Source: Arcobacteraceae bacterium (lineage in GTDB: Bacteria; Campylobacterota; Campylobacteria; Campylobacterales; Arcobacteraceae). Taken from it: a stretch of DNA of 64,000 nucleotides. Where the stretch lies: assembly GCA_963662945.1 (NCBI GenBank), contig OY759974.1, positions 320,001 through 384,000 of the forward strand, in the 5' to 3' direction. Shown one piece after another: positions 1 through 64,000 of this stretch. Positions within the stretch are counted from its first letter, which is position 1; each line of letters opens with the position of its first letter. Made by a program: the position numbers and the translations under genes. The notes below the pieces were generated by a model. It was not told the DNA's origin, ran no database searches, and saw nothing but the letters and a program-made list of their open reading frames with translations.

Positions 1-307
1 GTGTGGTCAAAGGATTTGCATACTCAATAATTTTTTCTATAACTTTATCACTTTGATTATGAAGTGTAAATTTTATCCACACATCAAAATCTGGGGAATA
101 TCCAAAAGACAATCTCGATTGAGTGATTGTTTTAAACTCTATATCTTTTTCTTGAATATCTTCAATTGTCAGTGATTTAGTATTATCCTCATATATAAAT
201 GACTGTGATAATAACTCAATATTAGAACTCTTTTCATTGATTATTATAGGTGTTGCTTGAATAATAGTTGTAAGTAATATAAAAAATAGTAATTTTATTT
301 TTATCAT
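1..307 (-). CDS. 7TM-DISM-type sensor protein, N-terminal part only (runs off window start)
   Basis: Not in ORF track. Manual translation from ATG at 307 is open to the edge: MIKIKLLFFILLTTIIQATPIII...RLSFGYSPDFDVWIKFTLHN...IIEYANPLTT (signal peptide plus FGY..VWIKF pattern of the 7TMR-DISMED2 domain). Confidence 0.65.
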   Translation of the reverse strand, partial: MIKIKLLFFILLTTIIQATPIIINEKSSNIELLSQSFIYEDNTKSLTIEDIQEKDIEFKTITQSRLSFGYSPDFDVWIKFTLHNQSDKVIEKIIEYANPLTT

Positions 308-404
308 CGGTAGTTTTCCATGATGTATTTTATCAAAATTTCTTGAATACTTTGTCACATCAAATAAGTTTTGTTTAATTTTATTTGATGTCTATAATAA
401 TCTA

Positions 405-1940
405 TTATTTATATAAAACTCTTACAATACCAAAAATAAATAGTACTATTGCTATATTGTCATAATCTGAACTAAGCATAAGTAAAAAAAATCCACCAAG
501 CATAAAACTAAATCCATTTATAATCGGTTTTATATAGCTTTTTAACTCTTTTGAGATATATTCAAGTTGTCCTTTTGAGAGTTCAACTTCAAGAGTACCT
601 TCACTTGCTTTTTTTATGACTGTTTTAAAATCTTTTACAATAAATGGTATATCTTTTATCTCTTGTTGTAAAGTTTCTAAAATACTTTCTTTTGCTCCCA
701 ATGCCTTTGGGATATTTTTTTGTAAAATTGGTAATATATCTTTAATCCCATTGAAATTTTCAATATAGGTTGTTCCAAGTCCCTCAATTATAGCACTCAC
801 ACGAAGTATATAAATAGCATCACTAGGGAGTTTAAAAGGGAAATCTCTTGTCGTTTCAAGTACTTCAAATGCCAACTCTTGCATAGATTCGTTTGTGAGA
901 TTTTCATTTGAAAATATCTCAAACATCTTCGCTGTAAAGGTTGCTAATTCACCTAACGGTGCTTCATAGCTAATAGTTCCCAAGCGTTTATTTGCACTAA
1001 TATATGCTTCATAGTCTTGTTCATTTGCAGCTTTTAAAAGTTCTATTATTGCTATTCTTGTCTCATTTGGTACAGTTTTCACCATTCCAAAATCTAAAAA
1101 AACCAATCTAGATTCTTTTGTGATAAGGATATTTCCAGGATGTGGGTCTGCATGGAAATATCCATTGATAAGCATCTGTGTAGTATAAAAATTTACAAGT
1201 TCAGAGATAATAGCTTTAAAATCAATATTGTTTTTAAGAATATTTTCTTTGTCATCAAATCTATATCCCTCTTCAAAACTCATAACTATAGCATCTCTAC
1301 TACAAAACTGTTCATAAGGGGTAGGAAAGATTATATTGCTATTTTTGTAAGTATTAGCAAATTTTTTGAGATTGGATAATTCTATTGAGAGATTTACCTC
1401 TTGTAAAATCATCTTTGAAAATTCACTTATCACTGCATCAATTGAATTTTTTGTATAAAATGAAAAAAATGGTTTGAAAATTTTATTGAAATAATTAATG
1501 ATTCTTATATCTGCTACAACTTGCTCTTTGATCCCATATCTTTTGAGTTTTACAGCTACTTTAGTTCCATCTTGTAAGTAAGCACTATGTACTTGTCCTA
1601 TAGAAGCAGATGCTATAGGACTAGAATCAAAACTTTTAAAAATATCCTCTTTGAAACAGCTATGATAAACACTATCAAAGTGCTCTTTTTTCATAGCTGG
1701 TAGTTGGTCATGAAGCTCTTTTAACTCCACAAGATATTCTTGTGAAAAGAAATCTGCTCTTGTGGCTAAAACTTGTGCTAATTTAATAAAACTAGCTCCA
1801 AGCATTATGATAGTAATTTTTAGTTTTTTTGGTTTTAATGGCTTAAAAAAAAGAAAACTCTCTTTTTTCTTAATCACCATAAAAAGTGTCAGTAAAAAAG
1901 TAAAAACGCGATAAACTCTTAGTGGAGAATAAAATTTCAT
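405..1940 (-). CDS. AarF/UbiB/ABC1 family atypical kinase
   Basis: FIKLAQ, PIASASIGQVH, VAVK, FHADPHPGN and LDFGM motifs; C-terminal TM helices. Confidence 0.92.
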   Translation of the reverse strand: MKFYSPLRVYRVFTFLLTLFMVIKKKESFLFFKPLKPKKLKITIIMLGASFIKLAQVLATRADFFSQEYLVELKELHDQLPAMKKEHFDSVYHSCFKEDIFKSFDSSPIASASIGQVHSAYLQDGTKVAVKLKRYGIKEQVVADIRIINYFNKIFKPFFSFYTKNSIDAVISEFSKMILQEVNLSIELSNLKKFANTYKNSNIIFPTPYEQFCSRDAIVMSFEEGYRFDDKENILKNNIDFKAIISELVNFYTTQMLINGYFHADPHPGNILITKESRLVFLDFGMVKTVPNETRIAIIELLKAANEQDYEAYISANKRLGTISYEAPLGELATFTAKMFEIFSNENLTNESMQELAFEVLETTRDFPFKLPSDAIYILRVSAIIEGLGTTYIENFNGIKDILPILQKNIPKALGAKESILETLQQEIKDIPFIVKDFKTVIKKASEGTLEVELSKGQLEYISKELKSYIKPIINGFSFMLGGFFLLMLSSDYDNIAIVLFIFGIVRVLYK

Positions 1941-2200
1941 TTTAACTCTTGTTTGAGTTTCTCTAAATCCTCTTTTGTTGCAAGACCTAGTTCATCTATA
2001 ATCTCTTTTAGTGTAGTTTTTATCTTTTCTTTTATTTTGTCATCTTCCTCTTTCCCTTTGGCTTCAATTGATTTTAGAAAAGATTTTGCATCATCTTTTT
2101 TAATTTTCCCTTTCTCTTCAAGTTTTGAAAGTTCATCTTCAACTTTTTCTTTGAAAACAGTAGCAAAACCTACCCCGGTATAAAGTAATTCTTGTAACAT
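1937..2200 (-). CDS. phasin-like small protein
   Basis: LLYTGVGFA N-terminus and LGLATKEDL C-terminus; ATGA overlap with the AarF gene; AGGAG RBS. Confidence 0.65.
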   Translation of the reverse strand: MLQELLYTGVGFATVFKEKVEDELSKLEEKGKIKKDDAKSFLKSIEAKGKEEDDKIKEKIKTTLKEIIDELGLATKEDLEKLKQELK

Positions 2201-2294
2201 AATATCTCCTTTAATTTGTAATATTTTATTATTAAATTATTTTAGTATATAAAAGTTTTATTTGGTAGTTTTGAAATGTTAGTTAGTGATACTT

Positions 2295-3020
2295 TTAAAA
2301 TTCACTCATATAGGTTCTATAGATTAGAGGTACCATTTGTTGTTGCAGTTTTTTATTTGTTCGTGATTCTATTGCAACACTATTAAAAAAAGTTTTCCAA
2401 AGTGTACTAAACTTCTTTTCATCATCACTCACTTTTGGTTCTTGAAAACTCGCTATCTTTTGAATCCCTGTAAAGTTATCATCTTTTATAAAAGCTATCT
2501 CTCTTTTTATATCGTGGATAATATATCTTTGGTTGTTAAATCTTGCAAGAAAATGTTTTCCTAAAAAATAAACTACATTGAATTTTGTCTCAATTTTACC
2601 ATATAAAGTTCCATCATCAAGCTCTACAAATCTTATAAATCCACTCATCTTATGATTATGACGAAAAAGTTCTTTTTGGAGATTTTGTATATTTTGTACA
2701 AACGAGATATTGATATTGGATAACTCTCTTTGATTTTTAAATCCCAAGATAATAAAGTGTAATAGATCAAGCTCAAAATATACACTATCACACATAAAGA
2801 TATTTAAAATAGTTTCAAAATTTCTTTTGGTAAATTTTGTTTTCATTGCTTCAAGTACTTTTAGGGAGTTTTGTTCATCATATTCTATAGTTACAATATC
2901 ATCTAGTATAAGTGTATCTGGTAACTCTTTGGTTATAACTAATGGTTGTATCTTTTTATAATATACCTCATGAACTAAAGATAAAAATCCTTCAAAAGTT
3001 CCATCATATACTAACGTCAT
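2295..3020 (-). CDS. TIGR03915/DUF4130 family putative DNA repair protein
   Basis: YDGTFEGFL start, HKMSGFIRF, HFLARF, LWKTFF...I..R.N.KLQQQMVP; overlaps the radical SAM gene. Confidence 0.9.
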   Translation of the reverse strand: MTLVYDGTFEGFLSLVHEVYYKKIQPLVITKELPDTLILDDIVTIEYDEQNSLKVLEAMKTKFTKRNFETILNIFMCDSVYFELDLLHFIILGFKNQRELSNINISFVQNIQNLQKELFRHNHKMSGFIRFVELDDGTLYGKIETKFNVVYFLGKHFLARFNNQRYIIHDIKREIAFIKDDNFTGIQKIASFQEPKVSDDEKKFSTLWKTFFNSVAIESRTNKKLQQQMVPLIYRTYMSEF

Positions 3021-4255
3021 ATCTCACCTGTAATAGCACTATAATCTAGATCAAACAAAGAGAGCTCTTTTGGTTTAGGTGGTTGTAAAAAATCTAATTT
3101 GATATTTTCTCGATACATTGGTATCTCTTTTTGATATTTTCCATTACACACTATAAAATATCGAGCTTTTTTTGTAGAAATCTTGAGTTTTTTCAGATCA
3201 TCAAATGAGAGCTTTTTAAATCTTCTAGCATTGATAATCTTATATGCACCCCTTACTCCAATCCCTGGTATTCGGATAAGTTCCTCCAAAGATACTTTGT
3301 TTATCTCCATAGGAAAGTATTGCATATTATTTAAAGCCCATACCATTTTAGGATCAAGCTCCTCATCTAGATTTGGATTCTCACTATTGAGTATCTCATC
3401 TGCTTTAAAGTTATAAAACCGCAAAAGCCAATCAGCTTGATAAAGGCGATGTTCCCTTAAAAGTGGTGGTTTACTATCTCCTATTATTGGAAGATTTTTA
3501 TCATTATTTACAGGGATATAGGCACTATAATATACCCTTTTTAATAACGCTTTGTCATACATCGCTGAACTTAAGTTGAGTATCTCCATATCTGTTTCTG
3601 GTGTGGCTCCTACTATTAGTTGTGTGGACATACCTATAGGTTTATTTGATGATTCCATACTTATTTCACGCGCTAATTTTAGGGGTTGTAGAACTTTCTC
3701 TTTTGTTTTATTTGGGGCTAAGAGTTTAAGACTTTTATCACTTGGAAGTTCTATATTTGAACTCACACGACTAGCCAGTTGAACAACTTCTTCTATCAGT
3801 CTTGCGTCACTTCCAGGTATTAGTTTTACATGGATGTAGCCATTGAACTTATACTCATGCCTTAAAATTTTTAAGGTTCGCAGGATCAGGTTCATAGTAT
3901 GGTCTTCATTATCTATAATACCACTACTTAAAAAAAGTCCCTCTATATAATTTCTCTTATAAAAGTTTATAGTAATATCTGCTAACTCTCTTGGAGCAAA
4001 GGCCGCTCTTGGAATATCATTTGATTCTCGATTTATACAATAAGCACAATCATAGATACAAAAATTTGTAAGTAGTACCTTTAGAAGCGATACACATCTT
4101 CCATCAGCTGTAAAAGTGTGACAGATACCACTGTTGTGTGTAGCTCCTAGCTCTCCTGTTTTGTAGTTATTTTCTGTACCACTTGAACTACAACTCACAT
4201 CATACTTAGCACTATCACTTAAGATTTTCATCTTATCATATATATCTTTTCTCAT
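3017..4255 (-). CDS. TIGR03916 family putative DNA modification/repair radical SAM protein
   Basis: AKYDVSCSSSG, CIYDCAYC (CxxxCxxC), REHRLYQADWLLRFY, HhH motif IPGIG. Confidence 0.93.
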   Translation of the reverse strand: MRKDIYDKMKILSDSAKYDVSCSSSGTENNYKTGELGATHNSGICHTFTADGRCVSLLKVLLTNFCIYDCAYCINRESNDIPRAAFAPRELADITINFYKRNYIEGLFLSSGIIDNEDHTMNLILRTLKILRHEYKFNGYIHVKLIPGSDARLIEEVVQLASRVSSNIELPSDKSLKLLAPNKTKEKVLQPLKLAREISMESSNKPIGMSTQLIVGATPETDMEILNLSSAMYDKALLKRVYYSAYIPVNNDKNLPIIGDSKPPLLREHRLYQADWLLRFYNFKADEILNSENPNLDEELDPKMVWALNNMQYFPMEINKVSLEELIRIPGIGVRGAYKIINARRFKKLSFDDLKKLKISTKKARYFIVCNGKYQKEIPMYRENIKLDFLQPPKPKELSLFDLDYSAITGEI

Positions 4256-4311
4256 AAGGGTATTTTAGCTTGTTTTTTTCTTGCTATTAAAATATATTGC
4301 AAATTGACAGA

Positions 4312-4521
4312 TTATTTGTTTGGTAAAGTATTTATCACTACTTTTTCACCATCTACCACATATTCAAACTTATGTTTTTTACAAAACTTTTCATCACCTT
4401 GTACGCACATATTTTGCGCTATTTCAAAAGCTTCTTCTATAGTATCAAAACAAAGCTCTTTTGTCCAAGATTTTCTTTTTTTTCCACAACTACACATATT
4501 GTTTATCTCTATTTTTGTCAT
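4312..4521 (-). CDS. small Cys-rich hypothetical protein
   Basis: 69 aa, GAGG RBS, CSC and FCKKH motifs. Confidence 0.65.
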   Translation of the reverse strand: MTKIEINNMCSCGKKRKSWTKELCFDTIEEAFEIAQNMCVQGDEKFCKKHKFEYVVDGEKVVINTLPNK

Positions 4522-4653
4522 TAGGTTTCCTCGTATAATAAATTTTTGAATAATACGATAAGTTTTGGATTTTTTGTATATTTAAAATGTTAGTTTGGTA
4601 CTATAAAAATATCTTCATAGAGTTTATGAGAATTATTTTCACATAAGTACACA

Positions 4654-5100
4654 CTATCTCTTTTCAAGTAATAATTTGGTTTGTTTATGGCGATAGGTAA
4701 ACATATTTTCTATATCTTTTTTGATTAAAGGTGCGATTATTTTTCCAAATATCCCAAAAGGTAGTTGATATTTTATAGCATCTTTAAGTTCACACATACT
4801 TCCTTTTTGTGTAAAGATATGTTGATGTTCCCAAAATGGAAAGGGAGACTTAATAGCCACATCAACCATCAAGTTTGGGTATTGGTATTTTTCGATTTTT
4901 ACTATCCAATTTATGGGGACAAAAGCTCTTGTGGTTTTTAACTTTATTACTTTTCCCTCATAGGTTTTTTCTTCATAATCTAAGAGTTCAACTTTTGTAT
5001 GTTTTGGTGTTATAAGTTTAATATTATTGGTATCTAGATGAAAATTAAAAAGCTCCTCTAAAGTACAATTTATAAGTATAGATTGTGTAATAGTTTCCAT
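4654..5100 (-). CDS. SRPBCC/polyketide cyclase-like family protein
   Basis: LFNFH..NIKLITP, SPFPFWEHQHIF, MFTYRH. Confidence 0.85.
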   Translation of the reverse strand: METITQSILINCTLEELFNFHLDTNNIKLITPKHTKVELLDYEEKTYEGKVIKLKTTRAFVPINWIVKIEKYQYPNLMVDVAIKSPFPFWEHQHIFTQKGSMCELKDAIKYQLPFGIFGKIIAPLIKKDIENMFTYRHKQTKLLLEKR

Positions 5101-5101
5101 G

Positions 5102-5638
5102 TTACTTCAATAACTCTACAATATCTTGTTCAATTTGTTGTGGTGTAGTAGATGGGGCATATCTTTTGATAACTTTTCCATTTTTATCAACTAAAAATTT
5201 TGTAAAATTCCATTTAATAATATCTGTTCCCATAAAACCTTGAGAATTGTTTTTTAAATACTTATAAAGCTCGTGAGTATTTTCACCATTTACATCTATT
5301 TTACTAAACATATCAAATTTTACACCATAGGTTAAACTACAAAACTCTTTTATCTCATTTTCTGTTCCTGGTTCTTGTGCTAAGAATTGATTACATGGAA
5401 ATCCTAATATTGCTAAGCCCTTATCTGCATAGTTTTCATGTAGTTTCTCAAGCCCCTCATATTGTCCTGTAAATCCACACTTACTAGCTACATTTACTAT
5501 TAACATCACTTTATTTTTATACTTTTCTAAAGTAAACTCAGCCCCATTTATATCTTTTACTTTTATATCATATATACTCATACTCTGACCTCCTAGTAAT
5601 ATATTTATTACCAATATTATTGTAACGATTATTTTCAT
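5102..5638 (-). CDS. glutathione peroxidase family protein with N-terminal hydrophobic leader
   Basis: NVASKCGFT, GFPCNQF, KWNFTKFL motifs. Confidence 0.95.
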   Translation of the reverse strand: MKIIVTIILVINILLGGQSMSIYDIKVKDINGAEFTLEKYKNKVMLIVNVASKCGFTGQYEGLEKLHENYADKGLAILGFPCNQFLAQEPGTENEIKEFCSLTYGVKFDMFSKIDVNGENTHELYKYLKNNSQGFMGTDIIKWNFTKFLVDKNGKVIKRYAPSTTPQQIEQDIVELLK

Positions 5639-5654
5639 CTTTTTTCCTTTTACT

Positions 5655-6296
5655 TTATGGCTCTAACCTGTGTATATCCCAATTATTATCATCTTGTAAA
5701 GTGTACTTAAATCTATCATGAAGTCTATCTTTCCCACCTTGCCAAAACTCAAAAAGTGTAGGTTTTATAATATATCCACCCCATTTATCTGGAAATGGAA
5801 TCTCTCCTTTTGCAAATTTTTTTCTTATTTGATCAAATTTTTGCTCTAGGATACTTCGTGAACTAACAACTTCACTTTGATGAGATACCCAAGCTCCTAT
5901 TTGACTTCCTCGTGGACGACTTAAAAAATATTTTAAAGATTCAGTTTTACTTATCTCTTCAATTGTACCCTCAATGCGAAGCTGTCTTTCAAGTCCAAGC
6001 CAAGCAAAGTGAGCTGCAACAAAGTTATTTTGTGATATTTGTTGTGACTTTTTACTTCCATAGTTTGAAAAAAATACAAAACCACTTTCATCATATCTTT
6101 TTAATAAAACTGTTCTTTGACTTGGTTTTAAATCAGTTCCAACTGTAGCTAGAGTAAAGGCATTTGGTTCAATAAGTTTTGCTTCAACTGCTTGATTAAA
6201 CCACAATTCAAATTGTCCAAATGGGTTGTTATCTAAATCTTCTCTATGAAGTCCTTTTGTTGTATATTCTTGTCTCATTGTTGTTAAATCTGCCAT
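5655..6296 (-). CDS. pdxH: pyridoxamine 5'-phosphate oxidase
   Basis: RTVLLK, YFLSRPRGSQIGAW, EFWQG..RLHDR. Confidence 0.95.
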   Translation of the reverse strand: MADLTTMRQEYTTKGLHREDLDNNPFGQFELWFNQAVEAKLIEPNAFTLATVGTDLKPSQRTVLLKRYDESGFVFFSNYGSKKSQQISQNNFVAAHFAWLGLERQLRIEGTIEEISKTESLKYFLSRPRGSQIGAWVSHQSEVVSSRSILEQKFDQIRKKFAKGEIPFPDKWGGYIIKPTLFEFWQGGKDRLHDRFKYTLQDDNNWDIHRLEP

Positions 6297-6308
6297 CTTT
6301 TTTCCTTT

Positions 6309-6593
6309 TTACCAAGGACCTTGAAACCTATTTGGTTTATGGTCACATTTTTTGATATGTTTTGTAACTCTACTCTGAACCCTTTTTCTCCACCTATCAT
6401 AAGCTTTTTTGCTTATAAGTTTTCTCATTTTGTTTTTTACTTGGTTTTCAGTTAAACCATATTGTGCATATATTATATCAAATGGCAACCTATCTTGCCA
6501 AGCCATTTCGATGAGTCGATTTTCATCAAACTCCTCGAAAGTCAAGTCTCTTTGTTTTATAGGTTTTAGTTTTTCTTTTCTTTTGTAGTTCAT
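6309..6593 (-). CDS. TIGR03643/DUF2805 family protein
   Basis: RLIEMAWQDRLPF..I..QYGL.E, WRKRV..R.TKH. Confidence 0.85.
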   Translation of the reverse strand: MNYKRKEKLKPIKQRDLTFEEFDENRLIEMAWQDRLPFDIIYAQYGLTENQVKNKMRKLISKKAYDRWRKRVQSRVTKHIKKCDHKPNRFQGPW

Positions 6594-6607
6594 TGATAAT
6601 TCTTTTA

Positions 6608-6919
6608 TTAAGATACTTTATAATCTTGTAATATTTTACAATTATTACAATTCATGAGTATCTCATCTTGGTTGCATATTACACAAGGGTGTAATTCTGA
6701 GAAGACTCTTTTAACTATTGTATTGTTTGAATTATTAACAGCTACATAAGAAACATTCATAACTGGGTCAAAAGAGAGTTTTTGTAGTGTTTTCAAAGAG
6801 GTATAAATGTTTTTTGCAACAACTCTTCGTATTCTTGAAGACGGGTGTTGAGATAGCTCTGACAAAACATTTTTATCTGTTGAATTTTTTGCAATTTTTA
6901 AAAGTTCAATTGTTGACAT
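6608..6919 (-). CDS. hypothetical protein with LRV/HEAT-like repeats and two C-terminal CxxC motifs
   Basis: RRVVAKN and LSFDP..NV repeats; HPCVIC...CNNC. Confidence 0.6.
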   Translation of the reverse strand: MSTIELLKIAKNSTDKNVLSELSQHPSSRIRRVVAKNIYTSLKTLQKLSFDPVMNVSYVAVNNSNNTIVKRVFSELHPCVICNQDEILMNCNNCKILQDYKVS

Positions 6920-7009
6920 ACTATACCTTTTTTCAAATATTTTTGTAATTGTATAATTTTTTAAAATAACTTTGTAGTAGTATTATATCGGTTGATAAAC
7001 ATTTATCTA

Positions 7010-7366
7010 CTACTCTACTATAAAGTCTTGTAAATTTGTTTTCCCATAGGTTATTTCAGAATTGGCATCTTTTATTTTTTTTGCTACAACTCCTATAAGA
7101 GTTTTTACACCATTTGTTTTTTCTGGGTCTGTTAATGGAAGTAATCTTACAGTTACAGCTTCCCCTTTACTTGAAAGTTGTATAAAAAAGTTTTGTGATT
7201 TCCCATTTTCAACAGCAATACTCTCAAGTAAAGCAGAACTTTCTCTATGATTTATATATTTATCTGTTATTTTTAAAATACCTTTTTCTATTGGTTGTAC
7301 AAATAACTCAATGGCATCATAACACTCTTTTACATTTTTTGCTTTTTCTAAAACTATATGTGGCAT
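7010..7366 (-). CDS. hypothetical protein
   Basis: 118-aa ORF with AAGGA RBS and its own -10. Confidence 0.7.
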   Translation of the reverse strand: MPHIVLEKAKNVKECYDAIELFVQPIEKGILKITDKYINHRESSALLESIAVENGKSQNFFIQLSSKGEAVTVRLLPLTDPEKTNGVKTLIGVVAKKIKDANSEITYGKTNLQDFIVE

Positions 7367-7466
7367 ACTTTTTTCCTTTATTATTCTATACTAGTTCATT
7401 ATATAATTTTTTTTGATAACTTTGTAGTTAAATTTTGTTTGTTTATATACTTTATAAAATTAGGGG

Positions 7467-8759
7467 TTATTTTTCTATAAATAAAAGTAGTTTTTCATCT
7501 ACTAAAGCTTCTACTTTATCTCTACCACTATGTTTTGCTTTATAAAGTGCTTTGTCTGTTTTTGCAAACAATGACTTTTTATTATCACTATGTTTAAAAT
7601 AACTTACTCCAAAACTTGCTGTTAGTTTTATAGATTGAAAATCGTGTTGTTTAATAATAGATTTTAACTTTTCACATATATCTATAGTTTCATCGATATT
7701 TTTATCAATTATTAAAGCAAATTCTTCCCCACCCCATCTAAAAAACTGATCATTGTCTCTAATATTTTCTCTAATTAGCCTTGCAAACTCTTTTAAAATA
7801 AAATCTCCTTTTTCATGACCATGCTTATCATTAATAACTTTAAAATGATCAATATCTATTAGAACAAGAGAAAATATTTCTTGATTTAATCTATAGCCCT
7901 CAATTTTTTCATCTATTGTTTTATCAAATTTTCTTCTATTGAATATATTTGTTAGTGGGTCTATATAAATCTCTTTTTTTAAATCCTCTTCATACTTTTT
8001 TTGTTTCGATATATCTTGGGAAATACTTACATAATAGATACTACTTCCATTATCATCTTTAATAGTTGTAATATGTTTTTTATCATAAAAAAATGTTCCA
8101 TCTTTTTTTTTACTTTCAAACACACCACTAAAACTTCCATTTTTTAAAAGGGTACGCCACATAGTTTTATAAAACTCATCATCTTGCATATCTGATTTTA
8201 AGATTCTTGAGTGTTTTCCTGTAAGTTCATCTTTCCCATAGCCTAATGTAGTATTAAATGTTTTATTTGTATAAACTATCACACCATTTAAATCAGTCAC
8301 TAAAATGAGATTATTTGAATTTTCTACAATAGAACTTAGTAATTTTTCATTTTCAAATTTTATTTTTTGGTCTATTATTTTTTGAAAAGATATGTATGCA
8401 ATTGTATTGTTATTTTTATCTTTTAAAGGTGATATTGACCATTTTACATTATAGCTACTACCATCTTTTCTATAATTTACACTTTGTCCTATAAAATCGT
8501 TACCATCAATGAGTTCTCTTTTTAACTCATTGAGTATTTTATAATTAGACTCTTCTCCTTGAAGAATTTTAGGATTTTGACCTATAAGTTCTTCTTGTAA
8601 ATAGCCTGTTTCTAAACAAAAAATAGAATTTACATATATAAATTTTATCCCATTATCCCAGTTTGCATCTGTTATAGCAATAGGCTCTATACTATTTTCA
8701 AAAGCATTGAGAAGTGAATTTATATTTGATAATTCTAAAAGTTTATTACATTGAGACAA
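7467..8759 (-). CDS. PAS-PAS-GGDEF diguanylate cyclase
   Basis: Two PAS domains; DPLT..FNRR, DIDHFK.IND..GH, RWGGEEF. Confidence 0.92.
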   Translation of the reverse strand: MSQCNKLLELSNINSLLNAFENSIEPIAITDANWDNGIKFIYVNSIFCLETGYLQEELIGQNPKILQGEESNYKILNELKRELIDGNDFIGQSVNYRKDGSSYNVKWSISPLKDKNNNTIAYISFQKIIDQKIKFENEKLLSSIVENSNNLILVTDLNGVIVYTNKTFNTTLGYGKDELTGKHSRILKSDMQDDEFYKTMWRTLLKNGSFSGVFESKKKDGTFFYDKKHITTIKDDNGSSIYYVSISQDISKQKKYEEDLKKEIYIDPLTNIFNRRKFDKTIDEKIEGYRLNQEIFSLVLIDIDHFKVINDKHGHEKGDFILKEFARLIRENIRDNDQFFRWGGEEFALIIDKNIDETIDICEKLKSIIKQHDFQSIKLTASFGVSYFKHSDNKKSLFAKTDKALYKAKHSGRDKVEALVDEKLLLFIEK

Positions 8760-8760
8760 T

Positions 8761-9819
8761 TTATACCCTTCTTATAGGTTCAGCAGTAGGTTTTGCAAAA
8801 TAGTATCCTTGAGCTAAATCAACCCCAATACTTTTGATTGTTTCAAGTTCATAAACTGTTTCAATTCCCTCTGCTAATACTGTTATATTATGTTCCTTTG
8901 CTAAATTGTACAATGCTTTATATACTGATTGTTTCAGCTCATTTGTATCTATTCCACTTATAATATTTCTATCTATTTTTATAATATCAGGCTTTAGTTC
9001 AATAAGCATATTTAAACTAGAATACCCTTCACCCACATCATCTAAAGCTATTTTAAATCCTTTTGCTCTGTAGTATTCTAAAATACTTTTAAGATGTGCT
9101 TGATCTTTTACAAGTTCTGTTTCAACAACTTCAAATACTATTTGAGATGGGTCAAATTCTAATTGTTTTGCCCATTTTACAGTTGAGTTTAAACAAAATT
9201 CTGGATCATAGATAGATGTTGGGATAAAGTTTATAAATACTTTTTGGTGAACTTTTTTTGTAGCTGCTGTTTTTAAAGCACTCTCTCTACAAAGTCTATC
9301 AAGTTTAAAATTAAAATCATTCTGTTTTGATTTTCTAAATAGTTCGTCCGGATACATTAAACTTCCATCCTCTTTTACACCACGTGCAAGGGTTTCATAT
9401 CCATAAATTTGATTATCATTCATATCAATAATAGGTTGAAAATGTACTGTTAAAGATTCATTATTTACTATATCAAAAAAGTCTTGGTCGTCAAATAGAT
9501 TTATATATCTTTGCAGTGGTTTAGCTGTTAAGATTGATTGGAAGTTAAAGTGCTTTTCATCATCAGAGATAAATACTTTAATAGTATCTCTTTCAAGCTC
9601 TTTAAAGTAATTTTTAAATGCATCCAAGTTTTCACAAAAAAACTCTTGAACATTATTAGTTCTAATACTAATAAGTCCATTAAGGTTTTCAGGATTTAAT
9701 TGAAGTTTATTTAAAAACTGTTCTGATTTTATCATCAGTTCTTCAATCTCACTTATAAAAAATATGATACCATCACTATTTTTTAAGATAAATTTTTCAC
9801 TACATTTTGTACAAGCCAT
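8761..9819 (-). CDS. EAL-domain c-di-GMP phosphodiesterase
   Basis: FQPI, ETLAR, IALDDVGEG, IKIDR, AEGIE, QGYYF; N-terminal CxxC. Confidence 0.92.
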   Translation of the reverse strand: MACTKCSEKFILKNSDGIIFFISEIEELMIKSEQFLNKLQLNPENLNGLISIRTNNVQEFFCENLDAFKNYFKELERDTIKVFISDDEKHFNFQSILTAKPLQRYINLFDDQDFFDIVNNESLTVHFQPIIDMNDNQIYGYETLARGVKEDGSLMYPDELFRKSKQNDFNFKLDRLCRESALKTAATKKVHQKVFINFIPTSIYDPEFCLNSTVKWAKQLEFDPSQIVFEVVETELVKDQAHLKSILEYYRAKGFKIALDDVGEGYSSLNMLIELKPDIIKIDRNIISGIDTNELKQSVYKALYNLAKEHNITVLAEGIETVYELETIKSIGVDLAQGYYFAKPTAEPIRRV

Positions 9820-9898
9820 TATAGTCTCCTTTAATTACTTTTTAATATTTTATCTAATAGGAGTAAGGGTTTGTAGTGTTTATGTGTGAGTTAAAAAG

Positions 9899-10396
9899 TT
9901 ATTGTTTGATATTTAAAGCCAATTTGACTAAATTAATGTTTTTATGAAGCTTTTCTACTCTGTGCTCAAATTCATTTTTATGTGTATTGTAATAGATTGA
10001 ATTTTTTATATCCTCAAGTTTCTCATCAAAGTGTACTATTGTTTGATGTTGTATATCTTCATTTGTTAAACCTACAAGTAATTCAGGAGTTTGTTTTTCT
10101 AACTTTATGATTACATGTTCTAAGGTGTATTTATTATCAACATTTACTTCTAAATATTCACACATATCTATATATATTTGGTTAACATGTGAACCATATT
10201 TGTTGTAAATAACCCCTGCAAAATCATTAAGATATTTATGATAGTTTTTATAATTAGAGAAAAATTCTTTTATAATTTGATATTCAAATTCTTGATCTTC
10301 ATCATAGATTTTATCTATCATATGCTTTACTGACAAATTTAAAATTTGATTATCATTTTGTGTTCTTAGTTGTTGTAAAAAAATATTTTTAGTCAT
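9899..10396 (-). CDS. hypothetical protein
   Basis: Track start is 10414. ATG at 10396 is preferred: it has a GGAG RBS and the upstream ATG lies too close to the TGnTATAAT -10. Confidence 0.65.
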   Translation of the reverse strand: MTKNIFLQQLRTQNDNQILNLSVKHMIDKIYDEDQEFEYQIIKEFFSNYKNYHKYLNDFAGVIYNKYGSHVNQIYIDMCEYLEVNVDNKYTLEHVIIKLEKQTPELLVGLTNEDIQHQTIVHFDEKLEDIKNSIYYNTHKNEFEHRVEKLHKNINLVKLALNIKQ

Positions 10397-10468
10397 AATA
10401 AACTCCAATTTCATTAATTATATCAACTATTGAAGTTTATTAGTATATATATTTTGTTAGTTAAAATA

Positions 10469-11365
10469 TTAATGCTCTTTTGTTTCCCATATTTTATTGT
10501 ATTGTTCCTCTGTTAGTTTTACTAACTCTAACTCTTCAAGAAACTTATAAAGTTCATTCCATCTTTTATCATCTGCTTTTATATTTGTCTCAAATCTTGG
10601 AATGGTATCCTCTATAATTTTATTCATAAGGTTGTTATTTTCTTGTTGTGTGTAGTCAAAGTAAATAAATTTTGCCATATCAATATTTTCTTTACAATAT
10701 TGAGCCATATTATTAGTAACTTCAATAAACTTACAAAGTGCTTCTCCTTTTTCTTTGATAACTGTATCAGTTGTCATAAACTCTAAAGCTGAAAAGTTTG
10801 GATAAGGAGATAGATTCTGATCTATAAAAAGATTTTCAAAATTTTTTGCTTCTGCTTCAATTCCCTCAAAGTTATAAAAACAAAGCCATGCACCATCAAA
10901 GCTCTCATCATTTTTCATATTATTAATATGCCAAAAATCAGTTTCTACAAAAGTGACATTTTCTCTTAAAAGTTCAAATCCCTCTTTTTGAGCATACCTT
11001 TTTATTATCTCAAAACCTATTTTATTGGTTACTTCGTTTGCTGCTGGAGTTGTAATTTTTATAGGTTGGTTTGATTTTAGTTTTTCAACTCTATCTTTTC
11101 GTATCATCACTCCACCTCTTGTTTCAAAAAAACAACCCATAGATTTCAACCCATCAAAGTGATGTTCAAAAAGGTGTAAAGGTTCATTACAATGGATATC
11201 TATATCTGTATTTTTTAACTGTTCAAATCCATCATAGTGTTCATCTGGAGCTACTATCTCTAGGTCAATTCCTGCCTCTTTATATTTTCCTGTTTTGATA
11301 CCTGTTATCATTGGTAAATGGTCTGGATTTAAAAACCACTCTAGTGCTATTTTTATTTTTGTCAT
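10469..11365 (-). CDS. NMT1/THI5-like (ThiY-type) protein without signal peptide
   Basis: LEWFLNPDH..I..G.YKEAGIDL N-terminal signature; in operon with thiD-thiE. Confidence 0.8.
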   Translation of the reverse strand: MTKIKIALEWFLNPDHLPMITGIKTGKYKEAGIDLEIVAPDEHYDGFEQLKNTDIDIHCNEPLHLFEHHFDGLKSMGCFFETRGGVMIRKDRVEKLKSNQPIKITTPAANEVTNKIGFEIIKRYAQKEGFELLRENVTFVETDFWHINNMKNDESFDGAWLCFYNFEGIEAEAKNFENLFIDQNLSPYPNFSALEFMTTDTVIKEKGEALCKFIEVTNNMAQYCKENIDMAKFIYFDYTQQENNNLMNKIIEDTIPRFETNIKADDKRWNELYKFLEELELVKLTEEQYNKIWETKEH

Positions 11366-11374
11366 ATTTTTCTC

Positions 11375-12001
11375 CTACTTAAATTGTTTAGCATAATATA
11401 TGGCATGTGAAGTTATATCAACACTGTTCCAAATATCACTTATAATACTGACCATATCTGGTCTAAAATTTATAATCTCATCTATGTTTTTGCTGTTGAT
11501 TCCACCTATAGCACAGATAGGAATTTTGAGTCTATTTCTTGCTATTTTTAGAGTTTCTAGTGGTACTACATTTGAATCAGGTTTTGTAGGGCTAGCATAA
11601 AATGAACCAAAAGCAACATAATCAGCCCCTAAAAGTTCAAATCTTTTTGCAAGTGCTACATCTCCATAACAACTCACCCCTATAACTCCTTGAAATTTTT
11701 TCCGTATATCTATAAAATTTTCATGGTCGCTTTTTCCTATATGAAGTCCATCACATTGGATTTTGATTGCAACTTTTATATTATCATTGAGTACAAAAAG
11801 TGCATTGTACTCTTCACAAAGTTTTTGGATTTTTATGGCAATTTGTTCTAAAACAACATCACTACTTTTTTTGTCTCTAAGTTGTACAATTGTAGCACCA
11901 CCACTTAATGCTAATTCTACTTTTTCCAAAACTTTATCAGAGGGTGTAAGCTTATCATCTGTGATAACATAAAGTCCTCTTAGTTTTCTTTGATATGACA
12001 T
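11375..12001 (-). CDS. thiE: thiamine-phosphate synthase
   Basis: LYVIT, VQLRDK, ND, GLHIG, GADYVAFG, AIGGI. Confidence 0.95.
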   Translation of the reverse strand: MSYQRKLRGLYVITDDKLTPSDKVLEKVELALSGGATIVQLRDKKSSDVVLEQIAIKIQKLCEEYNALFVLNDNIKVAIKIQCDGLHIGKSDHENFIDIRKKFQGVIGVSCYGDVALAKRFELLGADYVAFGSFYASPTKPDSNVVPLETLKIARNRLKIPICAIGGINSKNIDEIINFRPDMVSIISDIWNSVDITSHAIYYAKQFK

Positions 12002-12780
12002 ATTTCACCTGCTATTCTATGAGATATAGGTCCATTTCCAGAACCAATTTTTGGAGCATTTTTAATCCCTAAATAGATAAATTTTTTAGCTATTTGAAGA
12101 GATTCTTGGAGTGATTTTCCTAAACTTAAGTTTGCTGCAATGGCACTACTAAAACTACATCCAGTACCGTGAGTTGCAGTTGATTCTAGATATGGAGTAT
12201 CAAAGATAAACTTTTCTCTTCCCATAAAAAGTGTATCCACACTTCTTTTGTGGTCATTTATCTCTTGGATATGATTTTTTATCACTACTGAACAAGGAAG
12301 TTGAAAAATATTTTTTAAACTATCCGTAGAGGCAAATTCATATCCTAAAAGTTCTTTTGCTTCAAAAATATTTGGGGTGATAAGGGTCACATAGGGGAAA
12401 AGTGATTTCATATTTTCTATAGCATCTACACTTAAAAGTTTTGAACCAGCTTTAGAGATAAAAACAGGATCAAATACTATTGGGATATTCAAATCTTTTA
12501 TAAACTCCCTTACTGTATCAATAATCTCATTTGAGTAAAGCATCCCAATTTTTATAGCACTTACTTCAAAATCATCAAATACAGCTTTGATTTGAGCATT
12601 TATAAAATCAGGGGTAATATCAAAAATATCTGTCACACCTTTTGTATTTTGGGCAGTTAATACAGTAATAACACTCATCCCAAACACACCAAATGCCTCA
12701 AATGTTTTTAAATCAGCTTGAATACCAGCTCCACCGCTACTATCACTACCAGCAATAGTTAAAACTATTTTTGTACTCAT
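11980..12780 (-). CDS. thiD: hydroxymethylpyrimidine/phosphomethylpyrimidine kinase
   Basis: IAGSDSSGGAGIQADLK, TAQN, HGTGC. Confidence 0.95.
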   Translation of the reverse strand: MSTKIVLTIAGSDSSGGAGIQADLKTFEAFGVFGMSVITVLTAQNTKGVTDIFDITPDFINAQIKAVFDDFEVSAIKIGMLYSNEIIDTVREFIKDLNIPIVFDPVFISKAGSKLLSVDAIENMKSLFPYVTLITPNIFEAKELLGYEFASTDSLKNIFQLPCSVVIKNHIQEINDHKRSVDTLFMGREKFIFDTPYLESTATHGTGCSFSSAIAANLSLGKSLQESLQIAKKFIYLGIKNAPKIGSGNGPISHRIAGEICHIKEN

Positions 12781-12851
12781 AAAATTCCTTTTTATTTTAT
12801 GAGGATAGTTTATAATTTATAGAGATTGTTTTGTATTATAAAAATGTCTTT

Positions 12852-13565
12852 TTATAGGCTTCTTCTCTCAAGATAATCTCGAAACTCTTTTGCACCATCT
12901 TTGGAACTTGTAACAATCTCATCTATACCATGAAAACTTATCTCTAATTTTGATTGTTCAACACTTTGCATCGATTTTATTTTGTCCGTGTTTACTATGA
13001 TTGAACGGTGGATTCTAAAGAAGCTTTTATTTTGAAGTAGGGTATCCATATCTCCTATTTTTCTTCGTACATACACATCAGCATCTTTGATCCGTACAAT
13101 CACTTCATCTAAATCTGCTTTGATATAAAAAATATCATTTATCTCTATAAGATAGATTTTATTTCCCCTTTTTCCCATGATTTTTTTCCCTGTTGTGGTA
13201 GGGGTGATTTCCAAATATTTTGTCACTTTTGTAAGAGCATTTTTGACATTTTCTAGTGTTGTTGGTTTAAGAATATAATCAACTCCACCAGCTTTAAAAG
13301 CATCAATTGCAAACTCTTCATAGGCAGTTTGGAAGATAATAAAAGTTTGAGGTTCAATATCTAAAATTTTATTTGCTAGTTCAAGTCCTGTAATATTTGG
13401 CATTTGGATATCTAAAAATACAACGTCATATTTTGTTTTTTGAATATTTTCTAAAACATCTCTTGGGTCATTAAAACTTGTGATATCTTCAATCCCAAGT
13501 TCATGTAACAGTCTTGTTAGTCTACTTGTTGCTAATTTTTCATCATCTACTATTAATATTTTCAT
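12852..13565 (-). CDS. LytR/AlgR family response regulator (REC-LytTR)
   Basis: VDDE, FLDIQMP, FQTAY, DYILKP, FFRIHRS.IVN. Confidence 0.92.
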   Translation of the reverse strand: MKILIVDDEKLATSRLTRLLHELGIEDITSFNDPRDVLENIQKTKYDVVFLDIQMPNITGLELANKILDIEPQTFIIFQTAYEEFAIDAFKAGGVDYILKPTTLENVKNALTKVTKYLEITPTTTGKKIMGKRGNKIYLIEINDIFYIKADLDEVIVRIKDADVYVRRKIGDMDTLLQNKSFFRIHRSIIVNTDKIKSMQSVEQSKLEISFHGIDEIVTSSKDGAKEFRDYLERRSL

Positions 13566-14554
13566 TGTTTCCCTTTGAGTTTGATTTCGAATGTTGTATT
13601 GAGTTCATCAGCTATATAGTGTAACTTTCCAATTTCTAGAAACTCTAATCTTTTTGAAAGATTGGATAACCCTGTACCAAAATTTATTGAAAGTGGTTTT
13701 TTTCCATTGTTTGATACAGTTATTGTATGGTTTTTGATTTCAATTATGATTTTGAGTTCACAAGAGTTATAACCATGTTTTATAGCATTTTCTACTAATA
13801 GTTGTATAGAAAATTTTGGAACTTTAATATCATCTATAGAGTGATTTTTTATTTCAAGTTTTATTTTATCTTCAAAACGGATATTTTCTATATTCACATA
13901 GGTTTGTACCATAGAGAGTTCATCTTCTATAGGGATAATACTCTCTGTTTTAATAGCATTTCGTAAAAATTTAGAAAGATTGAGTATAGAGTTTTCAGCT
14001 TTTTTTGGGTCAATATACACCAATTCACTCATAGAGTTTAATGCATTAAATAAAAAGTGTGGATTGAGTTCATTTTCTAGTGTTTTTATTTTGCTTAGTA
14101 ATATCTCATTTTTAATCGATTCATTTTTATATTTCATAGAGATAAACTGATGTAAAATAAGCCCAACTAAAAAAGTCAAAAATCCAATAGTTATAGTGAT
14201 ATAAAGCCAATAAGGTTTTATTAAAGTGAGAATTTGTGTATCAAAATTTAAAAAAATAGCAAAACTAAATAAAAATCCAAAAGCCCCAGAACAAAAAGAG
14301 AAAAAGAAACTAATAATATACCAAAATTTTTCATTCACATTTGGGAGGATAAAATTATTTGATATAGTAATAAGTAAAGATGCACACAACGAGATACAAA
14401 TAGCCGTAGTTACACTAAAAATTATTGTGGAGAGGTGTTGTAAATTGTTGTTTAAAAAGTATAAAAACAAAGAGATAAAAAATCCAAAAAAAGCTCCGAT
14501 AATAACAATATAAGTCCAATCATTACTAGAGATTTTTAATTCAACTGTTTCCAT
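13562..14554 (-). CDS. LytS/YehU family sensor histidine kinase
   Basis: Multiple TM helices; LNPHFLFNALN, IENIRF, QLLVENAIKHG, GTGLSNL. Confidence 0.92.
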   Translation of the reverse strand: METVELKISSNDWTYIVIIGAFFGFFISLFLYFLNNNLQHLSTIIFSVTTAICISLCASLLITISNNFILPNVNEKFWYIISFFFSFCSGAFGFLFSFAIFLNFDTQILTLIKPYWLYITITIGFLTFLVGLILHQFISMKYKNESIKNEILLSKIKTLENELNPHFLFNALNSMSELVYIDPKKAENSILNLSKFLRNAIKTESIIPIEDELSMVQTYVNIENIRFEDKIKLEIKNHSIDDIKVPKFSIQLLVENAIKHGYNSCELKIIIEIKNHTITVSNNGKKPLSINFGTGLSNLSKRLEFLEIGKLHYIADELNTTFEIKLKGKQ

Positions 14555-15956
14555 TTAATTCCTTTTGTAATACATCAACCCCAAGTGCAACTCCAGGCCA
14601 ACCTTGACCTGCAAAAACTGTATCTCCCACATTATAAAGTCCATCAAATGGGGTATTACAACTAGGTAATTGTGTGATATTGTGAAATCCTATCGCTTTT
14701 CCACCACAATTATATCTATTTATATATCTATTAAAAGTAAATGAGGTAGCACTATGTATTTTTGTAATATTTTCTTTTTTTAAACTTGTAAAATATTCTA
14801 AAAATTTATTGAGTATATAGTGTGTTGTTTCCTCTTTTGTTTTATCATAATTAACTAAATATCTCCAAAAGTTTGCTTTTGTATGGGTCGAAATAGTTAC
14901 GCTAGTTCCATTTTGACTTAAAATCTCATCATCACTTTTTGAAAAAGAGACAAAAAAAGAGTTGGAGATACAGTTTGGTAAAGACTCATTATAGATAAAT
15001 TGATAATGCTCTAAAAAATCATATTTTTTATCTAAAGTCAGATAGATTACAAAAGCACTTTGGTCACTAAAACTAAAACTATTATAATATTTTTGTATCT
15101 CTTTATTTTCAAATAATTCAGCTGATTGATAGATAGAGGAGTTTAGAATCAGTTGTTTTGTTCTATATTCATTTTTTTTAGATTGGAGTATATAGTTTTT
15201 CCCATCTTTTATAATTTTTTTTATCTCCTCACTCTTTTTCACCTCTATATCTTTGAGTATCTCTTCTATTAAACTTCCCATTCCCCCATATACATAAAAT
15301 ACATCATGAAAAGGGTAAGATAGACCAAGTGCTAAAGATAAAAGTGAAATATTTTTTGAGGTAGTTTGTATTGTTATAAGAAGTTGTGCATCGATAAAGT
15401 TTTGATACTCTTGTGAAATATCGCCTAAAGTTGTTTTGATAAAACTATCAGCACTTTTGAGTAAATCAAACCGAAAAGTCTGGAGGAGTTCACCTATAAA
15501 AGAGGTAGTTTTGAGGTATCTTTGAAAACTATATTTTCCATAATATATCTTTTTTAGTTGCCAAAATTTTTCATCTATTTGTTTTATTTTATTCCAAAAA
15601 AGTTTATTATTTTTATTTGGATAGGTTTGTTCAATATTTTCTAAAAAAGTATCAAAATCTTTAACTCTATCTATCGTTCTCTTTTCTTGAACAACTCTTA
15701 TAGCTACTTTGCTTTTAGAAACATTAGGGACAATGCCAATAGTATCAAAATGCTTTTTAAGAATATGACCATCTTCATATCCTACAAGTGTTGTTGCCCC
15801 TGTGTTATAATAGTTTCCAGTTTTTCTAAAAGTACTAGCACAACCACCAAGATTTTTATCTTTTTCAAATAAAGCTATATTTTTATTGGCATTAAGAGAT
15901 GCTATTAAACTTCCCCCAATACCACTACCAACTACAGCTATATTAAATGATTGCAC
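14541..15956 (-). CDS. FAD-dependent oxidoreductase, phytoene desaturase (CrtI/CrtD-like) family
   Basis: GSGIGG Rossmann motif, LGGCASTF...GAT, YGGMGSL, C-terminal VGDTVFAGQGWPGV; GTG start with AGGAG RBS. Confidence 0.8.
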   Translation of the reverse strand: MQSFNIAVVGSGIGGSLIASLNANKNIALFEKDKNLGGCASTFRKTGNYYNTGATTLVGYEDGHILKKHFDTIGIVPNVSKSKVAIRVVQEKRTIDRVKDFDTFLENIEQTYPNKNNKLFWNKIKQIDEKFWQLKKIYYGKYSFQRYLKTTSFIGELLQTFRFDLLKSADSFIKTTLGDISQEYQNFIDAQLLITIQTTSKNISLLSLALGLSYPFHDVFYVYGGMGSLIEEILKDIEVKKSEEIKKIIKDGKNYILQSKKNEYRTKQLILNSSIYQSAELFENKEIQKYYNSFSFSDQSAFVIYLTLDKKYDFLEHYQFIYNESLPNCISNSFFVSFSKSDDEILSQNGTSVTISTHTKANFWRYLVNYDKTKEETTHYILNKFLEYFTSLKKENITKIHSATSFTFNRYINRYNCGGKAIGFHNITQLPSCNTPFDGLYNVGDTVFAGQGWPGVALGVDVLQKELNGNS

Positions 15957-16098
15957 CTTTGCTCCTATTGTTTTTTTATTATTATAGAGTTTTTTTGCTA
16001 TTTTAGTAGAAGTTAAATGTTAGTTAAACATTTAAACTTCTCAATTACATTTAGGTGAAGTCTCTTATCTTTACGACTAATCTACCAATAAATTTTTA

Positions 16099-17034
16099 CT
16101 ATATACTCTCATATAAATTTTTCAAGCACTTTATAAACAAACGGTGATGATTTGGTGCTTTTGCTACACGATAATCTTCAAATCCTAATTCAGCAGCAAC
16201 TTCTCTATACTCGATATCTAGTTCCCCTTGTGTTTCTGAATTATCTACTGTAAACGAAGTTGGATAGATGATTACCTTTGAATTTTTCTCAATAACTTCT
16301 GCTAACTTATCTTCTAAATAGGGTCTAAGCCACTCCATAGGTCCTAGTCTTGATTGGTATGCTACTTCTATATTTTTGAACTCTATTCCTTGTTTATCTA
16401 GCTCTTTTCTAGCGGCTTTAACATTAGCTAAAATATGTTTTTGATAAAAATCCCCTTTATCGATAGTTCTTTGTGTTAATCCATGAGCTGAGAAGATAAG
16501 AGTAAACTCTTTACTATCATCTTTACCTAAACTCTCTTTAATCCGTTCTACTATGGTTTGATTATATAAATCATTCTCATAATAATCATCTATAGTTTTA
16601 ATTTTTTTTTCAATACCATATTTTTTTGCCTCATTTACAAGATCTTCTATACTTGATTTTGTAGTCGTAGAGGAATAATGTGGATACATAGATATTGCAC
16701 ATATCTCATCATACTCTTTGATTTTAGGTATCACTTCACTAGCAAATGGTGGTGTATATCGCATCACATGAAACACATCAGCATCTACCTCTTTAGCTAG
16801 CCTTCTAACAAGTCTTTTTGTATGACCAACTATAGGGGAAACTCCACCTAATAAACTATAATTATGTTGAGCTTCTTTCAGTCTTTTTTTTCGTATAATC
16901 CAACCTATCATTGCTCGTATTGGCTGGGGTGCTCCTATGATATATTTATCATTAAACATATTTTTTAAAAAAACATCCACTTCGCTAAGATTGTTGGGAC
17001 CACCCATATTCATCAAAACTATCGCTTTTTTCAT
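16099..17034 (-). CDS. hemH: ferrochelatase
   Basis: LMNMGGP, GGVSP, MRY, YPHYSSTT, FSAHG, YQSRLGP..WL.P, DNSET..ELD. Confidence 0.95.
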   Translation of the reverse strand: MKKAIVLMNMGGPNNLSEVDVFLKNMFNDKYIIGAPQPIRAMIGWIIRKKRLKEAQHNYSLLGGVSPIVGHTKRLVRRLAKEVDADVFHVMRYTPPFASEVIPKIKEYDEICAISMYPHYSSTTTKSSIEDLVNEAKKYGIEKKIKTIDDYYENDLYNQTIVERIKESLGKDDSKEFTLIFSAHGLTQRTIDKGDFYQKHILANVKAARKELDKQGIEFKNIEVAYQSRLGPMEWLRPYLEDKLAEVIEKNSKVIIYPTSFTVDNSETQGELDIEYREVAAELGFEDYRVAKAPNHHRLFIKCLKNLYESI

Positions 17035-17149
17035 TTTATAAAACTCTTTTTGTTTTATTGTATAGTTTCTTAAGATTAATTTGTATCTATATAATGTTAT
17101 TTAATAAGAATAGTACTAATAGAAAAATTGAATAAGGCTAGTATTTATA

Positions 17150-17224
17150 TGGTGTTCGAGATTGGATTTGAACCAACGGCCACTACAATGTCAATGTAGT
17201 GCTCTACCCCTGAGCTACCCGAAC
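17150..17224 (-). tRNA. tRNA-Val(GAC)
   Basis: Minus strand GTTCGGGTAGCTCAGGGGTAGAGCACTACA-TTGACAT-TGTAGTGGCCGTTGGTTCAAATCCAATCTCGAACACCA folds as a cloverleaf; anticodon GAC, encoded CCA. Confidence 0.97.
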
Positions 17225-17250
17225 TTTTTGAAAAGTTCGGAATTATACAC

Positions 17251-20200
17251 TTATTTTAATTTATATTGTTTTAAACTATAAAAAACAACAGGAATTACAA
17301 ATAAAGTTAAAACTGCAGAACTAGTCATTCCCCCTATCATAGGAACAGCAATAGCTCGCATAACTTCGCTTCCTACTCCACTTATATACATAATAGGAAG
17401 AAGTCCACCAAGTATTGCAAATACTGTCATAAGTTTAGGACGAAGTCTTAAAACTGCTCCATTTATCACTATTTGCTTTAGCTTATCAATTGTACATTTC
17501 TCATTTGTTGCATCAAAATCACTCAGGGCTTCATCTAGATAAACAAGCATAACGATTGAAGTTTCTGCTGCAATTCCTAAGAGTGCGATAAATCCTACAA
17601 TAACAGCAACACTTATATTCATATGAAGATACTCAATATACCAAATTCCTCCTGCAAGTGCCAAAGGAAGTGTAAAAAATATAATAGAGGTATACAATAT
17701 ATTTTTAAATGCAAAATAGATAAGTATAAATATCAATAAAAAAGTCAAAGGGATAATAAATGTCAAAGTTCTCATAGCACTTTCTAGATATTGACTCTGA
17801 CCAGCCCACTCAATATAATATCCAGTTGGTAATTTTATCTCTTCTAAAAGTTTTACCGCCTCCTCTTTATATGCTTGAGGTGAGATATCATTTTGAGGTG
17901 TAATATAAATAAAGTTTACATTCATAGCTTTTTCAGACTTTATCACTGATGCACCCATTTGATAGTTTAATGTTGCAAATGTTTCTAGCGGGAAGTAGCC
18001 AAATTTTGTTTTTATTTTTAACTGTTTTAATTGATTTATATCCCCTCTTGAACTTATATCATATCGCAAGCTTATCGGGTATCTTTCTAGTTGGTCATAC
18101 ATCGTAGATACTTTTGCCCCACCAACTCCATAAGAGACAGTATCAAGGATATTTTGTTTTGTAATACCATATTGACTTAAGGCAACACTGTTTATATCTA
18201 TATTTAGATAGTAACCATTATTTATCTTATCAGAAGAAACAGAGAGTGTTTTTTTAGATGTTTTGAGTTTTTGTTCTATTTGCAACGCAATATCTGATAA
18301 TATTTTATGGTCATCCCCATAAAGCTTAATACCCAAAGGTGTTCGTATACCTGTAAGAAGCATATCTATTCTTCCTCGTATTGGATACGTCCATGAGTTG
18401 ATAAGTCCTTGCACTTGTAAAGCTTTATCCAAGTCTTGCATAAGTTTTTTATAAGTCATACCCTCTCGCCATTGATTTTCAGGTTTAAAAGTGATAATTG
18501 TTTCTATCATTGCTAATGGAGCTGGGTCAGTTGCGGTATCTGCTCGTCCGCCTTTGCCAAATACTGTATCAACTTCTGGAAAACTTTTAATAATTTGATT
18601 TGTTTTTTGTGTTAATCTTTTTGCTTCATCTATCCCTATCCCATAAGGAGTAACTGGCATATACATAAAAGTTTGTTCATTCATCATAGGCATAAATTCC
18701 CAATTTTGTTTTTGGTATAAATAATATGAAAATCCTAAAAAAACAATACAAAACACTATCACAACATATCGAAGTTTCAATGCAATATTTAACATTACTA
18801 AATATATTTTTTGAAAAAAGCTATTTATAAAATTTTTCTCTTCAGGGACTATATTTCCTTTTATAAAATATATCATCAAAATAGGAACTAAAGTAATAGA
18901 GAGTATTGCACCAACAAGCACTGCAAAAGTTTTTGTAAATGCTAGTGGTGTAAAGAGTTGCCCCTCTTGACCTTCTAATACAAAGATTGGTAAAAAAGAA
19001 ACTACCACAAGCAAAAGTGCAAAAAATATAGGTCGACCTACAAATTTTGCAGACTTTATGATTGTTTCTACCCTTTTTGCTGGTGTGATTACTTCCCCTT
19101 TAAGTTCTAGTCTATGAAGATACTTATGAGCATTTTCAACCATCACTATACTGGCATCCACCATAGCACCAATTGCAATAGCAATACCCCCTAAAGACAT
19201 AATATTTGAACCAATATCAAATAGATACATCAATAAAAATGTAAACATAACTGTAATTGGTAAAGTGATAATAATAATTAATGAACTTCTAAAATGAAAT
19301 AAAAACAATCCAGTTACAATAAGTACAATAATTGACTCTTCTACTAAAGTCTTTGTAAGTGTTGCAATAGCTTTGTCTATTAAACTACTTCTATCGTAAG
19401 TTTCTACTACCTCTACATCATCTACTTTGAGACTTTTTAATTTCTCTTTAACTGCTTGGATAACTTTATATGGATTTTCTTTAAATCGTACAACTACAAT
19501 ACCACCTACTGTTTCCCCTTGCCCATTAAGTTCAGCCATCCCTCGTCTATTTTTTGAAGTGATATTTACTTGGGCTATATCTTTTATTTTTATAGGAATT
19601 GTTCCATTGACTTTTATTGTGATATCCTCTATTTGTGCTATATTTTTTATATACCCACTTGCAGTAATAAGATGTTCAAAACCATTTTCAAGTATAAGTC
19701 TTCCACCTGTGTCATTATTAAAAGCTAAGAGTTTTTGTCGCACCTCATCTATAGATATATCATACTGTACAAGTCTATCTTGATTTAAAGTTATCTCATA
19801 GTTTTTTATAAAGCCACCGATAGTTGCTACCTCGCTTACCCCATCTACTCCTAAAAGTGCGTATTTATAAAAATAATCTTGTAGGCTTCGCAATTCATCT
19901 AAACTTTTTGTATCTGATTTTAAAGCATACTCATAAGCCCACCCTATTCCAGTGGCATCAGGTCCCATAGTTACCTCAACACCCTTTGGTAAAGAAGGTG
20001 TTATTTCAGCTAGTTTTTCAAGTATTCTATCTCTTGATTTATATAAATCAGCACCATCTTTAAAAATCACATATATCAAGCTGTTTTCAAAACTACTCAT
20101 AGCTCGTACAGTATTAATATCTTTTAAAGACAACAGTGCCGAAACCAAAGGATAACTTACTTGTTCTTCTATAAGCTTTGGTGCTTGCCCACCCCATTTT

Positions 20201-20352
20201 ACTTGTACAATAACTTGCGGTGGTGAAAGATCTGGCAAGGCATCAAGTGAAGTATTTTTTATAGCAAATATTGACCCTACAGCTAATATAAGTGTAACTA
20301 TCAGTACTAAAAATTTATTTTTGACACTAAAGTCAATTATACTTTCTACCAT
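17251..20352 (-). CDS. cusA: CusA/CzcA family heavy-metal RND efflux permease, Cu(I)/Ag(I) type
   Basis: DALPDLS, GPDATG.GW, GAMVDA..VMVEN; CusA Met triad contexts YMP, PLAMIET, RIDML; RLRPKLMT. Confidence 0.93.
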   Translation of the reverse strand: MVESIIDFSVKNKFLVLIVTLILAVGSIFAIKNTSLDALPDLSPPQVIVQVKWGGQAPKLIEEQVSYPLVSALLSLKDINTVRAMSSFENSLIYVIFKDGADLYKSRDRILEKLAEITPSLPKGVEVTMGPDATGIGWAYEYALKSDTKSLDELRSLQDYFYKYALLGVDGVSEVATIGGFIKNYEITLNQDRLVQYDISIDEVRQKLLAFNNDTGGRLILENGFEHLITASGYIKNIAQIEDITIKVNGTIPIKIKDIAQVNITSKNRRGMAELNGQGETVGGIVVVRFKENPYKVIQAVKEKLKSLKVDDVEVVETYDRSSLIDKAIATLTKTLVEESIIVLIVTGLFLFHFRSSLIIIITLPITVMFTFLLMYLFDIGSNIMSLGGIAIAIGAMVDASIVMVENAHKYLHRLELKGEVITPAKRVETIIKSAKFVGRPIFFALLLVVVSFLPIFVLEGQEGQLFTPLAFTKTFAVLVGAILSITLVPILMIYFIKGNIVPEEKNFINSFFQKIYLVMLNIALKLRYVVIVFCIVFLGFSYYLYQKQNWEFMPMMNEQTFMYMPVTPYGIGIDEAKRLTQKTNQIIKSFPEVDTVFGKGGRADTATDPAPLAMIETIITFKPENQWREGMTYKKLMQDLDKALQVQGLINSWTYPIRGRIDMLLTGIRTPLGIKLYGDDHKILSDIALQIEQKLKTSKKTLSVSSDKINNGYYLNIDINSVALSQYGITKQNILDTVSYGVGGAKVSTMYDQLERYPISLRYDISSRGDINQLKQLKIKTKFGYFPLETFATLNYQMGASVIKSEKAMNVNFIYITPQNDISPQAYKEEAVKLLEEIKLPTGYYIEWAGQSQYLESAMRTLTFIIPLTFLLIFILIYFAFKNILYTSIIFFTLPLALAGGIWYIEYLHMNISVAVIVGFIALLGIAAETSIVMLVYLDEALSDFDATNEKCTIDKLKQIVINGAVLRLRPKLMTVFAILGGLLPIMYISGVGSEVMRAIAVPMIGGMTSSAVLTLFVIPVVFYSLKQYKLK

Positions 20353-21344
20353 TGTTCATCTTCTTTTGCATTGTTATACAATCCATTAGTAATAGCATCA
20401 CTATCCAATAAAAACATAACTTTATCTATTACCTCATCATTTTCATTTAATCCACTTAATATTTCAAATTGATTTGGATTAATTCTTCTTGCAATGATTT
20501 CTCTTGGTTCAAATTGATCACCACTTGGAATAAATACAAAATGTTGATTTGCTTTTGTGAGAACTGCTGATTTTGGTAAAACTAACATTGTTTTACTATT
20601 CTCATAAATTTTTGCTTTTGCAAACATCCCTGGGTATATTTTTAAATCTTTGTTATTTATTAAAACTCTCACATCTATAGTCTTTGTTTGTTCATCTATA
20701 GTTGGATAGATAAAATCAACTTTTGAAGTCACAACACCAACACCCTCGATAAAGATTTTTACTTTCATATCTTTTTTGATGTATGATAAATCTTTTTGAT
20801 ACACTTTAACTATAGCCCAAAGCTGTTTCATACTTGCTATTTGAAAAAGAAGCTGCCCTTTTTTAACGGCACTTCCAGTATTGATTTGTTTTGTTATAAT
20901 ATATCCACTATAAGGAGAATAGATATCTATATTTTCTTGCATTTTGTTTGCTTTTAAAATATTTACTATTTGTTTTAAATCTATATCAAGATTTTTAAAC
21001 TTATCCATATAACTTTTATATCTTCTTTGATTGTTTAAATCTATAGATAAAAACTCTTGTAGTGAGGTATACACTTCATTTGAATAAATACTAAATAGTT
21101 TTTCACCACTATTAACATAACCATATTTTTTGTCTTGATAAAGCTTTTGAACAAAACCATCAAATCGTAGTGTAATATCTTTTATATCTGTTTCATCAAG
21201 TACTATATCTGCATAAAACTCTTTTGATAAACCCAATGTTTGCTTTTGTACCGTAACTGTTGTTTTATTGAATACTTGTGCACTATCTAAAGTTTTTGCA
21301 TTCATATTCAATAGTACCAAAAAAAGTAATAATAGTAATTTCAT
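20346..21344 (-). CDS. CusB-like RND periplasmic adaptor
   Basis: RFDGFVQKLY, IYSPYSG, FIYPT, PGMFA; overlaps cusA. Confidence 0.9.
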   Translation of the reverse strand: MKLLLLLFLVLLNMNAKTLDSAQVFNKTTVTVQKQTLGLSKEFYADIVLDETDIKDITLRFDGFVQKLYQDKKYGYVNSGEKLFSIYSNEVYTSLQEFLSIDLNNQRRYKSYMDKFKNLDIDLKQIVNILKANKMQENIDIYSPYSGYIITKQINTGSAVKKGQLLFQIASMKQLWAIVKVYQKDLSYIKKDMKVKIFIEGVGVVTSKVDFIYPTIDEQTKTIDVRVLINNKDLKIYPGMFAKAKIYENSKTMLVLPKSAVLTKANQHFVFIPSGDQFEPREIIARRINPNQFEILSGLNENDEVIDKVMFLLDSDAITNGLYNNAKEDEQW

Positions 21345-21349
21345 ATAGT

Positions 21350-22540
21350 TTATCCTTTTATATCATAATATGCTAACTTTGAAACAGCATCAAAATATAT
21401 CTCTAATTCATCATATTTCATAAGCTCTAACTCATACTTTTCATTTACTGCATCATACATACTAAGGCTACCCATTATATTTGTACTACTGTGAAGTTCA
21501 AACAACTCTTGAAGTTTTTCATTTAATGGTAATAAGTTTTTAGTGATGATACTTATATTGTGTCGTGACTTAGTAGCTTTTTTTGTTAAGTCTTCAATAT
21601 CAGTTTGAAACTGTTGCTCTGCTACTGCTAATCTATCCATCTTTTGATGTTTTGTTATCTTTTGTTTTGCTACTTTTAATTCTTCAGTTCCTTGAATACT
21701 TAAAGGAATTGCCACATTAAAAGAAAGATAGTCTTCAAATCTTTCTCTTTGATTGTACGACATACTAAATTTTACATCATCTATCTTTTTACTATTTTCA
21801 TAAGCTATTTTTTTATCTTCTTGATTCAGTTGTTCTTTGATTGAGGCTATAAATGGATGTGTTTGATTGTATTTTACATTTATATCTTCTGTATATTCCA
21901 AAGGAACTTTGAGAGAGTCAACTTTTGTATATACAAGATTTTCTAGTGCAATATAGTATTTCTCTTTTTGATACTCAAAATTATTCTTTTTCAACTCTAA
22001 CTTATAAAGCTTCAAATCAATTTTTACTATATCGCCTTGTTTTATCTTTCCATTGTCATACAATACATTTGCTATATCTTTTTGTTTTTCTAAGTTTTGT
22101 ATATACTTATCTAGTACTTCTATTTTATTTTCTATTATAGTTGTTTTATATGCATAGTTTTCAATTGTAGATTGTAACTTTAATCTATAATCATCTAAAA
22201 GAAAAGTTTGTATCTTCGTATCATATACACTTATATCTTTTTTTAAATCTAACTTCCCATTTGTAGGGATACTTTGTGTATAGGAGATATATTGTGTTTG
22301 CATAGCTTCCAAATCTCTAGCACTTGCATCATCTAATTGTATATCATTGACACCTATCCCTAGGACAGGATTTGCCCAAGTAGTACTCAACTTTGTGTCA
22401 TATAGAGACTTTTCTATAGATTTATTTTTCTCTTGAAGAGTATAGTTTTTCTCTTTTGCTAGAGCTAGAAGAGTATCTAAACTCATCGCACTAGCATAAG
22501 AAGAAAAAATAAGTGAAGTGATAAGTATATTTTTTAACAT
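21350..22540 (-). CDS. TolC family outer membrane protein (CrdB-like)
   Basis: Signal peptide, W.NP motif, coiled coils; position in RND operon. Confidence 0.82.
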   Translation of the reverse strand: MLKNILITSLIFSSYASAMSLDTLLALAKEKNYTLQEKNKSIEKSLYDTKLSTTWANPVLGIGVNDIQLDDASARDLEAMQTQYISYTQSIPTNGKLDLKKDISVYDTKIQTFLLDDYRLKLQSTIENYAYKTTIIENKIEVLDKYIQNLEKQKDIANVLYDNGKIKQGDIVKIDLKLYKLELKKNNFEYQKEKYYIALENLVYTKVDSLKVPLEYTEDINVKYNQTHPFIASIKEQLNQEDKKIAYENSKKIDDVKFSMSYNQRERFEDYLSFNVAIPLSIQGTEELKVAKQKITKHQKMDRLAVAEQQFQTDIEDLTKKATKSRHNISIITKNLLPLNEKLQELFELHSSTNIMGSLSMYDAVNEKYELELMKYDELEIYFDAVSKLAYYDIKG

Positions 22541-22552
22541 AATATTTTCGTG

Positions 22553-22933
22553 TTAAATATTAACACTACCTCTTACTGTGTGTATTACACCATCACTTGT
22601 TTTAAATTTTAAGTGATATTGCCATGTTCCACCCATACTAAAGTTAATAGCTGTTTTATATACATTACCAACTTTTGTTGCTTTTTCCTCTTGTTCCATA
22701 TATGGCATACCTGGCATCTCTGGCATAAAGAATTTTATTTTAACCTTAGCACCTTCTACATCTTTTCCATCTTTTTGCAATGTTACAAAAAACTCATTGT
22801 TCCCAACGATTGGTGTATTTTGAGTATAAAGTCTTATGGCATAACCATCTTTTACACCATTTTGATCTACAGTTTCTCCATAAAGAGAAACACTTAATAA
22901 CAATGTCAGTAATCCTAAAAGTAAGTTTTTCAT
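22553..22933 (-). CDS. FixH/YtkA-family periplasmic copper-binding protein (CrdA-like)
   Basis: Signal peptide, GNN, MPEMPGMPYM, FSMGGTWQ. Confidence 0.85.
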   Translation of the reverse strand: MKNLLLGLLTLLLSVSLYGETVDQNGVKDGYAIRLYTQNTPIVGNNEFFVTLQKDGKDVEGAKVKIKFFMPEMPGMPYMEQEEKATKVGNVYKTAINFSMGGTWQYHLKFKTSDGVIHTVRGSVNI

Positions 22934-22980
22934 TTCGTAAACCTTTCTATTTTTATTTATATAGAAGAAGTTTACTTATT

Positions 22981-23002
22981 TTGTGTGTAGTTTGTGTGTA
23001 GT
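22981..23002 (-). promoter_or_regulatory. 11-bp direct repeat (TTGTGTGTAGT x2), putative OmpR-family binding site
   Basis: Perfect tandem repeat; minus-strand core ACTACACA lies 9 nt upstream of -10 TAAACT (22969-22974). Confidence 0.7.
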
Positions 23003-24145
23003 TTATAAAAAGTGAATAGTAAAAGTAGTACCAATATTCAAATCTGATTGAATATCTATAGTAAATCCATATTTTTTTGCAATATTATAAACGATATTCA
23101 GTCCCATACCAAAACCACCTTCTAAAGAGGTAGCTCTATAATACCTTTTAAATATATTGTCTAATTTATCTTTATCAATACCTATTCCCGTATCTTTTAT
23201 AGTTAATCTATGATCTTTTAATATTATAAGTATCTCTCCACCTCTTTTATTGTACTTTATACTATTTGACACTAAGTTAGTAAAAATTCTTTTGAAGTCC
23301 TCGTCATTCATTTTTATTGATGTGACTTCTAAATTAGTTTCTATCTTTATATTTTTTTTATTCGCAAGAAGAGTAAAATACTCTAATTCATTTTTCATAA
23401 TATCATCTATTTGTATAGTAGCTATATTGGTATTATTTTCTTTTTTCAAAAATAAATATGTTAAATCTTTATAAATTTCAGATATTCTTTTTGCACTTAG
23501 ATAGATTCTTTCTACATTTTTTGGGTTTTGTATAGCTTCTTTATTTGCACACATCATAATAGCAGTAATTGGCGTATTAAGTTCATGGGTTGTATCTTTG
23601 ATAAAATTATCAAGTCGTTCTCTCTCATTTTGTATAGGTTTCATAAACATTTTAATAAGTTTATATCCTATTACACACATGATAATATAAAAGATTAAAA
23701 AACCTATAATTACATCAAAATAGATATCTTCTACAATCTTCTGAAAATGATTGTTTTTTACTACCACATAATCGATACCCAAGTGTCCTAAAGCACTTTT
23801 ATCTACCACTATGATTGCATTGTCTTGTATATAATTTTGTTTAGAAAAATCTATTGTATCTTCAAGTTTTCCAAAAACTTTTTTTTGATTTCTATCATAA
23901 GTTGAAAATATATATTCTGGAGTATCAAAAGGTTTTAAATCTAACATTCTATCTTGCATCTGTGCATTGATAATTTGAGCAGATATTTGAAAAGCTCTAT
24001 TTTGCATATTTGACAATGTAAGACTATATATCATATTATGTTGCATTTTAAATACTAAAACAGCGACAATACCCAAAAGAATAAATACAGAAATATAATA
24101 TAAAAGAATAAACTTAATAAGTATATTACGTTCTTCAGTTCTCAA
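23003..24145 (-). CDS. sensor histidine kinase (CrdS-like)
   Basis: Two TM helices, DTTHELNTP, NSIKY, DTGIGI, GFGMGL. Confidence 0.9.
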   Translation of the reverse strand: MRTEERNILIKFILLYYISVFILLGIVAVLVFKMQHNMIYSLTLSNMQNRAFQISAQIINAQMQDRMLDLKPFDTPEYIFSTYDRNQKKVFGKLEDTIDFSKQNYIQDNAIIVVDKSALGHLGIDYVVVKNNHFQKIVEDIYFDVIIGFLIFYIIMCVIGYKLIKMFMKPIQNERERLDNFIKDTTHELNTPITAIMMCANKEAIQNPKNVERIYLSAKRISEIYKDLTYLFLKKENNTNIATIQIDDIMKNELEYFTLLANKKNIKIETNLEVTSIKMNDEDFKRIFTNLVSNSIKYNKRGGEILIILKDHRLTIKDTGIGIDKDKLDNIFKRYYRATSLEGGFGMGLNIVYNIAKKYGFTIDIQSDLNIGTTFTIHFL

Positions 24146-24794
24146 AACGATATCCTATCCCTTTTACAGTTCCTATTATCTCTTCTCCTACTATTTTTCG
24201 TAAGTTTTTGATATATGTTCTTATTGTTGCATTAGATGGTGTTGTATCATATTCCCAAATATTTGATACCAACTCTTCTAAACTTATAATTCTATTTTTA
24301 TGTTTGATAAAATACTCAAAAATCTTTGCCTCTTTATTGGATAATAAATAACTTTGATTCTCTTTGGTTATTTTATGATTTAAAAAATCATATTCTATAT
24401 TCAGACCAAACTTTACGGTATCAAAGGACTCAATATGTTTTATCTTTTTAATATGATTTATTCTTATCTCTAATTCTTTAAGTTCAAAAGGTTTTTTAAT
24501 ATAATCATCACAACCTACATCAAAGCCTCTTTGTAAATCATCTGTTGTGTTCAATGAAGTGATAAATATAGCAGGAGTATCAATCTTCGCTTCTTTGATA
24601 TTTTGAAGTACTGTAAATCCATCTAAAGAGGGAACTCCCACATCAAGTAGTAACAAATCAAAACTTTCATCATAAATAGTATCTAAAGCCTCTTGTCCAT
24701 CATAGAAAGAGACAACTTCATAACCAAGAGTGACCAAAAACTCTTCAATGAGTTCGTTAAGTATAACATCATCTTCTAGTAAAAGGATCTTCAT
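24135..24794 (-). CDS. OmpR-family response regulator (CrdR-like)
   Basis: LLEDD, LLDV..P, DYIKKPF, IRTYIKNLRK, GIGYR. Confidence 0.92.
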   Translation of the reverse strand: MKILLLEDDVILNELIEEFLVTLGYEVVSFYDGQEALDTIYDESFDLLLLDVGVPSLDGFTVLQNIKEAKIDTPAIFITSLNTTDDLQRGFDVGCDDYIKKPFELKELEIRINHIKKIKHIESFDTVKFGLNIEYDFLNHKITKENQSYLLSNKEAKIFEYFIKHKNRIISLEELVSNIWEYDTTPSNATIRTYIKNLRKIVGEEIIGTVKGIGYRFEN

Positions 24795-25480
24795 ACTATC
24801 ACTTTTTTTCTATATAGTTCTGCCAAAGCTATAGCAAATTCTTCTTTGTATTTTTTATAACTTAAACCATTTTTTTTCATAAAAATTTTTAAATTTTCTT
24901 TGAGTGTTTTTGTTTTTGAAAGAGATTTAAGTAACTTATACATATAAACATTTATCTCTCTATACACTACCTCTTCTAATTTAAAATCAAAATATCCCAA
25001 GATATAGGTTTTGTGTTTCTCTTCTAAATTCATATTTAAAAAGTTATAACCGTATTTTTGAAGAATCACTTTGTTTGAAAGTTTATAATTGTTTTTGAAA
25101 GAAAATTTTTCTAATGGCTTCTTAGACTTTTTTTGCATAAAAATATATAATTCACTATATTCAAAATAGAGTAACTCATCTCTATATTCTAAAGTATTAA
25201 AAAATTGTGATGATTTTATGAACTTTCTATATTCATTTGAGATCTTCCATAAAAAAGGGGATAAAACACTTGTTTGGATAAACCCATATAAAGATTGTTC
25301 AAATTCAGCTTCAAGCTCATTTTGTTGCACTACTTCATAAAAAATTGGAAAAGAGTTGCTTATTACATCAAAAAAATTGCTATACACAAGATATTTATAC
25401 ACACCAATAGAATCTTTTTCTACATCTTTTTTTCCCGTAATTTGTTCTATAAAATCTTTTTGTAGATTATGCTCTTTCAT
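24791..25480 (-). CDS. DUF2063-type MNIO partner protein (HvfC/BufC-like)
   Basis: LQKDF..I, GVYKYLVYSNF..I...FP, SPFLW..E, ELLYFEYSEL; directly after DUF692. Confidence 0.78.
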   Translation of the reverse strand: MKEHNLQKDFIEQITGKKDVEKDSIGVYKYLVYSNFFDVISNSFPIFYEVVQQNELEAEFEQSLYGFIQTSVLSPFLWKISNEYRKFIKSSQFFNTLEYRDELLYFEYSELYIFMQKKSKKPLEKFSFKNNYKLSNKVILQKYGYNFLNMNLEEKHKTYILGYFDFKLEEVVYREINVYMYKLLKSLSKTKTLKENLKIFMKKNGLSYKKYKEEFAIALAELYRKKVIV

Positions 25481-26303
25481 TACTTTTTCTTTTATTATAG
25501 ATTTTTTTCATCTTCTTATACTCTTTTTCCATCACTTGCAGTTTTGGAATATTATTATCTCTCTCAATCATTGGGGAAACATCTATTTTATCTAAAGTAT
25601 ATTTCAAAAGTTCCCACGTGTCATTATTGACATCTGTTCCATGGGAGTCTATTATCATCTGAACCTTGTTATCAAAATAATGCCCTGCTGTATGGATATA
25701 AGATACTTTATCTAAATCAAGGCTTTTGATAAACTTCTTCGCATCATAGTTATGATTGACACTATTTACATAGACATTATTAACATCCAACAAAAGCTTT
25801 GCTCCACTTTTATGAAGTAATTCATTGATAAAATCACTCTCACTTAGTTCAGATTCAAGGCTATGATAATAGGTTGCATTTTCTACAGAGATATTTCTTC
25901 CTAAGAAGTCTTCTGTATATTTGATATTATCACTTAGGTTCTCTATCATTTTATATGTCAAAGGAACTGGTAAAAGTTCATGTAATTGTAAGTTATCAAA
26001 TGAGGAGTAACTAATATGTTCAGAATAGTATTTTATATCATATTTATCAAGTAAATTTTTGAGTTTTTTGAGGTACTTTTTATTTGGTCTTGTATTTGCA
26101 CCAAGTGAAAGTGAAACTCCATGGGCAACAAGTGGCATAGAGTTTGCTATTTGTTCAAACTTATCTTGATACCAAACAGGTATATCTATCCAGTTTTCTG
26201 GGGTTATCTCCCACCAGTCAGGGACAAAAGAGTTTTTTTTGAAATCTATCTCATCAAAAAACTCTCTTCTTAAACCTAAACCACAGCCACTAATATATTT
26301 CAT
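25467..26303 (-). CDS. DUF692 family multinuclear non-heme iron oxidative enzyme (MNIO)
   Basis: GLGLR, EITPENW, HGVSLSLG, SEH, VEN, LLDVNNVYVN, HTAGH, DSHG, IERD. Confidence 0.93.
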   Translation of the reverse strand: MKYISGCGLGLRREFFDEIDFKKNSFVPDWWEITPENWIDIPVWYQDKFEQIANSMPLVAHGVSLSLGANTRPNKKYLKKLKNLLDKYDIKYYSEHISYSSFDNLQLHELLPVPLTYKMIENLSDNIKYTEDFLGRNISVENATYYHSLESELSESDFINELLHKSGAKLLLDVNNVYVNSVNHNYDAKKFIKSLDLDKVSYIHTAGHYFDNKVQMIIDSHGTDVNNDTWELLKYTLDKIDVSPMIERDNNIPKLQVMEKEYKKMKKIYNKRKSNERA

Positions 26304-26311
26304 AATTTAAA

Positions 26312-26614
26312 TTATGATCCACATTTTCCTGAAGCAGCTTTTTCAGATTTAACTTTTTTCATCTCCTCTTGCCCTTTTGCACCACATGTTCCAGCTGCAC
26401 ATTTACTTGTTCCACACGATGAAGATTTCATTTTTTCTTCTGACATTTTAGTTTCAGATGGTTTTTGTTTCATCTCGTTATCTTGTGGAGCATTTGAACC
26501 ACAAGCCCCTTTTCCACATTTACCAGCTGCACAAGCCCCTGCTGCAAATGATGCTGTAGTTGTAGAAATAACAGCCCCTAAAAGAGCCCCTGCTAATTTT
26601 TTCTTTTTACCCAT
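26312..26614 (-). CDS. Cys-rich RiPP precursor with Sec signal peptide (oxazolin/bufferin-like metallopeptide)
   Basis: Signal peptide ending ASFA; 7 Cys in GxCG/A-type repeats; immediately upstream of DUF692. Confidence 0.85.
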   Translation of the reverse strand: MGKKKKLAGALLGAVISTTTASFAAGACAAGKCGKGACGSNAPQDNEMKQKPSETKMSEEKMKSSSCGTSKCAAGTCGAKGQEEMKKVKSEKAASGKCGS

Positions 26615-26658
26615 AATAACTTCCTCTTGTATAATTTTTTCTAATGATACAATTTTAA

Positions 26659-26680
26659 TGTGTAGTAACTGTGTAGTAAC
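26659..26680 (-). promoter_or_regulatory. 11-bp direct repeat (TGTGTAGTAAC x2), putative OmpR-family binding site
   Basis: Perfect tandem repeat; minus-strand core ACTACACA lies 9 nt upstream of -10 TATCAT (26644-26649). Confidence 0.7.
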
Positions 26681-27667
26681 TTAGATTAAATATTTACTGA
26701 TTTCATCTTTAGTTGGCAATTTTTGTCCCTCTTGTGTAAAACTTTCATTTTCATCTTCAAAGATTACAGTGTACTTTGTATCAGCTTCTGTTTTTCCATA
26801 AGTAACTATAAAAGTAGCAGCAAGTTCTTTTTCCTCTTGTGTAGCTTTTTTATCTAATAAACTAAAAGGTCCAGTAGCATCTAAAATTCTTGCTTTATAG
26901 TACTTCTTACTTATAGTGTTTTTTAATTTTTCATTATCCTCTTGATGTCGTCCAACTATAAGTTTTGCACCATGTGGAAGTCGTAAGTGTCTCCCAGCTT
27001 TTAAAGTATCTATATCTTCAACCTCTAATTTATCATGATCAACAAAATCTCTTAAACGATTGCTAAATTGAACTTCAGTAAGTAAACATCCACCACCTGG
27101 TGATTCAAAATCTTTCAGTCCAATCTCTTTTGCCATATCAAGCTGTCTTTGTCTGTTTCTTCCATTGATATCAAGAAGTTTTTCTCTGTTCACCCATCCT
27201 TCTCGCTCAGGAAGTGAAGGTTCAAGAAGTTTTGCACACATAGGTCTTACAATCAAATCATCATAGTTACTTAAAGACTTTACACTCTCCATAGCATCTT
27301 TTCTCTGGCTCATCGGTCGCTGACCTACAACTTCACCACTTATCATAAATTGTGCATCATATTTTTCAAGTAATTGACCTGTATATCGAAACATAAAACC
27401 ATGACAATCTATACATGGATTAAAATTCTTTCCATAACCATATTTAGGATCAAATAAAACCTCTTCTAAATATAATTCTCGTAAATCCAATATCTCTAAC
27501 TTTACACCAATTTGGTCACACATATTTTGCATATGTTCTTGTCTATCGACAGTTGAACCAAATCCAATATTAACATTTACTGCAATTACCTCTATACCTT
27601 GGTCTACAATCAGCTTCATAGCCAAAGTAGAATCCAGTCCACCACTAAAAAGTGCTAGTGCTCTCAT
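26681..27667 (-). CDS. PP-loop ATPase, ThiI/MnmA-like tRNA-modifying protein
   Basis: LFSGGLDS, NPCIDC, GEVVGQRPMSQ, PGGGCLLT. Confidence 0.8.
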   Translation of the reverse strand: MRALALFSGGLDSTLAMKLIVDQGIEVIAVNVNIGFGSTVDRQEHMQNMCDQIGVKLEILDLRELYLEEVLFDPKYGYGKNFNPCIDCHGFMFRYTGQLLEKYDAQFMISGEVVGQRPMSQRKDAMESVKSLSNYDDLIVRPMCAKLLEPSLPEREGWVNREKLLDINGRNRQRQLDMAKEIGLKDFESPGGGCLLTEVQFSNRLRDFVDHDKLEVEDIDTLKAGRHLRLPHGAKLIVGRHQEDNEKLKNTISKKYYKARILDATGPFSLLDKKATQEEKELAATFIVTYGKTEADTKYTVIFEDENESFTQEGQKLPTKDEISKYLI

Positions 27668-27677
27668 TTATATCCTT

Positions 27678-29024
27678 CTATTTTATTAATTTCATTGGGT
27701 CGATATATTTACTATCTTTTGTAGCTTGAAACTCTAAAGTGTCATTAATTCTTCCTACAACATACCCTTTTGGTATCCATTTTCCAACTGTTAATGTTGG
27801 AGAAATTTGGTCTAGATGTGAATAAATTGTATGTAAGCCATTGCTATGTTTTACAATAACAACTTTTGCTAAAAGACCAGAGTTTTCTTTTGCATAAACA
27901 ATTTGTCCTTTAAATACACTAAATACTTTTGCATTTGGTATTTTAGTTTTTAAAGCCACTGATTCATTAAATAATTCCATTTTATAAACATCATCATAAT
28001 ATTTTCCAAATTTTTTCTCAACTGTATATGACTTCAATGGTGCCATTGTTTTTACACCATCATATTTAGATATTTTAATTCCTTTTGCAGAAGAACCTAT
28101 TTTTCGAACTTCCACATCAATATCTTTATCTAACTCCTTTTTCTTCTCAAACTTCATCTGTTTTGTTTCTTCTACAGCTATCTCTTTATCTTTTGTTTCA
28201 ACTCGTTTTAGTTTGGCAAGTTTTGCTTCTTCTGCTTTTTTGCGTGCAGCTTCTTTTCTTCTTTCTATCTCTTTCGCTTTTTTTATTCTTATCTCTTCTT
28301 TTTTTATCTCTTCTTGTTTAAGAATATTCAAGCTTCCAAGTAAATCAGTAATTTGATTTTGTTTATCTATAATTGTTCGTAAACTTTGTTGGTATTTTGT
28401 ATGTTGTTCTTTTAATGTTTCTAATTTCTTTTCATAAGTTGCTTCAAGGTCTTTATATTTTTCTCTTACATTTTTTTGTTCTTCAAGAAATTTATTTATC
28501 TCATCAATTTTTCTCTCATTATCTCTAATTTGATTGTTGATTTTGAGATAATTAATATTAATATCTATCATTTCTTGTTTGTTATTATCAAATACTAAAG
28601 TATAAACCTCTTTACCAATCACATCTTTCAAAGATTCTTTGTTAGCTTGTTCAATCCCCATACTCATAGCATATCGTTCAATTACAAAATCAACTACATC
28701 TTTTTCTATTTTTTCTCTAATTTTTATTAATTTATCTGATTCTTCTTTAAGTTTATCTACTTTTTCTTTTGCACTTGCAAGTTTCATTTTATTTAAAACA
28801 AGTTGTGTATTTGTAGTATCTAAAACAGAAACAATTTTTTTATATGCTTCTTCCTCTTCATTAATCCTCTTTGCTAGAGATTCTAAATTATTATTGATAT
28901 TCTCTTTTTTTGAAGCAATATCTTCAAACTCTTTTTTATTTGTATTTATTTTCTTTTCAATATCTTTTACTGAGGCATCAACAAAAGAATACAATAATAT
29001 AAAAGAGAATAATAATTTAATCAT
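27678..29024 (-). CDS. envC: EnvC-like murein hydrolase activator (coiled coil plus degenerate M23 domain)
   Basis: Long coiled coil, C-terminal TIYSHL; follows ftsEX. Confidence 0.82.
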   Translation of the reverse strand: MIKLLFSFILLYSFVDASVKDIEKKINTNKKEFEDIASKKENINNNLESLAKRINEEEEAYKKIVSVLDTTNTQLVLNKMKLASAKEKVDKLKEESDKLIKIREKIEKDVVDFVIERYAMSMGIEQANKESLKDVIGKEVYTLVFDNNKQEMIDININYLKINNQIRDNERKIDEINKFLEEQKNVREKYKDLEATYEKKLETLKEQHTKYQQSLRTIIDKQNQITDLLGSLNILKQEEIKKEEIRIKKAKEIERRKEAARKKAEEAKLAKLKRVETKDKEIAVEETKQMKFEKKKELDKDIDVEVRKIGSSAKGIKISKYDGVKTMAPLKSYTVEKKFGKYYDDVYKMELFNESVALKTKIPNAKVFSVFKGQIVYAKENSGLLAKVVIVKHSNGLHTIYSHLDQISPTLTVGKWIPKGYVVGRINDTLEFQATKDSKYIDPMKLIK

Positions 29025-29830
29025 TACTTCGATTTATATTGGATTAGAAGTCCAAAAAATGTTATAAATGGGATTATAAAAGACAATAAAAAGATTTGAA
29101 AAATTTCAAATTCCAAATGTATAATTTTAGGCATAATTGATATTATCTCTGGTTGTACAAATAAACTAATATTATTTACAACAACTATTAACAATGAAAT
29201 AACAATAATACTTGAAACAATAGCACTTAAAATTATTGTTTTAATAATCGGTTTTGAACTGTATAATAACGAACCACCATGAAGTTGAATAATAGATATT
29301 CTTTCATTATGTTCAAAAAACCATATTTTAATTTGTTTTGAAAGCAATAATAATGAAAGTGCTAATACAACCATAAATAAAATAAATACAATATCTTGTA
29401 TTAAAATTAATAACGAATATATTTGATTATGATCTGTTGAAAAAGTTTCAACTCTCTTGATATTTGTCATCTGCTTGAGTTCTTTTTTTATCTGTTCAAG
29501 CTTACGTGTAGTTGGGAATTCTTCTAGATGGATTTTATAAAAGTATGGTAGTTTTTTATTTAATAACTCCAGTGATGAACTTGATAAATTTTCTTGAACA
29601 CCCTCTATAATTTTTGTTCTACTTAAAGGTTCTATATCTTTAACTTTAATATCGGCTAAAGTATCAATATCTATAAAAGGGGTATTTGTAATCACAACAA
29701 TCGCATAATCATTTGCTATACTACTTTTATAACTATTTACAACTTTATCCACAAGTAAATATATAGAAAAAATAAAAAGCATAATAATCAAAGGAAAAGT
29801 AAAAGATAAAAACGATTTAAGAAGCTTCAT
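29024..29830 (-). CDS. ftsX: cell division permease FtsX
   Basis: Four TM segments; follows ftsE; start 29830 preferred over track start 29848. Confidence 0.8.
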   Translation of the reverse strand: MKLLKSFLSFTFPLIIMLFIFSIYLLVDKVVNSYKSSIANDYAIVVITNTPFIDIDTLADIKVKDIEPLSRTKIIEGVQENLSSSSLELLNKKLPYFYKIHLEEFPTTRKLEQIKKELKQMTNIKRVETFSTDHNQIYSLLILIQDIVFILFMVVLALSLLLLSKQIKIWFFEHNERISIIQLHGGSLLYSSKPIIKTIILSAIVSSIIVISLLIVVVNNISLFVQPEIISIMPKIIHLEFEIFQIFLLSFIIPFITFFGLLIQYKSK

Positions 29831-30479
29831 AAACAACCCCTTCATCAATATTAAATCTTCTAAATTTTACCCCTAAATCTGTTGGTATTCTATGTGTTAC
29901 AACTACAATTGTAATTCCTAAAATCTCATTTGCATTTTTAAGAAGTTTCCAAATTACATCTGAAGAATAATCATCAAGGTTTCCAGTTGGTTCATCTGCA
30001 AATATGATGCTAGGATTATGTGCTAAGGCTCTTGCAACGGCAACTCTTTGTTGCTCCCCACCACTTAGCTCCTCAGGGTATGCACCAACTTTATGACTTA
30101 ATTTCACGTGTTTAAGAAGTTTTTTTACTTGATTTTTACAAATAGTATCATCATAATTATGAACTTTTAAAGGGAGCATAATATTTTCTTCAATAGTATA
30201 ATCTTTAATAAGTTTATAATCTTGAAAAACAATTCCTAGATCTTTTCTTAACGTTAAAAGTTTATTGTAATTTTTTTTAGATAAATCAACTTTATTTACT
30301 AATAAGTGTCCAGATTTTACAGCTAATCCACCGTAAAAAGCCTTTAAAAGTGTAGATTTTCCACTACCACTTGAACCACTTATAAAAATAAAATCTTTTG
30401 GTTTGATATTAAAATTAGCATTCTCAATAATATTTTTTTTATTATCATAGGATAATGTAATATTATTTGCTAAAATCAT
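29817..30479 (-). CDS. ftsE: cell division ATP-binding protein FtsE
   Basis: [36 protein letters not shown]. Confidence 0.9.
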
Positions 30480-31636
30480 TTTAGTATCTCCAATATTGTT
30501 TTATGTGCTTCTAGATTAGCTCTTGTAATAATAGGTTCCCCTTGAAAATATCTCATATTTCCATTTTCTAAAAGTAAATATTTTGATACTGGTCTATTAA
30601 AACTTCCAAAAGTTACTTTAATGAGTAAACCGCTTATATTCTTATCTTCAATATCATAACAAGATTCAAAATGCACCATATAATCATCTTTTATAATAGC
30701 ATTTGTATCTATTTTTGATTTAAGAGTCTCTTTTTCATATAAATATGGAAAAGCAAAATCATCTTCTAAATATACTTCTTCTGAGTTGTCTTTTGCTGTT
30801 ATTTTGACATCCCAAATAGTTTTTTCTTGTCTTTTCCATCTTGCTTCATATTTACTAGTAACTGCTAAATCTTCATTTGTAAGTATCTCATAATGATACC
30901 CTTTAAAGTGTTCCAAAAGAGATGTAGAATATTCAAAATAATTCGGACTATCTGTTCTAAGTTCTAAAGTTCCACCAACTTTTAAAACTCTCATACACTC
31001 TTCTATAAATTCAACACTCATAACTCGTCTATGTGGTTTTTTATCCCAAGGAACTGGAAAATGTACAAAAACTTTCCCTACACTATTTGATTTTAAAAAC
31101 TCTAAAAATAATCGTGCATCATAATTGATTACCAAAATATTTTCTATATTTTGTATTTTTGCTTGTTTTAAAACTTGCTCAATTGAGGGATAATGTATCT
31201 CTAATCCTATGATGATTTTATCAGGATTTGTTTTTGCTTGATGTAAAAGATGTACTCCACTTCCAAATCCAACTTCAACATATATCTCTTTTTCTGTATG
31301 AAAATCTTTAACAAAATAGTTAATATCTTTCAAATATTTTTCTTCTGGTTTTACTTTGTTATATATTGAATTTACATTTGAAAAAAGTACTTCACTTTCA
31401 CTTAGTTTTTCATAATCATTTAATGCTGTTTTCATAAGACTTACAGGTGTAAGTCTAGTTGCACTATCAAGTTTTACTAAATTATTTCCATTTTTTACAA
31501 CTTTTGTTAATAAAAATTCTTTGTTGTCATATACAGCACAAATTTTTTTATCATAATCACAAGTTGCTACAAATCTAAAATGTCCAGAACTACTTGTAGT
31601 AATATCGCTATGAGGTTTTAATAGAAGATGTGGCAT
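30476..31636 (-). CDS. trmB: tRNA (guanine-N7)-methyltransferase
   Basis: EVGFGSG, HFPVPW.KK.HRR, LRTD, SKYE. Confidence 0.92.
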   Translation of the reverse strand: MPHLLLKPHSDITTSSSGHFRFVATCDYDKKICAVYDNKEFLLTKVVKNGNNLVKLDSATRLTPVSLMKTALNDYEKLSESEVLFSNVNSIYNKVKPEEKYLKDINYFVKDFHTEKEIYVEVGFGSGVHLLHQAKTNPDKIIIGLEIHYPSIEQVLKQAKIQNIENILVINYDARLFLEFLKSNSVGKVFVHFPVPWDKKPHRRVMSVEFIEECMRVLKVGGTLELRTDSPNYFEYSTSLLEHFKGYHYEILTNEDLAVTSKYEARWKRQEKTIWDVKITAKDNSEEVYLEDDFAFPYLYEKETLKSKIDTNAIIKDDYMVHFESCYDIEDKNISGLLIKVTFGSFNRPVSKYLLLENGNMRYFQGEPIITRANLEAHKTILEILK

Positions 31637-32919
31637 TAATCAGCTCTTACCCCATCTGCTAATTTAGGTAACTTAATAGACACCTCTTGTGTTTTTTCAG
31701 AAAGAAGACCATACGCATCAACTGCTTGTAACGTATAATTATACTCAACACCTCTTACAACATCTGGATCTTCAAATCTTAAACCTTGAACATTTGGAAT
31801 CAATTTTTCTTTAGAAGAGATAAACGATTCTTTTGTAGTTTTATAAATATTGTATGAAACTGTTCTATCATCTGTCGATACCCAATTTAATATTACTTTA
31901 TTTCCTTGAATTTGAGATAGTGTAATCTGTGGCACATTTGGCTTTGCCAATGTTGAACCCATAACTGGTGATACTTGTTTAATATCACTCTCTAAACCAT
32001 CTTTATCAACTGTAGTTATTTTATAAAAATAGATTTCTCCATCTTCTTGAATCATATCATCGAATCTATTATGATCTTCAGCTGCTTTTGCAATTTTACT
32101 AAAAAAACCATTTGCACTTGATGCTCTATAAATATTGTAGTAAACAACATCAGGTGTTTTTGATTTTCCCCAAGCAAGTTGTATTTTCTTTGGTAAATCT
32201 CTTGTTGCTTCTAATTTTGAAATTTGAAGAGGAAGTGGTTTTGTTGTTGCACTTACTATTGCACTTGGATTTGATACAATTCCATCAAATGTTTCTACCA
32301 TCACTCGATACATATAAATCTCATTATCTCCTAAACCATCATCAATATACTCAACATTAAATCTATCTTCGATAACTTTAAGTTGTTCCCATTTTGATTT
32401 AACTGGTGTAGTTTTTTCTATAATATATTTTTTAACTCTAGGATTTGTATGAGGTCGCCATAAAATTTTAATTTGTCTTGGAAGTTCACTAATCGCTTGA
32501 ACAAAACTTACTGAATCTAAATTTGGTAAAGTTAAAACTTCTACACTTCCACTTGCTCTTGATTCCATATCATTTTTTGTAAACATAGATATTTTATAGG
32601 CATATTTACTATTTGCCATTAAATCTTTATCTAAATAATGTGTTGCATATTTATTTTTTACAGTTGCTACTCTTTGAAATTTTCCACCTTTTTGCACATC
32701 AGCTCTAATGATATAATACCCTTCTGCTTGTGCTATATCAATAGCTTTCCATTCTAATGCCACCGCATTAATATCCGGTATAGTTTTGATACTTGTAGCT
32801 TCTACTACAGGTAAGCTCTCATCAATTTTTGGTTTTATTGGTGTAGTTAATTGGTCTTGACAACCACTAATGAATAGTATCAAACCTACTGATAACAAAC
32901 TCTTGGCTAATTTTCCCAT
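31636..32919 (-). CDS. fibronectin type III domain lipoprotein (FlpA-like)
   Basis: Lipobox ISGC; repeated L.W...Y.IYR/K...D.....Y.Y Fn3 units. Confidence 0.85.
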   Translation of the reverse strand: MGKLAKSLLSVGLILFISGCQDQLTTPIKPKIDESLPVVEATSIKTIPDINAVALEWKAIDIAQAEGYYIIRADVQKGGKFQRVATVKNKYATHYLDKDLMANSKYAYKISMFTKNDMESRASGSVEVLTLPNLDSVSFVQAISELPRQIKILWRPHTNPRVKKYIIEKTTPVKSKWEQLKVIEDRFNVEYIDDGLGDNEIYMYRVMVETFDGIVSNPSAIVSATTKPLPLQISKLEATRDLPKKIQLAWGKSKTPDVVYYNIYRASSANGFFSKIAKAAEDHNRFDDMIQEDGEIYFYKITTVDKDGLESDIKQVSPVMGSTLAKPNVPQITLSQIQGNKVILNWVSTDDRTVSYNIYKTTKESFISSKEKLIPNVQGLRFEDPDVVRGVEYNYTLQAVDAYGLLSEKTQEVSIKLPKLADGVRAD

Positions 32920-33832
32920 TATTCTCTTCCTTGTTAAAGTGTTTATTATAAAATTCTTGCATATCTTCTGGCATACCTATAGTAAAGTTCATATCAACTC
33001 CAGTAATTGGATGTTTAAGATATAAACAAAAGGCATGCAAATAAACTCTTTTAAGCTTATCTAAATTTCCCTTAAAACCATATAATGCATCACCTAAAAT
33101 ATGCCTTTGAAGTGATTCAAGATGAACCCTAATTTGATGAGTTCTTCCAGTATAAAGTTTTGCTGCGATAATTTCATAATTTCCATCACTGCTAGTTGCT
33201 AATTTAGCAAAAGAAGTTTTCGCATTTTTCCCACCTTCAACTATCCCCATTTTTAATCTATTGTGTGGATTTCTTGCCATTGGTTTATCTACAGTTATAT
33301 CATCTTTTAAAGGTAAATCTATCATAGCTAAATAGTATCGTCCCATCGTTTTTGTTTCCAGTTGCCGAGAAAGCTTTTCGTGAGCTTCGTTAGTTTTTGC
33401 AATTACAAGTAAGCCACTTGTTCCTTTGTCTATTCGATGAACAATACCATGTCTCTCTTCACCGCTAATTGTGGAAAGTGAAATATTTTTTTTCTTTAGC
33501 CAATCTACAAGTGTAGCTTCATTGACACTTGGTGCACCATGAACTATTACACCAGAGGGTTTATTTATCACCATAAAATAGTCATCTTCAAAAACAACAT
33601 CTATATCAAACTCAACTTCTAATGCTTCCTCTTTTACAACTTCAGGAAGTTCTACAGTTACTTTTTGTCCAACTTGAAGTTTAAGCCCACTTTTGGCTTT
33701 TTGTTTATTTTCAACAGTAACAAAACCTTTTTTGATAAGTTGTTCTATTTGATTTCTTGATTCGTTTAATTGTTCAGATAAAAAAAGATCAAGTCTGATC
33801 TCTTGTGTAGGGATAAATTGTTTGCTGTTCAT
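32867..33832 (-). CDS. rluD: RluA/RluD family pseudouridine synthase
   Basis: S4 RLD, NKPSG, HRIDKGTSG, TGRTHQIRVH; start 33832 preferred over track start 33883. Confidence 0.88.
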   Translation of the reverse strand: MNSKQFIPTQEIRLDLFLSEQLNESRNQIEQLIKKGFVTVENKQKAKSGLKLQVGQKVTVELPEVVKEEALEVEFDIDVVFEDDYFMVINKPSGVIVHGAPSVNEATLVDWLKKKNISLSTISGEERHGIVHRIDKGTSGLLVIAKTNEAHEKLSRQLETKTMGRYYLAMIDLPLKDDITVDKPMARNPHNRLKMGIVEGGKNAKTSFAKLATSSDGNYEIIAAKLYTGRTHQIRVHLESLQRHILGDALYGFKGNLDKLKRVYLHAFCLYLKHPITGVDMNFTIGMPEDMQEFYNKHFNKEENNGKISQEFVISRFDTIH

Positions 33833-33917
33833 GATATTGATTTGACCTTTGAAATTATTTTGTATTGTACAGTATAATAACAAAAAATCAAATCAATAGT
33901 ATTATCAAAAGTATAAG

Positions 33918-35369
33918 TTAATGTTTCACTTTGATATTATTAATTTTTAGTTTTTTTATAAACTCCATTATTTTTGCAATTTTAGACTCTTCTTCTTTTA
34001 TCGACTTTTCTCCACCTAATTTAAAAATATCAAGTTTTTTATCTAAATATCCTGTATTTAAGTTTCCAGCCATAAAATCTACATCTCTTACAATTTGTCT
34101 ATGAAGTGCAATATTTGTTGGAAAACCTTCTATATAAAACTCATCTAATGCTCTTTTGGCTTTTTTAACTGCACCTTCCCAATCTAAAGACCATACTATA
34201 AGTTTTCCTATCATAGAATCATAGTTTGCTGGAATTTTGTATCCTGCATACAATGCCGAATCAAGTCTTACTCCAGGACCTCCTGGAGTTAAGTATGTTG
34301 ATACAGTTCCAACTGATGGCATAAAGTTTTTTTGTGGATTTTCTGCATTTATTCTAAACTCTATTGCATATCCTCTAAAACTTATCTCTTCTTGTAAAAA
34401 TTTAAGTTTATCACCCTCTGCAATTTCTATCATTCGCTGAATAATATCAACACCACTAATGATTTCAGTCACAGGATGTTCAACTTGTACTCTTGTATTC
34501 ATCTCTATAAAATAAATAGTATCATGTTCATCAACTAAAAACTCAACTGTTCCAACACTTTCATATCCTAATTTAAACATAGCTTTTGTAGCTATTCTAT
34601 AGAGTTCTTTTCTTGTTTCTTGATTTAATCTAGGTGATGGTGCAATCTCAATAACTTTTTGATGTCTTCTTTGGATTGAACAATCTCGTTCACCTAAATG
34701 AACAACATTTCCATATTTATCTGCCATAACTTGTACTTCAATATGTCTTGGATTTTCAACATATTTTTCAATAAATACTTCCCCTCTTCCAAAGTATTTT
34801 TGAGATTCATTTACAGCACTATCGAACATATCATAAAAATCTTTTGGATTTTTTACAATTCTCATACCTCTTCCACCACCACCAAAAGCAGCTTTGATAA
34901 TAACTGGAAATCCAATCTCTGTAGCAATTTTTGCTCCAAGTTTTTTATCCTCTATTGGTTCATCAGTACCTTCTAAAACTGGAACTCCTACAGCTTTCAT
35001 AGCAACTTTTGAAGCCATTTTATCTCCAAAAAGATCAATATGTTCAGGTTTTGGGCCTATAAATATTATTCCATTCTCAGCACAAGCTCTTGCAAAATCA
35101 GCATTTTCACTTAAAAATCCATATCCAGGATGAATCGCATCACAAGAAGCTTTTTTTGCAATAGATATAATTACATTATAATCTAAATAAGCCTGTACAG
35201 GATCACCCATAATTGGATAACATTCATCTGCTTTTCTTACCCAAACACCTTCAACATCAACTTCTGAAAATATTGCAACACTTTTCATTTCAAGCTCTTG
35301 ACAAGCTCTGATAATTCTTAGTGCTATTTCACCTCTATTTGCTATTAAAACTTTAGTTATTTTTTTCAT
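33918..35369 (-). CDS. biotin carboxylase (pyruvate carboxylase subunit A / AccC type)
   Basis: ANRGEIA, HPGYGFLSEN, GGGGRGMR, ERDCSIQRRHQK, EMNTRVQVEH, YDSMIGKL. Confidence 0.92.
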   Translation of the reverse strand: MKKITKVLIANRGEIALRIIRACQELEMKSVAIFSEVDVEGVWVRKADECYPIMGDPVQAYLDYNVIISIAKKASCDAIHPGYGFLSENADFARACAENGIIFIGPKPEHIDLFGDKMASKVAMKAVGVPVLEGTDEPIEDKKLGAKIATEIGFPVIIKAAFGGGGRGMRIVKNPKDFYDMFDSAVNESQKYFGRGEVFIEKYVENPRHIEVQVMADKYGNVVHLGERDCSIQRRHQKVIEIAPSPRLNQETRKELYRIATKAMFKLGYESVGTVEFLVDEHDTIYFIEMNTRVQVEHPVTEIISGVDIIQRMIEIAEGDKLKFLQEEISFRGYAIEFRINAENPQKNFMPSVGTVSTYLTPGGPGVRLDSALYAGYKIPANYDSMIGKLIVWSLDWEGAVKKAKRALDEFYIEGFPTNIALHRQIVRDVDFMAGNLNTGYLDKKLDIFKLGGEKSIKEEESKIAKIMEFIKKLKINNIKVKH

Positions 35370-35382
35370 TCTTATCCTTTTT

Positions 35383-35682
35383 TTATGAAATTCTTAATTG
35401 CCTATTATTTAAAAATGTAAGTATAGTGTGATTTGATTTTGATATAATTTTTGTGATAATTTCAACTTTAATATCTCTAAAATCTTTAAAAAACTCTTTA
35501 AAATTATTATACGCTTGATTAATGTTTGATTTATCTAAAAACTCTATAAGAAGAGATTCTTCACAAAATATAATTTTTTGATTTGAAACTTGAAACTCTT
35601 TTGATTTATTAATAAAATTCAAAAAAATTTGTTTTTGACTTTGTGCTATTTTGAGATAATTCTCAATATAAATATATTCCAT
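35383..35682 (-). CDS. hypothetical protein
   Basis: 99-aa ORF with AAGGA RBS and a promoter carrying the ATTCAT repeat. Confidence 0.6.
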   Translation of the reverse strand: MEYIYIENYLKIAQSQKQIFLNFINKSKEFQVSNQKIIFCEESLLIEFLDKSNINQAYNNFKEFFKDFRDIKVEIITKIISKSNHTILTFLNNRQLRIS

Positions 35683-35714
35683 ATTTTATCCTTTTTTTAA
35701 AACTAAATTACAAA

Positions 35715-35747
35715 ATTGTAATTGAATTTTATGAATAGAATATGAAT
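35715..35747 (-). promoter_or_regulatory. ATTCAT-N5-ATTCAT-N10-TACAAT promoter
   Basis: Same architecture as the two promoters at 38025-38105. Confidence 0.65.
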
Positions 35748-35836
35748 AAATTTATTTATAAGAAGGTATTGTTATTGATGCATAAAAATAGATATATATT
35801 GAAACAATTACGAGTGCATAAAGAATAATCATTTTA

Positions 35837-37177
35837 TTATTTTTCAAAATTTTCTCCTTTAAAGTTAATAGTAAATAACGTATATTCTTCATATTTACTT
35901 TGTACATTTAAAGTAAATTTATGAATATTTGCAATTGATTTTACTATTGATAATCCAAGACCATTTCCTGTGCCACTTCTTGCATCATCAACCCTATAAA
36001 ATCTATCAAAAATATTTTTTAAATCTTCCTCTTTTATCCCTATCCCATAATCTTTGATTTTGATTTTTTCTTTATTTAAAGATATTTCTACAATAGAGTT
36101 TTTATGAGAATATTTTAAAGAATTTTGAATAATATTTCCTATCAATATTTTTAGTAATAAAGGATGTCCTTGAACAATAATATTTTCAAAATGATGAAAA
36201 TAAAACTTAATATTTTTTGTTTCTATGAGTTGCTTATTTTGTGCTATCACTTCAGTGATAATTTCATCAAGCTCCACATCCACAAATTGCTGTTCAATCT
36301 CTTTATTATTTGATTTCGATAAAAAAAGTAAGCTATTAATAAGTTCTTGTAAAGATTTTGTTTCTTCTAATGTACTAGATAAAATATTTTTGTATTCTTG
36401 ATTTGTTCTTTCTTTTCGTAAGCCTAGTTCTATTTCTCCTCGTATGATTGTAAGGGGAGTTTTAAGTTCATGGGAAACATCGTTTGAAAATCTTTTTATT
36501 TTTGAAAATGAATCATCAAGTTTATCAAGTAAAAAATTAAATGTAGTAATCAACTCTTCTATCTCATCATTACTACTAAGTGTTGAAATCCTTTTATTTA
36601 GGTTATGTGATTCTATATCTTTTACTTCATCAATAGCTTTTTTTACAGGATGTAAAGAACTTTTAATGATAAAATAACCAGAAATGATAGAAAGAACTAA
36701 TAATATAGGAATCAATACCATTAAAATATCTTTTAAATGCACCATAGCTGGTTCTATTTTATCTTTTAAAGTTGTTGCAACTTCTATATAAATATTATTA
36801 TCTTTATCACTTCTATACCGTATTACTCTTATTGTATTTTTACTGGTAAATGTTTGAAATTCACCTTTTTCTAAAAGTTTAAAATTTTGAATATCGATTG
36901 GTGATTTGTTTGAAGATATTTTATTAAATTTTCCATTTTTATATTGATAAATTACTATAGAGAAATTTTGTATTAAAAACTCTTCATTGTCAAAAGGGGT
37001 ATAAAAATGTTGACTATAATTAATTTCATTAATAATTGTTAAGAGTTGATTATCTATAGTTTTCATATTTTGTTTATAAAACTGCATTATTAATACACTT
37101 GAAAAAATCGATAATATAATAGTAATTACTATTGAATAATAAAAAAGAAGTCTTGTTTTTATATTTTTAAGATTCAT
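35837..37177 (-). CDS. HAMP sensor histidine kinase
   Basis: Two TM helices, HAMP, VSHELKTPL, DYGIGI, RFYR, GLGLSI. Confidence 0.92.
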   Translation of the reverse strand: MNLKNIKTRLLFYYSIVITIILSIFSSVLIMQFYKQNMKTIDNQLLTIINEINYSQHFYTPFDNEEFLIQNFSIVIYQYKNGKFNKISSNKSPIDIQNFKLLEKGEFQTFTSKNTIRVIRYRSDKDNNIYIEVATTLKDKIEPAMVHLKDILMVLIPILLVLSIISGYFIIKSSLHPVKKAIDEVKDIESHNLNKRISTLSSNDEIEELITTFNFLLDKLDDSFSKIKRFSNDVSHELKTPLTIIRGEIELGLRKERTNQEYKNILSSTLEETKSLQELINSLLFLSKSNNKEIEQQFVDVELDEIITEVIAQNKQLIETKNIKFYFHHFENIIVQGHPLLLKILIGNIIQNSLKYSHKNSIVEISLNKEKIKIKDYGIGIKEEDLKNIFDRFYRVDDARSGTGNGLGLSIVKSIANIHKFTLNVQSKYEEYTLFTINFKGENFEK

Positions 37178-37844
37178 TATTTTGGCTTACTTTATATCCC
37201 ATTCCTCGAATAGTATGGATAAGTTTTATATCATTTTCTTTATCTATTTTTTTTCTCAATCTATAAATATATACATTTATAATATTACTTGCTGTATCTT
37301 TATCCATATTCCATAAAGAGTTATTAATCATATCTTCTGTTACTACTTTTTCTTGATTCATTAAAAGATACTCTAAAAGAATATATTCTTTTGAACTAAG
37401 AGTAATATTTCTATCTCCTCTTGTGACAATTTTTCTATCACAATCAAGTCTTAAATCAGCTATTTTAAGTATATTTGTCAGAGACTTTCCCTCTCTAAGT
37501 TGTACTTTTATACGTGCAATCAACTCATCAAATGAAAAAGGTTTTGACATATAATCATTTGCACCACTATTTAAACCCAATACTTTTTCATCTATGGAAC
37601 TTTTGGCAGTTAACATTATAATAGGTATTTTAATATTTTTTTCTCTTATAATTTTACATAAACTTACACCATCAATAGCAGGTATCATAAGATCTAAAAT
37701 AATAAGATCATAACTATTGGTTTCAATTAAATATAAAGCTTCTTCACCATCAAAACAACAATCTACTATATAGTTCTCTTCTACTAAACCTTTCGATAAA
37801 AATGAGGAGATTTTAACATCATCTTCCACCACCAATATTTTCAT
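37167..37844 (-). CDS. OmpR-family response regulator
   Basis: VEDD, LDLMIP, GANDYMSKPF, NVYIYRLRKK, RGMGY. Confidence 0.93.
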   Translation of the reverse strand: MKILVVEDDVKISSFLSKGLVEENYIVDCCFDGEEALYLIETNSYDLIILDLMIPAIDGVSLCKIIREKNIKIPIIMLTAKSSIDEKVLGLNSGANDYMSKPFSFDELIARIKVQLREGKSLTNILKIADLRLDCDRKIVTRGDRNITLSSKEYILLEYLLMNQEKVVTEDMINNSLWNMDKDTASNIINVYIYRLRKKIDKENDIKLIHTIRGMGYKVSQNNES

Positions 37845-37887
37845 AGATTGTATCCTTTACTTTTCTATTGTAAGTATAACTTATTTG

Positions 37888-38020
37888 TCATAACACTTAC
37901 AAGGCTATATTGGTTTTGTAATTTTTTAGTTAGTGTAATTAATGTGCAAGAGGAAAGGAGTGTATTGATTTTAGTTAATATTTCTCTACTTACCCGAATA
38001 TAGCCCTTGTATGTGTATGA
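37888..38020 (-). ncRNA. putative structured sRNA or 5' leader: long terminal stem with anti-SD loop
   Basis: Imperfect 24-nt inverted repeat (37888-37911 and 37997-38020); central CACUCCUUUCCUCU; TATAAT at 38025-38030 puts the start at the stem end. Confidence 0.5.
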
Positions 38021-38024
38021 TGAA

Positions 38025-38105
38025 ATTATAATATTCAAATATGAACAGAATATGAATTTTTTTTCATATTATATTCATTTGGAATTCATATCTATAATTT
38101 ATAAT
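38025..38105. promoter_or_regulatory. back-to-back promoters, each RTTCAT-N5-RTTCAT-N10-TATAAT
   Basis: Minus: ATTCAT 38057-52, GTTCAT 38046-41, TATAAT 38030-25. Plus: TTTCAT 38062, ATTCAT 38073, ATTCAT 38084, TATAAT 38100. Confidence 0.7.
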
Positions 38106-38129
38106 TTTTAACAAATAAAAAGGAGTGAT

Positions 38130-39212
38130 ATGTTTTCAAATGCCCTCAAAGCTTTAATTGCCAATAGATTAAAAACTTTTTTAATATTCCTAAGCTTTAC
38201 ATTTTCTATTACTGCTATATTTCTCATCTCTTCTATTGCCACAGGAATTATCACTATGTACTCTTCTATGCTTAAAAGTGATGGAGATATTATAGTAACA
38301 CAAAAAAATATTTCTGATACTTTTTTTAGTAATGTTGATACAAAACTTATTCCTAAAATTGAAACAATCAAAGATGTTACAAAAGTATCAGCGCTTATCT
38401 TTGGTGCAAGTCCAGTAGAAAACTTACCTATCATTGCTGTCTATGGAAGTAGTCAAAATAGATTTTCAAACTACAAACTTATAAAAGGTAATTATCCACA
38501 AAAAGATGAAGTAATTGTTGGTAACTCAATATATAAGCAACTTCAAAATCAAAGAACAATCACAATTGGGACAAAAAATTTTATAGTAAGTGGTATCTAT
38601 GAAAGTGAAATTGGATTTGAAAATGGTGGGGTTGTTTTAAATTTAGAAGATGCTAGTAAAATTTTTAATAAATCAGCTTCTTTATTTCTTATAAATACAA
38701 CAATGAAGAGCAATAAAGATACCATCTTAAAAACTATCAATAATTTAAGTGATACTATTGAAGCAAAAAAAACAACACAATTTATAGAAAATTACAATCA
38801 ATTCAATATCATAAAAACCTCATCAAATGTTATCTCATTTATCGCTTTTTCTATGGGACTTTTAGCCATAGCTTCTATTATGAGTATCACAGTCAATGAT
38901 AGAAAAGATGAGTTTGGGATTAAAAGAGCTTTAGGGATAAGTAGTTTTAGGATTACTATATCTTTAATCATTGAAAGTTTTATAGTAGGTATTATCTCTT
39001 TTATTACAGCTTTTGTAGTATCAAATATCATTTTAATAGCCATCAAACACTCAACTACTCTACAAGGATATGTAAATGGAGAGATTACCCTAGAGTTATC
39101 ACTGTATATTTTTATCACTTCAATTATGATGAGTGCTTTAGGTGTCTTAGTACCATCTTTAAGTGCTTCAAAGATTGACCCGATTATTTTAATACAAAAG
39201 GGGAATAGATGA
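38130..39212 (+). CDS. ABC transporter permease, MacB/FtsX-like
   Basis: N-terminal TM, periplasmic domain, DRKDEFGIKRALG, ASKIDP. Confidence 0.9.
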   Translation: MFSNALKALIANRLKTFLIFLSFTFSITAIFLISSIATGIITMYSSMLKSDGDIIVTQKNISDTFFSNVDTKLIPKIETIKDVTKVSALIFGASPVENLPIIAVYGSSQNRFSNYKLIKGNYPQKDEVIVGNSIYKQLQNQRTITIGTKNFIVSGIYESEIGFENGGVVLNLEDASKIFNKSASLFLINTTMKSNKDTILKTINNLSDTIEAKKTTQFIENYNQFNIIKTSSNVISFIAFSMGLLAIASIMSITVNDRKDEFGIKRALGISSFRITISLIIESFIVGIISFITAFVVSNIILIAIKHSTTLQGYVNGEITLELSLYIFITSIMMSALGVLVPSLSASKIDPIILIQKGNR

Positions 39213-39841
39213 TACAAGTACAAAATCTTACCCATTATTACAATAATGAGATTGCCCTTGATAATATTAATCTTTCTGTAGAAAGTGGAAAATTTATAGC
39301 AATAGTTGGAGAAAGTGGTAGTGGTAAATCAACTCTACTTTCAATTCTTTCAACTCTTTTAAAACCAACAAGTGGAGATATAACACTTCTAAAGACCAAT
39401 ACAAAAGAGATAAAGAATATTAATGATTTTAGAAAATCCAATATTGGATTTGTATTTCAATTTCATTATCTCATCAATTATCTTACAGTAAAAGAAAATA
39501 TTGAATTAGCATTAGAGACAAAAGAGGATAAAAAAACTCTAGATAATTTACAACTTTTAGGAATTGAAGAATTACAAAACAGATACCCAAATGAGATCTC
39601 AGGAGGTCAAAGACAACGGGTCTCAATAGCTCGTGCTTTAGCAAATCAACCCAAAATCATCTTTGCAGATGAACCAACAGGAAACTTAGATTCTAAAAAC
39701 TCTTTAAAAGTTTTTGAACTTTTAAAACAATTGTGTGAAAATGGAACTACAATACTTGTAGCAACTCACGACAAAGAACTAGCAAAACTAGCAGATACTA
39801 TTTACGAGATGAACGATGGAAAAATTTCAAATATTTATTAA
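39209..39841 (+). CDS. ABC transporter ATP-binding protein (LolD/MacB-like)
   Basis: [35 protein letters not shown]. Confidence 0.93.
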   Translation: MIQVQNLTHYYNNEIALDNINLSVESGKFIAIVGESGSGKSTLLSILSTLLKPTSGDITLLKTNTKEIKNINDFRKSNIGFVFQFHYLINYLTVKENIELALETKEDKKTLDNLQLLGIEELQNRYPNEISGGQRQRVSIARALANQPKIIFADEPTGNLDSKNSLKVFELLKQLCENGTTILVATHDKELAKLADTIYEMNDGKISNIY

Positions 39842-41378
39842 AAAACAATTTTACTTTTCACTAATGTTTTTTGCATTAGGATTATTCTTTGGGTTATTAT
39901 ACTCATTTAACTTACTTGGATTTGATTTTCATTCAGACATATTAAATCCTATCAATACAAGGTCTATTCATATCTCTTTGATGCTATATGGCTTTATCCC
40001 TTTGATGCTTTCTTATTTGCCTTTTTTAATTATCTCAAAAGATAAAATATATGATGAAAAAGCTTTAAGATATCTGGAACTTTATACACTCTTTTGGTAT
40101 ATCTTTTTAATCTTTATGGTTATCTCTTTACTTTTAGGGATTAATAGAGGATTAGCTTTTTATGATTTTCATTATAGTTTAAATTTTATCTTAGCCTTTG
40201 CAGGATTGTTCTATGGGTTAAGCCTTTATAGATATATCAAATTGTATGAAACTATCCCTTTATGGATAAGAGTGTGTTTATATGTAGTGATTGCTGCACC
40301 TTTTGTTTTAATTATACTTATGAACCCAACTATTGGACAAGTGGAAGCAACTATTAGTGGACCACATGGGGATAATACTTTAGGGATGAGTTTAGCTTTG
40401 ATTCCTATTTATTACCTCATCATCAAATATCTAAGTACTAGTGATTTTAAAGCAAGATGGAATATCTTTTGGATAATCCCATTTTTCTTTTATATTCTTT
40501 CAGTATTACATAGAGTATTTATAGGGGAACTTTCATACAACCAAGAGTGGTTTTTCCAATGGCTCAGTTTTCTCTATGTTCCACTACTATACAGATGGTA
40601 CAAAGATGCAAACATACCAAGTAGTTCAAAAAAACTTTTACTTATCTCGCTTGTTGGATTTTTATTTGTAGATATTGAGGGAAATATCCTTTTTATAGAA
40701 TCTATTAGATGGCTTTTCCATAGAAACGACCTTATAGTTGCACACGCACATATCGCTATGGGTGTTGGGGTATTGTTTATGGCTTTAAGTTTATATGGAG
40801 AAGTTATCAAAGAGTTACAAAAAAAGATATTCTGGCAACTTTATATTCTAGCTATGTTAATTATACTTATCGCTCTTTCTATCTCTGGTTTTGTCCAAGC
40901 TGGAATAATAAGTCTTGATATTCAAACTCTTTGGAGTATACGAACTATTGGCGGGATTGTTGGTATAGGTTCTTTAATAGTATTTATAAAACTTCAAACA
41001 AACTATACAAAACTAGAACTCTATAATATTTTTGGTATTTTTAGTGATGGAGTTGGAGGGATAATTCTTTTTCTCTTTGCATCATCTTTATATCCACTTG
41101 TTGGCTTTAAGTTTAGTGGCGTATATGAGTATGTTGTATTTGGTTTTGTAAGTATGACAGGGATTATTCACTATATGGCATTTAAATACAAAGAACACTC
41201 ACAAATACTGACACAACTTACTGCAATAATAAGAGTTTTTGTTAGTGGGATATTTTTAACTCTTTTTTTAAGTCATAGATTAGGACTAGAAGCTTTAGGA
41301 ATATTCTTCTTTGACTTTACTTATGTAGTTATTTATTTACTATTTTTCTATAAGTCTATAGAAAAAAAGGAGGTATAA
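39816..41378 (+). CDS. polytopic membrane protein related to heme-copper oxidase/NO reductase subunit I (degenerate)
   Basis: Many TM helices; RSIHISL and FHRNDLIVAHAHIAMG resemble helix II and helix X heme-ligand motifs. Confidence 0.6.
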   Translation: MEKFQIFIKKQFYFSLMFFALGLFFGLLYSFNLLGFDFHSDILNPINTRSIHISLMLYGFIPLMLSYLPFLIISKDKIYDEKALRYLELYTLFWYIFLIFMVISLLLGINRGLAFYDFHYSLNFILAFAGLFYGLSLYRYIKLYETIPLWIRVCLYVVIAAPFVLIILMNPTIGQVEATISGPHGDNTLGMSLALIPIYYLIIKYLSTSDFKARWNIFWIIPFFFYILSVLHRVFIGELSYNQEWFFQWLSFLYVPLLYRWYKDANIPSSSKKLLLISLVGFLFVDIEGNILFIESIRWLFHRNDLIVAHAHIAMGVGVLFMALSLYGEVIKELQKKIFWQLYILAMLIILIALSISGFVQAGIISLDIQTLWSIRTIGGIVGIGSLIVFIKLQTNYTKLELYNIFGIFSDGVGGIILFLFASSLYPLVGFKFSGVYEYVVFGFVSMTGIIHYMAFKYKEHSQILTQLTAIIRVFVSGIFLTLFLSHRLGLEALGIFFFDFTYVVIYLLFFYKSIEKKEV

Positions 41379-41379
41379 A

Positions 41380-42369
41380 ATGTTCAATCTAGCTTTAATT
41401 TTATTTGTTGCATTTGAACTATGTTACTATCTTCTTATAGCACAAACAGGTATTGTAGAATATTTTGGTTCAGATTTAACACTTATTATCTATATGCCTA
41501 TTGGTGGAATGATTGGTTCAATTTTGAGTACTTATATAAAATATCATCTCAAAAGAAAACTACAATTTCTCCTTTTAGGACAGTTATTAGTAACATTTTT
41601 TTATCCAAACCTTAATTTTATAATGTTATTTATCTTAGGACTAAGTGTTGGGGGAATTGCACCTTTGATTATAGAGTCTTTAAAAAAAGCAACTGCCAAT
41701 GACTTTATAGCAATCTTAAGTATCTCTTATGTTCTAGGAACAAGTTTATTTAATACCCCTGTGGAGGATAGAATTTTTTATGGTATTGTTTTTACAATTA
41801 TTAGTTTAGCAAGTATTTTTTGGTTAAATACGCATGAGGTTCAAAAAATAAAAAATAAAAATAAAACTATCAACTATCCAATCATTATGATGATGTTATG
41901 GGTATTTTTAGATTCAGCACTTTTTGAAACACTTTCAAGAGATATTCAAATACCTATATGGAGAGGAGGATTTAGTTATGAGATTATGCTATTTCATATT
42001 GTTGGTGTAGTTTTTGCTATTAAGTTACAACTACAATATAAACACAAAGAGATGGTTATTGGCTCTTTCTTTGCTCTTTCTTATCTTTTTTATTTTATAA
42101 GAGAACCACTATTGTTAAGTATTGTTTATCCTTTTGTGATATCATACTACAATACAATAATTTTACAAGAGTTAATAAAAATAAAAAATATAAAACAAAT
42201 AGGAATATCTATGTTACTCATAGGTTGGGTTGCAAGCGGTGCTGGACTATTTTTTGCATTAGAAGATTTAATGATGTTTATCCCTATAATTTTTCTTGCT
42301 TTTATAATAACTAGCGAACTTTTTCTTAATAAAAAAACAAATTCACAACAAGGAGTATATTATGTTTAA
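41380..42369 (+). CDS. polytopic membrane protein, MFS-like
   Basis: About 11-12 hydrophobic segments; AAGGAGG RBS. Confidence 0.65.
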   Translation: MFNLALILFVAFELCYYLLIAQTGIVEYFGSDLTLIIYMPIGGMIGSILSTYIKYHLKRKLQFLLLGQLLVTFFYPNLNFIMLFILGLSVGGIAPLIIESLKKATANDFIAILSISYVLGTSLFNTPVEDRIFYGIVFTIISLASIFWLNTHEVQKIKNKNKTINYPIIMMMLWVFLDSALFETLSRDIQIPIWRGGFSYEIMLFHIVGVVFAIKLQLQYKHKEMVIGSFFALSYLFYFIREPLLLSIVYPFVISYYNTIILQELIKIKNIKQIGISMLLIGWVASGAGLFFALEDLMMFIPIIFLAFIITSELFLNKKTNSQQGVYYV

Positions 42370-42889
42370 AATTTTAATCACAACAGCGATACTGGCTATT
42401 TGCAGCTTTGCAAATGTTTTACAAGTACAAGAGGGGTATATCAAAGCACATACAGAAGTTTTTGGGGATTCTACAATTGACCCACAAACACCCCATATAG
42501 GAACATCTCTTACAATAAACGAAACTATAGAGTCAATAAAAGGTGTGATATTTATCTCAGCAGTTGATCTTATCTCAGATAATAGTAAAAGAGATGAACA
42601 TATGTATGAAGTACTTAATGTTAAGAATTTTTCAACAATAAGTTTTACTATAAACAGTATTACAAAAGAGAAAGAGAATTATATCTTAAATGGTATATTG
42701 GCTCTTCATGGTGTACAAAAAGAGATGAATATCAAAGCAAAGATTTTAAAAGAAAATGGTACTGTACAAATTCATTCACTTTTTAGTATAAAAATGACTG
42801 ACTTTGGTATAGAACCACCGGTTATGATATTTTTAACTGTAAGAGACCAAGTGGATATAGATGTAAATTTAAACCTAAAGGAGAAATAG
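42362..42889 (+). CDS. YceI family periplasmic protein
   Basis: Signal peptide, SDNSKRDEHM, G.L.LHGV.K, TDFGIEPP. Confidence 0.88.
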   Translation: MFKILITTAILAICSFANVLQVQEGYIKAHTEVFGDSTIDPQTPHIGTSLTINETIESIKGVIFISAVDLISDNSKRDEHMYEVLNVKNFSTISFTINSITKEKENYILNGILALHGVQKEMNIKAKILKENGTVQIHSLFSIKMTDFGIEPPVMIFLTVRDQVDIDVNLNLKEK

Positions 42890-43345
42890 ATGTTAAAAAC
42901 ATTTTTAATCTTAATTTTCGTAAGTATAGTAAGTTTTGCAGACTTTTTAAAAATTGGAGATACACTTACACCATTTAATCTTCCTGATCAATTTGATAAA
43001 GTACATACTATTAGTAGTGATAAGTATGAGATATTCTTAGTATCGTTTGCCAAAGAAACTTCAGGAAAAGTAAATGAATTTTTAAAACAACAAGAAGATG
43101 GATTTTTAGATAAAAACAAGATTGTATATATCTCAGATATTCATACAATGCCCTCTTTTGTAACTTCACTTTTTGCATTACCTAAAATGAGAAAATATAA
43201 ATATACTCTTATGCTTATGTATGAAGAGAATAAAATATTTCCACAACAAGGTGAAGCATTAACTGTTATTAGATTTAAAGATAACAAAATAAATTCTATT
43301 GAATTTATACAAGAAGATGAAAGTATTGACTCGATTTTTAACTAA
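42890..43345 (+). CDS. exported thioredoxin-like-fold protein without Cys
   Basis: Signal peptide, IGD.L.PFNLPDQF, DIH.MPSFV..LFALPKMRKY. Confidence 0.6.
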   Translation: MLKTFLILIFVSIVSFADFLKIGDTLTPFNLPDQFDKVHTISSDKYEIFLVSFAKETSGKVNEFLKQQEDGFLDKNKIVYISDIHTMPSFVTSLFALPKMRKYKYTLMLMYEENKIFPQQGEALTVIRFKDNKINSIEFIQEDESIDSIFN

Positions 43346-44096
43346 ATTTCAAAAAACAACTTTAGATATAAATCCCTCTATTGTATCTATACCAATAGAG
43401 GGAGAGTTTGAACATTTTATTGATATGGAAATCCTTCATTTAAGTGATCTGCATATCAATAAAAAAACTACACTCAATGAATTTCAAAATCTCATTCATA
43501 CTATAAATGCAACCAAAGTAGATTTTGTAGTATTAACAGGAGATTTAATAGATACAAAAATCTCAAATATTATAGAGATACTTTTAGAACTAAAGAATAT
43601 ACAACACAAAACTTACTTTGTCAGTGGCAATCATGATATTTTTTATGGATACCATGAACTTCTAAAGATACTAGAAACTTGTAATATTCAAATTTTAGAC
43701 AACAAATATCTCACTTTAGAATATAACAAAAAAGATTTTATTCTAGCAGGTCTTAGTGATAGATTTTCAAAATATTTTAAAATTCAAAGAGATGAACAAA
43801 CACTTATAAATCAACTTCAAGATACAAATAATTTTAAAATATTTTTAGCACACCAACCCAAAGACTACCTATATGCTTTAAAGTCACATGCACAACTTTT
43901 CCTTTGTGGACATACACATGGAGGACAAATTTATCCCTTTCATTATCTAGTACGTTTAGTACAACCATTTTTAAGTGGTCTTCATTTTGTAAAGAACCTT
44001 GCAATATATGTAAACAAAGGGATTGGAACTTGGGGAATTGGGTATAGATTGTATGCACAAAGTGAACTCACTATTATAAAATTAACAAAAAAGTAG
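43317..44096 (+). CDS. metallophosphoesterase (YkuE-like)
   Basis: SDLH, TGD, GNHD, AHQP, GHTHGGQ; track start is 43299 (TTG), ATG at 43317 preferred. Confidence 0.9.
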   Translation: MKVLTRFLTKFQKTTLDINPSIVSIPIEGEFEHFIDMEILHLSDLHINKKTTLNEFQNLIHTINATKVDFVVLTGDLIDTKISNIIEILLELKNIQHKTYFVSGNHDIFYGYHELLKILETCNIQILDNKYLTLEYNKKDFILAGLSDRFSKYFKIQRDEQTLINQLQDTNNFKIFLAHQPKDYLYALKSHAQLFLCGHTHGGQIYPFHYLVRLVQPFLSGLHFVKNLAIYVNKGIGTWGIGYRLYAQSELTIIKLTKK

Positions 44097-44107
44097 TATA
44101 ATAATTT

Positions 44108-44785
44108 ATGAAAATATTACTAATCGAAGATGATATCAGAATAATTAACTTTTTAAAAAAAGGGCTTACTGAAGAGGGATACACTGTTGATGTAGCCCAA
44201 AATGGAGAAGATGGACTTTATCTTGTGAGTGTTAATCCTTATGATATAATTTTATTAGATATTATGCTCCCTGTCATTGATGGATTTGAAGTTTGCCAAA
44301 AATTACGAACTATAAATAGTGATATACCTATTATTATACTCACAGCACGTGATAGCTTAGATGATAAAATCAATGGACTTGATATAGGTGCAAATGATTA
44401 TATTTCAAAACCATTTTCATTTTCTGAACTTTTAGCAAGAATCAGAGTACAACTTCGAACAAAAGATATCACTACAACAAAACTAACTCTTGATAGTTTA
44501 GAATTAGACTTATTACATAAAAAAGCCTCAAGAGAGGGAAAGTTTATAAAACTTACAGCCAAAGAGTTTGCACTTTTAGAATTTCTTTTACGAAATAAAG
44601 AAAAAATAGTCTCAGAAACAATGATTAGTGATAATTTAACAGAACTAAATGAAGCCAATATGAGTAATATAATCAATGTATATATCTATAGACTCCGAAA
44701 TAAAATAGATAAAAACTATGATAAAAAACTTATCAAAACAGTTCGAGGAATGGGTTATGTTATAACCTCTCATGATGAATACTAA
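44108..44785 (+). CDS. OmpR-family response regulator
   Basis: IEDD, LDIMLP, GANDYISKPF, NVYIYRLRNK. Confidence 0.93.
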   Translation: MKILLIEDDIRIINFLKKGLTEEGYTVDVAQNGEDGLYLVSVNPYDIILLDIMLPVIDGFEVCQKLRTINSDIPIIILTARDSLDDKINGLDIGANDYISKPFSFSELLARIRVQLRTKDITTTKLTLDSLELDLLHKKASREGKFIKLTAKEFALLEFLLRNKEKIVSETMISDNLTELNEANMSNIINVYIYRLRNKIDKNYDKKLIKTVRGMGYVITSHDEY

Positions 44786-46142
44786 AGTTTCTATAAAAAA
44801 ACAACTTTTACAATACTACCTAATAGTTCAGGTAGTTATACTTATGCTTTTTGGATATATTTTATATAATTCTCTTAAACAAACAACAATAAATGAACTC
44901 AAATCAACTTTAAAAATTATTATCCTTGATATAAAAGATGATATTTCTGAACACAATAAAATTGAAGACGTGGAATTAGATGAAAACAAAGAATTTGATT
45001 TTGAAGCTTTATATATAAAAGTTATCAAAATAAACTCAGCTAACAACTCCATAGAAGAAATTAAATCAACCAAATTTCCACAGGAACTAATAAATAAAAA
45101 AGAATATTTGCTAAACTTGGAACTTGATAATATCTCATTTGAATCTAAAGCTGATTATCTTATTGCTTATCTCAAAATAGAATATAAAAATGATTTATAT
45201 GTTATAGAAGTAACTACAAAACAAGAAAAACTTAATAGTATAGTTACAAACTTTATCTATATTTTACTTTTAGCTACACCTTTGGTTCTTATTATTTCGA
45301 TTATTCTAGGAAACTATATCATTACTAAAAGTTTTTATCCTATAGATAATCTTCTTTATCAAATAAAACAAATTAAAGGCGATAATATTTCTAAAAGAAT
45401 TAATATTAAAAATAGCAAAGATGAAATAGACCTTATCTCTATTGAGATAAATAAACTACTCCAAAGAATGGATGACTATTTTCATAAAATTGAACAATTT
45501 AACTATGACGTTTCTCATGAACTAAAAACACCTCTTACAATTATCAGAGGTGAATTAGAAGTCCTTTTAAGAAAAGAGAGACCTATAGATGAATATAAAC
45601 ACAGTATCAATGAATCATTACAAGAAATACTCTCTTTACAAAAACTCATTGATGATTTACTCTTTTTGGCAAAAGTTGATACAACTGATACTATTTTTGA
45701 AGAGATTTATCTTGATGAACTTCTTCTTACTAGTATCAAAGATATGGAAAAAACAGCACTACTAAAACACTGTACTTTAAACTATAACATAAAAGATGCA
45801 ATCACAGTTAGTGGAAATGAAACTCTTCTGAAAATACTTCTTAAAAATATTATTGAAAATGCTATTTTTTATTCAAAAGAAAATTCTGATATAAATATCA
45901 CCCTTTCTCGAAAAAACAATGATAAACTTATAGAAATTGAAGATTTTGGTTTAGGGATGACACAAGAAGAAATAGATAAGATTTATGATAAATTTTACAA
46001 AAGTGATAAAAGTCGTTCTCAAAATCCACAAAGCAGTGGTTTAGGGATGTCAATAGTAAAAAATATAGCCCAAATTCATCATATAAAAACAGATATTCAG
46101 AGCCAAAAAAATAAAGGAACTAAAATCACTCTAACTTTTTAA
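44772..46142 (+). CDS. HAMP sensor histidine kinase
   Basis: Two TM helices, VSHELKTPL, ENAIFY, DFGLGM, GLGMSI. Confidence 0.92.
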   Translation: MMNTKVSIKKQLLQYYLIVQVVILMLFGYILYNSLKQTTINELKSTLKIIILDIKDDISEHNKIEDVELDENKEFDFEALYIKVIKINSANNSIEEIKSTKFPQELINKKEYLLNLELDNISFESKADYLIAYLKIEYKNDLYVIEVTTKQEKLNSIVTNFIYILLLATPLVLIISIILGNYIITKSFYPIDNLLYQIKQIKGDNISKRINIKNSKDEIDLISIEINKLLQRMDDYFHKIEQFNYDVSHELKTPLTIIRGELEVLLRKERPIDEYKHSINESLQEILSLQKLIDDLLFLAKVDTTDTIFEEIYLDELLLTSIKDMEKTALLKHCTLNYNIKDAITVSGNETLLKILLKNIIENAIFYSKENSDINITLSRKNNDKLIEIEDFGLGMTQEEIDKIYDKFYKSDKSRSQNPQSSGLGMSIVKNIAQIHHIKTDIQSQKNKGTKITLTF

Positions 46143-46194
46143 AAATCTAAAGTAATTTATCAAATTATTACTAATTTTTAGATAGCATTTCTCC

Positions 46195-47304
46195 ATGGTA
46201 TACTTTTTTGATAAGCGGATAATTTCCCATTTTAACTTTGAACTTATTTTACTCATAGTGCCTTTAGCATTTTTATCACATTATCTTATTCTAGAAACAA
46301 ATGAAGTACTCGCACAAAAACAACTCATATATTATTCTCTCTCTATTGCTGCATTTATAGGAGTATTTATAATTCCGTTTAGAAATCTTACTAGATTTAT
46401 ACCGTTTATTTATTGGTTTGGAATATTTTTACTACTTTTAGTTGAAGTTGCAGGAGTAACAAAACTTGGTGCTACAAGATGGGTTGAGATACCTATAATT
46501 CATATGACTATTCAACCATCAGAATTGTTTAAACCTGCCTTTTTACTTATGATTGGATTTTTAGTAGCAAATAGACCTCCTCCAAAAGAAGGATATGGAC
46601 TTAAAGATTTTTCATATTTTAGTTTTTATATTTTATTACCATTTATTCTTATAGCAAAAGAACCTGACTTAGGAACAGCGCTTGTGCTTCTTTTTGTTGG
46701 GTATGGTGTATTATTTTTACTTGGTATTCATTGGAAAATTATAGCAGCTATTGTACTTATACTAGGTATTAGTTCTCCTATAATTTATACCTATTTAATC
46801 AAAGATTATCAAAAAAAGAGAATCCATGATTTTATTAGTGAAGAACCTAGTTATCATGTAAAACAGTCTTTAATCGCCATTGGTTCAGGTGGACTCATTG
46901 GAAAAGATAAAGATGAAGCTACCCAAACACAACTGAAGTTTTTACCTATTGCTACAAGCGATTTTATTTTTGCCTCATTTGTTGAAAGATATGGTTTTAT
47001 GGGTTCTGTTGGATTAGTTTTTTTGTATCTCTTGATTATTATTCATCTCTTGCTATTGCATAAGCATTTTCAAAAAGATTTTCTCATTAGTGTTTTCTCC
47101 AGTGGCTTAGCGATGCTTCTGTTTTTAAATATGAGTATCAATATACTAATGGTGATAGGATTTGCACCAGTTGTTGGATTGCCATTACCTTTATTTAGCT
47201 ATGGTGGAAGTTCTTTTATCAACTTTGTTGTTCTTTTTGCTATTTTAGAAAATCTTATTGCATTTAGATTTATGGATGGCTATAGCTTTAATAGAAAAAT
47301 GTAA
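46195..47304 (+). CDS. rodA: rod shape-determining protein RodA (SEDS family)
   Basis: GATRW, QPSE, EPDLGT, YHVKQS.IAIGSGG, SDFIF, LPLFSYGGSS. Confidence 0.9.
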   Translation: MVYFFDKRIISHFNFELILLIVPLAFLSHYLILETNEVLAQKQLIYYSLSIAAFIGVFIIPFRNLTRFIPFIYWFGIFLLLLVEVAGVTKLGATRWVEIPIIHMTIQPSELFKPAFLLMIGFLVANRPPPKEGYGLKDFSYFSFYILLPFILIAKEPDLGTALVLLFVGYGVLFLLGIHWKIIAAIVLILGISSPIIYTYLIKDYQKKRIHDFISEEPSYHVKQSLIAIGSGGLIGKDKDEATQTQLKFLPIATSDFIFASFVERYGFMGSVGLVFLYLLIIIHLLLLHKHFQKDFLISVFSSGLAMLLFLNMSINILMVIGFAPVVGLPLPLFSYGGSSFINFVVLFAILENLIAFRFMDGYSFNRKM

Positions 47305-47362
47305 GCAACTCCACAGTATGAAAAGATGCGTTAATTCAAGTTTTTTTAGATAAAATAACCAA

Positions 47363-47560
47363 ATGAATACAATTGATATATTAAAAAATAAAGTTTTACA
47401 AGTTACAAAAGAGTTTAACTTTCTTCTACAAGAGAATAAACAACTTAAATATAAGTTAGAACAACTCCAAGAAAAAAATGATATATTAACAAGAAAAAGT
47501 GAGGATTTAATCCTTACAATCAACAGTAGACTAAGACAAGAAGAGGATGAGCCAAAGTGA
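47363..47560 (+). CDS. short coiled-coil protein (ZapB-like)
   Basis: 65 aa with heptad pattern. Confidence 0.5.
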   Translation: MNTIDILKNKVLQVTKEFNFLLQENKQLKYKLEQLQEKNDILTRKSEDLILTINSRLRQEEDEPK

Positions 47561-47793
47561 AAAACATCACATTTCATATCAACAACGAAGCTTATACTGT
47601 AGATATAGGGGAAGACCCAGAAGATAAACTTCAAAATGGACTTAAAAAGTTTCTTACAACTGAAAAAAACCTAAGCACTGCTGAATTACTTTTAGCTTAC
47701 TTACGAAAGTCTCAAGAACTTATTAATTTTGAAGAAGAAGTAAATCAACAAATAACACAACTTCCTAGTTTAGAAGACTTAAGAGTACTCTAA
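47557..47793 (+). CDS. hypothetical protein (possibly ZapA-like)
   Basis: GTGA overlap with upstream ORF; N-terminal ITFHINNEAYTV followed by helices. Confidence 0.5.
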   Translation: MKNITFHINNEAYTVDIGEDPEDKLQNGLKKFLTTEKNLSTAELLLAYLRKSQELINFEEEVNQQITQLPSLEDLRVL

Positions 47794-47796
47794 TCA

Positions 47797-48489
47797 TTAA
47801 AATAATTTAGACTTTAAAGTCTTCTCCACCTCTTTATAATCAGGCATATACAAACTCACCAGATTCCAAAATCTTTGAGAATGGTTTTTTTCCTCAATAT
47901 GACATAATTCATGTAAAACAACATATTCTATCGCTTTTTTATCAAACTGTAAAAGCTTATAATTTATAGAAATATTATTCTCAAAACTACAACTTCCCCA
48001 TCGGCCTTTATTAAATCTATAGCTAATATTTTGAGGATAGAGTTTTGTTTTAAAACACCACTCATCAAAGATTGGGTCTATAATTTTTATAGCATTGTAT
48101 TGATAAAACTTTTTGAGTCCTTCAACGAAGTCATCATAAGCTTGTTTTTGTTGATTGTACTGCACTAAAAAGGTATCTTTTTCAAAAGTATATTTCACAT
48201 TTTTAATGTTTTCATCTTCTACTAATTCTATAGGATAATTTTTCCCTAAAAACGGAACAACTCCACCTGAAACAAAATCAAAACTATTTTTTGGAGGTAC
48301 TTTATTTATAGTTCTTAGAATCCAATCTTTATGCTCGTATACAATCTCTTTTATCATATGCGATTTAAACTTCAATGGAGTTTTAACTACTATCTCATTT
48401 TGATTTTCTAATGCAAGACTTACACGCTTTATCTTTTTATTTGTTCTATGGATGAGTTCAAAACTCTGATTATCTAAAATAACTGTCAC
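47797..48489 (-). CDS. YgjP/DUF45 (M48-like) metal-dependent hydrolase
   Basis: RWGSC, YVVLHELCH...NHS.RFW. Confidence 0.9.
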   Translation of the reverse strand: MTVILDNQSFELIHRTNKKIKRVSLALENQNEIVVKTPLKFKSHMIKEIVYEHKDWILRTINKVPPKNSFDFVSGGVVPFLGKNYPIELVEDENIKNVKYTFEKDTFLVQYNQQKQAYDDFVEGLKKFYQYNAIKIIDPIFDEWCFKTKLYPQNISYRFNKGRWGSCSFENNISINYKLLQFDKKAIEYVVLHELCHIEEKNHSQRFWNLVSLYMPDYKEVEKTLKSKLF

Positions 48490-48967
48490 TGTTCTCTTTT
48501 AACTTTTTATATATTTCATTTATATCAGAGCTATATACTCTCGTCTCACCAACTGTTGTCATAAAATTTGTATCACCAAACCATCTAGGAACCAAATGCA
48601 TATGAATATGTTCAGCAATCCCAGCGCCTCCAGCACTCCCTAAATTCATTCCTATATTTACACCTTTTGCATTCATTACATCTTTTAAAAGTTTTACACC
48701 TTTTTGTGCATATAAAGACATCTTAGCAAAAACTTTTTCGTCTAAATCTTCCAAATTTGCTGTGTGTAAATTTGGTATTATCATAAAATGACCTGGAGAA
48801 TATGGATATTTATTCATTACTATGAAAAACTCCTCATCTCTATACAAAACACCTAGATTTTCATCATCATCAAGAGTTTTAACAATGTGACAAAATACAC
48901 ATCCTTCGATACATTTTTCTTCTTTTGATACATATTGTGTTCTCCAAGGAGCATAGAGTCTATCCAT
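48470..48967 (-). CDS. HIT family hydrolase
   Basis: LYAPWR, CVFC, NKYPY.PGH, HIHMH; start 48967 has AAAGG RBS (track start 48991). Confidence 0.92.
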   Translation of the reverse strand: MDRLYAPWRTQYVSKEEKCIEGCVFCHIVKTLDDDENLGVLYRDEEFFIVMNKYPYSPGHFMIIPNLHTANLEDLDEKVFAKMSLYAQKGVKLLKDVMNAKGVNIGMNLGSAGGAGIAEHIHMHLVPRWFGDTNFMTTVGETRVYSSDINEIYKKLKENSDSYFR

Positions 48968-48992
48968 TGTGTTGCCTTTTTCTAAATTCATA

Positions 48993-49325
48993 TTATTTTA
49001 TAATTTTATCGCTTAATCTTATTGGCGTATCATCTTTTGTTGCAATAGCAATATAATAAACCATTGTTCCATTTTCATCTTTTGAGACAATAGAAACATT
49101 AAATCTCTCATCATTTAAGATAAAAGTATCAATTTGTGTTTGTGTATGTGAAGCTATGTACTCTTTTACAAAATCAAGATGAATCTTTGCTTGTAGATGT
49201 AAATATTTGAGTTTATTCAAGTTTGATGAAAAAGTATTACTTTGTACAATACTATAAGAAAAATAACTAATCACTACAACCAACATAATAGTAATCAACA
49301 GTGCAAAAGCTTTTTTCTCTTTCAT
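48993..49325 (-). CDS. hypothetical protein, pseudopilin-like N-terminus
   Basis: KKAFALLITI hydrophobic N-terminus; ATGA overlap with upstream gene. Confidence 0.55.
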   Translation of the reverse strand: MKEKKAFALLITIMLVVVISYFSYSIVQSNTFSSNLNKLKYLHLQAKIHLDFVKEYIASHTQTQIDTFILNDERFNVSIVSKDENGTMVYYIAIATKDDTPIRLSDKIIK

Positions 49326-49660
49326 TCTCTTATTTTCCATTGTTGGCAAATACTATTTTTATCTATACAAATATCTATAGTAGTTAGTGTACCATTGGTT
49401 AAAACTTGATACGAAGATATATTATCAAATAGTATATTTGTACCAAAATACAAACTATTATCTTGATATTGTATATTTTCAAGACCATTTTTAACTAAAA
49501 ACAATCTTGTGGTTTCAAGTTTGAGATTTGTAAAAGTTTGATACACTTTTGTAGTGTTTTTTCTATAAAGGTTAAAACTAATATCTGTAACCATTAAACC
49601 TATAATTGAAAACAATACGATACTAAATATCAACTCCAAAAGTACCATAGAGTTTTTCAA
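49322..49660 (-). CDS. hypothetical protein, prepilin-like N-terminus
   Basis: KNSMVLLELIFSIVL resembles a type IV pilin/T2SS N-terminal motif. Confidence 0.55.
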   Translation of the reverse strand: MKNSMVLLELIFSIVLFSIIGLMVTDISFNLYRKNTTKVYQTFTNLKLETTRLFLVKNGLENIQYQDNSLYFGTNILFDNISSYQVLTNGTLTTIDICIDKNSICQQWKIRE

Positions 49661-49672
49661 ACTAAAAGCTTC

Positions 49673-50518
49673 TTATAAAATATCGTGCAGTGTGTTTGCT
49701 TTTTCCATCCACTTATGGATAGAGTCATAATCCTCATCTTGAAGCATCTGTTTTATATTTTTCATATGATTTTCATATATATCTAAAGCTTCAATCATAT
49801 TGTCTCTATTTTGTCTAAAAACATCTGTCCACATATTTGGGCTTGATTTTGCAATTCGACTCATATCTTTAAAACCACCAGCAGCTAAGGTAATAATATT
49901 TTGTGGATCTTCGTGACTCATAACAGTATTTGCTAACCCAAAAGAGATAGCATGAGGCAAATGTGAGATATAACACGCATGGATATCATGTGTTGATGAA
50001 TCCATATGCACAATTCTCATAGCTATAGCATTAAAGATATCTAACACTCTAGTTCTATGAATCTCATCACAACTATCTAAATCACATAGCACTATAGTTT
50101 TCCCCTCATAGAGTCCATCTATAGCTGCACTTGGTCCAAACTTCTCAGTTCCTGTCATAGGGTGAGCTGGTACAAAGTTTTTCTTAATAGACTCAGGGAT
50201 ATTATCCACAATAAGCTTTTTTGTACTACCAAAATCTATTATTGTAGTATTTGAAGATGCTTTTTCCAAAGTAGGCATAAAAGAAACTATAGCATCCACA
50301 GGGATACACAACACTATCATATCACACTCTAGTAATTCATCTATTTCTACAATTTTATCAACAAGTCCTAACTCTAAAGCTTGTTTTTGATGTTCAGGGT
50401 TATGATCATACCCAACAACTTGAGATGATAGATTATATTTTTTTACAACTTTTGCAAATGACCCACCCATAAGTCCAAGACCCACTATACCAAATTTAAG
50501 TTTTTTAAATTGTTCCAT
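49673..50518 (-). CDS. tyrA: prephenate dehydrogenase
   Basis: GLGLMGGS, DFGSTK, AHPM.GTE, HD...ISHLPH, GFKDMSRIA. Confidence 0.93.
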   Translation of the reverse strand: MEQFKKLKFGIVGLGLMGGSFAKVVKKYNLSSQVVGYDHNPEHQKQALELGLVDKIVEIDELLECDMIVLCIPVDAIVSFMPTLEKASSNTTIIDFGSTKKLIVDNIPESIKKNFVPAHPMTGTEKFGPSAAIDGLYEGKTIVLCDLDSCDEIHRTRVLDIFNAIAMRIVHMDSSTHDIHACYISHLPHAISFGLANTVMSHEDPQNIITLAAGGFKDMSRIAKSSPNMWTDVFRQNRDNMIEALDIYENHMKNIKQMLQDEDYDSIHKWMEKANTLHDIL

Positions 50519-51000
50519 TATCTATTCCAAGCCTTTAAAATTCTATCTGTATTTCGTTTCATATCTTTCTCTTTTAAATCTTGTCGCTTATCGTGAAGCT
50601 TTTTCCCTTTTCCAATACCAATATTGAGTTTAACCATATTTTTATCATTGAAATACATCTTTGTTACAACAATAGTATAGCCATCTTTGGTTACTTTTTC
50701 AAAAAATTTATTCAACTGTTTTCTATGAAGTAAAATCTTTCTATCTCTATCTTCAGCTGGTCTAAAAGTAGTATGTGTAGTTTCTAAAGCTCCAATATGC
50801 ATATTTAAAATATACATCTCATTTTTAATAATTCGTACAAAACTATCTTTTAAGTTTACCCTACCCTCACGGATAGACTTCACTTCACTTCCTTGAAGCA
50901 CAAGCCCTACTTCTATCACATCACTAACTTCATAGTCATGAAATACTTTTTTATTTAAAAATTCTCGTGGTTTACTTTTTGTTTTATCTTTTTTTGCCAA
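50518..51000 (-). CDS. smpB: SsrA-binding protein
   Basis: [31 protein letters not shown]. Confidence 0.95.
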
Positions 51001-51031
51001 TGGGTTCTTTCCTTACTATTGTGGAATTATA

Positions 51032-52375
51032 TCAAATATCATCTTTTTTTCCATAAGTTTCACTAGGTTCTGCTACCATTAAAGTGTCATCTATGTTATT
51101 TATATATTGATTATCTGTTACTCTCACTTGTCCATTCATAAGCATTGGAAGAAGCCAATCTCTAAGTTTTGCTAGTTCTTGGTTTTGTTTCTTACTCTGT
51201 ATCATTTGATTAAAAATTGGCTTTATAATTTTTTGAAATTTCAAATAAGATTCTTCTTTAAATACTATTTTTAAATGCTCAATAGAACTACTTGCATGAA
51301 GTAGTATTGAACCTGTGGCATATCTATGAATTGTTTTTATTATTTCATTATCACAAAATATACAATATATTAGACTATTATCAAATTTTCCAGATTTATC
51401 ATATATTTTTCTTAGTCCTCCAGAGATTGCACCTTTTAAGCCAAAACCTAACTTTCCAACTGAACCATCAAAAGTTACAATAACATCCCTTTCATTTACT
51501 ATTTTATAATTTTTATTTGTAGAATCTATATATACTGAACTTTCACTTTGTATGTCCCCAACTCTAAAAAATTTTACACACTTTTCATTCATTTTTAAAT
51601 TTAAATATTCAGAAGCCCCTGGTTCTATACCTTTTTCAAATTCTAAAAATTCTTGCAACTTTTTAACTTCCCAAGCCTCAGGAATCTCTCTTTTTAACTC
51701 TTGATTATAAACCATCTTCCCACCTGATGATTTATAAGGTTTTCCATTCTCATCGGGGAAATCAAATTGTACAAACCAATAATCATAAAGAATTTTTGCC
51801 ATAGCTTCTAGTTCTTTATTGATTTTATTATTTAGTTCTATTTTTGAATCTATATTTTTTAAAATAACAACAATATTATCTTGAATAGTTATATTTGGTA
51901 AATCAAATTCTAATTCTTTTATTACACTTATTGGTGGGAAATTAGGTATTGTTGAATCACCTTTTTTTCCAACTATTAAATTAACTAAGTAAAAATTAAA
52001 ATAATAATAAAAGAAATCATCATTTATCACTTTATTATTTAGTCTAATTCTTAATAATGCTTGATTTATTACACCAGATTCAGCATTTTCCCTTAATTGA
52101 TAAATAGCACCATAATTCACGCCAGAACAAGATACTAAAAAATCTTTCGGTTTCACTTCAAATTTATACATTTTTTTATCATAATACTCTTTTGAAATAT
52201 AATATCTACCAATAGATTCATCTTTTTGTAAAACAACACCTTGTTCATAAACTTTATATGTTGTATGGTCTTTTGGAACAAAAATTTCTTTTTTTAAATC
52301 TCCTCCAAATGGACCTCGTAAAAACCCTTTGTCTTTTAATACAACATCTTTAAATTTAAATTTATTTGTTTCCAA
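51032..52375 (-). CDS. hsdS: type I restriction-modification specificity subunit
   Basis: Two TRDs; IDSKIELNNKINKELE, WFVQFDFPDENGKPYKSSGG, LRDWLLPMLMNGQV. Confidence 0.92.
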   Translation of the reverse strand: METNKFKFKDVVLKDKGFLRGPFGGDLKKEIFVPKDHTTYKVYEQGVVLQKDESIGRYYISKEYYDKKMYKFEVKPKDFLVSCSGVNYGAIYQLRENAESGVINQALLRIRLNNKVINDDFFYYYFNFYLVNLIVGKKGDSTIPNFPPISVIKELEFDLPNITIQDNIVVILKNIDSKIELNNKINKELEAMAKILYDYWFVQFDFPDENGKPYKSSGGKMVYNQELKREIPEAWEVKKLQEFLEFEKGIEPGASEYLNLKMNEKCVKFFRVGDIQSESSVYIDSTNKNYKIVNERDVIVTFDGSVGKLGFGLKGAISGGLRKIYDKSGKFDNSLIYCIFCDNEIIKTIHRYATGSILLHASSSIEHLKIVFKEESYLKFQKIIKPIFNQMIQSKKQNQELAKLRDWLLPMLMNGQVRVTDNQYINNIDDTLMVAEPSETYGKKDDI

Positions 52376-53990
52376 GAGTTAACCCCATTAACTGCTTCTT
52401 TATCTCATCTTCCAAGACTTTTGATTCACTAAACATAGCTTTTAAATTATCACTAAATCTTTTCATCTTAGTATCGAACTCATCTTTAGTTATATCCACA
52501 TATTCTATTTTCACATCAAAATATTGCCCTGCAGAAAAAGAGTAATTTTTAGCTTTTATATCATTATAAGAAACAACTACAGAAAAATCATCAACTACTT
52601 TTTTATCATTAAAAGTATCTATGATTTGTTGTTCTTCTTTTTCATCTAAAACTGTTTTTTGGTTTTTACCCTCTTTTACAGTTTTCCCTAAATTTGAAGC
52701 ATCTATTAAAACTACGCCTTCTTTGTTTGTATCATCTATAAATATGATTGATACATTTGTTCCTGTTGTAGCAAAAATATTACTAGGCATTGATACAACA
52801 CCACCTAACATTTTGTTTTCAATTAGATGTTGTCTTATCTTTTTATCTATTCCACTTTGAGCAGTTATAAATCCAGTTGGTACTACAACGGCTGCTTTTC
52901 CACCTTTTTTTAGTGCATAAATAATATGCTGTAAAAACATACTATAAATAGACATAGACTCTTTTTTCTTTGCTGGTATTTTTGGAATACCTGCAAAAAA
53001 CCTATCGTGGTTTTCTTTAGAGTCTAAATCATCTCTATAATCACTAAAATCAGTTTTAAAAGGTGGATTTGATACGATATAATCAAACTTTTGTAAACTA
53101 TCTCCCTCTTTATGATATGGGCTTAAAAGAGTATTTCCTTTAATCACATTTGATATAGAATGAACAAGATTATTTAGAATCAAATTTAGTCGTAAAAGAC
53201 TTGATGACTTTTGAGATATATCTTGTGAGTAGAGACTACATCTATCTTCACCTATAGCGTGGGCGATGTTCATCAGAAGTGTTCCACTTCCTGCACTTGG
53301 GTCATAACAAGTTACGCTTTTAAGCTCTTCATTTTCTTTTACTAAAATAGCCGCCATAATTTTTGCAACCGCATGAGGTGTATAATATTCTGCATACTTT
53401 CCACCACTATCACTGTTATAATCTTTGATTAAGTATTCAAAAATAGTTGCATAGAAATCATACTTTTGATTAAAAATATTTTCAAAACTAAAAGCTACAA
53501 GTTTATTGACAATCGCTTTAAAAAAAGCATCTTTATCATCAATAATATATTTACTCAAAGTATCAAAAAGCTCTATTTTTGCTCCACCTTCTGTTTTTAC
53601 GGAAAAGATATCATTGTTTTCTATAGATATTTGATGTAAAGTATCATCAAAAGTTTGTGCAAAATCAGGACTGTCTTGTATATTAAATAAATGTGTTATA
53701 AGATACTCTGGTTTGAGCTTTGCAGCTTTTGCTCCTATTCGTCTTAGTATTTTATTTCTTTGTTCTTCACTTAAGTTTGTATAGTACTCTTCCCAACTTG
53801 GAGCATTTTTGATATTTTCATCTATCTTTTTTATCTCATAGGCAAATTTATCATTTAAAAATTTGTATAAAAATACTTGAGTGATGATTTTAAACTCATT
53901 TCCATCGTTTCCAAGTCCAAAGTTTGCACATACTGCTTTTAAATTATCTATTAACTTTTTTGTTTCTCTTTCAAACTCTACTATTACCAA
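52362..53990 (-). CDS. hsdM: type I restriction-modification N6-adenine methyltransferase
   Basis: EYYTP, YDPSAGSG, VSNPPF. Confidence 0.93.
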   Translation of the reverse strand: MVIVEFERETKKLIDNLKAVCANFGLGNDGNEFKIITQVFLYKFLNDKFAYEIKKIDENIKNAPSWEEYYTNLSEEQRNKILRRIGAKAAKLKPEYLITHLFNIQDSPDFAQTFDDTLHQISIENNDIFSVKTEGGAKIELFDTLSKYIIDDKDAFFKAIVNKLVAFSFENIFNQKYDFYATIFEYLIKDYNSDSGGKYAEYYTPHAVAKIMAAILVKENEELKSVTCYDPSAGSGTLLMNIAHAIGEDRCSLYSQDISQKSSSLLRLNLILNNLVHSISNVIKGNTLLSPYHKEGDSLQKFDYIVSNPPFKTDFSDYRDDLDSKENHDRFFAGIPKIPAKKKESMSIYSMFLQHIIYALKKGGKAAVVVPTGFITAQSGIDKKIRQHLIENKMLGGVVSMPSNIFATTGTNVSIIFIDDTNKEGVVLIDASNLGKTVKEGKNQKTVLDEKEEQQIIDTFNDKKVVDDFSVVVSYNDIKAKNYSFSAGQYFDVKIEYVDITKDEFDTKMKRFSDNLKAMFSESKVLEDEIKKQLMGLTLGNK

Positions 53991-56900
53991 TTATATACTC
54001 CATTGTATTCATTTAAATATTCTGTTGCTATCATAGTATTGATGTATCTAAAAGATTCATCATTTAATTTTATTTTATTGTTATCTTCAAACTCTACATC
54101 TACAATAGGCTGTGTTTCTGCTATAAAAAAGTTTTCATGTTTTAATATGGCACTGTTATTTAAAACTTTTTCATCAAGTTGCATTTTTATCTTCTCTAAA
54201 GCACTAAAAATCTTACTTTGTTTATCTGTTATATTGTTTTGTTTGATTCTTTTGTGCATTCTTGCATATTTTCTATCACCTTTGTATTTATCTTTTAAAA
54301 GATCATTTTGTCTATTTAATTCTCGAATTTTATTATCTATTTTTTTAAGTTCCCCAATATTCTCATTCATCTCGTCTTGGGTTATTTCACTTAGATTTTT
54401 ATTTTTAAATAATCTTTCAAGCTCCTCTTTTAAAGTGATATAAAGAGGGTCTTTTTTATCAAAATTATTTTGAAAAGCTTCTCTTGTTTTTCTCAATGTA
54501 TTTTTTAATTTATCCGCTAAAATAAGCTCCTCTTCACTTATCTTTGTAAATTTAAAAATAATATCTTCTAGGGCTAGATTTATGATATTTGTATTTTCAT
54601 CACCCTTTTCTAAAGCTTGTTTTTGATTTAAAAGATTTAAATGATTTGAAGCTTCTCTGTAAAGTAGATTTAACTTTCTAAAATCTAATTTTTCTAGTAA
54701 TTCAAAATGTCCAAATAGCCTTATGAGATTATATAGACTTTTTGCATTTTCAAGTGCTTTTTTTATCTCTTGCATCTTTTTAATATCTTGAATTTTGTTT
54801 ATTTGTTGTGAAAATAGTTCAGCATTTAAAGTGTCATATTCAAATAAAACATCTTTTATATTTTCTATTTCATCCGCTATCTCTTCTTTTGATTTAAAAA
54901 GTGAAGAGTAATATTCCATCTCATCACCAAGTTCATTTTGTAACTCTTCAAAATATGCTTTATTTGTAGCATCAAACTCTTTACTTATATCTGCAAAATC
55001 TACTACATAACCATATTTAAACTTTTTGTATGTACGATTTACTCTTGTAAGGGCTTGTAATAAGCCATGTTGTCTTATGATTCTACCTAGATAGAGCTTT
55101 TTAAGTCGTGGAGCATCAAAGCCCGTAAGAAGCATATTATAAACAAAAAGAAAATCTACCTTTCCATCTTTGAACTCTTCTACCCAATCTTTTCTATCCT
55201 GTTTTGTTCCTATATCGTGTAAAATGATTTTGGCTGTTAAATCTCCTTTTACTTTAATATCATCTGTTCCATAAGTTGTTTGAGGTTGGGCTACAAGTTG
55301 TGCAGAAAAGTTTACATTGTTACTAGCTTCTAGCTTTGTATATTTTGACTGAAATATCTCATACATTTTTTTAGCTTGTGCAGAACTATCACAAATAACC
55401 ATAGCTCCAATAGAATCATCATCAAATCTTACTTTGCTATTTTTAAAATCATTTACAATATAAGCTAACATTGGTTCTACAAATTTTTTATGAGAATAAA
55501 CTTCTTCTGTTTTTAAGTTACCTTGTAAAACTTCTATATCTTCAATTGCTTTTTGTAATTGTAACTTATAGTTTGTCTCTATCTCTTCCCTTATAAGCCT
55601 CAATGTATAACCATCAGCAATAGAAGAATTATAATAATACTTATGAATATAATTACCAAACAATGATTTTGAACTTGTATCTTCTCCTAGCAAAGGAGTT
55701 CCTGTTAGTCCAATTTTTATTGCATTTTTATCAGATGTTTCTAGGTTTGCTAAAAAACTTCCTTTTGGGTTATAACTTCGATGTACTTCATCTAGGAAAT
55801 AGACTCTTTGAATGTTAATATCATAATCTTGTATAGAGATAACATCTGGATCATCTTTAAACCTTTGGATATTTACTACTGTGATTTCATATTCACCTCT
55901 ATCATTATGAATAGCAGTAGTTTTTTTAATATCTTTTGCAAAATCATCACGAGTAGCAATAGTGTGAACTTTTAAACCTCTTGCTGTAAACTCTTTTTTT
56001 GCTTGTGTTAATAAGTCTAATCTATCAACAATAAAATAAAATTTTGGAATAACCCTTTTAGTTTGAAAATAGTTTGTCAGATATCTAACATTGTAAAAAG
56101 CAAGTGCTGTTTTACCACTTCCTTGGGTATGCCAAATGATACCTTTTTTTATACCATCATCAAGTTTACTTTCAATTGCTTTTGTTGCAAATATTTGAGG
56201 ATATCTCATAATATGTTTTTGTACACCATCTTTTGATTTGACATAAGCAATTCCAAACTCTAATAAAAACTTTAATCTATCTTTTGAAAACAACGAAGTA
56301 CTTAATCGGTTTGTTGAAGTTTCAGGTGATTTATTTGTAATAAATTCCGCATTGTTTTTTATCACTTCAAGATTATTATCTTTTAGTATATCATTTTCTG
56401 TTTCATCATCTAAATCTTTTAAAATATTTGCTAAATTTAGTTTTTCTTCTTCTCTAAAATAGTTAAAAATAGGATTTTTTGAAGGTGTAGCATAAAATGC
56501 TCCCTCTATTGGTTCAATAGAATTATCATCATATTCCATATTGTTAGAAAAAACCATAAGTTGTGTTATATTGATAAATTTTCTAAACCTATCATTTGAA
56601 AATCTAACATTTATTCTATCTCTCTCAGCTAATACACCATCTTTATTATTTGGTTTTTTAACCTCTATAAAAACCAATGGCATACCATTGATTAAAAGTA
56701 TAATATCAGGTCTAAACTCTTCATCACTATTTTTATATGGAAGTTCAGTAAGCACATGAAAAGAGTTATTTTCAAAATTTTCAAAATCAAGAAGTTTTAT
56801 ACCTGACTTTTCTATAATCCTCTGATAAAATGCTTTTCCTAAATCTTCATAGTCAAGTAGTAAAGAAACCTCTTCAAAAACTTTATTTGAATCTAAATCA

Positions 56901-57064
56901 TCTGTTTTGTTATTTATTCTCTCAATACTAGATTTAAAAATATCAACAAAAATATTTGTATTTATATCCCAGTTTGAGTCTTTTAAAGATAAATATTTAT
57001 AACCTAATCTCGTAAGGTGTAGTATGGATGGTATTTTTACTCTGCTGTCTTCATTGTATTTCAT
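53984..57064 (-). CDS. hsdR: type I restriction endonuclease R subunit
   Basis: RPD...IEVK nuclease motif, HTQGSGKT, DEVH, TGTP, MLLTGFDAP, QALTRVNR. Confidence 0.94.
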   Translation of the reverse strand: MKYNEDSRVKIPSILHLTRLGYKYLSLKDSNWDINTNIFVDIFKSSIERINNKTDDLDSNKVFEEVSLLLDYEDLGKAFYQRIIEKSGIKLLDFENFENNSFHVLTELPYKNSDEEFRPDIILLINGMPLVFIEVKKPNNKDGVLAERDRINVRFSNDRFRKFINITQLMVFSNNMEYDDNSIEPIEGAFYATPSKNPIFNYFREEEKLNLANILKDLDDETENDILKDNNLEVIKNNAEFITNKSPETSTNRLSTSLFSKDRLKFLLEFGIAYVKSKDGVQKHIMRYPQIFATKAIESKLDDGIKKGIIWHTQGSGKTALAFYNVRYLTNYFQTKRVIPKFYFIVDRLDLLTQAKKEFTARGLKVHTIATRDDFAKDIKKTTAIHNDRGEYEITVVNIQRFKDDPDVISIQDYDINIQRVYFLDEVHRSYNPKGSFLANLETSDKNAIKIGLTGTPLLGEDTSSKSLFGNYIHKYYYNSSIADGYTLRLIREEIETNYKLQLQKAIEDIEVLQGNLKTEEVYSHKKFVEPMLAYIVNDFKNSKVRFDDDSIGAMVICDSSAQAKKMYEIFQSKYTKLEASNNVNFSAQLVAQPQTTYGTDDIKVKGDLTAKIILHDIGTKQDRKDWVEEFKDGKVDFLFVYNMLLTGFDAPRLKKLYLGRIIRQHGLLQALTRVNRTYKKFKYGYVVDFADISKEFDATNKAYFEELQNELGDEMEYYSSLFKSKEEIADEIENIKDVLFEYDTLNAELFSQQINKIQDIKKMQEIKKALENAKSLYNLIRLFGHFELLEKLDFRKLNLLYREASNHLNLLNQKQALEKGDENTNIINLALEDIIFKFTKISEEELILADKLKNTLRKTREAFQNNFDKKDPLYITLKEELERLFKNKNLSEITQDEMNENIGELKKIDNKIRELNRQNDLLKDKYKGDRKYARMHKRIKQNNITDKQSKIFSALEKIKMQLDEKVLNNSAILKHENFFIAETQPIVDVEFEDNNKIKLNDESFRYINTMIATEYLNEYNGVYNW

Positions 57065-57123
57065 TAATTATCCAAATTGTTTACATTATTAAAACATTTA
57101 TTTTACAACAACTATCCAACTAT

Positions 57124-57152
57124 TTGACTTAAAAATCATTATCTGCTATAAT
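57124..57152 (+). promoter_or_regulatory. near-consensus sigma70 promoter
   Basis: TTGACT (57124-29), 17-nt spacer, extended -10 TGcTATAAT (hexamer 57147-52); no ORF downstream. Confidence 0.8.
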
Positions 57153-57158
57153 ACACTT

Positions 57159-57293
57159 ACAATTCGCCTACGGGCACACCCACTTTTTTAAGTGGGGTCA
57201 ATAAATTACTTCATTTAGGTGAAGCTACCGCTAAAAAGATTTTCTTTTTAGGTCAGGCTAAATTAAAGGGAACTATTAAAGTTCCCTTTTTTT
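57159..57293 (+). ncRNA. putative ~135-nt multi-hairpin non-coding RNA
   Basis: Lies between the consensus promoter and an intrinsic terminator; four hairpins, one with a C(UACG)G tetraloop; GC-richer than flanks. Confidence 0.65.
57265..57293 (+). terminator. intrinsic terminator, possibly bidirectional
   Basis: AAAGGGAACT-ATTAA-AGTTCCCTTT followed by T run; abuts the stop codon of the PemK-like gene. Confidence 0.8.
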
Positions 57294-57816
57294 ATATCCC
57301 TAAATATTTTTTAATAAACTCTTTTATTTTCTGAATATCTTCTACTTTAAGTTCAGGATATATCAAACTTTCCAATCTTTTTGTATCGATTGTTTTGATT
57401 TCATTACATATTACTAAGGAATCTTTTTCCAACCCTAAATACTTTAGCCTTTTTTGTTTATCAAAAAAACTTTTAGAAACTTCAGATTTTAATTCATAAT
57501 GAAAATGTTTTATTTTTGTCTTCTCTTTTTTAGAAGTAAGCGGCATCACTATAACTTTTTTATTGTAAGTAGCATGATTAAAATTATTGCTTGATATTAC
57601 GATACAAGGTCTTATTGTAGTCAGTTTTTCTTTAGAAAAGTGGCAACTAGTCTCACTACCAATATTTTCTCCGACTTCAAACCACCACAAACTCCAAGGC
57701 TGTATTCTAAACTTAACACTTCCATCTTTTTTATGATTTATATTTATTTTTCCATTAATGTGTTTTTTCTTATCGTTCCAGCTGTCCAGTCTATTATTTT
57801 TATCATCATACATCAC
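57292..57816 (-). CDS. PemK/MazF family endoribonuclease-like protein
   Basis: WW.EVGENIGSE, RPCIVIS...N, VMPLTS, S.VIC.EIKTID.KRL. Confidence 0.82.
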   Translation of the reverse strand: MMYDDKNNRLDSWNDKKKHINGKININHKKDGSVKFRIQPWSLWWFEVGENIGSETSCHFSKEKLTTIRPCIVISSNNFNHATYNKKVIVMPLTSKKEKTKIKHFHYELKSEVSKSFFDKQKRLKYLGLEKDSLVICNEIKTIDTKRLESLIYPELKVEDIQKIKEFIKKYLGI

Positions 57817-58472
57817 AACATCTCCCTATCACGAAAACTCAAAAAACCTTCCCTCGTAAATATCACATGATCTAGTAGTTCTATTCCTAAAATTTTTCCA
57901 GACTCTTGAAGTCTTTTTGTTACTTGCATATCTTCATGACTAGCTTCCAAAATGCCACTTGGATGATTGTGTGCTACTATGATACTCGCACATCTATTCT
58001 CAACAGCAGGGGCGAATACTTCTCTTGGATGTACTAAGCTTTGGTTGAGTGTACCTATGGTTATCACTCTTGTTTCACACAGATGATTCGCACCATCAAG
58101 ATACAAACACAAGAAATACTCTTGTCTTTTATCTTTGTAGCTTTTTAGCTCCTCATATACATCACTTGCATTTGTGATTTTTTTATTTTGTTTGATTAAG
58201 TATCTGCGAGAAAGTTCAAGGGCTGAGATGATTTGACTCGCTTTTGCAACTCCTAATCCATGTATAGTAAGAAGTTTTTCAAGATTTAAAGTATCAAAAT
58301 CATCTTCAAAGAGTTTGACTATCTCTCGTGAAAGTGCAAATACATCTTTCCCTTTGATACCACTTCCTAAAAGTATAGCTACTAGTTCATAATCTTTTAG
58401 AACTTTGACACCTTTTTGGAGTAGCTTTTCTCTTGGTTTATCGAAATTGTTTAGTTCTGTTATAGTTTTCAT
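57813..58472 (-). CDS. radC: RadC family JAB-domain protein
   Basis: KPREKL, ELVAILLGSG, GLG.AKA, VHPREVF, AHNHPSG...S.ED, LLDHVI. Confidence 0.93.
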   Translation of the reverse strand: MKTITELNNFDKPREKLLQKGVKVLKDYELVAILLGSGIKGKDVFALSREIVKLFEDDFDTLNLEKLLTIHGLGVAKASQIISALELSRRYLIKQNKKITNASDVYEELKSYKDKRQEYFLCLYLDGANHLCETRVITIGTLNQSLVHPREVFAPAVENRCASIIVAHNHPSGILEASHEDMQVTKRLQESGKILGIELLDHVIFTREGFLSFRDREML

Positions 58473-58530
58473 ATCTAACTATAACTAAATATAAAACAGT
58501 GTTTTAAAAATATTGCAGTTTGTTAAGTTT

Positions 58531-59292
58531 TTATTTTAGTTGAAAAAAGCTACTTCCACTTCCACTAAAAAAGTTTTTCCCATTTTCATAGATTTTTAGT
58601 TCTGGATAGACGCTTAATGCTGGTGCATATAAATCATTTGCTTCTTCTATAGATAAAGTTTCTAAAATATCTTTGCTTTTCATTGAAAGTAATTTTTGAG
58701 CCTCTTCTTTAGAAATCTCTTTATAAAACTTATCTCGAAATTTTGTAAAGATAGCACCTGTATTACACTCTATTTTAGGAGTAAAAGTTTGTATCTCCAA
58801 AACCTCTTCATCAAACTTTTCTACAATCTCTCCAATCCCTGTTACATTTGCACTATCATACTCATAGATGAAAAAAGGAACATCCGCACCAATCTTTGCT
58901 CCAATCTTAGCTAACTCATCACGACTAAGTTTCAAATCTGCCAGTATATTTACCATCAACATAAAAGTAGCACAGTTACTACTTCCACCACCTAGTCCTG
59001 CAAATTCTGGAATATTCTTCTCTACAACTACTTTATAGTTCTTGAATATTTCTTCTAAATTCTTAAACATACTGTATAGTTCTAAGTATGCTTTATAAAT
59101 AGTGTTTTTTTGGGTTTCACAACCAAAATCACCCTCTAAAGTAAACTCTTCAAACTCACCTTGTTCAAATCTTATTACATCATAAAGAGTATGTACTCGA
59201 ACAAATCGTGATACTATTTCGTGATAATTGTCTCGTTTACCAGCTATTTTTAAAAAGATATTTACTTTAGCATAAGATTTTTTTTCTATCAT
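58531..59292 (-). CDS. ispE: 4-diphosphocytidyl-2C-methyl-D-erythritol kinase
   Basis: AKVNIFL, P..AGLGGGSSN, GADVPFF, SGSGSS. Confidence 0.94.
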   Translation of the reverse strand: MIEKKSYAKVNIFLKIAGKRDNYHEIVSRFVRVHTLYDVIRFEQGEFEEFTLEGDFGCETQKNTIYKAYLELYSMFKNLEEIFKNYKVVVEKNIPEFAGLGGGSSNCATFMLMVNILADLKLSRDELAKIGAKIGADVPFFIYEYDSANVTGIGEIVEKFDEEVLEIQTFTPKIECNTGAIFTKFRDKFYKEISKEEAQKLLSMKSKDILETLSIEEANDLYAPALSVYPELKIYENGKNFFSGSGSSFFQLK

Positions 59293-60110
59293 AAAAGCAC
59301 CTTATTTAAGATATATTTTGGTTCTAAATCTCGTATCTCTACTACTGCAAAAAAAGTATCAAATATTATTAAATATTCTCCATCTTCTTTCGTTTCAAAA
59401 TACTCAATACTAAGTTTTTTACCCAAATCAAACCACTCTTTTGTCCCTGTATAATTATTCAAAGGCAAGTCTAAATACTCTAAAGGATTTAAAGCTTTTT
59501 CATCATCAAAATAAAACTCTCCCTCATGAAGTCTTTCAAGATAAGATAATGTTCCAACTTCCCCTAATCTTTCAAGTAATATCTGAGCCATACTTCGTAT
59601 ATAACTCCCTTCACTTACAGTTATATCAAATGTTATAAAAGGATGACAGTAGTTTATAAACTTCACACCATATACTTCTGATGTGATTTTTTTCATATCA
59701 AACTCGACACCTTCACGAGCAAGACTATACGCTCTTTGCCCAGCTATCTTTTTTGCACTATATTTTGGTGGCAAGTATTCTAAAGTACCTTTTAAACTCT
59801 CTAATTTTTCTATAATTGTATCGTGAGTAAAGACCTTTGGATTTGGATTTGTAACTTCAACATTTTCTATATCTAAAGAGTTACTTTGAGCTCCAAGAAA
59901 AATAGTAGCACGATAAGATTTAGGTGTTTTTTTCAAATATCTGAAAAGCTTAGAGTATTGCCCAAAAGCAACTATCAAACATCCACAAGCAAAAGGATCT
60001 AAAGTTCCACTAAAGCCAGCTTTTTTTGTTTTATATTTTCGTTTTATTCTATTGAGATAAAAATTTGAACTAATAAATACAGGCTTTTTTACTACAAAAA
60101 GTCTATTCAA
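59289..60110 (-). CDS. truB: tRNA pseudouridine(55) synthase
   Basis: GFSGTLDPFA.G, PPKYSAKK..G.RAY..AR, SEGSYIRS. Confidence 0.94.
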   Translation of the reverse strand: MNRLFVVKKPVFISSNFYLNRIKRKYKTKKAGFSGTLDPFACGCLIVAFGQYSKLFRYLKKTPKSYRATIFLGAQSNSLDIENVEVTNPNPKVFTHDTIIEKLESLKGTLEYLPPKYSAKKIAGQRAYSLAREGVEFDMKKITSEVYGVKFINYCHPFITFDITVSEGSYIRSMAQILLERLGEVGTLSYLERLHEGEFYFDDEKALNPLEYLDLPLNNYTGTKEWFDLGKKLSIEYFETKEDGEYLIIFDTFFAVVEIRDLEPKYILNKVLL

Positions 60111-62147
60111 CTATATCTTCTCCACAAAGGATGATAATATATCTCGTCTGTTTCCACCAAAATTAATCTTCAGTTTCAAATCTTTTCCAGCTTTTTGAAC
60201 ACTTTCAACTCTACCCATCCCAAAAATTTTGTGTTTAACTAAATCATCTTTTTTATATGCACTATTTTTCTCAATTGTAAGACTACCTTTGATGAGATCT
60301 GATTCTGTAAGAAATCTACTTTTTGTCAGCTGTGTTCTTCTTCCCTTATAAAATCTGCTATGAACAAAACTCATAGTTAAATTATCTTTTGCACGAGTAA
60401 TAGCAACATATCCAAGTCGCCTTTCCTCTTCAATATCACTTCCATCTCCAACAATTGGAAAGAATCCCTCTTCCATACCAACAATAAAAAGATGTTTGAA
60501 CTCTAATCCCTTACTTGCATGTATACTCATTAACGAGATATACTCCTCATTGATAGTATCAGCTGCACTTTCGAGTGAAATTTCATTTAAAAAGTCTTCT
60601 AAATTTAAGTCCATATTTTGAATAAAAAAGTCTCGTAAATATCCATAGAACTCATCTATATTTGCAAGTCTATCATCTGCATCTATAACTTTTGCATAGG
60701 TTGATTTAAAATCAAAAGTATCTTCAAAAAGATCGATAAATCTCATCTTTGCTTCAGCTAAAGTATCTTGTAAGTCTTCAACAGAAGCCATAAATACTTT
60801 GAGAGTTCTACTGTTTTTCTTTCCTACAATTGCACCTAATTCATCAGGTGTATATTCTTTAATAATACTAAACATTGATTTAGCTTTACTATGTGATTCT
60901 AATTCAAGTTTATCAATGGTTGTTTTCCCTATACCACGCTTAGGTTTATTGATAATTCGTTTTATGGAAAAGTTGTCATTAGAGTTTGTGATAATTCTAA
61001 AATAAGCAATAAGATCTTTTATCTCTGCTCTTTCATAGAACTTCACTCCACCTACAAGTTTATAGTTAATATTTGAACGAATTAATCCCTCTTCCAAAGC
61101 TCTACTGAGTGCATTTACACGAAATAATACAGCTATATCTTTTGGAGATTCTCCACTTTCAATAAGTTTTTTTATATCATCTACTATTTTTCTAGTTTCA
61201 TCATTTTCATCATTTGATTCATAAATTCGTATAGAACTACCTTCACCTCTTGTTCCTACAAGTTTTTTACCAAGTCTATCTCGGTTATGTTCAATTAAGG
61301 CATTTGCATGAAAAAGTATTTTATTTGTTGAACGATAGTTTTCTTCTAGTTTGATTACAACTGTATCATTAAAAGTATCACTAAATGTAAGGATATTTTT
61401 AATTGTTGCACCTCTCCATCCATAAATTGATTGGTCATCATCTCCTACAACACAAATATTGTTATGTTCACTACAGAGTTTTTTTAAGAGTTTATATTGA
61501 AGTTCATTTGTATCTTGATACTCATCAACCATAATATATCTATATCGTTCACTTGTTTCTTTTGCTAATTGAGGGTTTTTTTGAAGTATTTTGTATGTTA
61601 AAAGTAATAAATCATCAAAATCCACAAGATTATTTTGCTCAAGATAGTTTTCATATTTTTCATATACATCTGCAATTTGTTTATAATTTCTATCTTGTGC
61701 TGCAGCTTTTGCCTCATCAACACTTACCACTGAGTTTTTAAACTTTGATATTTCTGCTGCTAAAACTGCTGTGGTTGTTTCTTTATCTATTGTTTTAAGT
61801 ATTCGTTTTTTATCATCACTATCTATAATCACAAAATTGTTTTTTCTATTTAATTGTGTAATATTAAACTTTAAAAACAATAATCCAAATTTATGGAAAG
61901 TACAAAGTAACGGGGGATAAGAAACATTATCAATAAGTGAAAATGCTCTCTCTCGCATTTCTGTTGCTGCTTTGTTGGTAAAAGTAAGTGTAAGAATTGA
62001 AGCTGGGTCTATACCTATAGAGATAAGGTAAGCAAGTCTTGTGGTGATGGTTTTTGTCTTACCACTACCAGCTCCTGCTAGTATAAGTAAAGGACCATCT
62101 ATATGCTGGGCCGCAATCTTCTGCGATTCATTTAACGTCGATAACAT
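60111..62147 (-). CDS. uvrD: UvrD/PcrA/Rep family DNA helicase
   Basis: LAGAGSGKT, TFTNKAA, VDEYQDTN, VGDDDQSIYGWRGA, SKGLEF, EERRL.YVAITRA. Confidence 0.9.
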   Translation of the reverse strand: MLSTLNESQKIAAQHIDGPLLILAGAGSGKTKTITTRLAYLISIGIDPASILTLTFTNKAATEMRERAFSLIDNVSYPPLLCTFHKFGLLFLKFNITQLNRKNNFVIIDSDDKKRILKTIDKETTTAVLAAEISKFKNSVVSVDEAKAAAQDRNYKQIADVYEKYENYLEQNNLVDFDDLLLLTYKILQKNPQLAKETSERYRYIMVDEYQDTNELQYKLLKKLCSEHNNICVVGDDDQSIYGWRGATIKNILTFSDTFNDTVVIKLEENYRSTNKILFHANALIEHNRDRLGKKLVGTRGEGSSIRIYESNDENDETRKIVDDIKKLIESGESPKDIAVLFRVNALSRALEEGLIRSNINYKLVGGVKFYERAEIKDLIAYFRIITNSNDNFSIKRIINKPKRGIGKTTIDKLELESHSKAKSMFSIIKEYTPDELGAIVGKKNSRTLKVFMASVEDLQDTLAEAKMRFIDLFEDTFDFKSTYAKVIDADDRLANIDEFYGYLRDFFIQNMDLNLEDFLNEISLESAADTINEEYISLMSIHASKGLEFKHLFIVGMEEGFFPIVGDGSDIEEERRLGYVAITRAKDNLTMSFVHSRFYKGRRTQLTKSRFLTESDLIKGSLTIEKNSAYKKDDLVKHKIFGMGRVESVQKAGKDLKLKINFGGNRRDILSSFVEKI

Positions 62148-62311
62148 AATACTTCTTTCATCTAATATACTATAATTATATCATAAAAAGATAAAAACCA
62201 TCTCCATACAAACTATTTTATATATTTTATATTAGTTTTAGTAATAATTAATTTTTATTTATATTATTTTATGTTATCATTGTTATTATAAAAACTTAAA
62301 AGGTATATTTT

Positions 62312-63211
62312 ATGTTATCTGATTTTACGAAATTAAATACATTTTTAACTGTAGTTAAAGAGAAGTCATTCTCAAAAGCTTCAGCAAAACTTGGTATTTC
62401 ACAGCCGGCTGTTACTCAGCAAATGAGGTTTCTTGAAAATTATTTGGATGCACCAATTGTTGATAGAAAGAAAAATGGAATAAGACTTACTAAAGAAGGT
62501 GAGAAGCTTTACCAAATAGCACAAAAGATAGAAAAAGTAATTATCAATAGTGAAAAAGAACTCTTAAAAATAATCAATAAAGATATTACATTTGTTTTCG
62601 GTGCATCTAATGCTATAGGGAACTATATCCTTCCAACATTTTTAAATGAAATTAAACAAAAAATTAATAATGATGTAAGTGTAACAGTTTCAAATAGTGC
62701 TGAAGCAATTGAAAAATTGAAAGATAAAAAGATTGATATGGCACTAATAGAGTCACCTATTTTTGAAGATGGTATTATCTATAGAGAGTGGCTAGAAGAT
62801 GAGATCGTAATATTTTCAAATCAAAAGCTTCCAAGAAGAGTAAAAAATGAAGATTTACAATCATATAAATGGGTATGTAGAGATCCAAACTCACATACAA
62901 GAGGAGTATTTAAAGAGGCTTTAGAACAATCTGGTTTCCAAGATTGTGATACTTTTAAAATTGTAAGTGAAGCTTCATCACCTACAGCTATAGTACAAAC
63001 TGTACTACATAGTTCAAAAGATGATACACCAACGACATCTATAGTATCTACACATGCTATTTCTGATTTTGTAAAAAATGAGATTTTATTTGAAGCAAGA
63101 TTACCAGATATCAAAATGAAAAGAAAGCTTTATATTGCATATCTAAAAGAGAGAAAACACGATGCATTTGTTGATACTGTTATCAACTATCTTATGACTA
63201 TAAAAAAATAA
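62312..63211 (+). CDS. LysR family transcriptional regulator (CysL-like)
   Basis: SFSKAS.KLGISQPAVTQQ HTH; GASNAIGNYILP. Confidence 0.9.
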   Translation: MLSDFTKLNTFLTVVKEKSFSKASAKLGISQPAVTQQMRFLENYLDAPIVDRKKNGIRLTKEGEKLYQIAQKIEKVIINSEKELLKIINKDITFVFGASNAIGNYILPTFLNEIKQKINNDVSVTVSNSAEAIEKLKDKKIDMALIESPIFEDGIIYREWLEDEIVIFSNQKLPRRVKNEDLQSYKWVCRDPNSHTRGVFKEALEQSGFQDCDTFKIVSEASSPTAIVQTVLHSSKDDTPTTSIVSTHAISDFVKNEILFEARLPDIKMKRKLYIAYLKERKHDAFVDTVINYLMTIKK

Positions 63212-63230
63212 TTTATAGAAACTGGCAAAG

Positions 63231-63265
63231 AAAAAGGGGAAGCTTAAATAAGCTTCCCCTTTTTT
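63231..63265. terminator. bidirectional intrinsic terminator
   Basis: AAAAAGGGGAAGCTT-loop-AAGCTTCCCCTTTTT between convergent lysR and rny. Confidence 0.88.
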
Positions 63266-63266
63266 A

Positions 63267-64000
63267 TTACCGTGCGTATCCAACAGAACGAATTTCACGA
63301 ATGACATTAACTTTTATTTCCCCAGGATATTGTACTTTCTCCTCTATCTCTTGTGCAATTTCTGTTGCTAAGAGTACAGATTCATCATCATTTACTAAAG
63401 TAGCATTTACTATAACTCTTAGCTCTCTACCTGCATTTATAGCATAAGTTTTAATAACACCCTCTTTACTATTTGCAATTGCTTCTATCTCTTCAACCCG
63501 TTTTAAAAAGCTTTCTAATACTTCTCTTCTAGCACCTGGTCTTGCAGCACTTAAAGCATCTGCAGCACATACAGCAGCTGCTTCTATACTAGATGCTTCT
63601 TCATGACCATGGTGCGCATAAATAGCATTAATAACCTCTTCTGGTTCACCTAATTTTTTACATAAATCAGCACCAATATCTACATGACTACCTGGCATAT
63701 CATGGGTTAATGCTTTTCCAATATCATGTAATAATCCAGCCCGTCTTGCAAGGATTGTATCTCCTCCAAGCTGAGAAGCAATAAGTCCAGCTAAATTTGC
63801 TACTTCAAGAGTATGAGCTAGTGCATTTTGTCCATAACTTGCTCTGTATCGTAAACGCCCTATAAGATGTATGAGATCTTTATGCATATTTGTGATACCT
63901 AAAGCTAAAACAGTATCTTCACCCTCTTTTGTTATATTACTATCAAATTCATTTTTAACACTGTTGTAAACTTCTTCAATTCTAGCAGGATGGATTCTTC
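63267..64000 (-). CDS. rny: ribonuclease Y, 3' part only (start beyond window)
   Basis: RASYGQNAL.H, AGLLHDIGK, ADALSAARPGAR, AGRELRV, YPGEIKV.VIRE; frame stays open to the window edge. Confidence 0.93.
   Translation of the reverse strand, partial: RIHPARIEEVYNSVKNEFDSNITKEGEDTVLALGITNMHKDLIHLIGRLRYRASYGQNALAHTLEVANLAGLIASQLGGDTILARRAGLLHDIGKALTHDMPGSHVDIGADLCKKLGEPEEVINAIYAHHGHEEASSIEAAAVCAADALSAARPGARREVLESFLKRVEEIEAIANSKEGVIKTYAINAGRELRVIVNATLVNDDESVLLATEIAQEIEEKVQYPGEIKVNVIREIRSVGYAR

Follow-up and report, generated by a model that had tools for sequence, protein, structure and literature searches.

A PemK/MazF-family toxin and a convergent structured RNA form a conserved module in Campylobacterota: a probable case of an RNA antitoxin

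Introduction

MazF toxins are textbook type II toxins, neutralised by a protein. What, then, would restrain a PemK/MazF-like gene that has no antitoxin gene beside it? The question is raised by a locus of an Arcobacteraceae genome, lying in what we call the window, i.e. the whole 64,000-nt stretch of DNA that was analysed. There the toxin-like gene is met tail to tail by a strong promoter that precedes a series of hairpins. From these letters alone, the original prediction was an orphan nuclease paired with a single structured RNA in a non-canonical toxin-antitoxin or defence module. To our knowledge, accepted protein-binding RNA antitoxins are confined to ToxN-like families. The literature that we searched describes no MazF/PemK toxin with a convergent small RNA beyond citations of CjrA, an RNA of the Campylobacter jejuni plasmid pVir.

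Results

The toxin and its neighbourhood

The toxin gene occupies positions 57292-57816 of the minus strand and encodes 174 aa from a GTG at 57816 or 173 aa from an ATG at 57813. Its original assignment as PemK/MazF-like is borne out by profile, fold and motifs. The Pfam family PemK_toxin (PF02452) matches with an E-value of 6e-14 and 52.6 bits (cut-off 23.1); it is the sole Pfam match, and no match to the ToxN, CptN or TenpN families was found. The AlphaFold2 model (pLDDT 83.9, pTM 0.80) has a beta core between two helices, one N-terminal (residues 5-20) and one C-terminal, and appears to adopt the MazF/Kid fold: its top Foldseek matches are 4mzp, 4mzm, 1ne8 and 4mdx (E about 1e-7, target TM about 0.8), the best structural counterparts being the MazF proteins of S. 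aureus and B. subtilis. ToxN is absent among the Foldseek matches listed (29 of at least 500), and profile searches of the PDB returned only MazF, EndoA and PemK. The catalytic motifs are retained throughout the toxin family, with R and P invariant and PLTS/PLTT conserved. In alignment with S. aureus MazF, the Arg-Pro and Thr/Ser motifs coincide with VRPV and the Thr of ITG; we take the Arg of Arg-Pro and the Thr/Ser after the conserved Pro to be the catalytic residues. NCBIfam provided no family for four toxins of the group, and PADLOC detected no system for three. Judged by sequence and model, the protein is probably an endoribonuclease of the MazF/PemK fold that carries an additional N-terminal helix, and presumably toxic.

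The order of genes on the minus strand is an ispE-like kinase, radC, the toxin, hsdR, hsdM, hsdS and smpB, the RNA lying on the plus strand between the toxin and hsdR. The radC gene (57813-58472, minus strand) is identified by Pfam RadC (E 2.5e-40) and UPF0758_N, and the type I restriction-modification genes hsdR (53984-57064), hsdM (52362-53990) and hsdS (51032-52375), all on the minus strand, by Pfam. As originally described, radC overlaps the start of the toxin gene, whose ATG at 57813 overlaps the radC stop codon, and no antitoxin ORF flanks the toxin; the same start/stop overlap recurs in many relatives. The 228-nt spacer between the toxin and hsdR contains no ORF of at least 30 aa, except for a 34-aa frame that spans the hsdR start. 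The corresponding spacers of the relatives' loci likewise hold no antitoxin ORF, so that no adjacent type II antitoxin gene was found.

The surroundings of the toxin vary. Its upstream neighbour may be radC, xseB, a relaxase gene or hsdM, and different restriction-modification genes occupy the corresponding place in relatives, which marks the site as a variable defence hot spot. The module is found on either side of radC, within restriction-modification operons, on plasmids and in prophages; radC does not adjoin the toxin in loci L021, L027, L028, L030, L031 and L034 or on the plasmids. Because of these loci, radC is not considered part of the module. On account of the variable context we also rejected RadC as the antitoxin, and the proposed co-induction of the toxin with radC does not hold as a feature of the family, given the many contexts from which radC is missing.

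A strongly promoted, structured RNA at the 3' end of the toxin gene

The promoter, four hairpins and terminator that had been described are all present in the sequence. The sigma-70-type promoter (57124-57152, plus strand) comprises the −35 element TTGACT (57124-57129), a 17-nt spacer and an extended −10 element TATAAT (57147-57152) preceded by TG. It agrees with the consensus at 11 of 12 positions and ranks best among eight promoter-like sites in a 1.9-kb scan, a number of sites close to that expected from shuffles (mean 8.9). The predicted RNA of about 135 nt extends over 57159-57296 of the plus strand, its start being deduced from the promoter and its end from the terminator. Hairpins 1 to 4 lie at 57166-57175, 57179-57196, 57209-57224 and 57231-57251, and are followed by an intrinsic terminator stem at 57265-57289, the sole terminator-like site in the same scan (shuffle average 0.5). 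The T run of the terminator (57287-57293) overlaps the toxin stop codon (57292-57294), with two stop-codon bases as the entire overlap with the coding sequence. Since its own terminator would halt it on the stop codon, the RNA would not run antisense to the toxin-coding sequence.

The segment 57155-57296 (142 nt) folds with −43.4 kcal/mol, compared with −24.3 ± 3.5 kcal/mol for 200 shuffles (z −5.5), none of which folds as well. A scan of 56000-59000 against Rfam at E<=1, the pemK motif included, returned no matches, so that, by this check, the window RNA matches no known family; it was not identified as a tRNA or tmRNA either. The pemK motif of Rfam is said to come from Weinberg et al. 2017. 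We also considered a peptide-coding role for the RNA and rejected it: there is no start codon context and no conserved ORF, and the stems vary by compensation.

From the RNA to the toxin

A blastn search with 57120-57300 against 184 species genomes of the same family yielded 30 loci that share the promoter and hairpins 1-2 with the window and not the remainder of its RNA. We built a covariance model of this promoter-proximal core (R1, hairpins 1-2) and a broader model (R2). Both describe the part of the window RNA at 57159-57202 of the plus strand, a 5' single strand followed by hairpins 1 and 2, which we term RNA-S; it is the type of RNA that accompanies a class of short-form toxins. R1 matches 54 of 151 sampled genomes of the family, in 17 of 22 genera, and matches once in the source genome.

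Applied to 71 loci, R1 gave 78 matches, 4 of them without a frame to test. For the other 74, the longest frame ending convergently near the match was scanned against Pfam. PemK_toxin was found at E<=1e-3 in 53 of the 74 frames, 47 of which exceed the Pfam cut-off, and 7 of the 21 others are recognisable as truncated or divergent PemK genes (L036, L038, L062, L068, L072, L089 and L091). The other 14 frames are unrelated neighbours, including radC three times and xseB, which makes these RNA-only loci. R1 had no match in a class-wide sample of 144 genomes outside the family, a result that is not evidence of absence because the model is narrow and the sample consists mostly of Campylobacter and Helicobacter. 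The window protein was not found in 400 other genomes of the phylum sample.

From the toxin to the RNA

The reverse search started from an alignment of the toxins (A3), which defines a subfamily with F/Y-D-x-W-N-x-I/V-K-K as the motif of its N-terminal helix and with G-N-G-E and R-P invariant. The window protein belongs to it, with the invariant W, N, K, G-N-G-E and R-P in place and a profile E-value of 6.6e-30. In the 184 genomes, the A3 profile gave about 100 strong matches (E<=1e-20) and, more weakly, canonical MazF genes. We examined 40 strong matches that lack an R1 match and found an RNA at 38 of them. At 27, a convergent promoter and two hairpins with new stem sequences lie just beyond the stop codon. 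At 8, which had seemed to be RNA-less exceptions, the element lies inside a C-terminally extended ORF. At the other 3, it was detected by R2 (L128 and L133) or by eye (L125). The two misses are L140, a toxin truncated by an IS element, and L144, a 43%-identical long-form relative in genome G055.

A scan of one genome per prokaryotic species with alignment A4 found at least 493 relatives of the subfamily, and the toxin is accordingly not the orphan it had been taken for. The best 80 of these come from Arcobacter, Sulfurimonas, Sulfuricurvum, Sulfurovum, Sulfurospirillum, Nitratifractor and Helicobacteraceae, with single records from Flavobacterium, Ca. Halobeggiatoa and Ca. Paceibacteria. The original prediction was to be given up if homologous toxins lacked a similar downstream structure. 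They carry one: in addition to the 38 of 40 loci above, 72 of the best 80 species-level loci have an R2 match at the 3' end of the toxin gene, 7 more have an RNA recognised by eye, and the remaining locus runs into a contig end. All 79 R2 matches are on the strand opposite to the toxin. The pairing with a convergent promoter and hairpin RNA recurs in four relatives on viral contigs that share the N-terminal motif. No such RNA was found beside canonical MazF genes of the same genomes and of viral contigs (L150-L157).

In all, a promoter and hairpins are arranged in this manner beside homologous toxins at well over 150 loci, with the toxin stop at −2 to +133 nt relative to the RNA start. The family includes frameshifted and truncated toxins next to an intact RNA as well as the RNA-only loci, and a single intact toxin without a recognisable RNA (L144). 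A side observation is that some toxin domains of the subfamily are fused in frame to sugar-nucleotide enzymes. These searches support, at the level of sequence, the toxin and the convergent RNA being a conserved, co-inherited module without a protein antitoxin.

Selection at the RNA level

Across 75 distinct sequences of hairpins 1-2, in an alignment that was fitted to the covariance model and so favours pairing, 99.3% of the cells are paired and nine of the ten base pairs change on both sides (150 cells). None of 500 shuffles reaches the observed covariation, and slid registers are 39-59% paired. In an independent MAFFT alignment of 29 sequences, 98.9% are paired and three pairs show double changes. 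Covariation among the downstream regions of homologues, originally proposed as a check, is thus evident, and the compensatory substitutions in the stems indicate selection acting on the RNA.

The promoter is conserved as well. Among 139 distinct homologous RNA loci, the −10 element matches the consensus at five or more of six positions in 133, and the spacer is 17 nt long in 119. At least 9 of the 12 promoter positions fit the consensus in 124 of 139 loci; the corresponding figures for the controls are 14 of 137 (mirror side) and 36 of 694 (random). Such conservation points to transcription towards the toxin and speaks against hairpins that merely terminate the toxin gene.

The window RNA is a composite

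The remainder of the window RNA (RNA-L, 57203-57296, plus strand) consists of the single strand AAAUUACU, hairpins 3-4, the terminator and its U run, and is found beside long-form toxins like that of the window. A metagenome scan with long-form toxins (alignment A7) yielded nine loci. At six of these (L241-L246), an RNA that converges on the long-form toxin gene and has a promoter to itself comprises only counterparts of hairpins 3-4 and a terminator, without hairpins 1-2. These RNAs begin with the invariant single strand of 57203-57210 and stop at the toxin stop codon; no RNA was found in L144 of G055, and L240 gave no clear picture. In hairpin 3, two of five pairs change on both sides among 13 sequences, and the single-stranded parts of the RNA are conserved among toxins that are only about 40% identical.

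A promoter of the short-form type and hairpins 1-2 lie directly 5' of RNA-L in the window, in G133 and G104 and at L238 and L239. The toxin of L238 is 98% identical to that of the window and its hairpins 3-4 are identical, whereas its hairpins 1-2 are of a different type. Translation of the minus strand within and beside hairpin 2 reveals a five-codon relic, FIDPT followed by a stop (57188-57205), with a further stop preceding it. The C-termini of short-form toxins, ...LIDPT, ...ISPT or ...FGPT, fall at this position relative to hairpin 2, and the source genome contains no short-form toxin detectable by the A3 profile. We infer that hairpins 1-2 and their promoter probably derive from a short-form module whose toxin has been lost, and that the body of the short-form toxin was displaced by a long-form toxin along with its RNA, a pair that would now use the short-form promoter. 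Hairpins 3-4 and the terminator would then be the cognate RNA of the 174-aa toxin.

The single unit of about 135 nt that was originally predicted therefore has real hairpins and a real terminator but comprises two modules, of which only hairpins 3-4 and the terminator track the long-form toxin. Similarly, the reported absence of tandem repeats holds for the window, which has a single unit, but not for L245, the only locus where we saw the long-form unit in tandem (41 nt, 2.1 copies, 84% matches). In the short forms, no terminator was found after hairpin 2 or inside the toxin gene at the two loci inspected; these RNAs must therefore run antisense into the toxin gene.

A relative on the Campylobacter plasmid pVir

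A tblastn search identified members of the subfamily on pVir of C. jejuni 81-176, on plasmids of Helicobacter suis and Nitratiruptor and in CJIE4 prophages, annotated as type II toxins or as 'toxin MazF'. No gene of pVir other than the one at 30634-31038 is annotated as belonging to a toxin family, and this gene has no annotated antitoxin. Its product contains the N-terminal helix FDEWNEVKK, and the subfamily profile recognises it with a probability of 99.85% (E 1.5e-30). At the 3' end of the gene, inspection by eye reveals a convergent promoter (TTGATT, 17-nt spacer, TATAAT) and a three-hairpin RNA, the last hairpin of which abuts the stop codon. R2 found nothing above noise at the pVir, CJIE4 prophage and H. 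suis plasmid loci, where the RNAs were recognised by eye only.

A toxin-antitoxin pair of pVir was reportedly studied by Shen et al. 2016 (said to be Mol Microbiol 101:909), who are said to have named the toxin CjpT and to have found that the pair stabilises the plasmid. Passages of two later papers, citing Shen et al. 2016, assign CjrA, an antisense sRNA, to a type I system carried by pVir in strain 81-176, in which it is the antitoxin (PMC10470494, PMC7826846); the supplement of PMC7826846 has no cjrA entry. CjpT is probably the PemK-family gene of pVir, and the pVir member of the subfamily appears to be the CjrA/CjpT pair.

Discussion

The co-inheritance of toxin and RNA, the lack of a protein partner, the retention of the catalytic motifs and the asymmetry of decay all lead us to regard the RNA as the antitoxin, which we consider the likely reading of the locus as a whole. 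The original notion of a non-canonical toxin-antitoxin system survives in the sense that the module is conserved and has no protein antitoxin, but the toxin is not an orphan, the RNA is a composite, radC is not a feature of the family, and tandem units do occur in one relative.

Under the model that we propose, the antitoxin would be a small RNA, made constitutively from the near-consensus promoter and running towards the toxin gene from its 3' side. In the window, a leftover promoter and two hairpins of a short-form module would drive the RNA of the long-form toxin, i.e. hairpins 3-4 and the terminator. The structured RNA, made up of the single strand and the two hairpins, would bind in the RNA groove of the toxin as an inhibitor, similar to type III systems, and the toxin perhaps trims the RNA that it holds. 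Once synthesis of the RNA stops, through loss of the element or shut-off by a phage, the toxin would be freed.

How such an RNA would act is less certain than that it acts as an antidote. For this long-form locus, we tentatively favour direct binding to the protein, without considering it established, over a cis-antisense mechanism of the type I kind, which we regard as possible and somewhat less probable. Under the antisense mechanism, the RNA would pair with the toxin mRNA, at its 3' end or in its 3' UTR; the mRNA would read through the shared hairpin, with double-strand cleavage and 3' decay or blocked expression as the outcome, and in the short forms convergent transcription would additionally interfere with the toxin gene. 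The geometry fits: at every locus examined, the two genes converge and that of the RNA adjoins the 3' end of the toxin gene or overlaps it, and the short-form RNAs that lack a terminator enter the toxin gene. The interrupted U tract on the toxin-strand side of the window terminator would permit the required read-through. The description of CjrA as an antisense antitoxin, in the passages of the papers that mention it, points in the same direction, given that the pVir toxin fits the subfamily profile and is accompanied by a convergent promoter and hairpin RNA. However, in the window and in L241-L246 the RNA halts at the stop codon and never covers the coding region; the single-strand sequence is kept across toxins of about 40% identity, which complementarity in cis does not require; a tandemly duplicated unit exists; and the toxin is a 174-aa RNase rather than a small membrane peptide. 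Complementarity of the RNA to the translation start of the toxin was close to chance (z about 0) at five of seven loci, the strongest value being −2.1.

For direct binding, we counted the end of the RNA on the stop codon, the invariant single strand with its discrete hairpins, the tandem unit of L245, the spread of distances between toxin stop and RNA start and the lack of complementarity to the translation start. Counted on the other side were the convergent, abutting geometry, which a cis-antisense RNA needs and a protein-binding RNA does not, the antisense course of the short-form RNAs, the naming of the apparently homologous pVir pair as type I in the passages cited, and a toxin fold whose listed matches are MazF, not ToxN.

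It is unlikely, in our estimate, that the RNA is linked to the nuclease in some role other than antidote, either as a dedicated substrate or product, such as a processed regulatory or guide-like RNA, or as the companion of a non-toxic, domesticated RNase. In favour of such a role are the RNA-only loci with intact promoters in genomes without the cognate toxin (hairpins 1-2 of the window; L022 in G001) and the in-frame fusions to sugar-nucleotide enzymes. Nevertheless, decayed toxins next to an intact RNA, as opposed to almost no intact toxin without an RNA, are what an antidote would leave behind, and the pVir relative reportedly belongs to a plasmid-stabilising toxin-antitoxin pair. That the antitoxin is a protein after all, RadC or an unannotated small peptide, with the hairpins as a bidirectional terminator and a fortuitous promoter, is highly improbable: the toxin start does overlap the radC stop in the window and many relatives, but many loci lack an adjacent radC, the RNA has no conserved ORF, its stems show compensatory substitutions, and the promoter is conserved far above the controls.

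RNA antitoxins of proteic RNase toxins are already known as a kind, and one distant member of the present family seems to have been studied. The literature that we searched contains no account of the extent of the family, the conserved two-hairpin RNA and the covariation that it shows, the RNA specific to the long form, the window composite or the tandem unit. A large MazF subfamily, with at least 493 relatives, is thereby joined to a covarying partner RNA that has no Rfam model, and defines by sequence a family in which control of the MazF fold by RNA becomes directly testable. The single published Campylobacter case, CjrA/CjpT, gains a broad evolutionary frame, within which the RNA evolves in a modular manner, by fusion, replacement and duplication. 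The module further accounts for many 'type II toxin' annotations that lack an antitoxin in Arcobacter, Sulfurimonas, Helicobacter and Campylobacter plasmids and prophages. A more far-reaching conjecture, which we put forward as rather doubtful, is that these modules are the missing link between type II MazF and type III ToxN: a convergently encoded hairpin RNA would keep a MazF-fold toxin inactive by binding it directly and would be processed by that toxin, its units could be swapped, fused and duplicated, and the module as a whole would serve Campylobacterota as a switch for abortive infection in their defence islands, plasmids and prophages.

Comparison with known systems

The closest relative among studied systems appears to be CjrA/CjpT. 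The pVir and window toxins belong to the same subfamily, and each gene is met at its 3' end by a promoter and hairpin RNA in convergent orientation; however, the window protein is only 31% identical to that of pVir over 108 residues and is 40 aa longer, the two RNAs are not detectably homologous, and that of the window is a composite with its own terminator.

From MazEF and PemIK, the window shares the fold and catalytic motifs of the toxin. It differs in having no MazE or PemI gene and in the extra N-terminal helix with the invariant Trp-Asn and Lys, and the canonical MazF genes, for their part, come without the RNA (L150-L157).

Among type I systems, txpA/RatA and bsrG/SR4 of Bacillus have antisense RNAs that overlap the 3' end of the toxin gene, and small hydrophobic peptides as toxins. 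In these systems, as in the family described here, the genes of toxin and RNA converge, the small RNA has a strong constitutive promoter, and the two overlap at their 3' ends. The toxins of the family, in contrast, are soluble RNases of 130-180 aa, that of the window being a 174-aa protein of predicted MazF fold and not a small hydrophobic peptide, and the antisense overlap with the coding sequence, extensive in the short forms, is limited in the window to 2 nt of the stop codon.

Type III systems (ToxIN, CptIN, TenpIN) combine an endoribonuclease toxin with a short structured RNA made in excess and have no protein antitoxin; ToxN shares the Kid/MazF fold. The window resembles them in its RNase-type toxin without a protein antitoxin, its structured RNA unit and its setting in a defence island or mobile element, and one relative has tandem units. 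The differences are that the window toxin belongs to PemK_toxin rather than the ToxN family, with MazF proteins as its fold matches, and that its RNA is located downstream, in convergent orientation and usually as a single unit, whereas in type III systems an array of repeats lies upstream on the same strand.

Genomic context of the toxin-RNA module

Between smpB and the toxin module, at positions 51032-57064 of the window, lies a full complement of type I restriction-modification genes (hsdS, hsdM and hsdR). Other restriction-modification genes are found at this position in relatives, which makes it a hot spot for variable defence genes. The toxin-RNA module itself is flanked by hsdM and hsdS at one related locus (L027 in genome G119).

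Variation of the toxin genes

At four loci, L122 (genome G118), L130 (G067), L131 (G045) and L134 (G116), a cytidylyltransferase-like domain is followed in frame, without an intervening stop codon, by the PemK domain. These fused frames are open over 279-358 aa, their 3' ends contain the promoter and two hairpins, and the gene that follows resembles a pseudaminic-acid pathway gene. Eight other toxin variants (L193, L195, L206, L208, L212, L213, L222 and L235) carry C-terminal tails of 35-60 aa that are the translated antisense of the RNA gene; the Pro-Glu-Gly recurring in these tails is the complement of hairpin 1. At L206, L208 and L213, a co-directional gene lies downstream of the tail or overlaps it; at L206, its start appears hsdS-like on inspection by eye.

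At L086, L092 and L105, an intact RNA is adjoined by a 204-aa frame that has no Pfam family and that shares its final residues with the toxins of one clade. This frame looks like a gene that has taken the place of most of a toxin.

Variation of the RNA

Some genomes contain many modules, as illustrated by G066, in which five matches to R1, the covariance model of the RNA core, and eight toxin matches are spread over several contigs. There are also loci, as at L195, L197 and L121, where the RNA is present two or three times, with the copies oriented in tandem. The two identical copies located 227 nt apart on either side of an N stretch in contig C49 of genome G070 (L010 and L041) probably reflect assembly or masking rather than biology.

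L144 (G055:C1:1891739-1893433), a 211-aa long-form relative with 43% identity, has no recognisable convergent RNA; its downstream region instead contains a structured segment and a terminator, both on the same strand as the toxin gene. The family also has a member from outside Campylobacterota, L183, from a Ca. Halobeggiatoa record, in which the hairpin 2 loop of the RNA accommodates an insertion of about 80 nt.
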